From an uncultured virus (IMG/VR IMGVR_UViG_3300025122_000011) (lineage: Duplodnaviria > Heunggongvirae > Uroviricota > Caudoviricetes): 20,000 nucleotides of DNA. The DNA lies in IMG/VR virus record IMGVR_UViG_3300025122_000011, one strand, 5' to 3'. Below, in pieces: positions 1 to 20,000 of the stretch. Under the pieces are notes generated by a model that saw nothing but the letters and a program-made list of their open reading frames with translations, searched no databases and had not been told where the DNA came from. Within the stretch, counting starts at the first letter, position 1. Each line of letters begins with the position of its first letter. A program made the translations under genes and the position numbers.

Positions 1-813
1 AAGGCTTTGTTTTCATACTATCAAAATGGCAAAGATCCTCAAGCCAAGTATTTCTGCTTATTAGGAATGGGCCAAATTGGTGGTAATACCAATAGAAATA
101 AATTGTTGATAGAGCTTGGCCTAGGTCGTAAAACACTTGATCGTCCATGGGCTGCTCTTGGATTAGGTATCATGAGTTTCCATCGCTTCGAAAATGATAA
201 ACACGCTAGAGTTGATAACCTTGTAGGTGATTGTATTTTGAAGCAGTTAAAATCAGTTAAAGCTCCAGAAGCTAGAAGTGCATTCGCTATTGCTCTTGGC
301 TTGTGTCGTTATGAGAAGGGTTCCAGCGAACTAATGAATCTACTGGTAAAATATCGTCACCAGGACGAATTCGCTGGCTACCTCTGCATTAGTCTAGCAC
401 TGATGAACGAACAAAAAGCAAAGAGAGATATCCATGAAGTAGTTAGCGGGGCTGTACGCCGCCCGGAGCTTCTTCAACAGGCTGCAATTGCTCTTGGTAA
501 ACTTGGAGATAGGACTGTAACTCAAACTCTAATAGGTATGCTACAGGAGAAAGAAACCAATCTAGCCAAAATGAGTGCTATTGCTTCTGCGTTAGGATTT
601 ATTGGAGATCGTAGGACCATTGCTCCTCTGAAAAAGATATTGTTTAATGACTCCCTAACCCCTCTGAGCCGTGCTTTCGCAGCGGTTGCTCTAGGTGGGG
701 TTGCAGATAAAGAGAAGTTGCCCTGGAACTCTAAGATTGCTCGCAACATGAACTATAGGGGTGCAGTGGAAACTCTAACTCAGTCTGGATCTGGAATTTT
801 GGATATCCTGTAA
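1..813 (+). CDS. HEAT-repeat (PBS-lyase-like) protein, 5'-truncated by window edge
   Basis: Repeated helical units such as 'RSAFAIALGL', 'QQAAIALGKLGD', 'SAIASALGFIGDRRTIAPL', 'RAFAAVALGGVAD'; frame is open back to base 1. Confidence 0.8.
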   Translation, partial: KALFSYYQNGKDPQAKYFCLLGMGQIGGNTNRNKLLIELGLGRKTLDRPWAALGLGIMSFHRFENDKHARVDNLVGDCILKQLKSVKAPEARSAFAIALGLCRYEKGSSELMNLLVKYRHQDEFAGYLCISLALMNEQKAKRDIHEVVSGAVRRPELLQQAAIALGKLGDRTVTQTLIGMLQEKETNLAKMSAIASALGFIGDRRTIAPLKKILFNDSLTPLSRAFAAVALGGVADKEKLPWNSKIARNMNYRGAVETLTQSGSGILDIL

Positions 814-826
814 AAATGGCTTACAA

Positions 827-1039
827 GTGCAAGCAGGAATCATAATAACCAAACGCTCTGCTAAAGAGATCAGAAGCATCATAAAGGAACAGAACTACGA
901 TGCCTCTGTGATGGTCAGAATCGGCACTAAGGGAGGCGGGTGTGCAGGCATGACATACGTGTTAGACTTCGATAAGGACGGTGCAAGCGAATTTGACCTC
1001 ACCTACGAGCAAGGTTGTGGAACGTCCTTCTCAGTCTAA
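827..1039 (+). CDS. iscA: IscA/HesB-family A-type Fe-S carrier homolog with in-frame internal deletion (possible pseudogene)
   Basis: N-terminal 'IIITKRSAKEI..VRIGTKGGGCAGMTYVLDF' and C-terminal 'GCGTSFSV' match the family, but it is only 70 aa and the middle segment plus the first Cys of CGCG are absent. Confidence 0.75.
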   Translation: MQAGIIITKRSAKEIRSIIKEQNYDASVMVRIGTKGGGCAGMTYVLDFDKDGASEFDLTYEQGCGTSFSV

Positions 1040-1897
1040 CTAAGTACCATACTTATGCCAGTTTCGATCATAGCTAGGCACAGATCTTAGCTGGGCAGGA
1101 ATTAGACCATCGAAAAAGCCCCTATTCTTTAGATGTAAAGCAAGATTATGAATAAGATTTCTCATATCTCCTGAGTTTTCATTTACAGGAGCATAATCTC
1201 CACCCATCCATCCCCACGATGCCGAGTTCCTTGCGCAGACAGCCCCGTGAGGATTGCCAACCGCCCAGTCCCCCCAATAATTTTGGTTACTTTCTATCTT
1301 GCCAGATGCTCCCCAAGGATCCACGACTGTCACTTCTGGAAAACTTATAACATCTTGCACAGATTCAGAATACGCTCCCCCCATGCTGGACAGCCAAGGT
1401 CTTCGATCAACTCCGATAGTGCTAATTACCCTACTCATAGGTCCGACCGTCCCGTCCGCACTAGACAACGGCCCGGATGTAGAATAAGTATTTCCCTTAA
1501 TATCTTGATCATATCGAATAACTTGGAATTCCTGGGGAACAAAAGTTGAAGACCCAGTCCACGTTCCCGTAACAATCGTCCTATCATGAGAGGCAGTAAC
1601 CTTAATTCTAAGTTCTGATGCTTGAATCGCTTGCATAGCAGAAGTGTAGCCAGCGTTGCTCACCGCACCTCCAGCCACGCACGAACTGAGCATAAGACCT
1701 CTTCCCACTCTCATATAATCTGTGGGCGTCAACTTAGGTTGACGATATATGTCTAAGTACAGGGTTTGAGTCGTGACCATGGCAACGCCTTCGAAGGGAG
1801 TCGATGTCGAAACGTCAGAAAGAGAATAAGAACTAGCATTAGTTTGTGCGTAGGCATTAGAGCTAGGATCTAGGGGAGCAATGATAGGAGCAGCCAT
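1040..1897 (-). CDS. hypothetical protein (Ser/Thr/Gly-rich, possibly virion-associated)
   Basis: 285-aa ORF with GAGG SD-like sequence upstream; no recognised motif. Confidence 0.65.
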   Translation of the reverse strand: MAAPIIAPLDPSSNAYAQTNASSYSLSDVSTSTPFEGVAMVTTQTLYLDIYRQPKLTPTDYMRVGRGLMLSSCVAGGAVSNAGYTSAMQAIQASELRIKVTASHDRTIVTGTWTGSSTFVPQEFQVIRYDQDIKGNTYSTSGPLSSADGTVGPMSRVISTIGVDRRPWLSSMGGAYSESVQDVISFPEVTVVDPWGASGKIESNQNYWGDWAVGNPHGAVCARNSASWGWMGGDYAPVNENSGDMRNLIHNLALHLKNRGFFDGLIPAQLRSVPSYDRNWHKYGT

Positions 1898-1967
1898 AAG
1901 TAAAGTTACCTCTCAAATATATAGTTTAGTTCAACGCTTAGACTCTAAATAATGTGGAGATTTACAT

Positions 1968-2177
1968 ATGACTATCCAAAATGATATTCTAACCCATTTA
2001 GATGATGCAGCAGCATCTTACGCAAAACTGCTAATTGAAAGAAAAGCTATTGAGACTAGTTTATACAAAGCATATAGTCTAATAGGGCATTTTATGCCAC
2101 CTCAGGAGAGCCCTGAATTCCTAGAGCCTACGACAAATGATAAATGGCAAGCACTAAACGAGGATACTGATGACTGA
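1968..2177 (+). CDS. hypothetical protein
   Basis: 69-aa ORF, GGAG SD upstream, overlaps start of next gene. Confidence 0.6.
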   Translation: MTIQNDILTHLDDAAASYAKLLIERKAIETSLYKAYSLIGHFMPPQESPEFLEPTTNDKWQALNEDTDD

Positions 2178-3588
2178 AATTCAAGACCAATTTGATAACG
2201 TTAAAAATAGTTTAGGAGACTTTATAACCGCAGGCGATGATTTAGCTACAAATGTAGCTTCACTTCACAAAACTATCAATCAAGGGGGATTGGGTCAGTC
2301 TACTGTAGCTGATAGCGATACAATCACTAGCTTTGCCATTACCTGGAAATTCGATAAAAAATACCCTGTTGGGCAGTATGCTAATGGAGATTGGTGGGTA
2401 GTAGGACCAGTCAACGTGGTAAGCATTACTCCTGAATCTAAATTAGGGGCCTTTGGATCGACGACGAGAATCGCTAACGGTTCACAAATCAATCCTACGG
2501 TGAGCGCAGCCCAAGGGTATGATAATGAAATGAAATGGACAAGTTACGTTGCTGCCCTAAATGTAGCATTTAATGTATCCCAGACCAAGCAACTCACAGT
2601 ACCTGTAAATTCCTCTTTAATCTCTACAAAAAGTGTAGTTGCAACTAAGGCTAGACCTCAACTCTCAGATGCGAGCGTATTAACCGTGGTAGCCTCAGCC
2701 CCCCAGCCAGGAGATTTCAGACCTGCATACGTAGGAGCAAGTAAGGTTTCTACTTTCAACGCAAGTAATATTGATTATTCTCTACTAAAAAGCCTTGCTC
2801 CCGCTTCTACTCCCCTATCTTGGCCTAAAATGGAGAGAATCGTAGAAAGAGTTTACTTGGATCACATTCCTGATTTCCCGTCAAGAAACCAGCATCCAAG
2901 TAATAACATGAGTCCATATGGCAGAGATCTTTGCTATGACTTAGCCCAAGTAGCTGCAATGCTTCACACTGATGCAACTATAGCCCAAAAGACAAAAACT
3001 GTAATTGGACTGATTCAAATTGGAATTGACATTTACGGAGTTGCACTTAACGCTGGGAATACGATGTGGCCTGCTAATGGAGGTCATGCTAGTGGAAGAG
3101 TCTGGCCTCCAATTTTTGCGGGACTAATGCTAAATGACCCTGCAATGCAAAACGTTAGAAACATTGCAGACTTCGGAGAAACTGATCAATGCTTCTACGT
3201 AGAGTTCACTGGCAAAGACCCGCTGAACACTTCATCATGGAATAATGGTTATGGTGGTTATAAGCTTGAACACAGCGGTATGCCAGAATGGGGAATTAGA
3301 CATAGACTAAGGCCCTGGAAGGATGAACTGTGGTGGCATAGAAACTATCGAGAATGTTGCACCGCAGCGTCTTGGTATGGAAATGCTTTCGCAGCCGATG
3401 TAATGGGAGCTAGAGCATTGTGGAAATCTGATGCCTTCTTTGATTATATGGAACGTTATAATTTCTATGCTAAGTTCTGGAGCGGTAAATACGTATATTG
3501 GGGAGATCCTCTAGCTTATAGGATGTGGGAAAAATACACAGACAAATATTCAGTTAGGATTGATAAGACGCCGCCGATGCCAAGGTGA
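2170..3588 (+). CDS. hypothetical protein resembling bacterial secreted/carbohydrate-active-type proteins of unknown function
   Basis: 472 aa, GAGG SD; 'ITWKFDKKYPVGQYANGDWWVVGPV' and aromatic-rich C-terminal half; family resemblance from memory only. Confidence 0.7.
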   Translation: MTEIQDQFDNVKNSLGDFITAGDDLATNVASLHKTINQGGLGQSTVADSDTITSFAITWKFDKKYPVGQYANGDWWVVGPVNVVSITPESKLGAFGSTTRIANGSQINPTVSAAQGYDNEMKWTSYVAALNVAFNVSQTKQLTVPVNSSLISTKSVVATKARPQLSDASVLTVVASAPQPGDFRPAYVGASKVSTFNASNIDYSLLKSLAPASTPLSWPKMERIVERVYLDHIPDFPSRNQHPSNNMSPYGRDLCYDLAQVAAMLHTDATIAQKTKTVIGLIQIGIDIYGVALNAGNTMWPANGGHASGRVWPPIFAGLMLNDPAMQNVRNIADFGETDQCFYVEFTGKDPLNTSSWNNGYGGYKLEHSGMPEWGIRHRLRPWKDELWWHRNYRECCTAASWYGNAFAADVMGARALWKSDAFFDYMERYNFYAKFWSGKYVYWGDPLAYRMWEKYTDKYSVRIDKTPPMPR

Positions 3589-3595
3589 TAGCTAC

Positions 3596-4237
3596 TTATC
3601 GGGGTTTTACTTTGGATGCTGGTTTCTTGATCGCAGCCGTGGATTGGTCAACCTTCTTCTTCCACTCTTTCTTTTCTTCATCGGTTGGCTCATAGTTAGG
3701 ATCTCGACTGGCAAGGACCTTTGGGTCTACATTAGCTTTTGCGCGTTTTCGGGCGGTGCGATGCGCTGCGTCCACCGTTATCTTGGACGGTATACCCTCT
3801 TCCATAAACTTAGCATTAGAATCTCTCAGAATTTCAGGATCTATTGAAGGAACTGGTTGATCGACACCTTGATATACTTGTGTCTTTACCCCATCTACCA
3901 ACTCGTGGGAATACGATATTTGTCCTCTTCGTCCCGCCTCTCGCCCCCTATCAGCATCATAGACTGCGGGCTCCTTGGGCTTAAGCGCGTTTGCCTTCAT
4001 CTTCTTGGCATTCTGGGCTCTCGTGGCCTTCCTCCCCAGATGGAGTTGAGTCCTTGGTGCTTCTGTATTGAATTTCCCAGTGTATCCACGCCGATTGTCA
4101 GTGCTGGCTTTAGGACCCATATTGCCTTGAGGAGAAGTGGGAGAGGTTCGGATTGGGGTAGCTGCCGCTACTGCTATCCTTGCAGACCTACTGGCTCTCC
4201 GTGTTTCATCTGTCTTTTCTTTACTAATATGATTCAT
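3596..4237 (-). CDS. hypothetical Lys/Arg-rich, probably disordered protein
   Basis: 213-aa ORF, AGGA SD upstream. Confidence 0.65.
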   Translation of the reverse strand: MNHISKEKTDETRRASRSARIAVAAATPIRTSPTSPQGNMGPKASTDNRRGYTGKFNTEAPRTQLHLGRKATRAQNAKKMKANALKPKEPAVYDADRGREAGRRGQISYSHELVDGVKTQVYQGVDQPVPSIDPEILRDSNAKFMEEGIPSKITVDAAHRTARKRAKANVDPKVLASRDPNYEPTDEEKKEWKKKVDQSTAAIKKPASKVKPR

Positions 4238-4329
4238 AATATTTTCCTAATTTAGGCATGTACATTGCCCATGTCTTATTTAGACATGCAATCTATTCAA
4301 ATAATGATGAATTTATTCAAGGTTATTCA

Positions 4330-4373
4330 GGAGTCCCTTAAATCCTAATAGGAGTCCCTTAGAACTTTTAGAA
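4330..4373 (+). repeat. direct repeat copy A (two GGAGTCCC boxes) upstream of glycosyltransferase
   Basis: 28-bp TAATAGGAGTCCCTTAGAACTTTTAGAA at 4346-4373 is identical to 5190-5217. Confidence 0.9.
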
Positions 4374-4405
4374 ACTGCTTTTAGTAGTCCCACTATAATG
4401 TAAGT

Positions 4406-5173
4406 ATGATTATTTACACGTATATCTTTTGTTGGAATGAAGAGAAGATACTACCTTTCACTTTAGACCATTATTCTCAGTTTAGTGATAGAATTTTTTT
4501 ATTAGACAATTATTCAACTGATAAGAGCTTGAAAATTGCTAGTAAGTATAATAAGGTAACAGTCATTCCAATCTCTTGTGAAGAAGACGATGACACTTAC
4601 GATGAGTATAAATCAGCTAAACTTAGATCTACTATTTACAAAGATGAAACTTACGGATTTCATGCAACAAATAAAGCAGATTGGGCAATTTTAGTAGATG
4701 CAGATGAGTTTGTTTACCATCCTAATATAATAAAAATATTAAAGAATTATAAGGAACAAGGCGTTGCAATTCCCAGGTTAGCAGGTTATGATATGATTTC
4801 TAATAAATTCCCATCCCACAAAAAAGGAATTTTACTCACAGACATAGTAAAAAAAGGCAATGCTAGTATAACACAGTGTAAACCTGTAATGATAGATCCA
4901 AACAAAGTAGAGGTAAAGTTTAGTGTTGGAGCACATTTTCATTCTCAAGTTACGGGGGCTGCACTACCTTCCATACTAGCAGATATTAAACTGTTACATT
5001 ATAAGAATTTAAGTAAAGAGTATGTGATAGCTCGATATAAACAACTAGCACCTCGTTCATCCTGCACCAACAAAGCTAATAAGTTTGGAGAGCACTGGTA
5101 TTCCAAGAGAAGTCATAAAGGTATACAAGAGGGATTTGAAAATAGTTATAAAAAATCTAAGAATGTTATTTAG
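4406..5173 (+). CDS. glycosyltransferase family 2 (GT-A fold)
   Basis: 'IFCWNEEKILPFTLDHY', 'LLDNYSTDKS', DxD motif in 'DWAILVDADEF', 'LLHYK'; TATAAT at 4394-4399 lies 6 nt before the ATG. Confidence 0.9.
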   Translation: MIIYTYIFCWNEEKILPFTLDHYSQFSDRIFLLDNYSTDKSLKIASKYNKVTVIPISCEEDDDTYDEYKSAKLRSTIYKDETYGFHATNKADWAILVDADEFVYHPNIIKILKNYKEQGVAIPRLAGYDMISNKFPSHKKGILLTDIVKKGNASITQCKPVMIDPNKVEVKFSVGAHFHSQVTGAALPSILADIKLLHYKNLSKEYVIARYKQLAPRSSCTNKANKFGEHWYSKRSHKGIQEGFENSYKKSKNVI

Positions 5174-5176
5174 TAA

Positions 5177-5217
5177 GGAGTCCCAATTTTAATAGGAGTC
5201 CCTTAGAACTTTTAGAA
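5177..5217 (+). repeat. direct repeat copy B downstream of glycosyltransferase
   Basis: Same two-box GGAGTCCC arrangement as 4330-4373; a further box at 5280-5287. Confidence 0.9.
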
Positions 5218-5304
5218 CTAATTTGAGTAACTATAAAATAAGATAGATACTGTGTATATGGGGCGAAGCCGATGGAACAGGAGTCCCAAAAACGTAAAGC
5301 ATAT

Positions 5305-5378
5305 ATACGTTATACCGCAAGCATACATACATAAAACTTACATACGTTATACCGCAAGCATACATACATAAAACTTAC
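5305..5378. repeat. perfect 37-bp tandem duplication
   Basis: ATACGTTATACCGCAAGCATACATACATAAAACTTAC at 5305-5341 and 5342-5378. Confidence 0.95.
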
Positions 5379-5396
5379 ATCATCCCTGGTCTACTA

Positions 5397-5457
5397 GACT
5401 TAGGACCATCAGCACCGGGCGCAGCCCTAAGTCCTTACACACCAACACCTTATGAGC
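5397..5457 (+). repeat. module-boundary element copy 1 (inner hairpin divergent)
   Basis: GACTTAGG...CCTAAGTCCTTACACACCAACACCTTATGAGC. Confidence 0.9.
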
Positions 5458-5500
5458 CCTAAGAAAAGTGAGAAAAGACGAAAAACCAGGAATGTTAGGC

Positions 5501-5528
5501 TTGACAGATCCGAAATATGCTATACAAT
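5501..5528 (+). promoter_or_regulatory. sigma70-type early promoter, leaderless
   Basis: TTGACA-16-TACAAT, ATG 6 nt downstream (5535). Confidence 0.85.
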
Positions 5529-5534
5529 GGAGGC

Positions 5535-5723
5535 ATGAAACACAGAAAAGAACTACTCCCTCGCCGTTGGGTTCAGCTCTTGGAAGCGTACGCTTCCCGT
5601 TACCCTCAGGGTGTCGTTGTTATGCGCTACCACAGCAAGCCTGTGGCGTTTGATACCTTGGCTGAGGCTGAGGATTTCGCCCAAGGTTGTGGCGATTTCG
5701 CCTCTTTTCTAGCATTGAGCTAA
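5535..5723 (+). CDS. small hypothetical early protein
   Basis: MKHRKELL..., start re-assigned to ATG at promoter +1. Confidence 0.7.
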   Translation: MKHRKELLPRRWVQLLEAYASRYPQGVVVMRYHSKPVAFDTLAEAEDFAQGCGDFASFLALS

Positions 5724-5747
5724 AAGAAATCTTTTCTGAGAAAGTTC

Positions 5748-5775
5748 TTGCAATATCCGAAAAGTGCTGTATGAT
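5748..5775 (+). promoter_or_regulatory. sigma70-type early promoter, leaderless
   Basis: TTGCAA-16-TATGAT, ATG 6 nt downstream (5782). Confidence 0.8.
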
Positions 5776-5781
5776 GGAAGC

Positions 5782-5994
5782 ATGAATTCACAGAAACCTA
5801 CTAACATGACCTTCGACCAGTTCCTAGAATTCCTCACGCACCTCGATTGGTTCTACGCTATGAGTGACGATCACTCGGTGTATACCAGAGGCCACAAGGC
5901 TTGTAGGGATGCCCTCACGCTTGCCGAGACCAATGGACCCGACTGGGTTGATGCTTACAAGGCTGAACGTATAAAGCACAAAATCAACCCCTAG
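5782..5994 (+). CDS. small hypothetical early protein
   Basis: MNSQKPT...; contains 'LDWFYAMSDDHSVY' segment; start at promoter +1. Confidence 0.75.
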   Translation: MNSQKPTNMTFDQFLEFLTHLDWFYAMSDDHSVYTRGHKACRDALTLAETNGPDWVDAYKAERIKHKINP

Positions 5995-5996
5995 AC

Positions 5997-6024
5997 TTGA
6001 CAGATCCTAAAAACAGTGTATGAT
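5997..6024 (+). promoter_or_regulatory. sigma70-type early promoter, leaderless
   Basis: TTGACA-16-TATGAT, ATG 6 nt downstream (6031). Confidence 0.85.
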
Positions 6025-6030
6025 ATACGC

Positions 6031-6201
6031 ATGAACCATCCGAAAAACAACCTTCCCCACTGCGACCACTGCGACGAGCCCACCTCTTGGCTGATCGAGG
6101 TCGAGGTTCCTGGGACTCTCCGCGAAGAGTTGCTGTGCGAGGACTGCCTGGATCGTGACATCGAAGGCCCCGACGATTACCACTTGCAGGACGAGTTTTA
6201 A
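6031..6201 (+). CDS. small acidic zinc-finger protein
   Basis: CDHC...CEDC pair, acidic tail. Confidence 0.75.
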   Translation: MNHPKNNLPHCDHCDEPTSWLIEVEVPGTLREELLCEDCLDRDIEGPDDYHLQDEF

Positions 6202-6422
6202 TGGAACACAAGAAAAACACCGAGGATCTTAGCTCGCTCTTCATCGGGCAGGACCAAGCGGACCGACAGGCTCGCTACCTTGCCTCCAAAAAGAAGAGTC
6301 GAGATGGCCAAGCGCACTGGTCAGAAGTCCTTGGCGATGATTCCGCTCTAGCGAATGTAATTGGTACTGAGGCAGTTGAGATCCTGCTCGGTCTGACCAT
6401 CATAAAGCGAGCAGAGAAATAG
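6201..6422 (+). CDS. small hypothetical protein
   Basis: TAATG coupling to upstream gene; TAG stop overlaps boundary element. Confidence 0.7.
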   Translation: MEHKKNTEDLSSLFIGQDQADRQARYLASKKKSRDGQAHWSEVLGDDSALANVIGTEAVEILLGLTIIKRAEK

Positions 6423-6484
6423 ACTTAGGCCCCTTCGGGGCCGGGGCGCAGCCCTAAGTCCTTACACACCAACACCTTATGAGC
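6422..6484 (+). repeat. module-boundary element copy 2
   Basis: GACTTAGGCCCCTTCGGGGCCGGGGCGCAGCCCTAAGTCCTTACACACCAACACCTTATGAGC. Confidence 0.95.
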
Positions 6485-6528
6485 AAAAACTATTTGAGGA
6501 ACTTAATAGAAAACCCAGAGGACTAGGC

Positions 6529-6556
6529 TTGACAGACTCCGAAATTAGTGTATAAT
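6529..6556 (+). promoter_or_regulatory. sigma70-type early promoter, leaderless
   Basis: TTGACA-16-TATAAT, ATG 6 nt downstream (6563). Confidence 0.9.
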
Positions 6557-6562
6557 AGAACC

Positions 6563-7033
6563 ATGCCCAACACACTCAAAGTTACCTTCAAGGCCAGCAT
6601 CGACGACCGTCTCGAATCTTTCGCGCTCATCATGCAGCATCTCGATAAGCTCGATAAGCTCGGCACGCTCACCGTCAAGCTTGACTTTGACAATACGGTG
6701 ACAGGGGAGGGATCGAGCGGCAGCGTGAATCCTCACTACGACCCGAACCCGTTCGACGGTCCCACATTGCACGAGCTTCGGCGAGAGGCTGCTGATTTCG
6801 CCACGTTCGTCGATGCCGACTACGATAGGGTACGGGAGTATCTCAGTGACCGACTCAATAGAGAGGTGAATGTCACAATCCTGCGCGAAACGGTGAGGCA
6901 TCTCGTCAATCGTCAATCCATCTCCGCGATCAAATACATACGGGAACAACTTCGGCTGAGTCTACACTCTTCCAAGGCTATCGTTGACGCTATCAAGGTT
7001 TGGCGAAAGACCATCCGACAGAGGAAGGATTAG
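6563..7033 (+). CDS. protein with C-terminal ribosomal bL12 (L7/L12) CTD-like domain
   Basis: 'SISAIKYIREQLRLSLHSSKAIVDAI' resembles the bL12 CTD pattern KIxxIKxVRExxGLGLKEAKxxV. Confidence 0.6.
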   Translation: MPNTLKVTFKASIDDRLESFALIMQHLDKLDKLGTLTVKLDFDNTVTGEGSSGSVNPHYDPNPFDGPTLHELRREAADFATFVDADYDRVREYLSDRLNREVNVTILRETVRHLVNRQSISAIKYIREQLRLSLHSSKAIVDAIKVWRKTIRQRKD

Positions 7034-7043
7034 AAGACTAGGC

Positions 7044-7071
7044 TTGACAGACTACAAAATTAGTGTAGAAT
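7044..7071 (+). promoter_or_regulatory. sigma70-type early promoter, leaderless
   Basis: TTGACA-16-TAGAAT, ATG 6 nt downstream (7078). Confidence 0.85.
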
Positions 7072-7077
7072 AGAAAC

Positions 7078-7431
7078 ATGAACATCACGATCACACAAGG
7101 GAAAGGCTTTCATCTCAACTTTGACAATGGCTGGGTTCTCAGCATTCAGGTTGGCGAGTTCAATTACTGTGCCAATCGTGACATTCACTTCGAAGATCGC
7201 CTCGATAGCGGGAGAAGTGTTTCTTGCCCCGACGCGGAAATCGCGGTATGGCATAAGGAGGAGCACGGAATGTTACATCTCGGGGCGGATACGGTCGCGG
7301 GTTGGGTTCCTGGAAATACGGTTCTCAAAGTTGTAAATTATCTGAACCGCACTAAGTTGGGTAACGGTCGCAGGTTACAGGTTGGCCGTCAACTCGCCAA
7401 GATCCTACGCGCAAACCCTCCTGCTGAATAG
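7078..7431 (+). CDS. hypothetical phage protein
   Basis: 117 aa, 'GFHLNFDNGWVLSIQ...NYC...AEIAVW' pattern; start at promoter +1. Confidence 0.8.
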   Translation: MNITITQGKGFHLNFDNGWVLSIQVGEFNYCANRDIHFEDRLDSGRSVSCPDAEIAVWHKEEHGMLHLGADTVAGWVPGNTVLKVVNYLNRTKLGNGRRLQVGRQLAKILRANPPAE

Positions 7432-7494
7432 ACTTAGGCCCCTTCGGGGCCGGGGCGAAATTCCTAAGTCCCTACACACCAACACCTTATGAGC
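7431..7494 (+). repeat. module-boundary element copy 3
   Basis: Near-identical to copies 2, 4 and 5; overlaps TAG stop. Confidence 0.95.
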
Positions 7495-7537
7495 CCTAAG
7501 AAAAGTGAGAAAAGACGAAAAACCCAGAGGACTAGGC

Positions 7538-7565
7538 TTGACAGACTCCGAAATTAGTGTAAGAT
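7538..7565 (+). promoter_or_regulatory. sigma70-type early promoter, leaderless
   Basis: TTGACA-16-TAAGAT, ATG 6 nt downstream (7572). Confidence 0.85.
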
Positions 7566-7571
7566 AGAGGC

Positions 7572-7757
7572 ATGGTGTCAATCAAAGCATTTACGAGCCC
7601 GAGCGGGCTGTTCACCCTCAACGTTTTCGATAAGGGCGACCTCGTTCGCACCTTCACAGGTCAGAGGAATACGGTGTTCCGTATGTTCGATGAGTGGCTT
7701 GCGTCTCTCGCAATGGCCCCTAACACTACCAAAAAGTCACTTCACAACTCAATCTAG
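7572..7757 (+). CDS. small hypothetical early protein
   Basis: 61 aa starting at promoter +1. Confidence 0.7.
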   Translation: MVSIKAFTSPSGLFTLNVFDKGDLVRTFTGQRNTVFRMFDEWLASLAMAPNTTKKSLHNSI

Positions 7758-7759
7758 CC

Positions 7760-8095
7760 ATGATTATCCACTCATACGAAAACAACCCCACCCATTGCAC
7801 GGGTTGCCACGTTCTGTTCACAGGTTCCTGCTCCCCCATGAGCCAGACCCAGATCATCGACATACAAGGCGATCTTGACTATATCGAATTGTTTTGCGAC
7901 GACTGCGCGGAAGCGGGTATGGGCGAAGAGTGCGACAAGTTCCCGAGAGGGCTCACGCTCGACGGCCCCTGCGACGATGAGATCGACGAATACGACGAGT
8001 ACGATCACGATGATCAGTATGACTGGGATTCGGGGATGGCGTCCGCAGGTTTTGGCATGGACGAGGACTATGGCTGTTTCGGGGACGACTTCTAA
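7760..8095 (+). CDS. highly acidic Cys-rich (zinc-finger) protein
   Basis: CTGC...CDDC, Asp/Glu-rich C-terminus ending 'DSGMASAGFGMDEDYG'. Confidence 0.75.
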   Translation: MIIHSYENNPTHCTGCHVLFTGSCSPMSQTQIIDIQGDLDYIELFCDDCAEAGMGEECDKFPRGLTLDGPCDDEIDEYDEYDHDDQYDWDSGMASAGFGMDEDYGCFGDDF

Positions 8096-8205
8096 TGAAA
8101 GACACAAATAACTGTTTTCCTTCTAGTCCATGGGACGTAATCGCGTTCCTGCCCTTCCTGCTCCTGCTTATCCTTTGCATCATTCTGGGTTTCACACTCT
8201 ACTAG
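8095..8205 (+). CDS. 36-aa single-pass membrane peptide (not in ORF track)
   Basis: MKDTNNCFPSSPWDVIAFLPFLLLLILCIILGFTLY*, TAATG coupling. Confidence 0.6.
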   Translation: MKDTNNCFPSSPWDVIAFLPFLLLLILCIILGFTLY

Positions 8206-8511
8206 GTGATATTAAGGATCGTTACACTCGTCGTGGTGAGTATAAATAGTGTGTTCTAAGCCACGAGCGTCCGCATCTTACAAGTGGTAATTTGCGGGGA
8301 GACACCCATTAGCACTAATTGCTAGGTTGCAAACTAGCAGGGGACAAAGGATATTAGTGTTGTGTTTAATATTGTATTAGATCTATCGCCTGAGGCAAGA
8401 GATAGAAAGAAGCTACATTACTTGGGTCTGACTCAACACGTTCCTTCTAGAGGATGCGAGACAGAGCAGTAAGAGAGTTTCTTCGACAAGCCTCCCCATT
8501 AATATCGCTAG
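8202..8511 (+). ncRNA. candidate ~310-nt structured ncRNA, family unknown
   Basis: Largely ORF-free; closing helix GTGATATTAA(8206-15)/TTAATATCGC(8499-508) and several internal stems. Confidence 0.55.
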
Positions 8512-8552
8512 AAGTCGCAAGTTCCATCCCCGCTAAAGGCTTTGCTAGGCTA

Positions 8553-8616
8553 GGCTTAGGCCCCTTCGGGGCCGGGGCGAAATCCCTAAGTCCCTACACA
8601 CCAACACCTTATGAGC
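8553..8616 (+). repeat. module-boundary element copy 4
   Basis: GGCTTAGGCCCCTTCGGGGCCGGGGCGAAATCCCTAAGTCCCTACACACCAACACCTTATGAGC. Confidence 0.95.
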
Positions 8617-8659
8617 AAAAACTATTTGAGAAATCTAGCGACTTCCCTAAAACTACCCC

Positions 8660-8687
8660 TTGCCAAATGCCGAAATTAGTGTATGAT
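8660..8687 (+). promoter_or_regulatory. sigma70-type early promoter, leaderless
   Basis: TTGCCA-16-TATGAT, ATG 7 nt downstream (8695). Confidence 0.8.
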
Positions 8688-8694
8688 GGGTAAC

Positions 8695-8907
8695 ATGAAA
8701 CATGAACCCAGTGATGATGCGCTCGATAGGGCTCTGCGGCTCCTGCTCCAACAGGACAAAATTAGCCTTATGTGGGACGAGACCCAAAACCAGTTCGCCT
8801 TTTTCATGACCCCCGCCCAACGCGAGGCTTTCGATGCCGAAATAGGGGTTGACTTTCCACCAACCAACGACGACCACCCCGACCACAACTGGCCTGAGCC
8901 CTGGTAA
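8695..8907 (+). CDS. small acidic hypothetical protein
   Basis: MKHEPSDD..., start near promoter +1. Confidence 0.7.
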   Translation: MKHEPSDDALDRALRLLLQQDKISLMWDETQNQFAFFMTPAQREAFDAEIGVDFPPTNDDHPDHNWPEPW

Positions 8908-9129
8908 ATGACTATCATCACACAACTTAGGTGCCAAGGGTGCCAAGACACTAACCCAGATGGGCTCCGTCCTGTCCGACTCGTCACGAAGATTAGCACA
9001 GGCGAGACCAAGGCCATGTGTCCGACATGCTTTGACTTTCTCATTAGGGTCAGCGACACGCTCGACTACACCGATGACCGCGTCTTCGCTCCAGAATTTC
9101 GAGTTTCACCTCTTGACAATCCGAGATAA
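8908..9129 (+). CDS. small zinc-finger protein
   Basis: CQGC...CPTC; abuts upstream stop. Confidence 0.7.
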   Translation: MTIITQLRCQGCQDTNPDGLRPVRLVTKISTGETKAMCPTCFDFLIRVSDTLDYTDDRVFAPEFRVSPLDNPR

Positions 9130-9140
9130 TCGGCTATAAT
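9113..9140 (+). promoter_or_regulatory. consensus sigma70 promoter, leadered transcript
   Basis: TTGACA-16-TATAAT; AAGGA SD before ATG 9183. Confidence 0.85.
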
Positions 9141-9182
9141 AGTTCAAGCAATACATTTCTAAACCCCTACCAAGGACAACAC

Positions 9183-9725
9183 ATGGCCAAGACCGCCAAG
9201 AAGACCCGCGCCAAGCGGAAGACTGTTCAACAGATGTTGGACGAAACCCAAGCCAAGGAGCGCAAGCTCAAGGCTCGCATCGCTTTGAAGAAAGTGATGG
9301 ACAACCCTGCAATAAAGACTTTGCAGAATTCCCTCGATGAGTTGACTAAGAAGATGATCGAATTCCAGAAAGGTTTCGGCAGTGGCCCGCAATCCTTCCG
9401 TTCTCGCATCGAAGGCAAACAACTCTGGATCGCGCAGATCGAGGCTGAGGCGGAATTCGCTGAAGTTGGTCTCGACGCTCTAAGTGAGCAAAGGGATTAC
9501 CTCAAGACCGAGATCGGTCACGTTGCCACTGCAATTACCGAAGGTATCACGGGGGTCGAACTTGACCACTTGGTTTCTGTGGTGCTCGGTAATATTCCAA
9601 CCATCGACGACGAAAACGTTGCAGGGGCGCGAGCGAATCTTGAAGCCGCTACCACTGATCGTCTCGTCTTTACGAAACTGAAGAAGATGTCTAAAAAGGC
9701 CAAGGAGGCCATCAACAATGCGTAG
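9183..9725 (+). CDS. coiled-coil protein with basic termini
   Basis: 180 aa, heptad-like, Lys-rich ends. Confidence 0.8.
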   Translation: MAKTAKKTRAKRKTVQQMLDETQAKERKLKARIALKKVMDNPAIKTLQNSLDELTKKMIEFQKGFGSGPQSFRSRIEGKQLWIAQIEAEAEFAEVGLDALSEQRDYLKTEIGHVATAITEGITGVELDHLVSVVLGNIPTIDDENVAGARANLEAATTDRLVFTKLKKMSKKAKEAINNA

Positions 9726-9918
9726 TTTTCGTCAAGTCCAGTTCTCAAATAGCAATTATGTCTGCTATTCCTACGGTCGCACTAGTGGTGCGTCTACCCC
9801 GATCTATAAGATCGTAAAGCGCAGCAACAAGGCTGTGGTTCACAGTGGCAAGCGTAAGCACATCGTCGAGGTGTGGAACACGCGATACGCCACGCCTTAC
9901 AGCTTCACCGCTAACTAA
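9718..9918 (+). CDS. small basic hypothetical protein
   Basis: AAGGAGG SD, overlaps upstream stop. Confidence 0.7.
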   Translation: MRSFRQVQFSNSNYVCYSYGRTSGASTPIYKIVKRSNKAVVHSGKRKHIVEVWNTRYATPYSFTAN

Positions 9919-9924
9919 GGTCAG

Positions 9925-10235
9925 AGCCTGGGTATGCTAAACTGCCCACCATTTATTAGTGCTACGGCGGTAGGACAGCCGCTTGGCTTAGGATGTGTCG
10001 CAGCTACCCTAAGCTCGGGAATCGCCAACGCCCTTACGGGATGGACATGCGAGGACCGTGGCACCATTTATATTCAGGGGGGGAGTATGGTTGCCTTCGG
10101 AGCCTTTAGGCGAGTCCAGTAACCAATCCCCCCCTCTCATTTTTGAGGAGCCGAGTCAGCACCTTTGTAGCACCTTCGGGCGATGGCATAGTAAGATATG
10201 TGCGGGTAATTGGGATAAGGTGCGTCCCACTCCTC
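9925..10235 (+). ncRNA. cluster of four candidate small structured RNAs
   Basis: Units 9925-9951, 9959-10066, 10076-10135 and 10145-10235 are each closed by complementary ends and separated by AT-rich linkers; the first two end in ACCA. Confidence 0.55.
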
Positions 10236-10244
10236 TCTTCTATT

Positions 10245-10604
10245 ATGAAAACAATATTTCTAGATATCGACGGAACTATATTCTACCAATCCGACCGCTG
10301 CGACGAGGTCTATAGAACCCAGCCTGGGCTAATAAAGGGCTCAGCTAAAAAGTGTTGGCAGTGGCATCAAAAAGGCTATAATATAATCCTTACTACAGGA
10401 AGGCCTGAATCCTCTAGGAAATGGTGTGAACAAGCTCTAGCTCATCATAATATTGTGTATGATCAACTTATTATGAGTTTAAAGCCTTGGCCTCGTTATT
10501 TAATAAATAACGACCGATGGCGACCGTCGGATCAACGGGATGATCTCACCGCTTTTGCAAATACAATCCCCACAAATCATGGCATAAGTGATTTAGACAT
10601 CTAG
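10245..10604 (+). CDS. HAD-superfamily phosphatase (capless, PNKP-phosphatase-like)
   Basis: Motif I 'TIFLDIDGTI', motif II 'ILTTGRP', later 'K...INND'; start re-assigned to MKTIF. Confidence 0.85.
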   Translation: MKTIFLDIDGTIFYQSDRCDEVYRTQPGLIKGSAKKCWQWHQKGYNIILTTGRPESSRKWCEQALAHHNIVYDQLIMSLKPWPRYLINNDRWRPSDQRDDLTAFANTIPTNHGISDLDI

Positions 10605-10667
10605 GCTTAGGCCCCTTCGGGGCCGGGGCGAAATCCCTAAGTCCCTACACACCAACACCTTATGAGC
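10604..10667 (+). repeat. module-boundary element copy 5
   Basis: Identical to copy 4; overlaps TAG stop. Confidence 0.95.
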
Positions 10668-10700
10668 CATAAAAACTTCAAAAAAACATGAAACCGTGGC

Positions 10701-10728
10701 TTGACAGACCCTAAAATTAGTGTATGAT
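10701..10728 (+). promoter_or_regulatory. sigma70-type early promoter driving a tRNA-like RNA
   Basis: TTGACA-16-TATGAT; predicted +1 is 10735. Confidence 0.85.
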
Positions 10729-10734
10729 ATACAG

Positions 10735-10842
10735 GGCGCTGATATTGGCTTTGCTGTGCATTACGACGATTCCCGCGACCGTTTCGTAGCGGTGTTGAAG
10801 GGATGAGGCATAGTAGGGGGTTCAAATCCCCCCAGCGTCACC
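10735..10842 (+). ncRNA. tRNA/tmRNA-like RNA without anticodon arm
   Basis: Acceptor GGCGCTG/CAGCGTC + ACC; T-arm GGGGG-TTCAAAT-CCCCC; unpaired D-region; long helix TGCTGTGC/GCATAGTA. Confidence 0.75.
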
Positions 10843-10857
10843 TTTTCCCCAAAACTA

Positions 10858-11055
10858 ATGAAAAAAGCACGATACACCCTAAGCGTAGAGTATGACAACG
10901 GAGATTTGCTTCGTCAGCCCTACCTCACCCAGGCCAGAGCCTATCGGATCCTAAAAGCCTACGAGGACAAGGGTTGGATCTACCGCCCGATCGGCTGGAA
11001 GCCCCTTCGCATCACTCGATGGAAGCTCTCCACAGGTTGGCAAGAAACCGAATAA
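10858..11055 (+). CDS. small hypothetical protein
   Basis: 65-aa ORF filling the gap between the RNA and the next promoter. Confidence 0.65.
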   Translation: MKKARYTLSVEYDNGDLLRQPYLTQARAYRILKAYEDKGWIYRPIGWKPLRITRWKLSTGWQETE

Positions 11056-11061
11056 TAGGGC

Positions 11062-11089
11062 TTGACAGACCCCGAAATTACTGTATAAT
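11062..11089 (+). promoter_or_regulatory. sigma70-type early promoter, leaderless
   Basis: TTGACA-16-TATAAT, ATG 6 nt downstream (11096). Confidence 0.9.
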
Positions 11090-11095
11090 AGAAGC

Positions 11096-11389
11096 ATGAA
11101 TGAACGCCAAGAACACGGCCCTCTGGGGCACCAAGAACTCCGAGAAATCCAAGAACAACACATGAAGCTCGTCAACATGGCGAACGAGTTTGACTCTTTC
11201 TTTATCCACTACCTATTCGGTTGGATGGGTGTCGAGCGACACAAGGACATGGCAGAGTGCGCTCGCGCCTATCTTAATGACCAATACGGAGTACGCGACG
11301 TTCCTCGGCGGGACGAGGGTCGCGCCCTTCTCGCTAAATTCGACGAGGAAAACAACCTGTCGGAGAAGTCGGTGGACGTAATAAAGTGA
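11096..11389 (+). CDS. hypothetical protein
   Basis: 97 aa, starts at promoter +1. Confidence 0.75.
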   Translation: MNERQEHGPLGHQELREIQEQHMKLVNMANEFDSFFIHYLFGWMGVERHKDMAECARAYLNDQYGVRDVPRRDEGRALLAKFDEENNLSEKSVDVIK

Positions 11390-12012
11390 AAATCGCCGAA
11401 GCTAAAGCGATCACGGGGGGTCTCTCCAATCCCTCTAAGATGCCAGGGAAAGCCTACAATCTATCCGCTTTCGATTGTGATATGGGCTCTAAACTCGCTG
11501 TAAAAGCGGGAAGTGTATGCTCGGGATGCTATGCTCGAAAGGGTCGCTATCGTTTCCCTATGGTGCAAAAAGCTCTAAAGCGTAGACTCGCCTCCCTCGA
11601 TCACCCTTATTGGATCGAGGCGATGGTCACGCTAATTAGCAAACAATCCCCCAAACACTTTCGCTGGCATGATAGCGGGGATATTCAAAGCCTCGCGCAT
11701 CTAATGGCTATTACTGCGATTTGTGGATACACTCCTAATACGCAGCATTGGCTCCCTACTAAAGAATACGGGATAATCAAACAATATCTAAAGCATTGGG
11801 ATTTTCCCTCTAATTTGTGTGTTCGTGTTTCGGCTCCACTCATGGATCATCTCCCTAAGACGCTCTCGGGTGTCTTGGGGAGTATGGTTTTCTCGAAAGA
11901 CAAAAAGCCTGATACTTCGATCTGCCCCGCATCTAAACAAGGAAACCAGTGTGGCTCCTGTCGCAATTGCTGGGATTCTTCTATTCCTGTAATTGCTTAC
12001 CCGAAACACTAA
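11386..12012 (+). CDS. GP88-family phage protein (Cys-rich, radical-SAM-like)
   Basis: 'GGLSNPSKMPG', C..CSGCYA, 'FRWHDSGD', 'HWLPTKE', C-terminal 'CPA...CGSCRNCWD'; GTGA overlap. Confidence 0.8.
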   Translation: MKIAEAKAITGGLSNPSKMPGKAYNLSAFDCDMGSKLAVKAGSVCSGCYARKGRYRFPMVQKALKRRLASLDHPYWIEAMVTLISKQSPKHFRWHDSGDIQSLAHLMAITAICGYTPNTQHWLPTKEYGIIKQYLKHWDFPSNLCVRVSAPLMDHLPKTLSGVLGSMVFSKDKKPDTSICPASKQGNQCGSCRNCWDSSIPVIAYPKH

Positions 12013-12251
12013 TGCACATACCCGAAGCACTCTCATGCGCTGCCGATGCAATTATGATCTGGGACTATCATTCTGCCCCTTTGCAGTATAGCGATAAGTT
12101 TCCCGACGATGACTGCGATTATATAGCATACATTCCAAACGGGATAATCCCACCTTATCTAGAAGAGGGAACCCGCTTCGCCCCTTGTGAAATTAAACTC
12201 TCTTTTATTCCGCTAGACGACGCTATCGTTATCGCAGGGTACCACGCATGA
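12012..12251 (+). CDS. small acidic hypothetical protein
   Basis: MHIPEALS...; TAATG coupling. Confidence 0.65.
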   Translation: MHIPEALSCAADAIMIWDYHSAPLQYSDKFPDDDCDYIAYIPNGIIPPYLEEGTRFAPCEIKLSFIPLDDAIVIAGYHA

Positions 12252-12460
12252 AACCGAAACCAAAAGCTAAAGCTATCGAGGATTTTCTGGAAGAGTCCTC
12301 AAAGTCTCTTTATGGCAGTTCACGCCTCGACTGTATCAAACACAATACATGCGTGAAGTGTGCAGCTAACGCTAAACGCTTCCGTGATACTTCTTCCTTG
12401 GAGGAGTTTGCAATATCTGGTTATTGCCAAACTTGCCAAGATTCTATTTTTGGGAAATAA
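12248..12460 (+). CDS. small zinc-finger protein
   Basis: CVKC...'EFAISGYCQTCQDSIFG'; ATGA overlap. Confidence 0.8.
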   Translation: MKPKPKAKAIEDFLEESSKSLYGSSRLDCIKHNTCVKCAANAKRFRDTSSLEEFAISGYCQTCQDSIFGK

Positions 12461-12466
12461 TCCAAT

Positions 12467-12685
12467 ATGTTCAATTCCGTTACGGAAATTCACAATAAGT
12501 CGATCGCGTTGGGTAATGCGTTCGCTGCGTCTTATGCGTCCGACTCGTCGAGCGATGCCACTCTCGCATTGCTGGAAAACTACAAGGACGAACGGCGCAA
12601 GCTCGCTAAGCAGATGGGTCCAAACGGTTACAAGCGTCCTGGTGCTGCCGAGGCTTTCTCGGCCACTCAGGGCGATAACCTGTAG
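12467..12685 (+). CDS. small hypothetical protein
   Basis: 72 aa, in operon order, ends just before boundary element. Confidence 0.65.
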   Translation: MFNSVTEIHNKSIALGNAFAASYASDSSSDATLALLENYKDERRKLAKQMGPNGYKRPGAAEAFSATQGDNL

Positions 12686-12694
12686 CCTAGACTA

Positions 12695-12755
12695 GACTTA
12701 GGCCCCTTCGGGGGCCGGGACGCCCCCCCATAAGTCCTTACTATCACAACACTTA
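12695..12755 (+). repeat. module-boundary element copy 6 (divergent)
   Basis: GACTTAGGCCCCTTCGGGGGCC...TAAGTCCTTACTATCACAACACTTA. Confidence 0.85.
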
Positions 12756-12784
12756 AAATTATCCAATAAGTATTAAGTGGGGGG

Positions 12785-12812
12785 TGGACAAATCGATTTT
12801 GTGTGCTACAAT
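12785..12812 (+). promoter_or_regulatory. sigma70-type promoter, leaderless
   Basis: TGGACA-16-TACAAT, ATG 7 nt downstream (12820). Confidence 0.7.
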
Positions 12813-12819
12813 AGTAGGT

Positions 12820-13026
12820 ATGAAGTTGACAGAACTAGAAACATTCATCGTTCGCACCCTCACGATTATCGAGAAGCTCCTCCCCCACGACGAGGAAGGT
12901 GCGAAAGCGTTTTATGACATCTCTAAGGTGCTCGGATTGGATACTGAAAAGCATCCCGCCGACTCTGTTCGGGAACTTGCTGATAAGCTCACCCCGCCCC
13001 ATCCTCGCACCGCGAGTATGAACTAA
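12820..13026 (+). CDS. small hypothetical protein
   Basis: MKLTELE...; start re-assigned. Confidence 0.7.
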   Translation: MKLTELETFIVRTLTIIEKLLPHDEEGAKAFYDISKVLGLDTEKHPADSVRELADKLTPPHPRTASMN

Positions 13027-13343
13027 TGGGATTTTTCTCGTGGGATTGTGAAGTTTGCGGGCATCCGCTGCTCAGTGTTTATGCGTTAGAAGATAAAAAT
13101 GCATGGATGAATAACGTCGTAATACTTACCGAAGAAGGACACAAATTCTCAGGGGCATACGATGGATATGGTAGTGTAGATGACTGGCAGGAACCTTTCG
13201 AGGACGGGACCTGCGAATGCTATCATAAACTATGCTGGGAAAAAGCAGGAAAACCTACACGGTTTACAGAAGCATCTGAAATGTCAGACGACCAAGGGTA
13301 CTTTTTCGAGGCTGGAGTGCATAACATTCCTGAACCAAACTAA
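13026..13343 (+). CDS. hypothetical phage protein
   Basis: 'MGFFSWDCEVCG...GAYDGYG...DQGYFF'; TAATG coupling. Confidence 0.8.
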   Translation: MGFFSWDCEVCGHPLLSVYALEDKNAWMNNVVILTEEGHKFSGAYDGYGSVDDWQEPFEDGTCECYHKLCWEKAGKPTRFTEASEMSDDQGYFFEAGVHNIPEPN

Positions 13344-13561
13344 TGACTAAATACACAATCGAGTTGGATGAGGAAGAAATCGAAATTGTGAAAAGGATCT
13401 TTACGGACTTCAACCACCAACAAAGCCTGCACGTCGTCGAGCACCTTGCCATCTACAACCAGTGGGCGGTCCAACGCCACCTCGATCTCGCGCAGGATCC
13501 CCTGTTCGGCCCATTGCTGAAGGGAATTTTAGACCAGATTTTGAACCCGAAATACGACTAA
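13343..13561 (+). CDS. small hypothetical protein
   Basis: TAATG coupling; last gene before terminator. Confidence 0.7.
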   Translation: MTKYTIELDEEEIEIVKRIFTDFNHQQSLHVVEHLAIYNQWAVQRHLDLAQDPLFGPLLKGILDQILNPKYD

Positions 13562-13587
13562 CTAGCCCCTTTTGACTTTTATAATAG

Positions 13588-13609
13588 AAGCCCCAAAAGG
13601 GGCTTTTTT
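13588..13609 (+). terminator. Rho-independent terminator closing the early region
   Basis: AAGCCCC-AAAA-GGGGCTT followed by T run. Confidence 0.85.
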
Positions 13610-13671
13610 CGTGCCTAAAACGAAAGTTAGACGTTTTGACTTTTCTCCTACTTTCTCTAGGAGCAACAACA

Positions 13672-13700
13672 TCTAAGTTGTTATTATTTCACGACTTAGA
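13672..13700. promoter_or_regulatory. solo 29-bp palindromic site related to the boundary element
   Basis: TCTAAGTTGTTATTATTTCACGACTTAGA; same TAAG-N17-CTTA geometry. Confidence 0.65.
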
Positions 13701-13966
13701 TTTTTGGGTGTTTTTAGCTTTTCTGATGTATTTGACCGTCTAAATCACGTTTTGACTTTTTTACTGTGGGGGGTCGATACGGTAAAGGGGTCTCAGACCT
13801 TGTTTGACTTTTTTACAAGCCTTTGTAATTCTTTCAAAATAGCTTGTAATAGGGCTATTCGATCAGTTAGAGTGGTTTTTATGGTTTGACTTATTTGCAT
13901 ATATATAAGTTGATTCTTACTTAAGTCGGTTTTGACTTATTTGCGGTGGGGCCAAGCTCACATAGT

Positions 13967-14053
13967 TCAAAAACAGCTAACCATAATGATAAATGCAATT
14001 CCAACTATAATCATAGGCCAGAACATTGGTATTCTTACCAATTTCTCAATCAT
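13967..14053 (-). CDS. 28-aa membrane peptide (not in ORF track)
   Basis: MIEKLVRIPMFWPMIIVGIAFIIMVSCF*. Confidence 0.45.
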   Translation of the reverse strand: MIEKLVRIPMFWPMIIVGIAFIIMVSCF

Positions 14054-14061
14054 TTGACTTT

Positions 14062-14244
14062 TTACCAACTTTGTCTCCCTCTAACATGGTTGAAATAAGC
14101 TATTGTTTTATCCACTCCTTTACCCTCGTTTTCTTCCTCTTTGTCCTGGTTATACTCTACTCTCCTATATATCGGAATAGGTGTTTTGACTTTTCTACAT
14201 AGCTTATCACTATGTTCAATACGTTCTTTCTCTTCATCACTCAT
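14062..14244 (-). CDS. small hypothetical protein
   Basis: 60 aa in - strand gene run. Confidence 0.55.
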   Translation of the reverse strand: MSDEEKERIEHSDKLCRKVKTPIPIYRRVEYNQDKEEENEGKGVDKTIAYFNHVRGRQSW

Positions 14245-14250
14245 GAAATT

Positions 14251-14460
14251 CTACCCTGAGAAAAAACTAAAGAAATCCTCTTCCGTCCTTGCTTTCTGTT
14301 TCAGGTCCTTGAGTATCTTCGCCATGTCTGTCCACATGAGTCGGAAGATCTGAGCATGTATCTTGGTAGCTAGAGCTACCTTACCCCCGAAGGAGTAAGC
14401 CTCATCTACTTTTTCTGATAGATCTGCTAGCTCACGCAGTTTCTTCGCTATATGTTTCAT
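14251..14460 (-). CDS. small hypothetical protein
   Basis: 69 aa helical ORF in - strand gene run. Confidence 0.65.
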   Translation of the reverse strand: MKHIAKKLRELADLSEKVDEAYSFGGKVALATKIHAQIFRLMWTDMAKILKDLKQKARTEEDFFSFFSG

Positions 14461-14567
14461 CGTAGCTTTCTAGTGCCTTTCCTTCGTAGGCTTGTTCTCC
14501 TTTGAAAAGAAACCCATTATTTTACTCCTAAAACAGTTATAATATAGACTTTGTCCACTGATAATCC

Positions 14568-14921
14568 TTAAGGAAGAAGTCTATCATATTCGTTAATACG
14601 ATTTACAATCTCATTAACAGTTCCATACACTACTATGTAACTAACATTTGGATTAGCATGGAACCCTTGGACAGCTACAGTATGCGATTCTGCTCCCTGT
14701 AACACAGGTGCTAGGCTCTCAGTATACATTACTACCAAATCCTCTTTTCCGTCCCACCCATATTTTAAGAGCTTTTCTTTATCTTCTGGTCGAGCATTTT
14801 GGAGGGCTTTAATTCTCTTAGGATCTATCCATAAATCAGTACGTCGATCGGTTAGATCCCCTGAGACTTTATGAAACTCAAATACTGTGAATTTAACTAA
14901 CATCAGGCTTATCCTCTTCAT
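14568..14921 (-). CDS. hypothetical protein
   Basis: 117 aa; true start may be the second Met. Confidence 0.65.
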   Translation of the reverse strand: MKRISLMLVKFTVFEFHKVSGDLTDRRTDLWIDPKRIKALQNARPEDKEKLLKYGWDGKEDLVVMYTESLAPVLQGAESHTVAVQGFHANPNVSYIVVYGTVNEIVNRINEYDRLLP

Positions 14922-15534
14922 CTAACCTAATTGGGGTGACTGGAACTGTTGATAGTAGAACTACTTTTGTTACATACTCACTAATGACAACATTTCTTTC
15001 TGCTTCAATAGCCCGAATAATACAGTTTATATGGCTATCTTTATATTGAGGAACAGGCCCATAGTGAGTAGCGGAGTATATTGCTTCCTCCAAGGTGTTA
15101 GCCATAACATGTAATTTCTTTACTACAGTTTCTTCTATATTGATTTCGAATTTAGTTTCAGTCGGGCTCATATACTTACCTGCTGCTCTGCCCATCAAAC
15201 GCCACAAATCTTTGTAGCTCATGGGAATTGAAATATCAAGCCCTGATTCAAGCCTAATAACAGTTGAACCTTTAAGATCGTTAGGGTCAGGCCAACATAA
15301 TGTGATGTGCCTCAGATTGATCGCTAAGGGCACCTTGTTACCGTTGTCAATAGACAACCATGCAGTAGGGCGAGAGCCTGAGATCACATCCTGGGGAAGC
15401 TCAAGGGGTGTTGAGGGTGTCTTGGTGATTGCTAAGGGAGTGACCGTGAGAACGAACGCTCCTAAACATAAAACTACAACCCGTGAGCCGATACTTTCCC
15501 CGAAATAGAACGTGGCAACTTCTTTTAATTTCAT
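14893..15534 (-). CDS. hypothetical protein with N-terminal membrane anchor
   Basis: Hydrophobic 'VVVLCLGAFVLTVTPLAI'. Confidence 0.65.
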   Translation of the reverse strand: MKLKEVATFYFGESIGSRVVVLCLGAFVLTVTPLAITKTPSTPLELPQDVISGSRPTAWLSIDNGNKVPLAINLRHITLCWPDPNDLKGSTVIRLESGLDISIPMSYKDLWRLMGRAAGKYMSPTETKFEINIEETVVKKLHVMANTLEEAIYSATHYGPVPQYKDSHINCIIRAIEAERNVVISEYVTKVVLLSTVPVTPIRLDEEDKPDVS

Positions 15535-15551
15535 ACTAGTTTACTTTCCAA

Positions 15552-15707
15552 TTAATTTCTTACTAATGCCCACCAACTTGAACCAGCATATAGCAATCCC
15601 CAAGTTATAAGCAAGCATCCTGCTAATGAAGTCCACCCAACTAGGTGAAATCCTACCGCCAAAGCGACTATCGATATTGCATTTACTACCCAATCTGGTT
15701 TAAGCAT
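15552..15707 (-). CDS. 51-aa membrane protein (not in ORF track)
   Basis: MLKPDWVVNAISIVALAVGFHLVGWTSLAGCLLITWGLLYAGSSWWALVRN*; TAATG coupling to the sigma-like gene. Confidence 0.6.
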   Translation of the reverse strand: MLKPDWVVNAISIVALAVGFHLVGWTSLAGCLLITWGLLYAGSSWWALVRN

Positions 15708-16276
15708 TATAGATCACTCCCTAGTGCTGTTGCTATTTTAGATACTAAACTCTTTGCCACTACCCACGAACACTTCATCCCACGCGAAAGAGCCAGAATA
15801 TTTACTTTGCCACCAGACGTTAGAAACTTGTTGGACTCTAAAATCATGTCCAAGGCTTGTGATTCTTTATGCCCTAAGTTTACCCTAAGATCGTCAAAAT
15901 ACAAGTCTGAGAATGTCACATCATCGTATACCTGCTGATCTACATGCTTGTAATCCATTGAGAATGTCTTCTTCAACATTGGAATCTTTTTGCTGATCTT
16001 TTTACCTCTGTTGTTTTTTGAATGCCACAAACACGTCTTTGTATATTTATCAAAGAGTGGGTTTTCCCACATCTCACTAAAGGTTTGCCCAGTCTTGCGG
16101 TGGAAGCCGTTGATACTTTCTATTGCAGCTAAGCACAGTTCAGCATAGTTATCCTCAAGGTTAGCCACAGCGTTATCACCTGATATTCGTCTAGTGATGG
16201 AGTGCATAAGCCTACCATACTGTTCTTCATACTGTTCCCACTGTGCGGCAGTTACATCTAGTGTTACTTTATGCAT
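15707..16276 (-). CDS. sigma70/ECF-like RNA polymerase sigma factor (divergent)
   Basis: Region-2-like 'YGRLMHSITRRI...LEDNYAELCLAAIESINGF...FDKYTKTCLW' and C-terminal HTH-like 'NILALSRGMKCSWVVAKSLV'. Confidence 0.6.
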   Translation of the reverse strand: MHKVTLDVTAAQWEQYEEQYGRLMHSITRRISGDNAVANLEDNYAELCLAAIESINGFHRKTGQTFSEMWENPLFDKYTKTCLWHSKNNRGKKISKKIPMLKKTFSMDYKHVDQQVYDDVTFSDLYFDDLRVNLGHKESQALDMILESNKFLTSGGKVNILALSRGMKCSWVVAKSLVSKIATALGSDL

Positions 16277-16554
16277 TAGTTCTCGTCCTCTTCGGGGAAA
16301 GTATCTACAAGCTTATTGAGATACCACTGAGCCTTCTTGAGATCTTCTTCAAACTTCTCTTTATAATTACATCGCATAGTATACTTTAAAATGTTACCTA
16401 AAAGGTACCCCTGGAATTGTTCAGGACTGAGCTTCGATTCAATAACCTTGACAGCTTCATGCCCTCCCATTGTGTAATGGTCAGGAGAATTTACATTATC
16501 TTCAGACATGGGCAGGTAGAAGTCTAAACCTAAGGGGTGATTTGATTTCTTCAT
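16276..16554 (-). CDS. DUF3310 family protein
   Basis: 'DNVNSPDHYT.GGHE...GYLLGNILKY..R...K...EDLKKAQWYLNKL'. Confidence 0.9.
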   Translation of the reverse strand: MKKSNHPLGLDFYLPMSEDNVNSPDHYTMGGHEAVKVIESKLSPEQFQGYLLGNILKYTMRCNYKEKFEEDLKKAQWYLNKLVDTFPEEDEN

Positions 16555-16817
16555 TTTTCTAATTCTCCCTCCCAGAAAGTAATACCATCCTGATACTGCA
16601 TATGGTAAACAATTGAATCACTGATAACTGCTACGGTATCATCTGATCCTCCATTTTGGTGTATGGCTAAAATAGCTTCAACACGATTAATATCTCTCTG
16701 CACTGCTCTACGACAATACTTCCACTTAGTAGTCTTCTTCCTACATTGAGCCTGGGAGAGTATGTTGATGAGCTTTGTGCGGATCTCTACCAAAGTCTTC
16801 TCTGCGTCACTTATCAT
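16551..16817 (-). CDS. hypothetical protein
   Basis: 88 aa, ATGA overlap. Confidence 0.65.
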   Translation of the reverse strand: MISDAEKTLVEIRTKLINILSQAQCRKKTTKWKYCRRAVQRDINRVEAILAIHQNGGSDDTVAVISDSIVYHMQYQDGITFWEGELEK

Positions 16818-16819
16818 AA

Positions 16820-16914
16820 TGGTCCTGCCCCACGGGAACTATCCGTGAATGTTACTCGATTTACTTTTCCAAGCCGTAACTAAACAGTTGAGAAACACCT
16901 GACAACAGGGCAGG
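16820..16914 (-). ncRNA. tRNA-like RNA with encoded CCA but no canonical anticodon arm
   Basis: Acceptor CCTGCCC/GGGCAGG + ACCA; T-like arm CACGG-ATAGTTC-CCGTG; fills the intergenic gap almost exactly. Confidence 0.7.
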
Positions 16915-16915
16915 C

Positions 16916-17233
16916 CTATTCATCATACTCTGTAATGAGAGAAGTATGATCCCATTTCTCCCACAACTCGGGAAGATTCTTCTCTACCCATGAAATATAG
17001 TCTTCACTAGGATTCCACAGATAATACACAGACCCACTACTGGTGGTAATAAGTCTTCCCGAATCATTCACTTTTACAAAGTGTGAAGTGGTAATCTCAT
17101 CACCATCTTCAAACTTATCACTGTTATATACTTTGCCGTGCAATGATAGCTTTATAGTTTCAGGAGCAGCGTAAGGATTTTGGGGAGGTCTGGCTACCAC
17201 AGCCCAGTCACGTAAAATTACTTTATTCATCAC
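16916..17233 (-). CDS. hypothetical phage protein
   Basis: 105 aa, 'PYAAPE...LHGKVY...FEDGDEITTS...TSSGSVYYL'. Confidence 0.75.
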   Translation of the reverse strand: MMNKVILRDWAVVARPPQNPYAAPETIKLSLHGKVYNSDKFEDGDEITTSHFVKVNDSGRLITTSSGSVYYLWNPSEDYISWVEKNLPELWEKWDHTSLITEYDE

Positions 17234-17388
17234 TTACTTATTCTTCTGGAGTTTTTATCCTTCAAAAAAATGTAGCCCTTACCTTTGCCATGCTTGAGGT
17301 CTCTTTTACCTCGCACAGACCCTTTACGGCCAGTAGCTTTATTGCTTTTGTTCTTTAGATGTTTATTTGGTTTCTGCTTTAGACTCAT
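17230..17388 (-). CDS. small very basic protein
   Basis: MSLKQKPNK...; start re-assigned (AGGA SD); the longer ORF overlaps the RNA gene. Confidence 0.6.
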   Translation of the reverse strand: MSLKQKPNKHLKNKSNKATGRKGSVRGKRDLKHGKGKGYIFLKDKNSRRISK

Positions 17389-17403
17389 AATTTTATTCCT
17401 AAA

Positions 17404-17515
17404 TGGTGGAGGTGGCGACATCGAAATCGCGTCTTACTAAAAACCCTTTAGTTGCAAGCGCAGTTTATCGGGCTGGTCTTTCACCTGTTCTAGCAATCGA
17501 ATCCATTTCACCCCC
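17404..17515 (-). ncRNA. minimal tmRNA-like RNA (tRNA-like domain with vestigial interior)
   Basis: 5' GGGGGTGAAATGGATTCGA...GACGCGATTTCGATGTCGCCACCTCCACCA 3'; G3:U70, discriminator A, P2-like helix; only 112 nt. Confidence 0.85.
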
Positions 17516-17516
17516 G

Positions 17517-17897
17517 TTATATATCCTCCTTAAGATCTTCTTCCCATTCATTACTCTCCCTCCAAAGTATATCAGCTTCCAACTCTATCTCATCGAGTGC
17601 CTTACTCAAAAAAGACTCCACATCTTCTTCTCCCGTCCAATCAAAATATTGGGATTCACAATCTATATCGCTTCCCTCTACTATACTGCCTACTGCCAAG
17701 CCAGACTCAGTAAACTGAATCCACGCCCCACAAGCAGTTCCCTTGAACAGAGCCTTTTGGATCCTGTGGACAGGGCATCCTTTTTCTAGGCCAAAATAAA
17801 CTGCAACTCGATCCGTAAGGTCTTCGCCCATGGCTCGCTGTTCCTCACCGTGTTCGTAAGGATCCCACGCTTCAGACGGACAGGGTATATGGGTCAT
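17517..17897 (-). CDS. acidic hypothetical protein
   Basis: 126 aa, AAGGAG SD, first gene after promoter. Confidence 0.8.
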   Translation of the reverse strand: MTHIPCPSEAWDPYEHGEEQRAMGEDLTDRVAVYFGLEKGCPVHRIQKALFKGTACGAWIQFTESGLAVGSIVEGSDIDCESQYFDWTGEEDVESFLSKALDEIELEADILWRESNEWEEDLKEDI

Positions 17898-17955
17898 TAT
17901 TCTAATTCTCCTTGTTGGGCATCGAACAGCCTCAGAACTTGAGGCTCGTCCACCT

Positions 17956-17983
17956 ATTATAGACTATTTTTCGAGTCTGTCAA
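17956..17983 (-). promoter_or_regulatory. consensus sigma70 promoter of same family as early promoters
   Basis: TTGACA-GACTCGAAAAATAGTC(16)-TATAAT on - strand; leader hairpin AGCCTCA-AGTTC-TGAGGCT. Confidence 0.85.
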
Positions 17984-18101
17984 TCCCCTGCGCCAAACAA
18001 ATGCTGCCAAGTGAAGGCAGGGGGCGTTGGGCCGTGAGACCTTAGGGATATCATGCTTTTGTGTTTTTAGTTATGCAACTCAATGTAATATAAAAATGAT
18101 C

Positions 18102-19379
18102 CTAATACAGTCTCGTAAGAGCAGGATTACCTCTACCCTTGGAGCGGTCACACTGGAAGTATGCCCAAGGGAATTTACCAAAACTGTTATTGATTGTGGA
18201 TACTAATAGGTCAGGATCTCCATCCCCATCGAAGTCTCCACTAGCCGCAAACGTAACCTTAGCCCATGTATTCAATTTGTTCGGAATGTAAAAGACTTGC
18301 CTATAAGCCCTACTTTCAGAAGGGTCTCCAATATACAGCATATTTCCTGCGTAGCCGGGGTGCCCTACTGCATCCACTGATACAACAATCTCTTCTTTCC
18401 CATCTCCGTCATAGTCTGCTGTAGCTTCTGCCCACACAAAAGCATTACCTAGGTGCAGCCACTCACCTGTAGTTCCAAGCCATGGAGCAGGGACATTTAG
18501 CCCAAAGAGAGCAGCGTCTCCTGTTCTAAGTAAAAACATAGGAACCTTACCAACAGGGAAGATACTGAAAGTGCCATAAGCAACTCCACCATATGATTTC
18601 TGCTGTGGGTCAAGCTTCATATTTGGCCCCTTCTGAGCCCAGATACTACTGTGCTTTGTAGGGGGATCATCCCCCTTCACAATAAGAGTTCCAAACCCTC
18701 CATTGAAATCCTTCTCCCCTGCACTTAAAAAAGCTTGATAGTCGTTCTTTCCTGGGTGTAGAGCACCCTCGCACTTCACTAAATCCACAATTACAGAGTT
18801 ATTTACTGGTTGACCTGGGATAGGTTTGAGTGTGAGAAGCTTATGCCAACCCTTATCAGACTGCAATACGCCTGTCATTAGCTTGCCTAAACGTTGATCT
18901 GTTTGGCCCCACATAACCATCAGATCTTTATGTCCATCACCGTCAATATCTTTATGATAGGGCGTGAATCTTAGTGTGTTGATTAGTCCGTTAGCGACCT
19001 GAGGAACAGTAAAATTACGCACAAACTTCCAGCTATTATTGGGAGTTTCAAATTTGTAAATATCGATGTAAGTAGCTCCCTGTGTTTCGCTAGGAACCCA
19101 TAGGTATCCATCAAAGAACACGGAAAGATCTAACATGCTACCAAAGTGTGTGCCAATACTATTGACAGTTTCACTTAGGTAAGGTGATTTATTTGTCCCC
19201 AAGTAGGTGGAATTACCATACCACCCCCATGCAACAATATCATCCTTACCGTCCTTATTGAAATCCCCAACAGTGGTAAGAGATGGTCCCTCATTTTTCA
19301 AAGGGTTCGGAATTTGTCCTTTTACAGCAAATCCACACAAACTAACTAAAAACAACACGCTTGCGAAGAACCGTTTCAT
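18102..19379 (-). CDS. secreted FG-GAP/VCBS-repeat protein
   Basis: N-terminal signal peptide; repeats GDFNKDGKDD, DIDGDGHKDL, DYDGDGKEEI, GDFDGDGDPDL. Confidence 0.85.
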   Translation of the reverse strand: MKRFFASVLFLVSLCGFAVKGQIPNPLKNEGPSLTTVGDFNKDGKDDIVAWGWYGNSTYLGTNKSPYLSETVNSIGTHFGSMLDLSVFFDGYLWVPSETQGATYIDIYKFETPNNSWKFVRNFTVPQVANGLINTLRFTPYHKDIDGDGHKDLMVMWGQTDQRLGKLMTGVLQSDKGWHKLLTLKPIPGQPVNNSVIVDLVKCEGALHPGKNDYQAFLSAGEKDFNGGFGTLIVKGDDPPTKHSSIWAQKGPNMKLDPQQKSYGGVAYGTFSIFPVGKVPMFLLRTGDAALFGLNVPAPWLGTTGEWLHLGNAFVWAEATADYDGDGKEEIVVSVDAVGHPGYAGNMLYIGDPSESRAYRQVFYIPNKLNTWAKVTFAASGDFDGDGDPDLLVSTINNSFGKFPWAYFQCDRSKGRGNPALTRLY

Positions 19380-19437
19380 GACCTTATATAGCCCTTACCA
19401 AGGGGAAAATTGAAAAATGGTAAAGGTCACGCAGGCA

Positions 19438-19511
19438 TGGTAGATCGTGTAGGAATCGAACCTACTTCAAACAGATTAGAAGTCCATTGGCCTAAATCCA
19501 TAGGACGATCC
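19438..19511 (-). tRNA. tRNA-Arg(TCT), atypical D-arm
   Basis: GGATCGT/ACGATCT+ACCA; anticodon arm ATGGA-CTTCTAA-TCTGT; T-arm GTAGG-TTCGATT-CCTAC. Confidence 0.8.
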
Positions 19512-19557
19512 ACAAGAGCCGTTTTACTTCATTCTACTCAGGAAGGATAGTATGAAA

Positions 19558-19632
19558 TGGAAAGCAAGGAAGGTAACGCTCCTTCTTCTTCGGGACCAAA
19601 ACCCGACGTAATAGCTTCTATACTACTCGCTC
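19558..19632 (-). tRNA. tRNA-Gln(TTG), atypical T-loop
   Basis: GAGCGAG/CTTGCTT+TCCA; anticodon arm TCGGG-TTTTGGT-CCCGA; T-arm GAAGG-AGCGTTA-CCTTC. Confidence 0.75.
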
Positions 19633-19638
19633 AAAAGT

Positions 19639-20000
19639 TTAGCGTCGATGCTGGCGACGACGACTCTTATACATACGATTAGCCTTATGACAACGGGAAC
19701 GGGAACGAATGCTTCCGCGAACCCTATCCTTGATACTCCTGCGACCCTGGAATCTGCCGCTTTTATTAGTACGACCCCAACTCTTCCTACGGCTGCTAGA
19801 ACCCTTTCGGCTAGAACCCTTTCGGAGGCTGCTAAAGCTCTTTCGGCTAGAACCCTTTCGGCTAGAACCCTTTCGGCTAGAACCCTTTCGGAGGCTGCTA
19901 AAGCTCTTTCGGCTAGAACCCTTTCGGCTAGAACCCTTTCGGCTAGAACCCTTTCGGCTAGAACCCTTTCGGCTAGAACCCTTTCGGCTAAAGCTCTTTC
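19639..20000 (-). CDS. protamine-like Arg/Lys/Ser-rich repeat protein, C-terminal part (start outside window)
   Basis: Open frame ...KSFSRKGSSRKGSS...RRSIKDRVRGSIRSRSRCHKANRMYKSRRRQHRR* with TAA at 19641-19639. Confidence 0.7.
   Translation of the reverse strand, partial: KSFSRKGSSRKGSSRKGSSRKGSSRKGSSRKSFSSLRKGSSRKGSSRKGSSRKSFSSLRKGSSRKGSSSRRKSWGRTNKSGRFQGRRSIKDRVRGSIRSRSRCHKANRMYKSRRRQHRR
19795..20000. repeat. 15-bp coding tandem repeat
   Basis: GCTAGAACCCTTTCG and variant GCTAAAGCTCTTTCG, with occasional in-frame 6-bp insertions. Confidence 0.95.

Follow-up and report, generated by a model that had tools for sequence, protein, structure and literature searches.

The locus lies on a phage fragment from IMG/VR (31,312 bases, estimated to be 28% complete), from which we analyzed a stretch of 20,000 nt, referred to here as the window. 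A T4-type portal and a large terminase are encoded upstream on the same fragment, and the element described below is hosted by a marine T4-like phage. The element is an RNA of 108 nt on the plus strand (10735–10842) that begins directly behind an early promoter (Table 1). Upstream of it lie the gene of a HAD protein resembling the phosphatase domain of polynucleotide kinase and a hairpin module, copies of which were found by BLAST at 8550–8616 (100% identical) and 7429–7503 (94.7%). This module was not flagged by a terminator scan because no T run follows it, and it is a possible insulator, terminator or processing site. Downstream of the element there are two small ORFs without family match and then the gene of a GP88-family protein. 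For ORF 10858–11055, neither a Pfam or PHROG match nor a Shine-Dalgarno-like purine run ahead of the ATG was found.

Table 1. Coordinates of the RNA element, its parts and other features of the window
Feature	Position	Strand	Remarks
Pistol ribozyme	8226–8304	+	Rfam, at gathering threshold
HAD phosphatase, 153 aa	10143–10604		Upstream of element; PHROG 415, E 3.2e-9; Pfam HAD_PNKP, E 2e-4, below cut-off
Repeated hairpin module	10601–10667	+	Precedes promoter; 67–75 nt recur elsewhere in window (BLAST)
Early sigma-70-type promoter	10701–10728	+	-35 TTGACA 10701–10706, 16-nt spacer, -10 TATGAT 10723–10728
Transcription start (inferred), also acceptor base G1	10735	+	Seventh base after -10, sibling geometry
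Acceptor stem, 5' strand	10735–10741	+	Pairs 7/7 with 10833–10839; pair probability 0.99–1.0
Stem-less D-loop substitute	10742–10751	+	10 nt, begins with A8, has UUGG; unpaired in MFE fold
P2-like region	10752–10815	+	Predicted 8-bp helix 10752–10759/10808–10815 enclosing two nested stems (MFE and centroid)
T-arm	10816–10832	+	Stem 10816–10820/10828–10832, five G:C pairs; 7-nt loop TTCAAAT
Acceptor 3' strand and tail	10833–10842	+	Discriminator A10840, C10841–C10842, next base T
65-aa ORF	10858–11055	+	Downstream of element; without own promoter (ORF list)
GP88-family protein	11386–12012		Downstream; Pfam E 5e-29
Canonical-looking tmRNA-like RNA	17404–17515	-	112 nt, G3:U70, ACCA encoded, 9-bp P2-like helix, GAC linker
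tRNA-Arg-like gene	19438–19511	-	Match to T-arm/acceptor/NCC descriptor
tRNA	19561–19632	-	Rfam, at gathering threshold

The promoter at 10701 matches the sigma-70 consensus at 11 of 12 positions and is one of a set. With up to 3 mismatches allowed, 6 matches to a 20-mer around its -35 box were counted in the window (0.01 expected), and with a further copy at 5501 the window holds 7 near-identical promoters. In all 6 siblings exactly 6 nt separate the -10 box from an ATG, the A of which is the seventh base after the -10, and all 6 ATGs are in frame within listed ORFs of 61 to 161 aa. The early genes behind the sibling promoters thus look leaderless, and for this reason we place the transcription start at the seventh base after the -10. 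Behind the promoter at 10701 the same 6 nt precede G10735, which the initial annotation, working from the gap seen in the siblings, had taken as +1; all the sequence features listed by that annotation lie where it had put them, and the 6 siblings agree with its reading. Because 6 of 6 sibling promoters appear to drive leaderless genes, we strongly infer from the sequence that the 5' end of the RNA is the promoter +1 and that an RNase P cut would be unneeded. The earlier proposal of an RNA made without RNase P processing is well founded, with a putative start placed by promoter geometry.

Folding of the element with RNAfold gave an MFE structure of -42.3 kcal/mol (z -2.35), and 5 of 200 shuffled sequences folded as well. 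The MFE fold contains the 7-bp acceptor (GGCGCTG/CAGCGTC), followed by ACC, and the perfect T-arm that had been described from the sequence, with pair probabilities of 0.86–0.87 for the T-arm. The acceptor has a single wobble, G2:U71, and a C:G pair at position 3:70, in agreement with the annotated wobble at G2:U71 instead of G3:U70. Neither a D stem nor an anticodon arm is present, again as annotated, and the 74 nt between the acceptor and the T-arm are almost wholly paired. Both the MFE and the centroid structures predict the 8-bp helix (pair probability 0.85–0.98) and, enclosed by it, the same 2 nested stems that had been proposed, TCCC/GGGA (10771–10774/10800–10803) and ACCGTT/AGCGGT (10778–10783/10788–10793). 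The 8-bp helix adjoins the T-arm directly (a linker of 0 nt), and the terminal A of the CCA end is not encoded, since ACC is followed by T. A TACGA/TCGTA pseudoknot had also been suggested. The complementarity exists (10762–10766/10784–10788); however, it overlaps the tetraloop and the closing pair of the inner hairpin and thus competes with the MFE fold, and nothing was found in its favor. Manual reading of the three frames revealed no tmRNA-type hydrophobic tag ending. We then asked how often such an arrangement is met by chance, using a descriptor that consists of the T-arm with its T-loop motif, a 7/7 acceptor and NCC. It matched 2 places in the window, the element and the tRNA-Arg-like gene (19438–19511, minus strand), and was matched in 6 of 300 mononucleotide shuffles (a mean of 0.02 per shuffle). 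Altogether, the element is very probably a real structured tRNA-like RNA gene.

Dedicated detectors do not assign this RNA to a known class. ARAGORN returned 0 genes, neither a tRNA nor a tmRNA, anywhere in the window, both by default and with introns allowed, and nothing credible at the element in mitochondrial mode. When its threshold was lowered, a "tRNA-Glu" at 9957–10842 with a 797-nt intron appeared among dozens of evident false calls; it reuses the 3' half of the element and was rejected. No Rfam family matched the element at gathering threshold. At E values up to 10, the region 10600–10950 gave 7 weak partial matches, none of them to the tRNA model (RF00005) or to a Y-RNA family. The initial annotation had named both a standard or intron-containing tRNA and a bacterial Y RNA as forms to be checked, and neither is indicated. 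The bacterial Y RNA (YrlA) carries a module that is a tRNA mimic and occurs in phages too; in Y RNAs the RNA ends form the Ro-binding stem and not an acceptor. The Rfam tmRNA model (RF00023) matched only the T-arm of the element (10816–10832), with 12.3 bits against a cut-off of 47. The best of the weak matches was to mascRNA-menRNA (RF01684), with 25 bits (E 0.0056, cut-off 42.5) over 49 nt (10791–10839). Like the element, mascRNA and menRNA have an acceptor/T-arm fold without a working anticodon arm; however, mascRNA belongs to the eukaryotic nucleus, the match falls short of the cut-off, and the fold that it implies, in which 10791–10797 serve as the acceptor 5' strand, is 20.7 kcal/mol worse (-21.6 versus -42.3 kcal/mol, pair probability 0.0) and was discarded. 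The element is thus not a tRNA, nor is it a detectable tmRNA.

Phage RNAs that consist of little more than the tRNA-like domain (TLD) of a tmRNA have been described, and we compared the element with them. Hudson, Lau and Williams (2014, PMC4131195) list mycobacteriophage DS6A as "TLD only", and Nawrocki, Petrov and Williams (2025, PMC11915505) repeat the DS6A form and report CDS-less organellar forms. A search of IMG/VR with a pattern for short TLD-only RNAs produced 78 loci; 3 were ordinary tRNA-Ala genes and were excluded, and the remaining 75 carry TLD-only mini-tmRNAs, which represent 52 distinct sequences with a length range, bounded by the search pattern, of 70 to 89 nt. Fifty-three of 54 aligned canonical minis were scored and were folded with the acceptor and T-arm fixed. 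The link that follows the 5' strand of the acceptor is 8 to 14 nt long in 43 of these 53 and contains GG in 47, a helix of at least 5 bp takes the place of the anticodon arm in 37, and the linker ahead of the T-arm has 3 nt in 38 and 0 nt in 4. All 54 aligned minis have G3:U70 and ACCA, an invariance that is partly due to the way the search pattern was built. In an alignment of 32 sequences, in which the P2 helix and the T-arm covary, covariation of the four-helix structure amounted to 0.38 versus 0.11 in shuffles (reached by 0 of 500) and at most 0.108 when the structure was slid, and the P2 helix of the canonical minis has double changes at all 8 pairs. A promoter abuts the 5' end in 1 of 60 distinct canonical minis (L164 type). 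From this family we built a covariance model of the acceptor and T-arm only (R1) and one that includes P2 (R3); a model derived with RNAalifold (R2) recovered no P2 helix and was left out.

A second RNA of this kind is encoded in the window itself, on the opposite strand (17404–17515). It scored 35.1 bits with R1 (E 3e-5) and 48.0 bits with R3 (E 7.5e-9), starts 1 nt past the stop codon of ORF 17517–17897 (minus strand), and is presumably the "first" mimic to which the initial annotation alluded in calling the element the second. For the element, R1 gave 23.0 bits, a value within the range of ARAGORN-confirmed tRNAs (21–47 bits). Its R3 score of 34.1 bits is lower than those of all 8 held-out TLD-only RNAs (42.0–59.3 bits), and 2 of 13 ARAGORN-confirmed tRNAs (14.5–39.5 bits) scored above it.

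To find relatives of the locus, we scanned metagenomes with the GP88 protein, which yielded 80 loci. The element is present without a single difference in 5 of them (L024–L028, GP88 98–100% identical), and contigs from 4 further marine runs (X5, X10, X13 and X17) have no listed difference across it. One such contig has 8 differing positions plus indels 400–600 nt downstream and none over 10639–11214; because there is no variation over these whole 576 nt, the conservation is not specific to the element. Runs X5, X10 and X13 also contain contigs that match 10807–10846 with 6 differences and diverge beyond that stretch. In 2 loci with a more distant GP88 (L030 and L032, 64% identical), the GP88 gene is preceded, at a distance of 300–450 nt, by a complete 83-nt RNA in which G3:U70, A8, UGG, a 6-bp helix, an AAC linker, a T-arm and ACCA are all present. 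In L030 this RNA attains the cut-off of the Rfam tmRNA model (47 bits, E 1e-16), the entire central part of the model being deleted, and this RNA type is a tag-less, TLD-only mini-tmRNA. The same 83-nt type, cut by the contig end, is present in L006 and L029. The mini-tmRNA of L030 and L032 is free-standing, with other RNA-like modules, and not ORF 10858–11055, behind it, and the upstream HAD gene is not conserved in either locus. Relatives of the HAD protein were found at 3 weak loci, which were left out of the comparisons. Among the distant GP88 relatives (L007–L023 and L037–L103) no TLD-like match was detected near the gene, blastn of 10600–11100 against phage records gave no match, and scans of IMG/VR with an exact 22-mer, a promoter pattern and a pattern combining the 5' end with the T-loop gave 0 matches each (the record of the window itself excluded). 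No diverged homologue of the element's own type was thus found in the IMG/VR, phage-record and metagenome searches.

These comparisons give the element a mixed profile. It shares A8, a 10-nt link with GG and a predicted 8-bp P2-like helix with the mini-tmRNAs, and lacks G3:U70, the encoded ACCA and the 3-nt linker (GAC, AAC or UAC). Relative to the tmRNA family (RF00023), it falls below the 47-bit cut-off and has neither G3:U70 nor a resume codon with a tag frame. Because G3:U70, the terminal A and the linker are absent and the covariance models fail to tell it apart from ordinary tRNAs, we leave it outside the TLD-only group and describe it as a divergent relative or look-alike of a TLD-only tmRNA that occupies the same place by the GP88 gene. 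The label "tmRNA-like tRNA mimic" given to it initially therefore holds in part: the anatomy (A8, UUGG, helix and T-arm), the minis upstream of GP88 and the copy at 17404–17515 speak for it, whereas the covariance models score the element as they do an ordinary tRNA and the G3:U70 pair is absent.

The same differences could be read as decay, with the element being a functionless duplicate of a TLD-only gene. The losses of G3:U70 and of the terminal A would fit this, as would the fact that near-identical copies are known from one phage lineage, and small TLD cassettes do come and go between strains: in the sister strains L026 and L028, an insertion of approximately 260 nt at a G-run near 10076 contains a third RNA of this kind (R1 44.9 bits). 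However, the 7 acceptor pairs, the 5 T-arm pairs and the T-loop are all intact, a promoter of full strength is set to the base at the 5' end, and where the element differs from the L030-type RNA, pairing is retained at 3:70, 5:68 and the second pair of the T-stem. We consider decay highly improbable.

The acceptor stem bears on whether the RNA can be aminoacylated. G3:U70 is the major alanine determinant across the three domains of life (PMC6451123). Because the element has G2:U71 and C3:G70 instead of G3:U70, the RNA is probably uncharged; by established identity rules an ordinary bacterial alanyl-tRNA synthetase probably could not charge it. A tag-less, chargeable rescue RNA that enters stalled ribosomes, loaded by a synthetase of the host or the phage with alanine by virtue of G2:U71 or with another amino acid, would be an alternative. 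The intact acceptor helix with discriminator A and CC is compatible with such a role, and two reports offer precedents: CDS-less tmRNAs are thought to be functional in some organelles (PMC11915505), and G2:U71 together with G3-C70 constitutes the main alanine identity in Drosophila mitochondria (Giegé and Eriani 2023, PMC9976931). In the latter case, however, G3-C70 and a dedicated, co-evolved enzyme are needed, whereas position 3:70 of the element is C:G. In addition, no synthetase gene and no Pfam match to SmpB (0 matches) were found on the 31-kb fragment, which represents 28% of the genome, and a copy with G3:U70 is already available to the phage for this role. A chargeable element is very unlikely.

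We propose that the element specifies an early TLD-like RNA that acts as an uncharged competitor of the host tmRNA for SmpB and so damps tagging, and we assign this whole chain, which is built on analogy, a probability of roughly 0.45. The RNA would be TLD-like in having an acceptor/T-arm minihelix, UUGG as a D-loop substitute, one helix and no tag frame. Host RNA polymerase would start at G1, making an RNase P cut dispensable. No terminator-like site was found downstream of 10842 before the next promoter is reached (11062), and for this reason the primary transcript probably continues into ORF 10858–11055 and its 3' end would need processing; host tRNA 3'-end enzymes could cut it free after ACC and then finish its 3' terminus. 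By analogy with TLD-only RNAs, the uncharged RNA would then compete with the tmRNA of the host, for SmpB and possibly for further readers of the tRNA elbow or 3' end, and this competition would lower the early trans-translation tagging of proteins from broken messages. The element would accordingly work like a TLD-only mini-tmRNA, without the alanine identity that defines the family. It may be redundant as a second decoy beside the TLD gene at 17404–17515.

Since no terminator follows, the RNA could instead serve in cis, as a tRNA-like leader whose triphosphate-capped module stabilizes the mRNA of ORF 10858–11055 or directs its processing, with the small RNA as a by-product. Besides the read-through expected up to the promoter at 11062, this idea draws on the downstream ORF itself, which has neither a promoter of its own nor a Shine-Dalgarno-like run and is alone among the genes behind the 7 promoters in not being leaderless, and on the weak match of the 3' half of the element to mascRNA, an RNA that undergoes end processing. 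However, the mini-tmRNA upstream of GP88 in the relatives stands free, without this ORF next to it, and a stabilizing hairpin would need neither a T-loop consensus nor UUGG as elbow partner nor a discriminator followed by CC. A cis-acting leader is unlikely, and the roles of leader and decoy are not mutually exclusive.

The proposed competition for SmpB has precedent in print. Inhibition of tmRNA by a molecule similar to the TLD-only form is stated to occur irrespective of whether alanine can be attached (PMC4131195, citing Mao et al. 2009; PMC11915505), and this is the only functional statement on TLD-only RNAs that we found in the literature. The idea of a decoy or SmpB sink, put forward in the initial annotation, matches this precedent by analogy. 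The DS6A RNA and the mini-tmRNAs resemble the element in being phage-encoded and in combining an acceptor, a GG-containing D-loop substitute that lacks a stem, a single helix and a T-arm with the absence of a tag frame, and they are expected to interfere with the tmRNA-SmpB system of the host (PMC4131195, PMC11915505). The element differs from the canonical minis in having G2:U71 and C3:G70 instead of G3:U70, ACC-T instead of ACCA and no 3-nt linker, and in the promoter-abutted 5' end, which is found in so few of them; it is also longer, at 108 nt versus the 70–89 nt of the canonical minis, a range bounded by the search pattern. In marine myophages, an early promoter is often directly followed by a two-piece tmRNA gene (Buchholz et al. 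2022, PMC9004378). The full-length and two-piece tmRNAs of marine myophages (Melnitz, pelagimyophages) carry a tag peptide and pseudoknots and are found by ARAGORN or Rfam; the element lacks a plausible tag frame and is picked up by neither program. The CDS-less tmRNAs of organelles (mitochondrial genes and plastid genes of approximately 65 bp in Mallomonadaceae) likewise have little beyond the TLD; they differ in being organellar and in being thought to act in rescue with imported SmpB (PMC11915505).

The general kind, a TLD-only phage RNA, is thus already published and barely studied. In our searches of the literature on tmRNA, TLD and SmpB in phages, no phage TLD was found described as lacking G3:U70, which is no proof that none exists. 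The interest here lies in a copy without G3:U70 that is joined to the base onto an early promoter and accompanied, in one phage, by a copy with G3:U70. Such a phage constitutes a natural test of charging-independent inhibition, as one copy carries the alanine mark and the other does not. If the uncharged copy binds SmpB, phages would select pure titration of ribosome rescue and the element would be a minimal, naturally occurring inhibitor of trans-translation; without such binding, it would represent a further use of the upper half of tRNA by phages.

In another reading, the RNA is a decoy or substrate mimic for a different reader of the acceptor/T-arm or the 3' end, with SmpB not being the target. 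Such a reader could be the CCA-adding enzyme, RNase Z or P, a tRNA-modifying enzyme or a toxin of host defence acting on tRNA 3' ends or acceptor stems. The element indeed keeps the generic upper half of a tRNA alone, G3:U70 and the GAC-type linker being missing, and the adjoining HAD gene resembles the phosphatase domain of PNK, which is part of an RNA-end repair activity. Moreover, a comparable RNA of 107 nt, with 7/7 acceptor pairs and the same G2:U71, A8, UUGG and ACC-T, was found in an unrelated phage (L187); tblastx gave no match between this phage and the genome studied here, and R1 found nothing in the L187 record at E values up to 1. Against this reading, no defence or partner protein could be identified, the link to the HAD gene is one of mere adjacency and is not conserved in L030 or L032, and the tmRNA context of the relatives favors the trans-translation machinery. 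A target other than SmpB is quite unlikely.

Returning to the competition with host tmRNA, the presence of 2 different copies in one genome admits a broader, and doubtful, reading in which the phage mounts a two-RNA attack on ribosome rescue or, if the L187 RNA is included, the element belongs to a separate, undescribed class of phage RNA. In the first version, the element may be a non-chargeable primary transcript with a 5' triphosphate, independent of RNase P and serving as an SmpB sponge from the first minutes, while the RNA at 17404–17515 may be a chargeable TLD with G3:U70 that needs processing. In the second, RNAs with G2:U71 and ACC-U could have arisen from the TLD of a tmRNA by losing the alanine identity and gaining a new partner. 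The G2:U71-specific pattern matched 6 loci: 4 overlap ARAGORN-confirmed tRNAs, and the L186 match, in which 5 of 7 acceptor pairs can form, was not called by ARAGORN.

Besides the main tRNA-like RNA of the window (10735-10842, plus strand), the analysis covered tag-less mini-tmRNAs, RNAs consisting of the tRNA-like domain (TLD) alone. The phage encodes a canonical-looking RNA of this type, which begins 1 base after the stop codon of an ORF on the same strand (17517-17897, minus strand) and was detected neither by ARAGORN nor by Rfam at the gathering threshold. Two sister strains (98% to 99% identical), L026 and L028, contain an insertion of approximately 260 nt at a G-run near window position 10076. 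Within this insertion lies a TLD-only RNA of 72 to 75 nt, which scored 44.9 bits with a covariance model of the acceptor and T-arm only (R1) and 53.8 bits with a model to which the P2 helix was added (R3), both built from canonical TLD-only RNAs. The insertion is a small RNA cassette that is polymorphic for presence or absence among strains.

Candidates for similar RNAs were also detected elsewhere. A pattern search specific for the G2:U71 wobble returned an IMG/VR locus (L187) from a phage unrelated to that of the window, in which ARAGORN found no tRNA at the position of the candidate RNA. Besides the main RNA of the window, this RNA is possibly a second TLD-like one that lacks G3:U70. In addition, short contigs of 3 marine metagenome runs (X5, X10, and X13) matched the window only within 10807-10846, which comprises the T-arm and the 3' strand of the acceptor of the main RNA, with 6 differences and divergent sequence beyond. 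The downstream flanks of 2 of the 3 listed contigs carry a TTGAC resembling the start of a promoter. These contigs probably derive from related RNA genes of other phages.

Features of the window and of related loci (window coordinates unless a locus is named).
Feature	Position	Strand	Characteristics
Tag-less mini-tmRNA, canonical-looking	17404-17515	-	112 nt, G3:U70, ACCA, 6-nt T-loop
Insertion-bearing segments	L028 926-1186; L026 1-282		inserted near window 10076
tRNA-like RNA	L187 401-507	-	107 nt, G2:U71, A8, UUGG, acceptor pairs 7/7, ACC-T tail
Near-identical early promoters (n = 6)	5501, 5997, 6529, 7044, 7538, 11062	+	
tRNA-Arg(UCU)-like gene	19438-19511	-	weak D arm; ARAGORN mitochondrial mode and T-arm/acceptor descriptor only
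tRNA gene	19561-19632	-	Rfam tRNA, 43 bits; ARAGORN Gln(UUG) only at lowered threshold
Tandem modules near GP88	L034 1720-2160; L035 260-730; L030 2135-2245; L032 2210-2330; L006 66-200		
Hairpin-rich module (3 copies)	10601-10667, 8550-8616, 7429-7503	+	67-75 nt; upstream of early promoters
G7 run and C7 run around ~45 nt, then T-rich tail	10076-10140	+	sequence read by eye
Pistol ribozyme	8226-8304	+	Rfam match, 38.6 bits (cut-off 34.5)

In five metagenome loci recovered with the GP88 protein (L006, L030, L032, L034, and L035), the GP88 gene is adjoined by several tandem modules, each with a long-range closing stem followed by a T run, and one of them lies directly 3' of a mini-tmRNA. No Rfam family was found for these modules at threshold in the loci scanned (L030 and L032-L036), and they are possibly undescribed small phage RNAs. 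Four other loci (L008, L009, L010, and L017) share a conserved G-rich stretch of approximately 80 nt on the strand opposite GP88, which starts directly after a strong promoter-like site, ends at the next such site, and has no T-arm.

Toward its end, the window contains two aberrant phage tRNA genes and approximately six copies of a 15-nt tandem repeat (19910-20000); these final 91 bases are absent from the contig record.

At all 6 early promoters of the table, the seventh base past the -10 element is the A of an ORF's ATG; because of this, the early mRNAs of the phage appear to be leaderless. The early region also contains the Pistol ribozyme match, and L034 and L035 carry a module resembling its hairpin-rich repeat. 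Finally, the segment bounded by G and C runs directly precedes the HAD gene and could represent either a further small RNA or a terminator.

Follow-up and report, generated by a model that had tools for sequence, protein, structure and literature searches.

A tRNA-shaped element between two protein genes of a marine phage operon is a candidate gene for a non-decoding small RNA

The window analysed here, a stretch of 20,000 nucleotides from an uncultured virus (IMGVR_UViG_3300025122_000011), is the right-hand ~19.9 kb of an IMG/VR record of 31,312 nt that is estimated to be 28% complete. Its genes include those for a large terminase and a portal protein, and it therefore represents a fragment of a tailed phage. 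Near-identical DNA is present in contigs from many marine metagenome runs; at least half of the sampled words were found in 6 of the 24 listed marine metagenome runs, one of which may be the origin of the record, and contigs of three other runs match without any difference over 16614–16928 (X13), 16738–16888 (X15) and 16662–16871 (X8). No cultured phage resembling the region described below was found among 50,697 phage records, either by a 6-kb megablast or by tblastn with the 105-aa, 189-aa and 89-aa proteins, and blastn of the element itself gave only chance matches (E = 4).

A 95-nt element (16820–16914, minus strand) lies between two ORFs and, as the original prediction had it, fills the gap between them almost exactly. 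The upstream ORF (16916–17233, minus strand; 105 aa, phrog_11960) ends in a TAG stop codon at 16918–16916, 1 nt before the element, and the downstream ORF (16551–16817, minus strand; 88 aa) begins with an ATG at 16817, 2 nt past the CCA with which the element closes. Of 36 chosen ORFs, 14 end in TAG. For the 88-aa ORF, the likely ribosome-binding site is an AGGA at 16826–16823, located 5 nt before the ATG and inside the 3′ acceptor strand of the element. Farther upstream, a sigma-70 promoter of consensus sequence (17956–17983, minus strand; TTGACA, a 16-nt spacer and TATAAT, agreeing at 12 of 12 hexamer positions) is preceded by a terminator-like hairpin (18020–18004), both being consensus matches only. 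On the minus strand between this promoter and the element there is no promoter-like or terminator-like site of comparable quality, and a promoter scan found no minus-strand promoter-like site within 16820–16914; a plus-strand match of 9 out of 12 positions at 16899–16926 overlaps the 5′ end of the element. The transcript carrying the element probably starts at the 17983–17956 promoter, and the polycistronic operon to which it belongs is probably an early one. The predicted location within a polycistronic minus-strand unit is borne out by the promoter upstream and the lack of a comparable signal in between. It is doubtful that the transcript is shared with a "mini-tmRNA", as had also been suggested, given that no tmRNA was found and that the hairpin at 18020–18004 and the promoter intervene. 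Because the same two signals lie between them, the element is regarded as separate from the tRNA cluster near 19.5 kb.

Position p of the element corresponds to window coordinate 16915 − p, with p1 at 16914 and p95 at 16820, and all of its parts are on the minus strand. The 5′ acceptor strand CCTGCCC (p1–7, 16908–16914), which begins with C1, makes seven out of seven Watson–Crick pairs with 16824–16830. The 3′ end (16820–16830) consists of the 3′ acceptor strand GGGCAGG (16830–16824), the discriminator A (16823) and an encoded CCA (16822–16820). Between the acceptor strands, 60 interior bases precede a T-like arm (CACGG, ATAGTTC and CCGTG; p68–84, 16831–16847), whose 5-bp stem and 7-nt loop match those of tRNA in length and which directly abuts the 3′ acceptor strand. 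The acceptor and T stems make up a 12-bp stack capped by ACCA, that is, a top half of canonical tRNA dimensions, in agreement with the geometry first described (a perfect 7-bp acceptor, an abutting 5-bp stem with the loop ATAGTTC, discriminator A and CCA). In the interior, an 8-nt linker that is unpaired in RNAalifold (p8–15, 16900–16907) replaces the D arm and is followed by the 5′ strand of a long helix, H2 (p16–25, 16890–16899), an apical domain of 32 nt in the RNAalifold consensus (p26–57, 16858–16889), and the 3′ strand of H2 (p58–67, 16848–16857), which abuts the T arm without a variable loop. The apical domain holds a 21-nt core, TAGTTACGGCTTGGAAAAGTA (p33–53, 16862–16882), which is identical in the window and in the relative introduced below, and both share the order of acceptor, 8-nt linker, 10-bp helix, apical domain, T arm and ACCA.

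How often would such a geometry arise by chance? A scanner was set up to find a 7-bp acceptor abutting a 5-bp stem that closes a 7-nt loop, with NCCA and a length of 60–110 nt, either in a strict form (Watson–Crick pairs only) or in a relaxed form (at most two G–U pairs in the acceptor and at most one in the T stem). Over both strands of the 31,312-nt contig, the element is the sole strict match; the relaxed scanner returns the element together with only the Rfam-type tRNAs at 19558–19632 and 19438–19511, which are the other two tRNA-like genes that make the element the third CCA-ended one, as had been claimed. Among 1000 dinucleotide-preserving shuffles of the contig, at least one strict match appeared in 3 and at least one relaxed match in 99. 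The geometry of the element exceeds chance, with the pattern itself having been defined after the fact. As for the standard models, default ARAGORN reports no tRNA or tmRNA gene in the window or in the metagenome loci L022, L024 and L025, and Rfam RF00005 at E up to 10 leaves the element unmatched in both window 14000–20000 and L025. The Rfam matches in the window are a tRNA at 19561–19632 (43 bits) and a Pistol ribozyme, and a sub-threshold tRNA is located at 19441–19511 (28 bits against a gathering score of 29). No tmRNA was detected by ARAGORN -m on the whole contig or at a 70% threshold on the element, nor by the Rfam tmRNA families at E up to 10.

A degenerate pattern made from two T arms, that of the window and that of the 479-nt contig described last, was run over the metagenome collection and gave seven loci. 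L024 is identical to the window, whereas L022 (1361–1456) and L025 (797–892) carry a relative and are identical to each other in the element; the remaining four (L021, L023, L026 and L027) are unrelated hairpins and were set aside. Pattern scans over viral contigs gave 0, 0 and 2 matches and those over genome contigs gave 9, all 11 being devoid of the acceptor/T structure and of CCA. A covariance model, R1, scores the window element at 108.5 bits and the relative at 116.4 bits; over 30 sources and four whole records (that of L024 left out), it returned only the four known copies. No third sequence type was found in any pattern, blastn or model scan run. Protein searches of IMG/VR with the 105-aa, 88-aa and 189-aa neighbours gave no relatives; a search with the DUF3310 neighbour gave 10 distant loci, all without the element, and one with the terminase gave 8 loci, the element region being absent from five of these records. 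The 105-aa protein has a third lineage, P0002, with 49% identity to the protein of the window and 36% to that of the relative.

In the relative, the element is preceded by a basic 52-aa ORF, a 99-aa ORF and a 73-aa ORF and followed by the 89-aa, DUF3310, zinc-ribbon and sigma-like ORFs. This gene order is common to both phages except for the extra 73-aa ORF, and the neighbouring proteins are 38–81% identical. The homologue of the 105-aa ORF (38% identical) is separated from the element by the 73-aa ORF, whose TAG stop codon is likewise 1 nt away from the element. The 88-aa ORF (89 aa in the relative, 47% amino acid identity) is the constant right-hand neighbour. In the relative, an AGGA belonging to this downstream gene lies outside the structure, 12 nt past the CCA, so that the overlap of AGGA with the acceptor strand is found in the window copy only.

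The element of the window (95 nt) and that of the relative (96 nt) are 78% identical, compared with 57–72% nucleotide identity for the flanking genes, and their alignment (A3) contains 21 substitutions and one indel. Because only two sequence types are known, every covariation count given here rests on this one pairwise comparison. Twelve of the 21 substitutions fall in the 22 pairs of the acceptor, H2 and the T arm without breaking any of them; four pairs are changed on both sides, one mismatch becomes G–C and two changes involve wobble pairs. From the window to the relative, pair 4–69 of the acceptor changes from G–C to A–U and pair 7–66 from C–G to U·G, pair 51–63 of the T stem changes from C–G to G–C, and in H2 a U–A becomes A–U, another U–A becomes C–G, a U·U becomes G–C and a G·U becomes A–U. 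The 7-bp acceptor, A73 and CCA are all present in both sequence types, and ACCA is identical. Pairing amounts to 97.7% in the proposed structure as against 39–55% when the 3′ partners are slid by 1–3 columns, in which case only 0–1 compensated or improved pairs are left. When 21 substitutions were placed at random, none of 200,000 trials on the whole structure showed no broken pair together with at least four compensated ones; with the structure restricted to the acceptor and T arm, 141 of 200,000 trials did as well. These two parts had been fixed in advance of any comparison with the relative, and H2 was picked with both sequences in view. A shuffle control on the alignment, which is weak with two rows, reached the observed values in 28 of 500 cases. 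In the ~1.7 kb over which the two phages share gene order, the 21-nt core is the longest identical run, followed by one of 13 nt. Across a divergence of 22%, compensating changes have preserved all three predicted helices, and the element is a selected, structured tRNA-like RNA within its operon. The original prediction had named a covariance-model search and conservation in related phages as its checks: R1 recovers both the window element and the relative while Rfam calls neither copy, and the structure is conserved, with 22 pairs and none broken, in one diverged relative. Its reading of the element as a tRNA mimic holds in the sense of a selected top-half look-alike with an encoded ACCA and compensating changes in the relative.

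The interior deserves a closer description. RNAalifold pairs p16–25 with p58–67 to give the 10 bp of H2, a single helix at the place of the stacked D and anticodon stems of a tRNA, with the conserved cap taking the position of the anticodon loop. In the relative, the minimum-energy fold is the consensus structure (−39.3 kcal/mol), with pair probabilities of 0.82–1.0 in H2. In the window, two folds are nearly isoenergetic, with −27.8 kcal/mol for the consensus and −28.5 kcal/mol for an alternative in which p8–12 replaces p18–22 as the partner of p61–65. Both sequences retain this alternative helix, one of its pairs differing at both positions, and the two UGWUG copies at p8–12 and p18–22 both track one 3′ strand; the two copies may reflect two functional folds. 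Since the alternative is slightly more stable in the window and is kept in the relative, either fold may be the one adopted in vivo. At the apex, RNAalifold offers two candidate hairpins, p29–32/p37–40 and p41–44/p49–52, the latter with a GGAA loop. The first shows two one-sided changes, both of which improve pairing in the relative, and the second lies wholly within invariant sequence. In another reading of the apex, CTTGGAA is a 7-nt loop closed by two G·A pairs. No complementary site of 10 nt or longer to the core occurs in the 31-kb contig or in the contigs of the relative, apart from its own opposite strand, and 9-mer complements to it number three, about the chance level.

The covariation pairs what would be the "D region" with what would be the "variable region", and the element therefore has no D arm. 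The comparison supports neither a D arm nor an anticodon stem of 5 bp with a loop of 7 nt, and the predicted interior is not a cloverleaf. The claim that there is no anticodon arm was right inasmuch as none survives the comparison with the relative, whereas the interior stems proposed with it, GTTG/CAAC (p9–12/p25–28) and GTTAC/GTAAC (p35–39/p60–64), are present in the window but lose 3 of their 9 pairs in the relative.

The T loop reads ATAGTTC in the window and ATCGTTT in the relative, with a shared pattern of A-T-N-G-T-T-Y as opposed to the canonical TTCRANY. When compared with the T54-Ψ55-C56-R57-A58 motif, only U55 and R57 fit, with A being found at 54 and T at 58. Recognition by tRNA-handling enzymes is not assured, because the loop departs from the motif at 54, 56 and 58. 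The phage's own tRNA-Gln(UUG) (19558–19632) has the T loop AGCGTTA, with the same A54…G57-T58-T59 pattern, and from these sequences the variant loop looks like a trait of the lineage. Its occurrence in tRNA-Gln as well may point to a change of the tRNA elbow specific to this lineage, one that could matter for evading host enzymes. In the acceptor, C1–G72 and A73 are present in both sequence types, and the tRNA pair 3–70 (pair 3–90 in alignment A3) is U–A in both.

We propose, with a probability of roughly 0.55, that the element is a gene, lying within a polycistronic phage operon, whose product is a small tRNA-shaped RNA that acts in trans and does not decode. As a decoding tRNA, it fails by every test run. 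Since an acceptor/T minihelix with a 3′ RCCA is the minimal substrate of RNase P, the shape of the element suggests that host RNase P would cut just 5′ of C16914; processing by RNase P/Z, the other reading in the original prediction, is likewise a prediction from shape. The RCCA 3′ motif is a determinant of bacterial RNase P cleavage according to PMC12710915. Host 3′ nucleases would then trim to the encoded CCA and free a stable RNA of ~95 nt, and the message of the operon would thereby be divided, with the upstream gene on one side and the 88-aa gene on the other. The freed RNA would act in trans: its tRNA-like top would make it stable and give it access to proteins that handle tRNA, and its invariant apex would provide a specific contact with a protein or an RNA. 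Conservation of both the helix and the apex goes far past the needs of a cutting signal, which is why we think that the released RNA would have a function of its own, exerted through the apex; this is the least secure step of the mechanism. We regard the punctuation of the mRNA as a by-product and not as the whole function. In the window, a cut after the CCA would part AGGA from the ATG of the 88-aa ORF, which is awkward for a simple release model.

Could cutting be all that the element does? A pure processing signal, at which RNase P and 3′ nucleases cut the message and leave a functionless piece, is in our judgement unlikely, yet it deserves to be taken seriously. The element takes up the space between two ORFs of a single transcription unit, and in each of the two phages only 1 nt separates it from the end of the upstream ORF, even though the two upstream ORFs are unrelated. 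Furthermore, an acceptor/T minihelix with ACCA suffices for RNase P. But it is precisely the sufficiency of the minihelix that tells against this explanation, since a 10-bp helix with compensating changes and an invariant 21-nt apex, set among neighbours of only 57–72% identity, go beyond what it requires; moreover, a cut at the CCA in the window would remove the ribosome-binding site of the next gene. The precedent is provided by the t-elements of plant mitochondria, which act as such signals (PMC1920247): like the element, they are non-decoding tRNA-like folds between coding regions, and the enzymes that process tRNA ends could define mRNA ends there, as in mitochondrial tRNA punctuation. 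The element shares with them a tRNA-like fold between coding regions of one predicted transcript. It differs in having an encoded CCA and an invariant apical domain, which are superfluous for a cutting signal, and while t-elements are defined by mapped transcript ends, the element is known here from sequence alone.

A more specific possibility, which we hold to be a good deal less probable than even the foregoing and offer tentatively, is that the RNA is a charged or chargeable tRNA decoy that engages prolyl-tRNA synthetase or another tRNA-binding host factor and never decodes. The identity of E. coli tRNA-Pro depends strongly on C1–G72, and A73 shows strict conservation among the tRNA-Pro of bacteria (PMC9976931); at the sequence level, the acceptor end of the element carries this bacterial tRNA-Pro identity set, C1–G72/A73. 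Together with an invariant apex that contains UGG, this acceptor end forms the basis of the idea. If it were true, the decoy could soak up a host defence enzyme directed at tRNA, for instance a nuclease or a toxin that modifies the CCA end, or could otherwise retune host translation early in infection, and the two UGWUG copies would mark a switch between two folds. The resemblance to proline tRNA is a lead and not a result.

The non-decoding RNA proposed above is itself to be weighed against an aberrant but decoding tRNA, either a tRNA-Pro(UGG) with CTTGGAA as its anticodon loop or the tRNA-Arg(ACG) of ARAGORN, and decoding of either kind is improbable. At an 80% threshold, ARAGORN calls exactly 16820–16914 as a 95-nt tRNA-Arg(ACG), but this threshold is very permissive, because it gives 14 calls in 31 kb, and both default ARAGORN and RF00005 (E up to 10) miss both copies. 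The relaxed tRNA-Arg(ACG) model has three G–U pairs in the anticodon stem and a variable arm that is barely paired, and its interior was rejected, with the D stem and the anticodon stem each losing one pair in the relative. As regards tRNA-Pro, besides C1–G72 and A73 in both sequences (determinants in PMC9976931), the invariant core holds TTGGA, which in a 7-nt loop could give U33 followed by an anticodon UGG. However, the CTTGGAA loop needs two closing G·A pairs and tops a 10-bp helix and a 10-nt internal loop, which puts it at a far greater distance from the elbow than that of an anticodon, and the D arm of a decoding tRNA is absent by covariation. The element resembles canonical tRNA in its 7-bp acceptor, its 5-bp T stem with a 7-nt loop, its discriminator and its CCA, and it resembles the mitochondrial tRNAs lacking a D arm in the short connector at the place of that arm; what sets it apart is a second arm made of a 10-bp helix capped by 32 nt. 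The tRNAs of Lak megaphages that are "larger than expected", described in PMC6784885 as unclassifiable and evaluated there as possible intron carriers, are also different, since the element has a covarying helix and an invariant cap and not an interrupted anticodon arm.

Slightly less probable still is a translational structure acting in cis, in which the ribosome-binding site that serves the 88-aa gene is masked by the acceptor helix until ribosomes that terminate on the upstream gene open it, thereby coupling the two genes. The positions in the window suit this well, with the AGGA in the 3′ acceptor strand and the upstream stop codon 1 nt from the 5′ strand. In the relative, however, the AGGA lies outside the fold, 12 nt beyond the CCA, and hence a hidden ribosome-binding site does not explain the fold; the 7/5/7 geometry, the conserved ACCA, the T arm and the invariant apex would also be left without explanation.

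It is very improbable that the element is a decaying tRNA pseudogene, a chance set of hairpins or a protein-coding sequence in which TAG is read. The interior alone does not fold significantly better than shuffled sequences (z = −1.4; 19 of 200 shuffles fold equally well), but compensating changes without a single broken pair and an invariant core are not expected of a pseudogene. Reading through TAG would keep the upstream frame of the window open over the whole element; since 14 of 36 chosen ORFs end in TAG, and the read-through frame of the relative reaches TGA after 6 codons, the element is not coding.

In tmRNA, an acceptor stem, a single-stranded linker, a long helix, a T arm and ACCA follow one another, charging with alanine needs G3·U70, and the encoded tags have hydrophobic ends. 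A minimal tmRNA-like ribosome-rescue RNA, made of a tRNA-like domain, one helix and a very short tag frame at the apex, is the least credible explanation of all: the element does share with the tRNA-like domain and helix 2 of tmRNA the order of acceptor, linker replacing the D arm, helix, T arm and ACCA, tmRNA genes do occur in marine phages (PMC9004378), and a short frame does end at p52–54 with TAA in the window and TAG in the relative, but this A-to-G change is equally explained by a U–A pair becoming U·G, the frame would end in …LEK, unlike a hydrophobic tag, and is not credible as a tag frame, pair 3–70 is U–A in both copies and not the G·U of alanine charging, there are no pseudoknots, the T loop is non-canonical, and neither ARAGORN -m (even at 70%) nor the Rfam tmRNA families respond.

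As a putative non-decoding RNA acting in trans, the element adds to a functionally obscure class of phage tRNA look-alikes and related folds (T4 rnaC, t-elements). Knowledge of non-decoding tRNA look-alikes in phages dates back to the species 1 and 2 RNAs of T4, and to our knowledge the function of look-alikes of this type is still unexplained. The closest analogue in layout is T4 rnaC (species 1 RNA), whose features were taken from the annotation of the T4 record and from a fold of L039 1409–1547 (minus strand). It is also a stable phage RNA in which the T arm stands directly before the 3′ strand, the ends pair and a large non-tRNA body replaces the D and anticodon arms. The two differ in that T4 rnaC is 139 nt long, is located in a tRNA gene cluster, has the canonical T loop TTCGAAT and is annotated as a gene without a CCA end, whereas the element, at 95 nt, is flanked by protein genes, carries an encoded ACCA and shows a variant T loop. 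Model R1 finds no sequence relation to T4 rnaC or rnaD in the T4 locus L039. A survey of structured viral RNAs mentions putative tRNA-like candidates in general terms (PMC10690425), and full-text searches on phage tRNA-like RNAs did not return the family of the element, which may nonetheless be published.

What makes the element worth pursuing is the clear split that it offers between a generic tRNA-like top and a sequence-invariant apex. It is a tractable case, because its structure is small and well defined, its top and apex are separable in this way and it lies behind a consensus sigma-70 promoter. The question it poses is whether such look-alikes are mere cutting marks or whether they act on the tRNA-handling or defence machinery of the host.

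Finally, among the contigs of four marine runs that were compared with the region, one of 479 nt matches only 16862–16923 of the window, at 51 of 62 bases and with unlike flanks. On the minus strand, its continuation beyond the match resembles the T arm, with one compensated pair.

The 95-nt tRNA-like element (window 16820–16914, minus strand) carries the motif UGWUG twice, at element positions 8–12 (within 16900–16907) and 18–22 (16893–16897). In its diverged relative, a version of the element that is identical in two metagenome loci, both UGWUG copies have U replaced by A at the same position, and the 3′ partner that they share changes with them. These paired changes may reflect a fold switch or the trace of a duplication.

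The relative also differs in having an extra 73-aa ORF (L025 894–1115, minus strand) between its 99-aa gene and the element. The TAG stop of this ORF lies exactly 1 nt before the element, as does that of the 105-aa ORF upstream of the element in the window. Because the two ORFs are unrelated and both end with TAG at the same distance, the stop codon itself may be part of the conserved element block. Two genes upstream from the element, a 63-aa ORF (17230–17421, minus strand) encodes a highly basic, Lys/Arg-rich product, a candidate nucleic-acid binder, which shares 81% amino-acid identity with a 52-aa ORF of the relative and is the most conserved protein around the element. Further upstream, a terminator-like hairpin (18020–18004, minus strand) is followed directly on its 3′ side by a perfect consensus promoter, TTGACA-16-TATAAT (17983–17956, minus strand). 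This hairpin and promoter probably mark the start of the element's operon.

The original prediction placed the element in one transcript with a "mini-tmRNA". No tmRNA-like gene was found by ARAGORN -m over the whole contig or by Rfam, and the presumed mini-tmRNA may be a tRNA-Arg(UCU)-like gene (19438–19511, minus strand), with a score of 28 bits that is slightly below the Rfam gathering score of 29. In this gene the T loop is canonical and CCA is encoded, but the 8–9 linker at the acceptor/D-stem junction is missing. Close to it lies a tRNA-Gln(UUG) gene (19558–19632, minus strand; Rfam 43 bits), also with an encoded CCA, whose T loop is the non-canonical AGCGTTA and whose D loop lacks GG; the T-loop pattern A54...G57-T58-T59 is common to this tRNA and the element. 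Neither gene was called by ARAGORN at default settings. Immediately downstream of both is the gene for a 425-aa protein (18102–19379, minus strand) that combines FG-GAP repeats with a hydrophobic segment at its N terminus.

Elsewhere in the window, a Pistol ribozyme match (Rfam RF02679; 8226–8304, plus strand) covers the full model length and, at 38.6 bits, exceeds the gathering score of 34.5. The 9-mer AAAGTCAAA has seven copies, all of them on the minus strand, against a chance expectation of 0.27; all but one of the copies (the exception being at 9031–9039) are grouped in the gene-poor stretch 13571–14193. These copies are candidate iterons or phage-specific promoter elements, and the gene for a sigma-like protein lies at 15707–16276 of the same phage. 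At the contig end, a 15-nt unit is repeated in tandem about 12 times (19795–19990), an array that can also be read with a 66-nt period and that probably explains why the assembly stopped there.

Follow-up and report, generated by a model that had tools for sequence, protein, structure and literature searches.

A candidate tag-less mini-tmRNA encoded by an uncultured marine phage

The locus and its predicted early transcription unit

The window, that is, the whole stretch of DNA analysed here, comprises the final 19.9 kb of an IMG/VR virus record of 31.3 kb, which carries phage protein families and is estimated to be 28% complete. Its minus strand holds a short RNA gene, element 1, and its plus strand a second tRNA-like sequence, element 2 (Table 1). 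Element 1 had been described in a first-pass annotation as a mini-tmRNA in which the alanyl tRNA-like domain (TLD) is intact and the mRNA-like domain is almost deleted.

Table 1. Positions of the two RNA elements, their parts, and their neighbours in the window
Feature	Position	Strand	Basis or remark
Element 1 (putative mini-tmRNA, 112 nt)	17404..17515	-	tRNA-like domain, helix 2, and three-way-junction arm
5' acceptor strand GGGGGUG (nt 1-7) and first D-loop base	17508..17515	-	7/7 pairs with nt 102-108
D-loop analogue with GGAUUCGA, without D stem	17497..17507	-	aligned to RF00023 consensus GGaUUCGAC
Helix 2, 5' strand (nt 20-28)	17488..17496	-	9/9 pairs
Inner arm (nt 29-73)	17443..17487	-	hairpin A and stem B; MFE fold
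Helix 2, 3' strand (nt 74-82)	17434..17442	-	pairwise check; comparison with G050_A
GAC linker (nt 83-85) and T arm GCGAU-UUCGAU-GUCGC (nt 86-101)	17415..17433	-	5/5 stem pairs
3' acceptor strand CACCUCC, discriminator A, encoded CCA	17404..17414	-	sequence and RF00023 alignment
Early promoter TTGACA-16-TATAAT, 12/12	17956..17983	-	would drive the operon with element 1
Upstream ORF, 126 aa	17517..17897	-	conserved phage family without assigned function
Downstream ORF P0018, 52 aa, 19 Lys/Arg	17230..17388	-	ATG 16 nt past CCA, AGGA before it
Element 2, tRNA-like/TLD-like RNA, 109 nt	10735..10843	+	RF00023 35.4 bits
Element 2 early promoter, 11/12	10701..10728	+	predicted start = G1 of the RNA
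65-aa ORF	10858..11055	+	starts 14 nt after element 2, same transcription unit

Nine copies of a predicted extended promoter (TTGACAGAC.C..AAA.TAGTGTA..AT) are found in the window. In six of the nine, an ORF opens with an ATG exactly 7 nt past the -10 box, and therefore leaderless early mRNAs are implied. Element 1 lies 441 nt downstream of the copy that matches at 12 of 12 positions, on the same strand, and a scan detected no terminator-like site between the two. The stop codon of the 126-aa ORF ends 1 nt before the RNA. Since element 1 thus lies between ORFs, it would be excised from a polycistronic transcript.

Outside its own cluster, the 126-aa protein has 16 relatives (E <= 0.001; alignment A2), and distant homologues are present at 65 viral loci. 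Of 64 records with such homologues (49 + 15; locus L077 was left out), three hold matches to the Rfam tmRNA model, RF00023, over its cut-off (405, 290, and 80 nt), none of which adjoins the homologue of the upstream protein; the weaker RF00023 matches that were inspected in these records are ordinary tRNAs. A 472-aa protein matches only mycobacteriophages and Microcystis phages, at ~31% identity. Comparison with 50,697 phage records gave no match, either for 5.5 kb by megablast or for the RNA by blastn; the two flanking proteins likewise had no tblastn match among phages, and single-protein scans of IMG/VR for the locus returned no relative. The 31-kb fragment holds no SmpB gene, a result that is uninformative with ~28% of the genome covered.

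The basic peptide encoded downstream, P0018, has four homologues (P0021-P0024) of 49-52 aa with 73-81% identity. Searches at E <= 10 gave no match in Pfam or NCBIfam and only an unrelated protein (E 0.093) among PDB sequences, and the best Atlas score, 0.84, was to unnamed clusters. The sequence of the peptide is of low complexity. An ArfA-like identity for P0018 was considered and rejected, as it has no support from Pfam, NCBIfam, PDB, or Atlas.

The possibility that the short form of the RNA is an assembly error, which had been raised in the first-pass annotation, is dispelled by other assemblies: L004, an independent metagenome contig of 14.6 kb with 99.97% identity across 3112 nt, carries element 1 unchanged, and so do contigs of all four marine runs that were compared. 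The stretch is present in 24 run rows from 21 studies, all labelled as marine or seawater metagenomes and none of them an RNA run; at least half of the sampled words occur in nine of the 24 rows, and one row may be the source of the record. Contigs from the four runs, which cannot show transcript ends, were aligned to 10500-18100. The contig records across element 1 contain 6, 6, 1, and 0 differences, none of which lies in 17404-17515. Six variable sites flank the element (17203, 17271, 17544, 17545, 17553, and 17649), and these explain all record-level differences for X5, X8, and X9; the X3 contig reaches only 17512, so that it covers nt 4-112 of element 1, with no differences. The short form is fixed in the natural population. 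The invariance of element 1 there is statistically uninformative, however, because only ~0.7 changes would be expected in 112 nt.

The tRNA-like domain and its phage relatives

The RF00023 match to element 1 spans exactly 17404-17515 on the minus strand and model positions 1-374, with 45 nt of the element standing in place of 306 core positions. Its E-value, 2.7e-17 for the 551 nt searched and 3.6e-19 for the whole viral record, is far beyond chance. The score of 46.4 bits lies 0.6 bits under the gathering cut-off of 47 because the T loop is only 6 nt long (UUCGAU) and is closed by U:G, the canonical form being 7 nt and G:C; the element goes unreported in a gathering-mode Rfam scan. The Infernal search suggested in the first-pass annotation thus supports the assignment even though the score is under the threshold, while ARAGORN, also suggested there, called neither a tmRNA nor anything else in the window. 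The free-energy z-score of -1.84 is unremarkable alone, with 8 of 200 shuffles folding equally well.

A pair-by-pair check of the sequence bears out the parts listed in the first-pass annotation. The acceptor GGGGGUG/CACCUCC is paired at 7 of 7 positions, including G3:U70, and is followed by A73 and an encoded CCA. The stemless D-loop analogue (the GGAUUCGAC feature) consists of the unpaired AAAUGGAUUCGA and a facing GAC linker, both aligned to the consensus, and G18 and A19 stand opposite G83 and A84, which we take to be the tandem G-A arrangement of tmRNA. Helix 2, UUGCUAGAA/UUUUAGUAA, has all of its 9 bp formed and encloses exactly 45 nt, where a P2-like helix around ~45 nt had been claimed; at its base is U20-A82, where C-G is usual. 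The T arm has its 5-bp stem, but its loop had to be corrected from 7 to 6 nt, closed by U:G. The same 6-nt UUCGAN loop is present in the phage RNAs L026 and L038, which argues that this form is tolerated, and we assume that the T loop of element 1 is suited to T-loop/D-loop packing and to SmpB. The pseudoknot ring (PK1-PK4) and the ~350-nt length of a tmRNA are absent. The earlier reading of element 1 as a tRNA-like domain derived from tmRNA, with no mRNA-like domain that could be used, is upheld. Judged by its sequence, element 1 appears to be a true phage gene whose product is a mini-tmRNA with a complete alanine-type TLD and no tag.

Other phage RNAs of this kind were found by pattern searches. 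A strict pattern (GGGG..G....GGATTCGA, gap, TTCNA, TCCACCA) returned four stretches of the metagenome collection: L004, L005 (111 nt, 71.2 bits), L006 (105 nt, 60.0 bits, beside three tRNAs), and L003, which has no Rfam match and was discarded as a chance match. A shorter-gap pattern gave 15 IMG/VR loci with nine distinct sequences of 68-90 nt, and six of the nine scanned exceed the Rfam cut-off; a pattern for mini-tmRNAs of 95-125 nt found none in IMG/VR, and neither L026 nor L027 had a BLAST match among phage records. All seven acceptor pairs and all five T-stem pairs are formed in 13 of 13 phage mini-tmRNAs. The TLD frame of element 1 is shared by L025-L039 and L111 (68-90 nt) and by L005 and L006; L026 and L038 have, in addition to the 6-nt T loop, a 5' end nearly identical to that of element 1. 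The inner arms of all these mini-tmRNAs, in contrast, are unrelated to that of element 1 in sequence and shape, and many of these RNAs lie in tRNA clusters, whereas element 1 has a protein gene on either side.

Covariation, which had been named in the first-pass annotation as a check, supports the frame. In an alignment of 14 phage mini-tmRNAs, including the RNA of phage DS6A and L111, both of which were found without the pattern, 95.9% of the frame cells are paired, as against 47-58% in controls with slid partners; 16 of the 21 pairs change on both sides, and the score is reached by none of 500 shuffles. The pattern itself fixed G1-G4, G7, and U70-C72 in 12 of the 14 sequences, so that only the other two bear independently on whether G3:U70 is invariant; the T stem and helix 2 were free of pattern constraint. 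A covariance model built from the 14 sequences (R1) gives element 1 75.1 bits, with element 1 in the training set. The 5' 19-mer of element 1 is found in 18 genome contigs, of which 13 are full-length tmRNAs from many phyla and five are non-tmRNA sequences, about the number expected by chance; it provides no host signal.

Among known RNAs, the nearest to element 1 is the "TLD only" tmRNA of DS6A (JN698994.1 28478-28560, tmID 11587; PMC4131195, PMC11915505), which is unannotated in its record. Like element 1, it is phage-encoded, has a G3:U70 acceptor, a stemless D-loop, helix 2, and a T arm, lacks a tag frame, and falls just below the RF00023 cut-off, at 43.2 bits, a lower score than that of element 1. 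It differs in being 83 nt long, with a plain hairpin as its arm, 7 nt in the T loop, and a CCA end that is not encoded, whereas element 1 has 112 nt, a three-way-junction arm that is conserved in a second phage, a 6-nt T loop, an encoded CCA, a predicted early operon, and a conserved basic-peptide gene as its neighbour; BLAST detects no sequence similarity between the two. Full-length phage tmRNAs are described for Bxz1-type mycobacteriophages, Bacillus phage G, and, as a two-piece ssrA, Melnitz (PMC4131195, PMC9004378), and some phage ssrA derivatives are said there to be placed behind early promoters (PMC9004378). Derivation from ssrA on a phage is common to these RNAs, to L110 (290 nt) and L109 (405 nt), and to element 1, but the full-length forms have pseudoknots and tags ending in ...LAA or ...VAA with stops, and element 1 has neither. 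CDS-less tmRNAs are also reported from jakobid mitochondria and Mallomonadaceae plastids (PMC11915505). These, too, are natural tRNA-like domains with no tag frame; however, they are ~65 nt long, and each is the sole tmRNA of its organelle and not a competitor imported by a virus. A literature search, mostly of titles and the beginnings of abstracts, found no phage TLD-only RNA family beyond DS6A, which is itself treated in database papers.

The inner arm and a homologue in an unrelated phage

In the MFE fold, the inner 45 nt form hairpin A (GGU/ACC) and stem B (GCCC/GGGU), the latter with a 23-nt A-rich loop. It was within this region that the first-pass annotation had seen AUAAACU-GCG-CUU-GCA, read as a resume context fused to the end of a tag (Ala-Leu-Ala). 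The motif is present and falls in the A-rich loop of stem B; the frame that fits the context, AUAAACU-GCG, reads ALATKGFLVRRDFDVATST and runs to the 3' end with no stop codon, and the +2 frame gives Ala-Cys-Asn (ACN) and then a stop. A weight matrix built from nine real resume contexts, however, finds its best match elsewhere in the 45 nt, with 669 of 5000 shuffles scoring as high. When the arm is aligned locally with the cores of 15 full-length tmRNAs, p exceeds 0.3 for 14 of them, the sole exception lying outside the tag region. The reading as a resume context and tag end is thus not supported. The resemblance is nevertheless understandable, because real tmRNAs with the same 5' 19-mer have similar contexts, such as aataact-gcc, and tags ending in ...ALAA.

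The only homologue of element 1 found is G050_A (L133:1501-1616), an RNA of 116 nt in a 175-kb IMG/VR phage, and a scan of IMG/VR with an inner-arm pattern returned this phage, G050, alone. G050_A scores 52.2 bits under RF00023 in a genome search, although it was missed by one cmscan run, and 48.3 bits under R1, for which it was outside the training set; a second mini-tmRNA, G050_B (71 nt, 42.1 bits), lies 600 nt away. G050_A is like element 1 in its G3:U70, helix 2, hairpin A, stem B, and three-way junction, and unlike it in having no encoded CCA, a 7-nt T loop, another stem B loop, and another genomic context. The helices have been maintained in the face of sequence change. Helix 2 has a common CUAGA core and three pairs that differ on both sides and are still paired, hairpin A is GGU/ACC in both RNAs, and a comparison of stem B gives G:U, C:G, C:G, and then C:G against G:C. 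With the TLD frame enforced, the three-way junction of G050_A has a free energy of -37.2 kcal/mol, as against -37.3 for the free MFE. The sequence of its stem B loop is unlike that of element 1, and the resume-like motif is absent from it.

By eye, the loop of hairpin A could pair with that of stem B, as AAG/CUU in element 1 and UUGG/CCAA in G050_A. Such a loop-loop pairing was set aside, since it is too short to be told from chance with two sequences.

With a motif no better than chance and an arm that is conserved in G050_A with a different loop, the idea that the inner 45 nt are a vestigial mRNA-like domain finds no support. A working micro-tmRNA, on which the ribosome would resume within the arm at GCG (Ala-Leu-Ala...) or GCU (Ala-Cys-Asn-stop) and add a very short tag, is highly improbable. 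It could draw on the stop in the +2 frame, on the existence of natural tags of two amino acids (Ala-Ala), as reported in PMC11915505, and on the likeness of AUAAACU-GCG to real contexts, for example aataact-gcc. However, the frame that fits the context is stopless, the motif is at the level of chance and missing from G050_A, the site of resumption would be in a loop whose stem is conserved, and ARAGORN finds no tmRNA. Furthermore, the natural mRNA-like domain and its pseudoknots are reported to encircle the 30S beak as a ring of 81 x 97 A (PMC8363625); a stretch of 45 partly paired nucleotides on a 9-bp helix could hardly span it, and the loop would be much smaller than this message-loading ring. 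The inner 45 nt are thus better regarded, on the strength of their sequence, as structure and not message.

The comparison with G050 also bears on the proposal that element 1 is a non-functional remnant, either a decaying pseudogene of a phage tmRNA or an attP-type fragment of a host ssrA. A score just under the Rfam cut-off and an unusual T loop might be expected of such a remnant, but both gene ends are present in one compact frame with all helices intact, and a homologue of like size and architecture with compensatory changes is found in an unrelated phage. An integration fragment would have one end only, according to PMC4131195, and no integrase was found among the 27 ORFs of the window. 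A non-functional remnant of either kind is therefore scarcely credible as an explanation.

Competition with host tmRNA and other possible roles

Element 1 is taken to be real, and its function would most likely be SmpB capture or inhibition of tagging. SmpB sequestration and rescue of ribosomes without tagging, the two functions that had been put forward in the first-pass annotation, are the leading hypotheses of our analysis as well. In the model that we favour, element 1 would be transcribed early, from a consensus sigma-70-type promoter and within a polycistronic RNA, and would be released in the manner of a tRNA by an RNase P cut at G1 and 3' trimming to the encoded CCA. It would then capture SmpB in competition with host tmRNA, and a complex of the alanylated TLD with SmpB and EF-Tu may occupy stalled ribosomes; host trans-translation and proteolytic tagging would be damped during infection. 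Expression, processing, charging, SmpB binding, and physiological effect are all steps that we infer. Such an early-made competitor is given the first place because element 1 keeps the parts that bind SmpB, AlaRS, and EF-Tu without a message to resume on, and we judge the chances of this model, including its capture of SmpB and perhaps of stalled ribosomes, to be about even.

In many bacteria trans-translation is indispensable or nearly so, and it serves as a target for drugs. If an RNA made by a virus blocks or reroutes this process, it would be an inhibitor of natural origin and would hint at the reason for the interest of phages in ribosome rescue. What would be new here is a TLD-only form in an abundant marine phage, the capacity of a TLD-only RNA to bear a conserved structured arm, the possible presence of two such RNAs in one phage, and a candidate protein partner for an RNA of this type.

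The primary source cited for the inhibition of tmRNA by a DS6A-like molecule is reportedly Mao et al. 2009. In PMC4131195, SmpB binding and inhibition of host tmRNA are given only for a DS6A-like molecule in E. coli, and inhibition by a TLD-like molecule is said to be independent of charging. Truncated tmRNA, together with SmpB and EF-Tu, is reported to bind the ribosome and to enter the A site (PMC8363625).

The main rival to competition is rescue without tagging, since the alanine identity set has been kept. In this case, alanylated element 1, with host SmpB and EF-Tu, would accept the nascent chain in a stalled ribosome. After translocation, the A site would again be empty and there would be no message, so that a second rescue factor would be needed; the chain would be freed by ArfA/RF2, by ArfB, or by drop-off and Pth, and the product would be unmarked. 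A pure SmpB sponge would need neither the alanine identity set nor the encoded CCA, and element 2 lacks both. Entry of the truncated tmRNA-SmpB-EF-Tu complex into the A site, as described in PMC8363625, fits rescue as well, and the CDS-less tmRNAs that some mitochondria and plastids possess are believed to assist where mRNAs are incomplete (PMC11915505). However, no second rescue factor was found in the fragment, the adjacent peptide is not ArfA-like, and the inhibition reported for the TLD-like molecule is charging-independent (PMC4131195). Rescue of this kind is thus considered rather unlikely. Elements 1 and 2, with and without alanine identity, provide a test pair in which charging-dependent and charging-independent effects could be separated.

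A simple decoy would need neither a conserved arm nor a basic peptide that co-occurs with it, which hints that there is more going on than competition. One proposal, which we regard as unlikely, is that the arm of element 1 is the binding site of P0018 and that the two make up a portable ribonucleoprotein module acting on ribosomes or RNA turnover. The only IMG/VR relative of P0018, one of 275 pattern candidates, is in G050, in the same record as the homologous RNA. When six-frame ORFs of at least 45 aa from the 31-kb record were compared with G050 at E <= 1e-4, P0018 alone matched, so that this peptide accompanies an RNA with the conserved arm in two phages that otherwise share no ORF of this size; the length and sequence of the peptide are kept in its relatives. 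On the other hand, two genomes only are involved, the gene and the RNA lie ~24 kb apart in G050, the peptide is of low complexity and belongs to no known family, and two phages of the same host might have accessory genes in common with no physical partnership between the products. A more specific version, distinctly unlikely, would have element 1 and P0018 act as a portable module on stalled ribosomes or those with an empty A site, without or against host SmpB, with element 2 as an uncharged decoy. If true, the module would be a virus-made minimal counterpart of tmRNA-SmpB.

Element 2 is perhaps a second RNA of this type. Its 7-bp acceptor, GGCGCUG/CAGCGUC, has G2:U71 and no G3:U70, and its 3' end reads ACC and then U, in a register set both by the T arm and by the start that the promoter predicts at G1. 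The T arm is canonical (GGGGG-UUCAAAU-CCCCC), a long arm is also present, and the fold z-score is -2.62; helix 2 runs straight into the T stem, the GAC linker being absent, and the model alignment has gaps at CGA and at the linker. The 35.4 bits under RF00023 compare with 19.7 under the RF00005 model and with the 15-23 that ordinary tRNAs receive under RF00023. Under R1, however, it does no better (31.2 bits) than a true tRNA-Ala (31.5), and a scan with an element-2 pattern found no other example. Element 2 may therefore be a tRNA-like or a TLD-like RNA, its membership being uncertain, and by the alanine identity rules it is probably not alanylated. Its mature 5' end is probably set at transcription, since G1 is at +7, the same position as the ATGs of the leaderless mRNAs.

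The placement of the two elements suggests one further role, that of tRNA-like punctuation, in which RNase P/RNase Z or RNase E signals would cut the early transcripts and the RNA would be a by-product. Precedents are mascRNA for MALAT1 and the tRNAs in mitochondrial transcripts. Element 1 begins 1 nt after the upstream stop and ends 16 nt before the next ATG, element 2 forms a 5' leader to the 65-aa ORF where other early mRNAs are leaderless, and the second-best Rfam match of element 2 is mascRNA-menRNA (25 bits, E 0.0088). As the main explanation, punctuation is nonetheless very doubtful, because it does not require G3:U70, GGAUUCGA, the GAC linker, or helix 2, and because most other mini-tmRNAs lie in tRNA clusters and not between ORFs. 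A punctuation role could coexist with the competition for SmpB that we favour.

A second tRNA-like RNA and the early promoters

The window carries a second tRNA-like RNA, resembling the tRNA-like domain of tmRNA, whose acceptor contains G2:U71 rather than the G3:U70 of the 112-nt mini-tmRNA and which has no GAC linker. Its promoter lies at 10701-10728 (+), with a predicted start site that is exactly the first base of the RNA, and a 65-aa ORF begins 14 nt 3' of it. In X3, one of the marine metagenome runs whose contigs were compared with 10500-18100 of the window, a second contig at about half depth has one deletion and two insertions at 10768-10777, within the inner arm of this RNA; therefore, a variant form of it is present in the same sample.

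That promoter is one of nine copies in the window of an extended early promoter, TTGACAGAC.C..AAA.TAGTGTA..AT. At six of the nine, the ATG that opens an ORF lies exactly 7 nt 3' of the -10 box, a spacing from which it appears that leaderless early mRNAs predominate in this phage.

Features of the window and of phage G050
Feature	Coordinates	Strand	Remarks
Early promoter, copies 1-4	5501-5528, 5997-6024, 6529-6556, 7044-7071	+	
Early promoter, copies 5-8	7538-7565, 9113-9140, 10701-10728, 11062-11089	+	
Early promoter, copy 9	17983-17956	-	
Pistol self-cleaving ribozyme match	8226-8304	+	Rfam, 38.6 bits (gathering 34.5), E 0.0005
Second tRNA-like RNA	10735-10843	+	RF00023 (Rfam tmRNA model), 35.4 bits
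52-aa peptide	17230-17388	-	19 Lys/Arg
126-aa ORF	17517-17897	-	Conserved, functionally uncharacterised family of phage proteins
tRNA gene	19441-19511	-	Not called by ARAGORN
tRNA gene	19561-19632	-	Not called by ARAGORN
Tandem repeat	19910-20000		About six copies of a 15-nt unit (CGGCTAGAACCCTTT); last 91 bases
G050 first mini-tmRNA	L133:1501-1616 = G050:C1:144825-144940		
G050 second mini-tmRNA	L133:2211-2281 = G050:C1:145535-145605		

ORFs flanking the mini-tmRNA

Outside its own cluster, the 126-aa ORF has 16 relatives in the protein collection; the family is also found at 65 loci in IMG/VR, and the motifs K.T.CGAWI and GS.VEGS are invariant in it. Four relatives of the 52-aa peptide, with 73-81% identity to it, preserve its whole length; the change I40V, seen in its natural variants, fits with this stretch being coding sequence.

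RNAs and sequence matches in other genomes

The 175-kb phage G050 has 16 tRNA genes, together with two mini-tmRNAs separated by 600 nt. What ARAGORN calls at the first is instead a "permuted tmRNA" of 429 nt spanning that RNA, which looks like a miscall. Elsewhere, a tRNA-shaped sequence of 71 nt ending in CCACCA (L119:1501-1571, G023:C1:66502-66572) scores 18.5 bits with RF00023 and 30.8 bits with R1, the covariance model built from 14 phage mini-tmRNAs; it is not called by ARAGORN.

In five genome contigs (L007, L012, L015, L016 and L022) the 19-base 5' end of tmRNA runs into unrelated sequence that looks coding. Chance alone would give about four matches of this kind, though two of these non-tmRNA contigs have three additional bases in common with the mini-tmRNA of the window.

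Other RNA features of the window

The Pistol ribozyme match, which scores over the Rfam cut-off, is positioned 3' of a small ORF. In the tRNA pair, one gene scores 43 bits, and inspection of its anticodon loop by eye gives UUG (Gln). The second gene, at 28 bits, is slightly below the cut-off and encodes its CCA; its loop was read as CU-UCU-AA (Arg). The 15-nt tandem repeats fall beyond the contig end.
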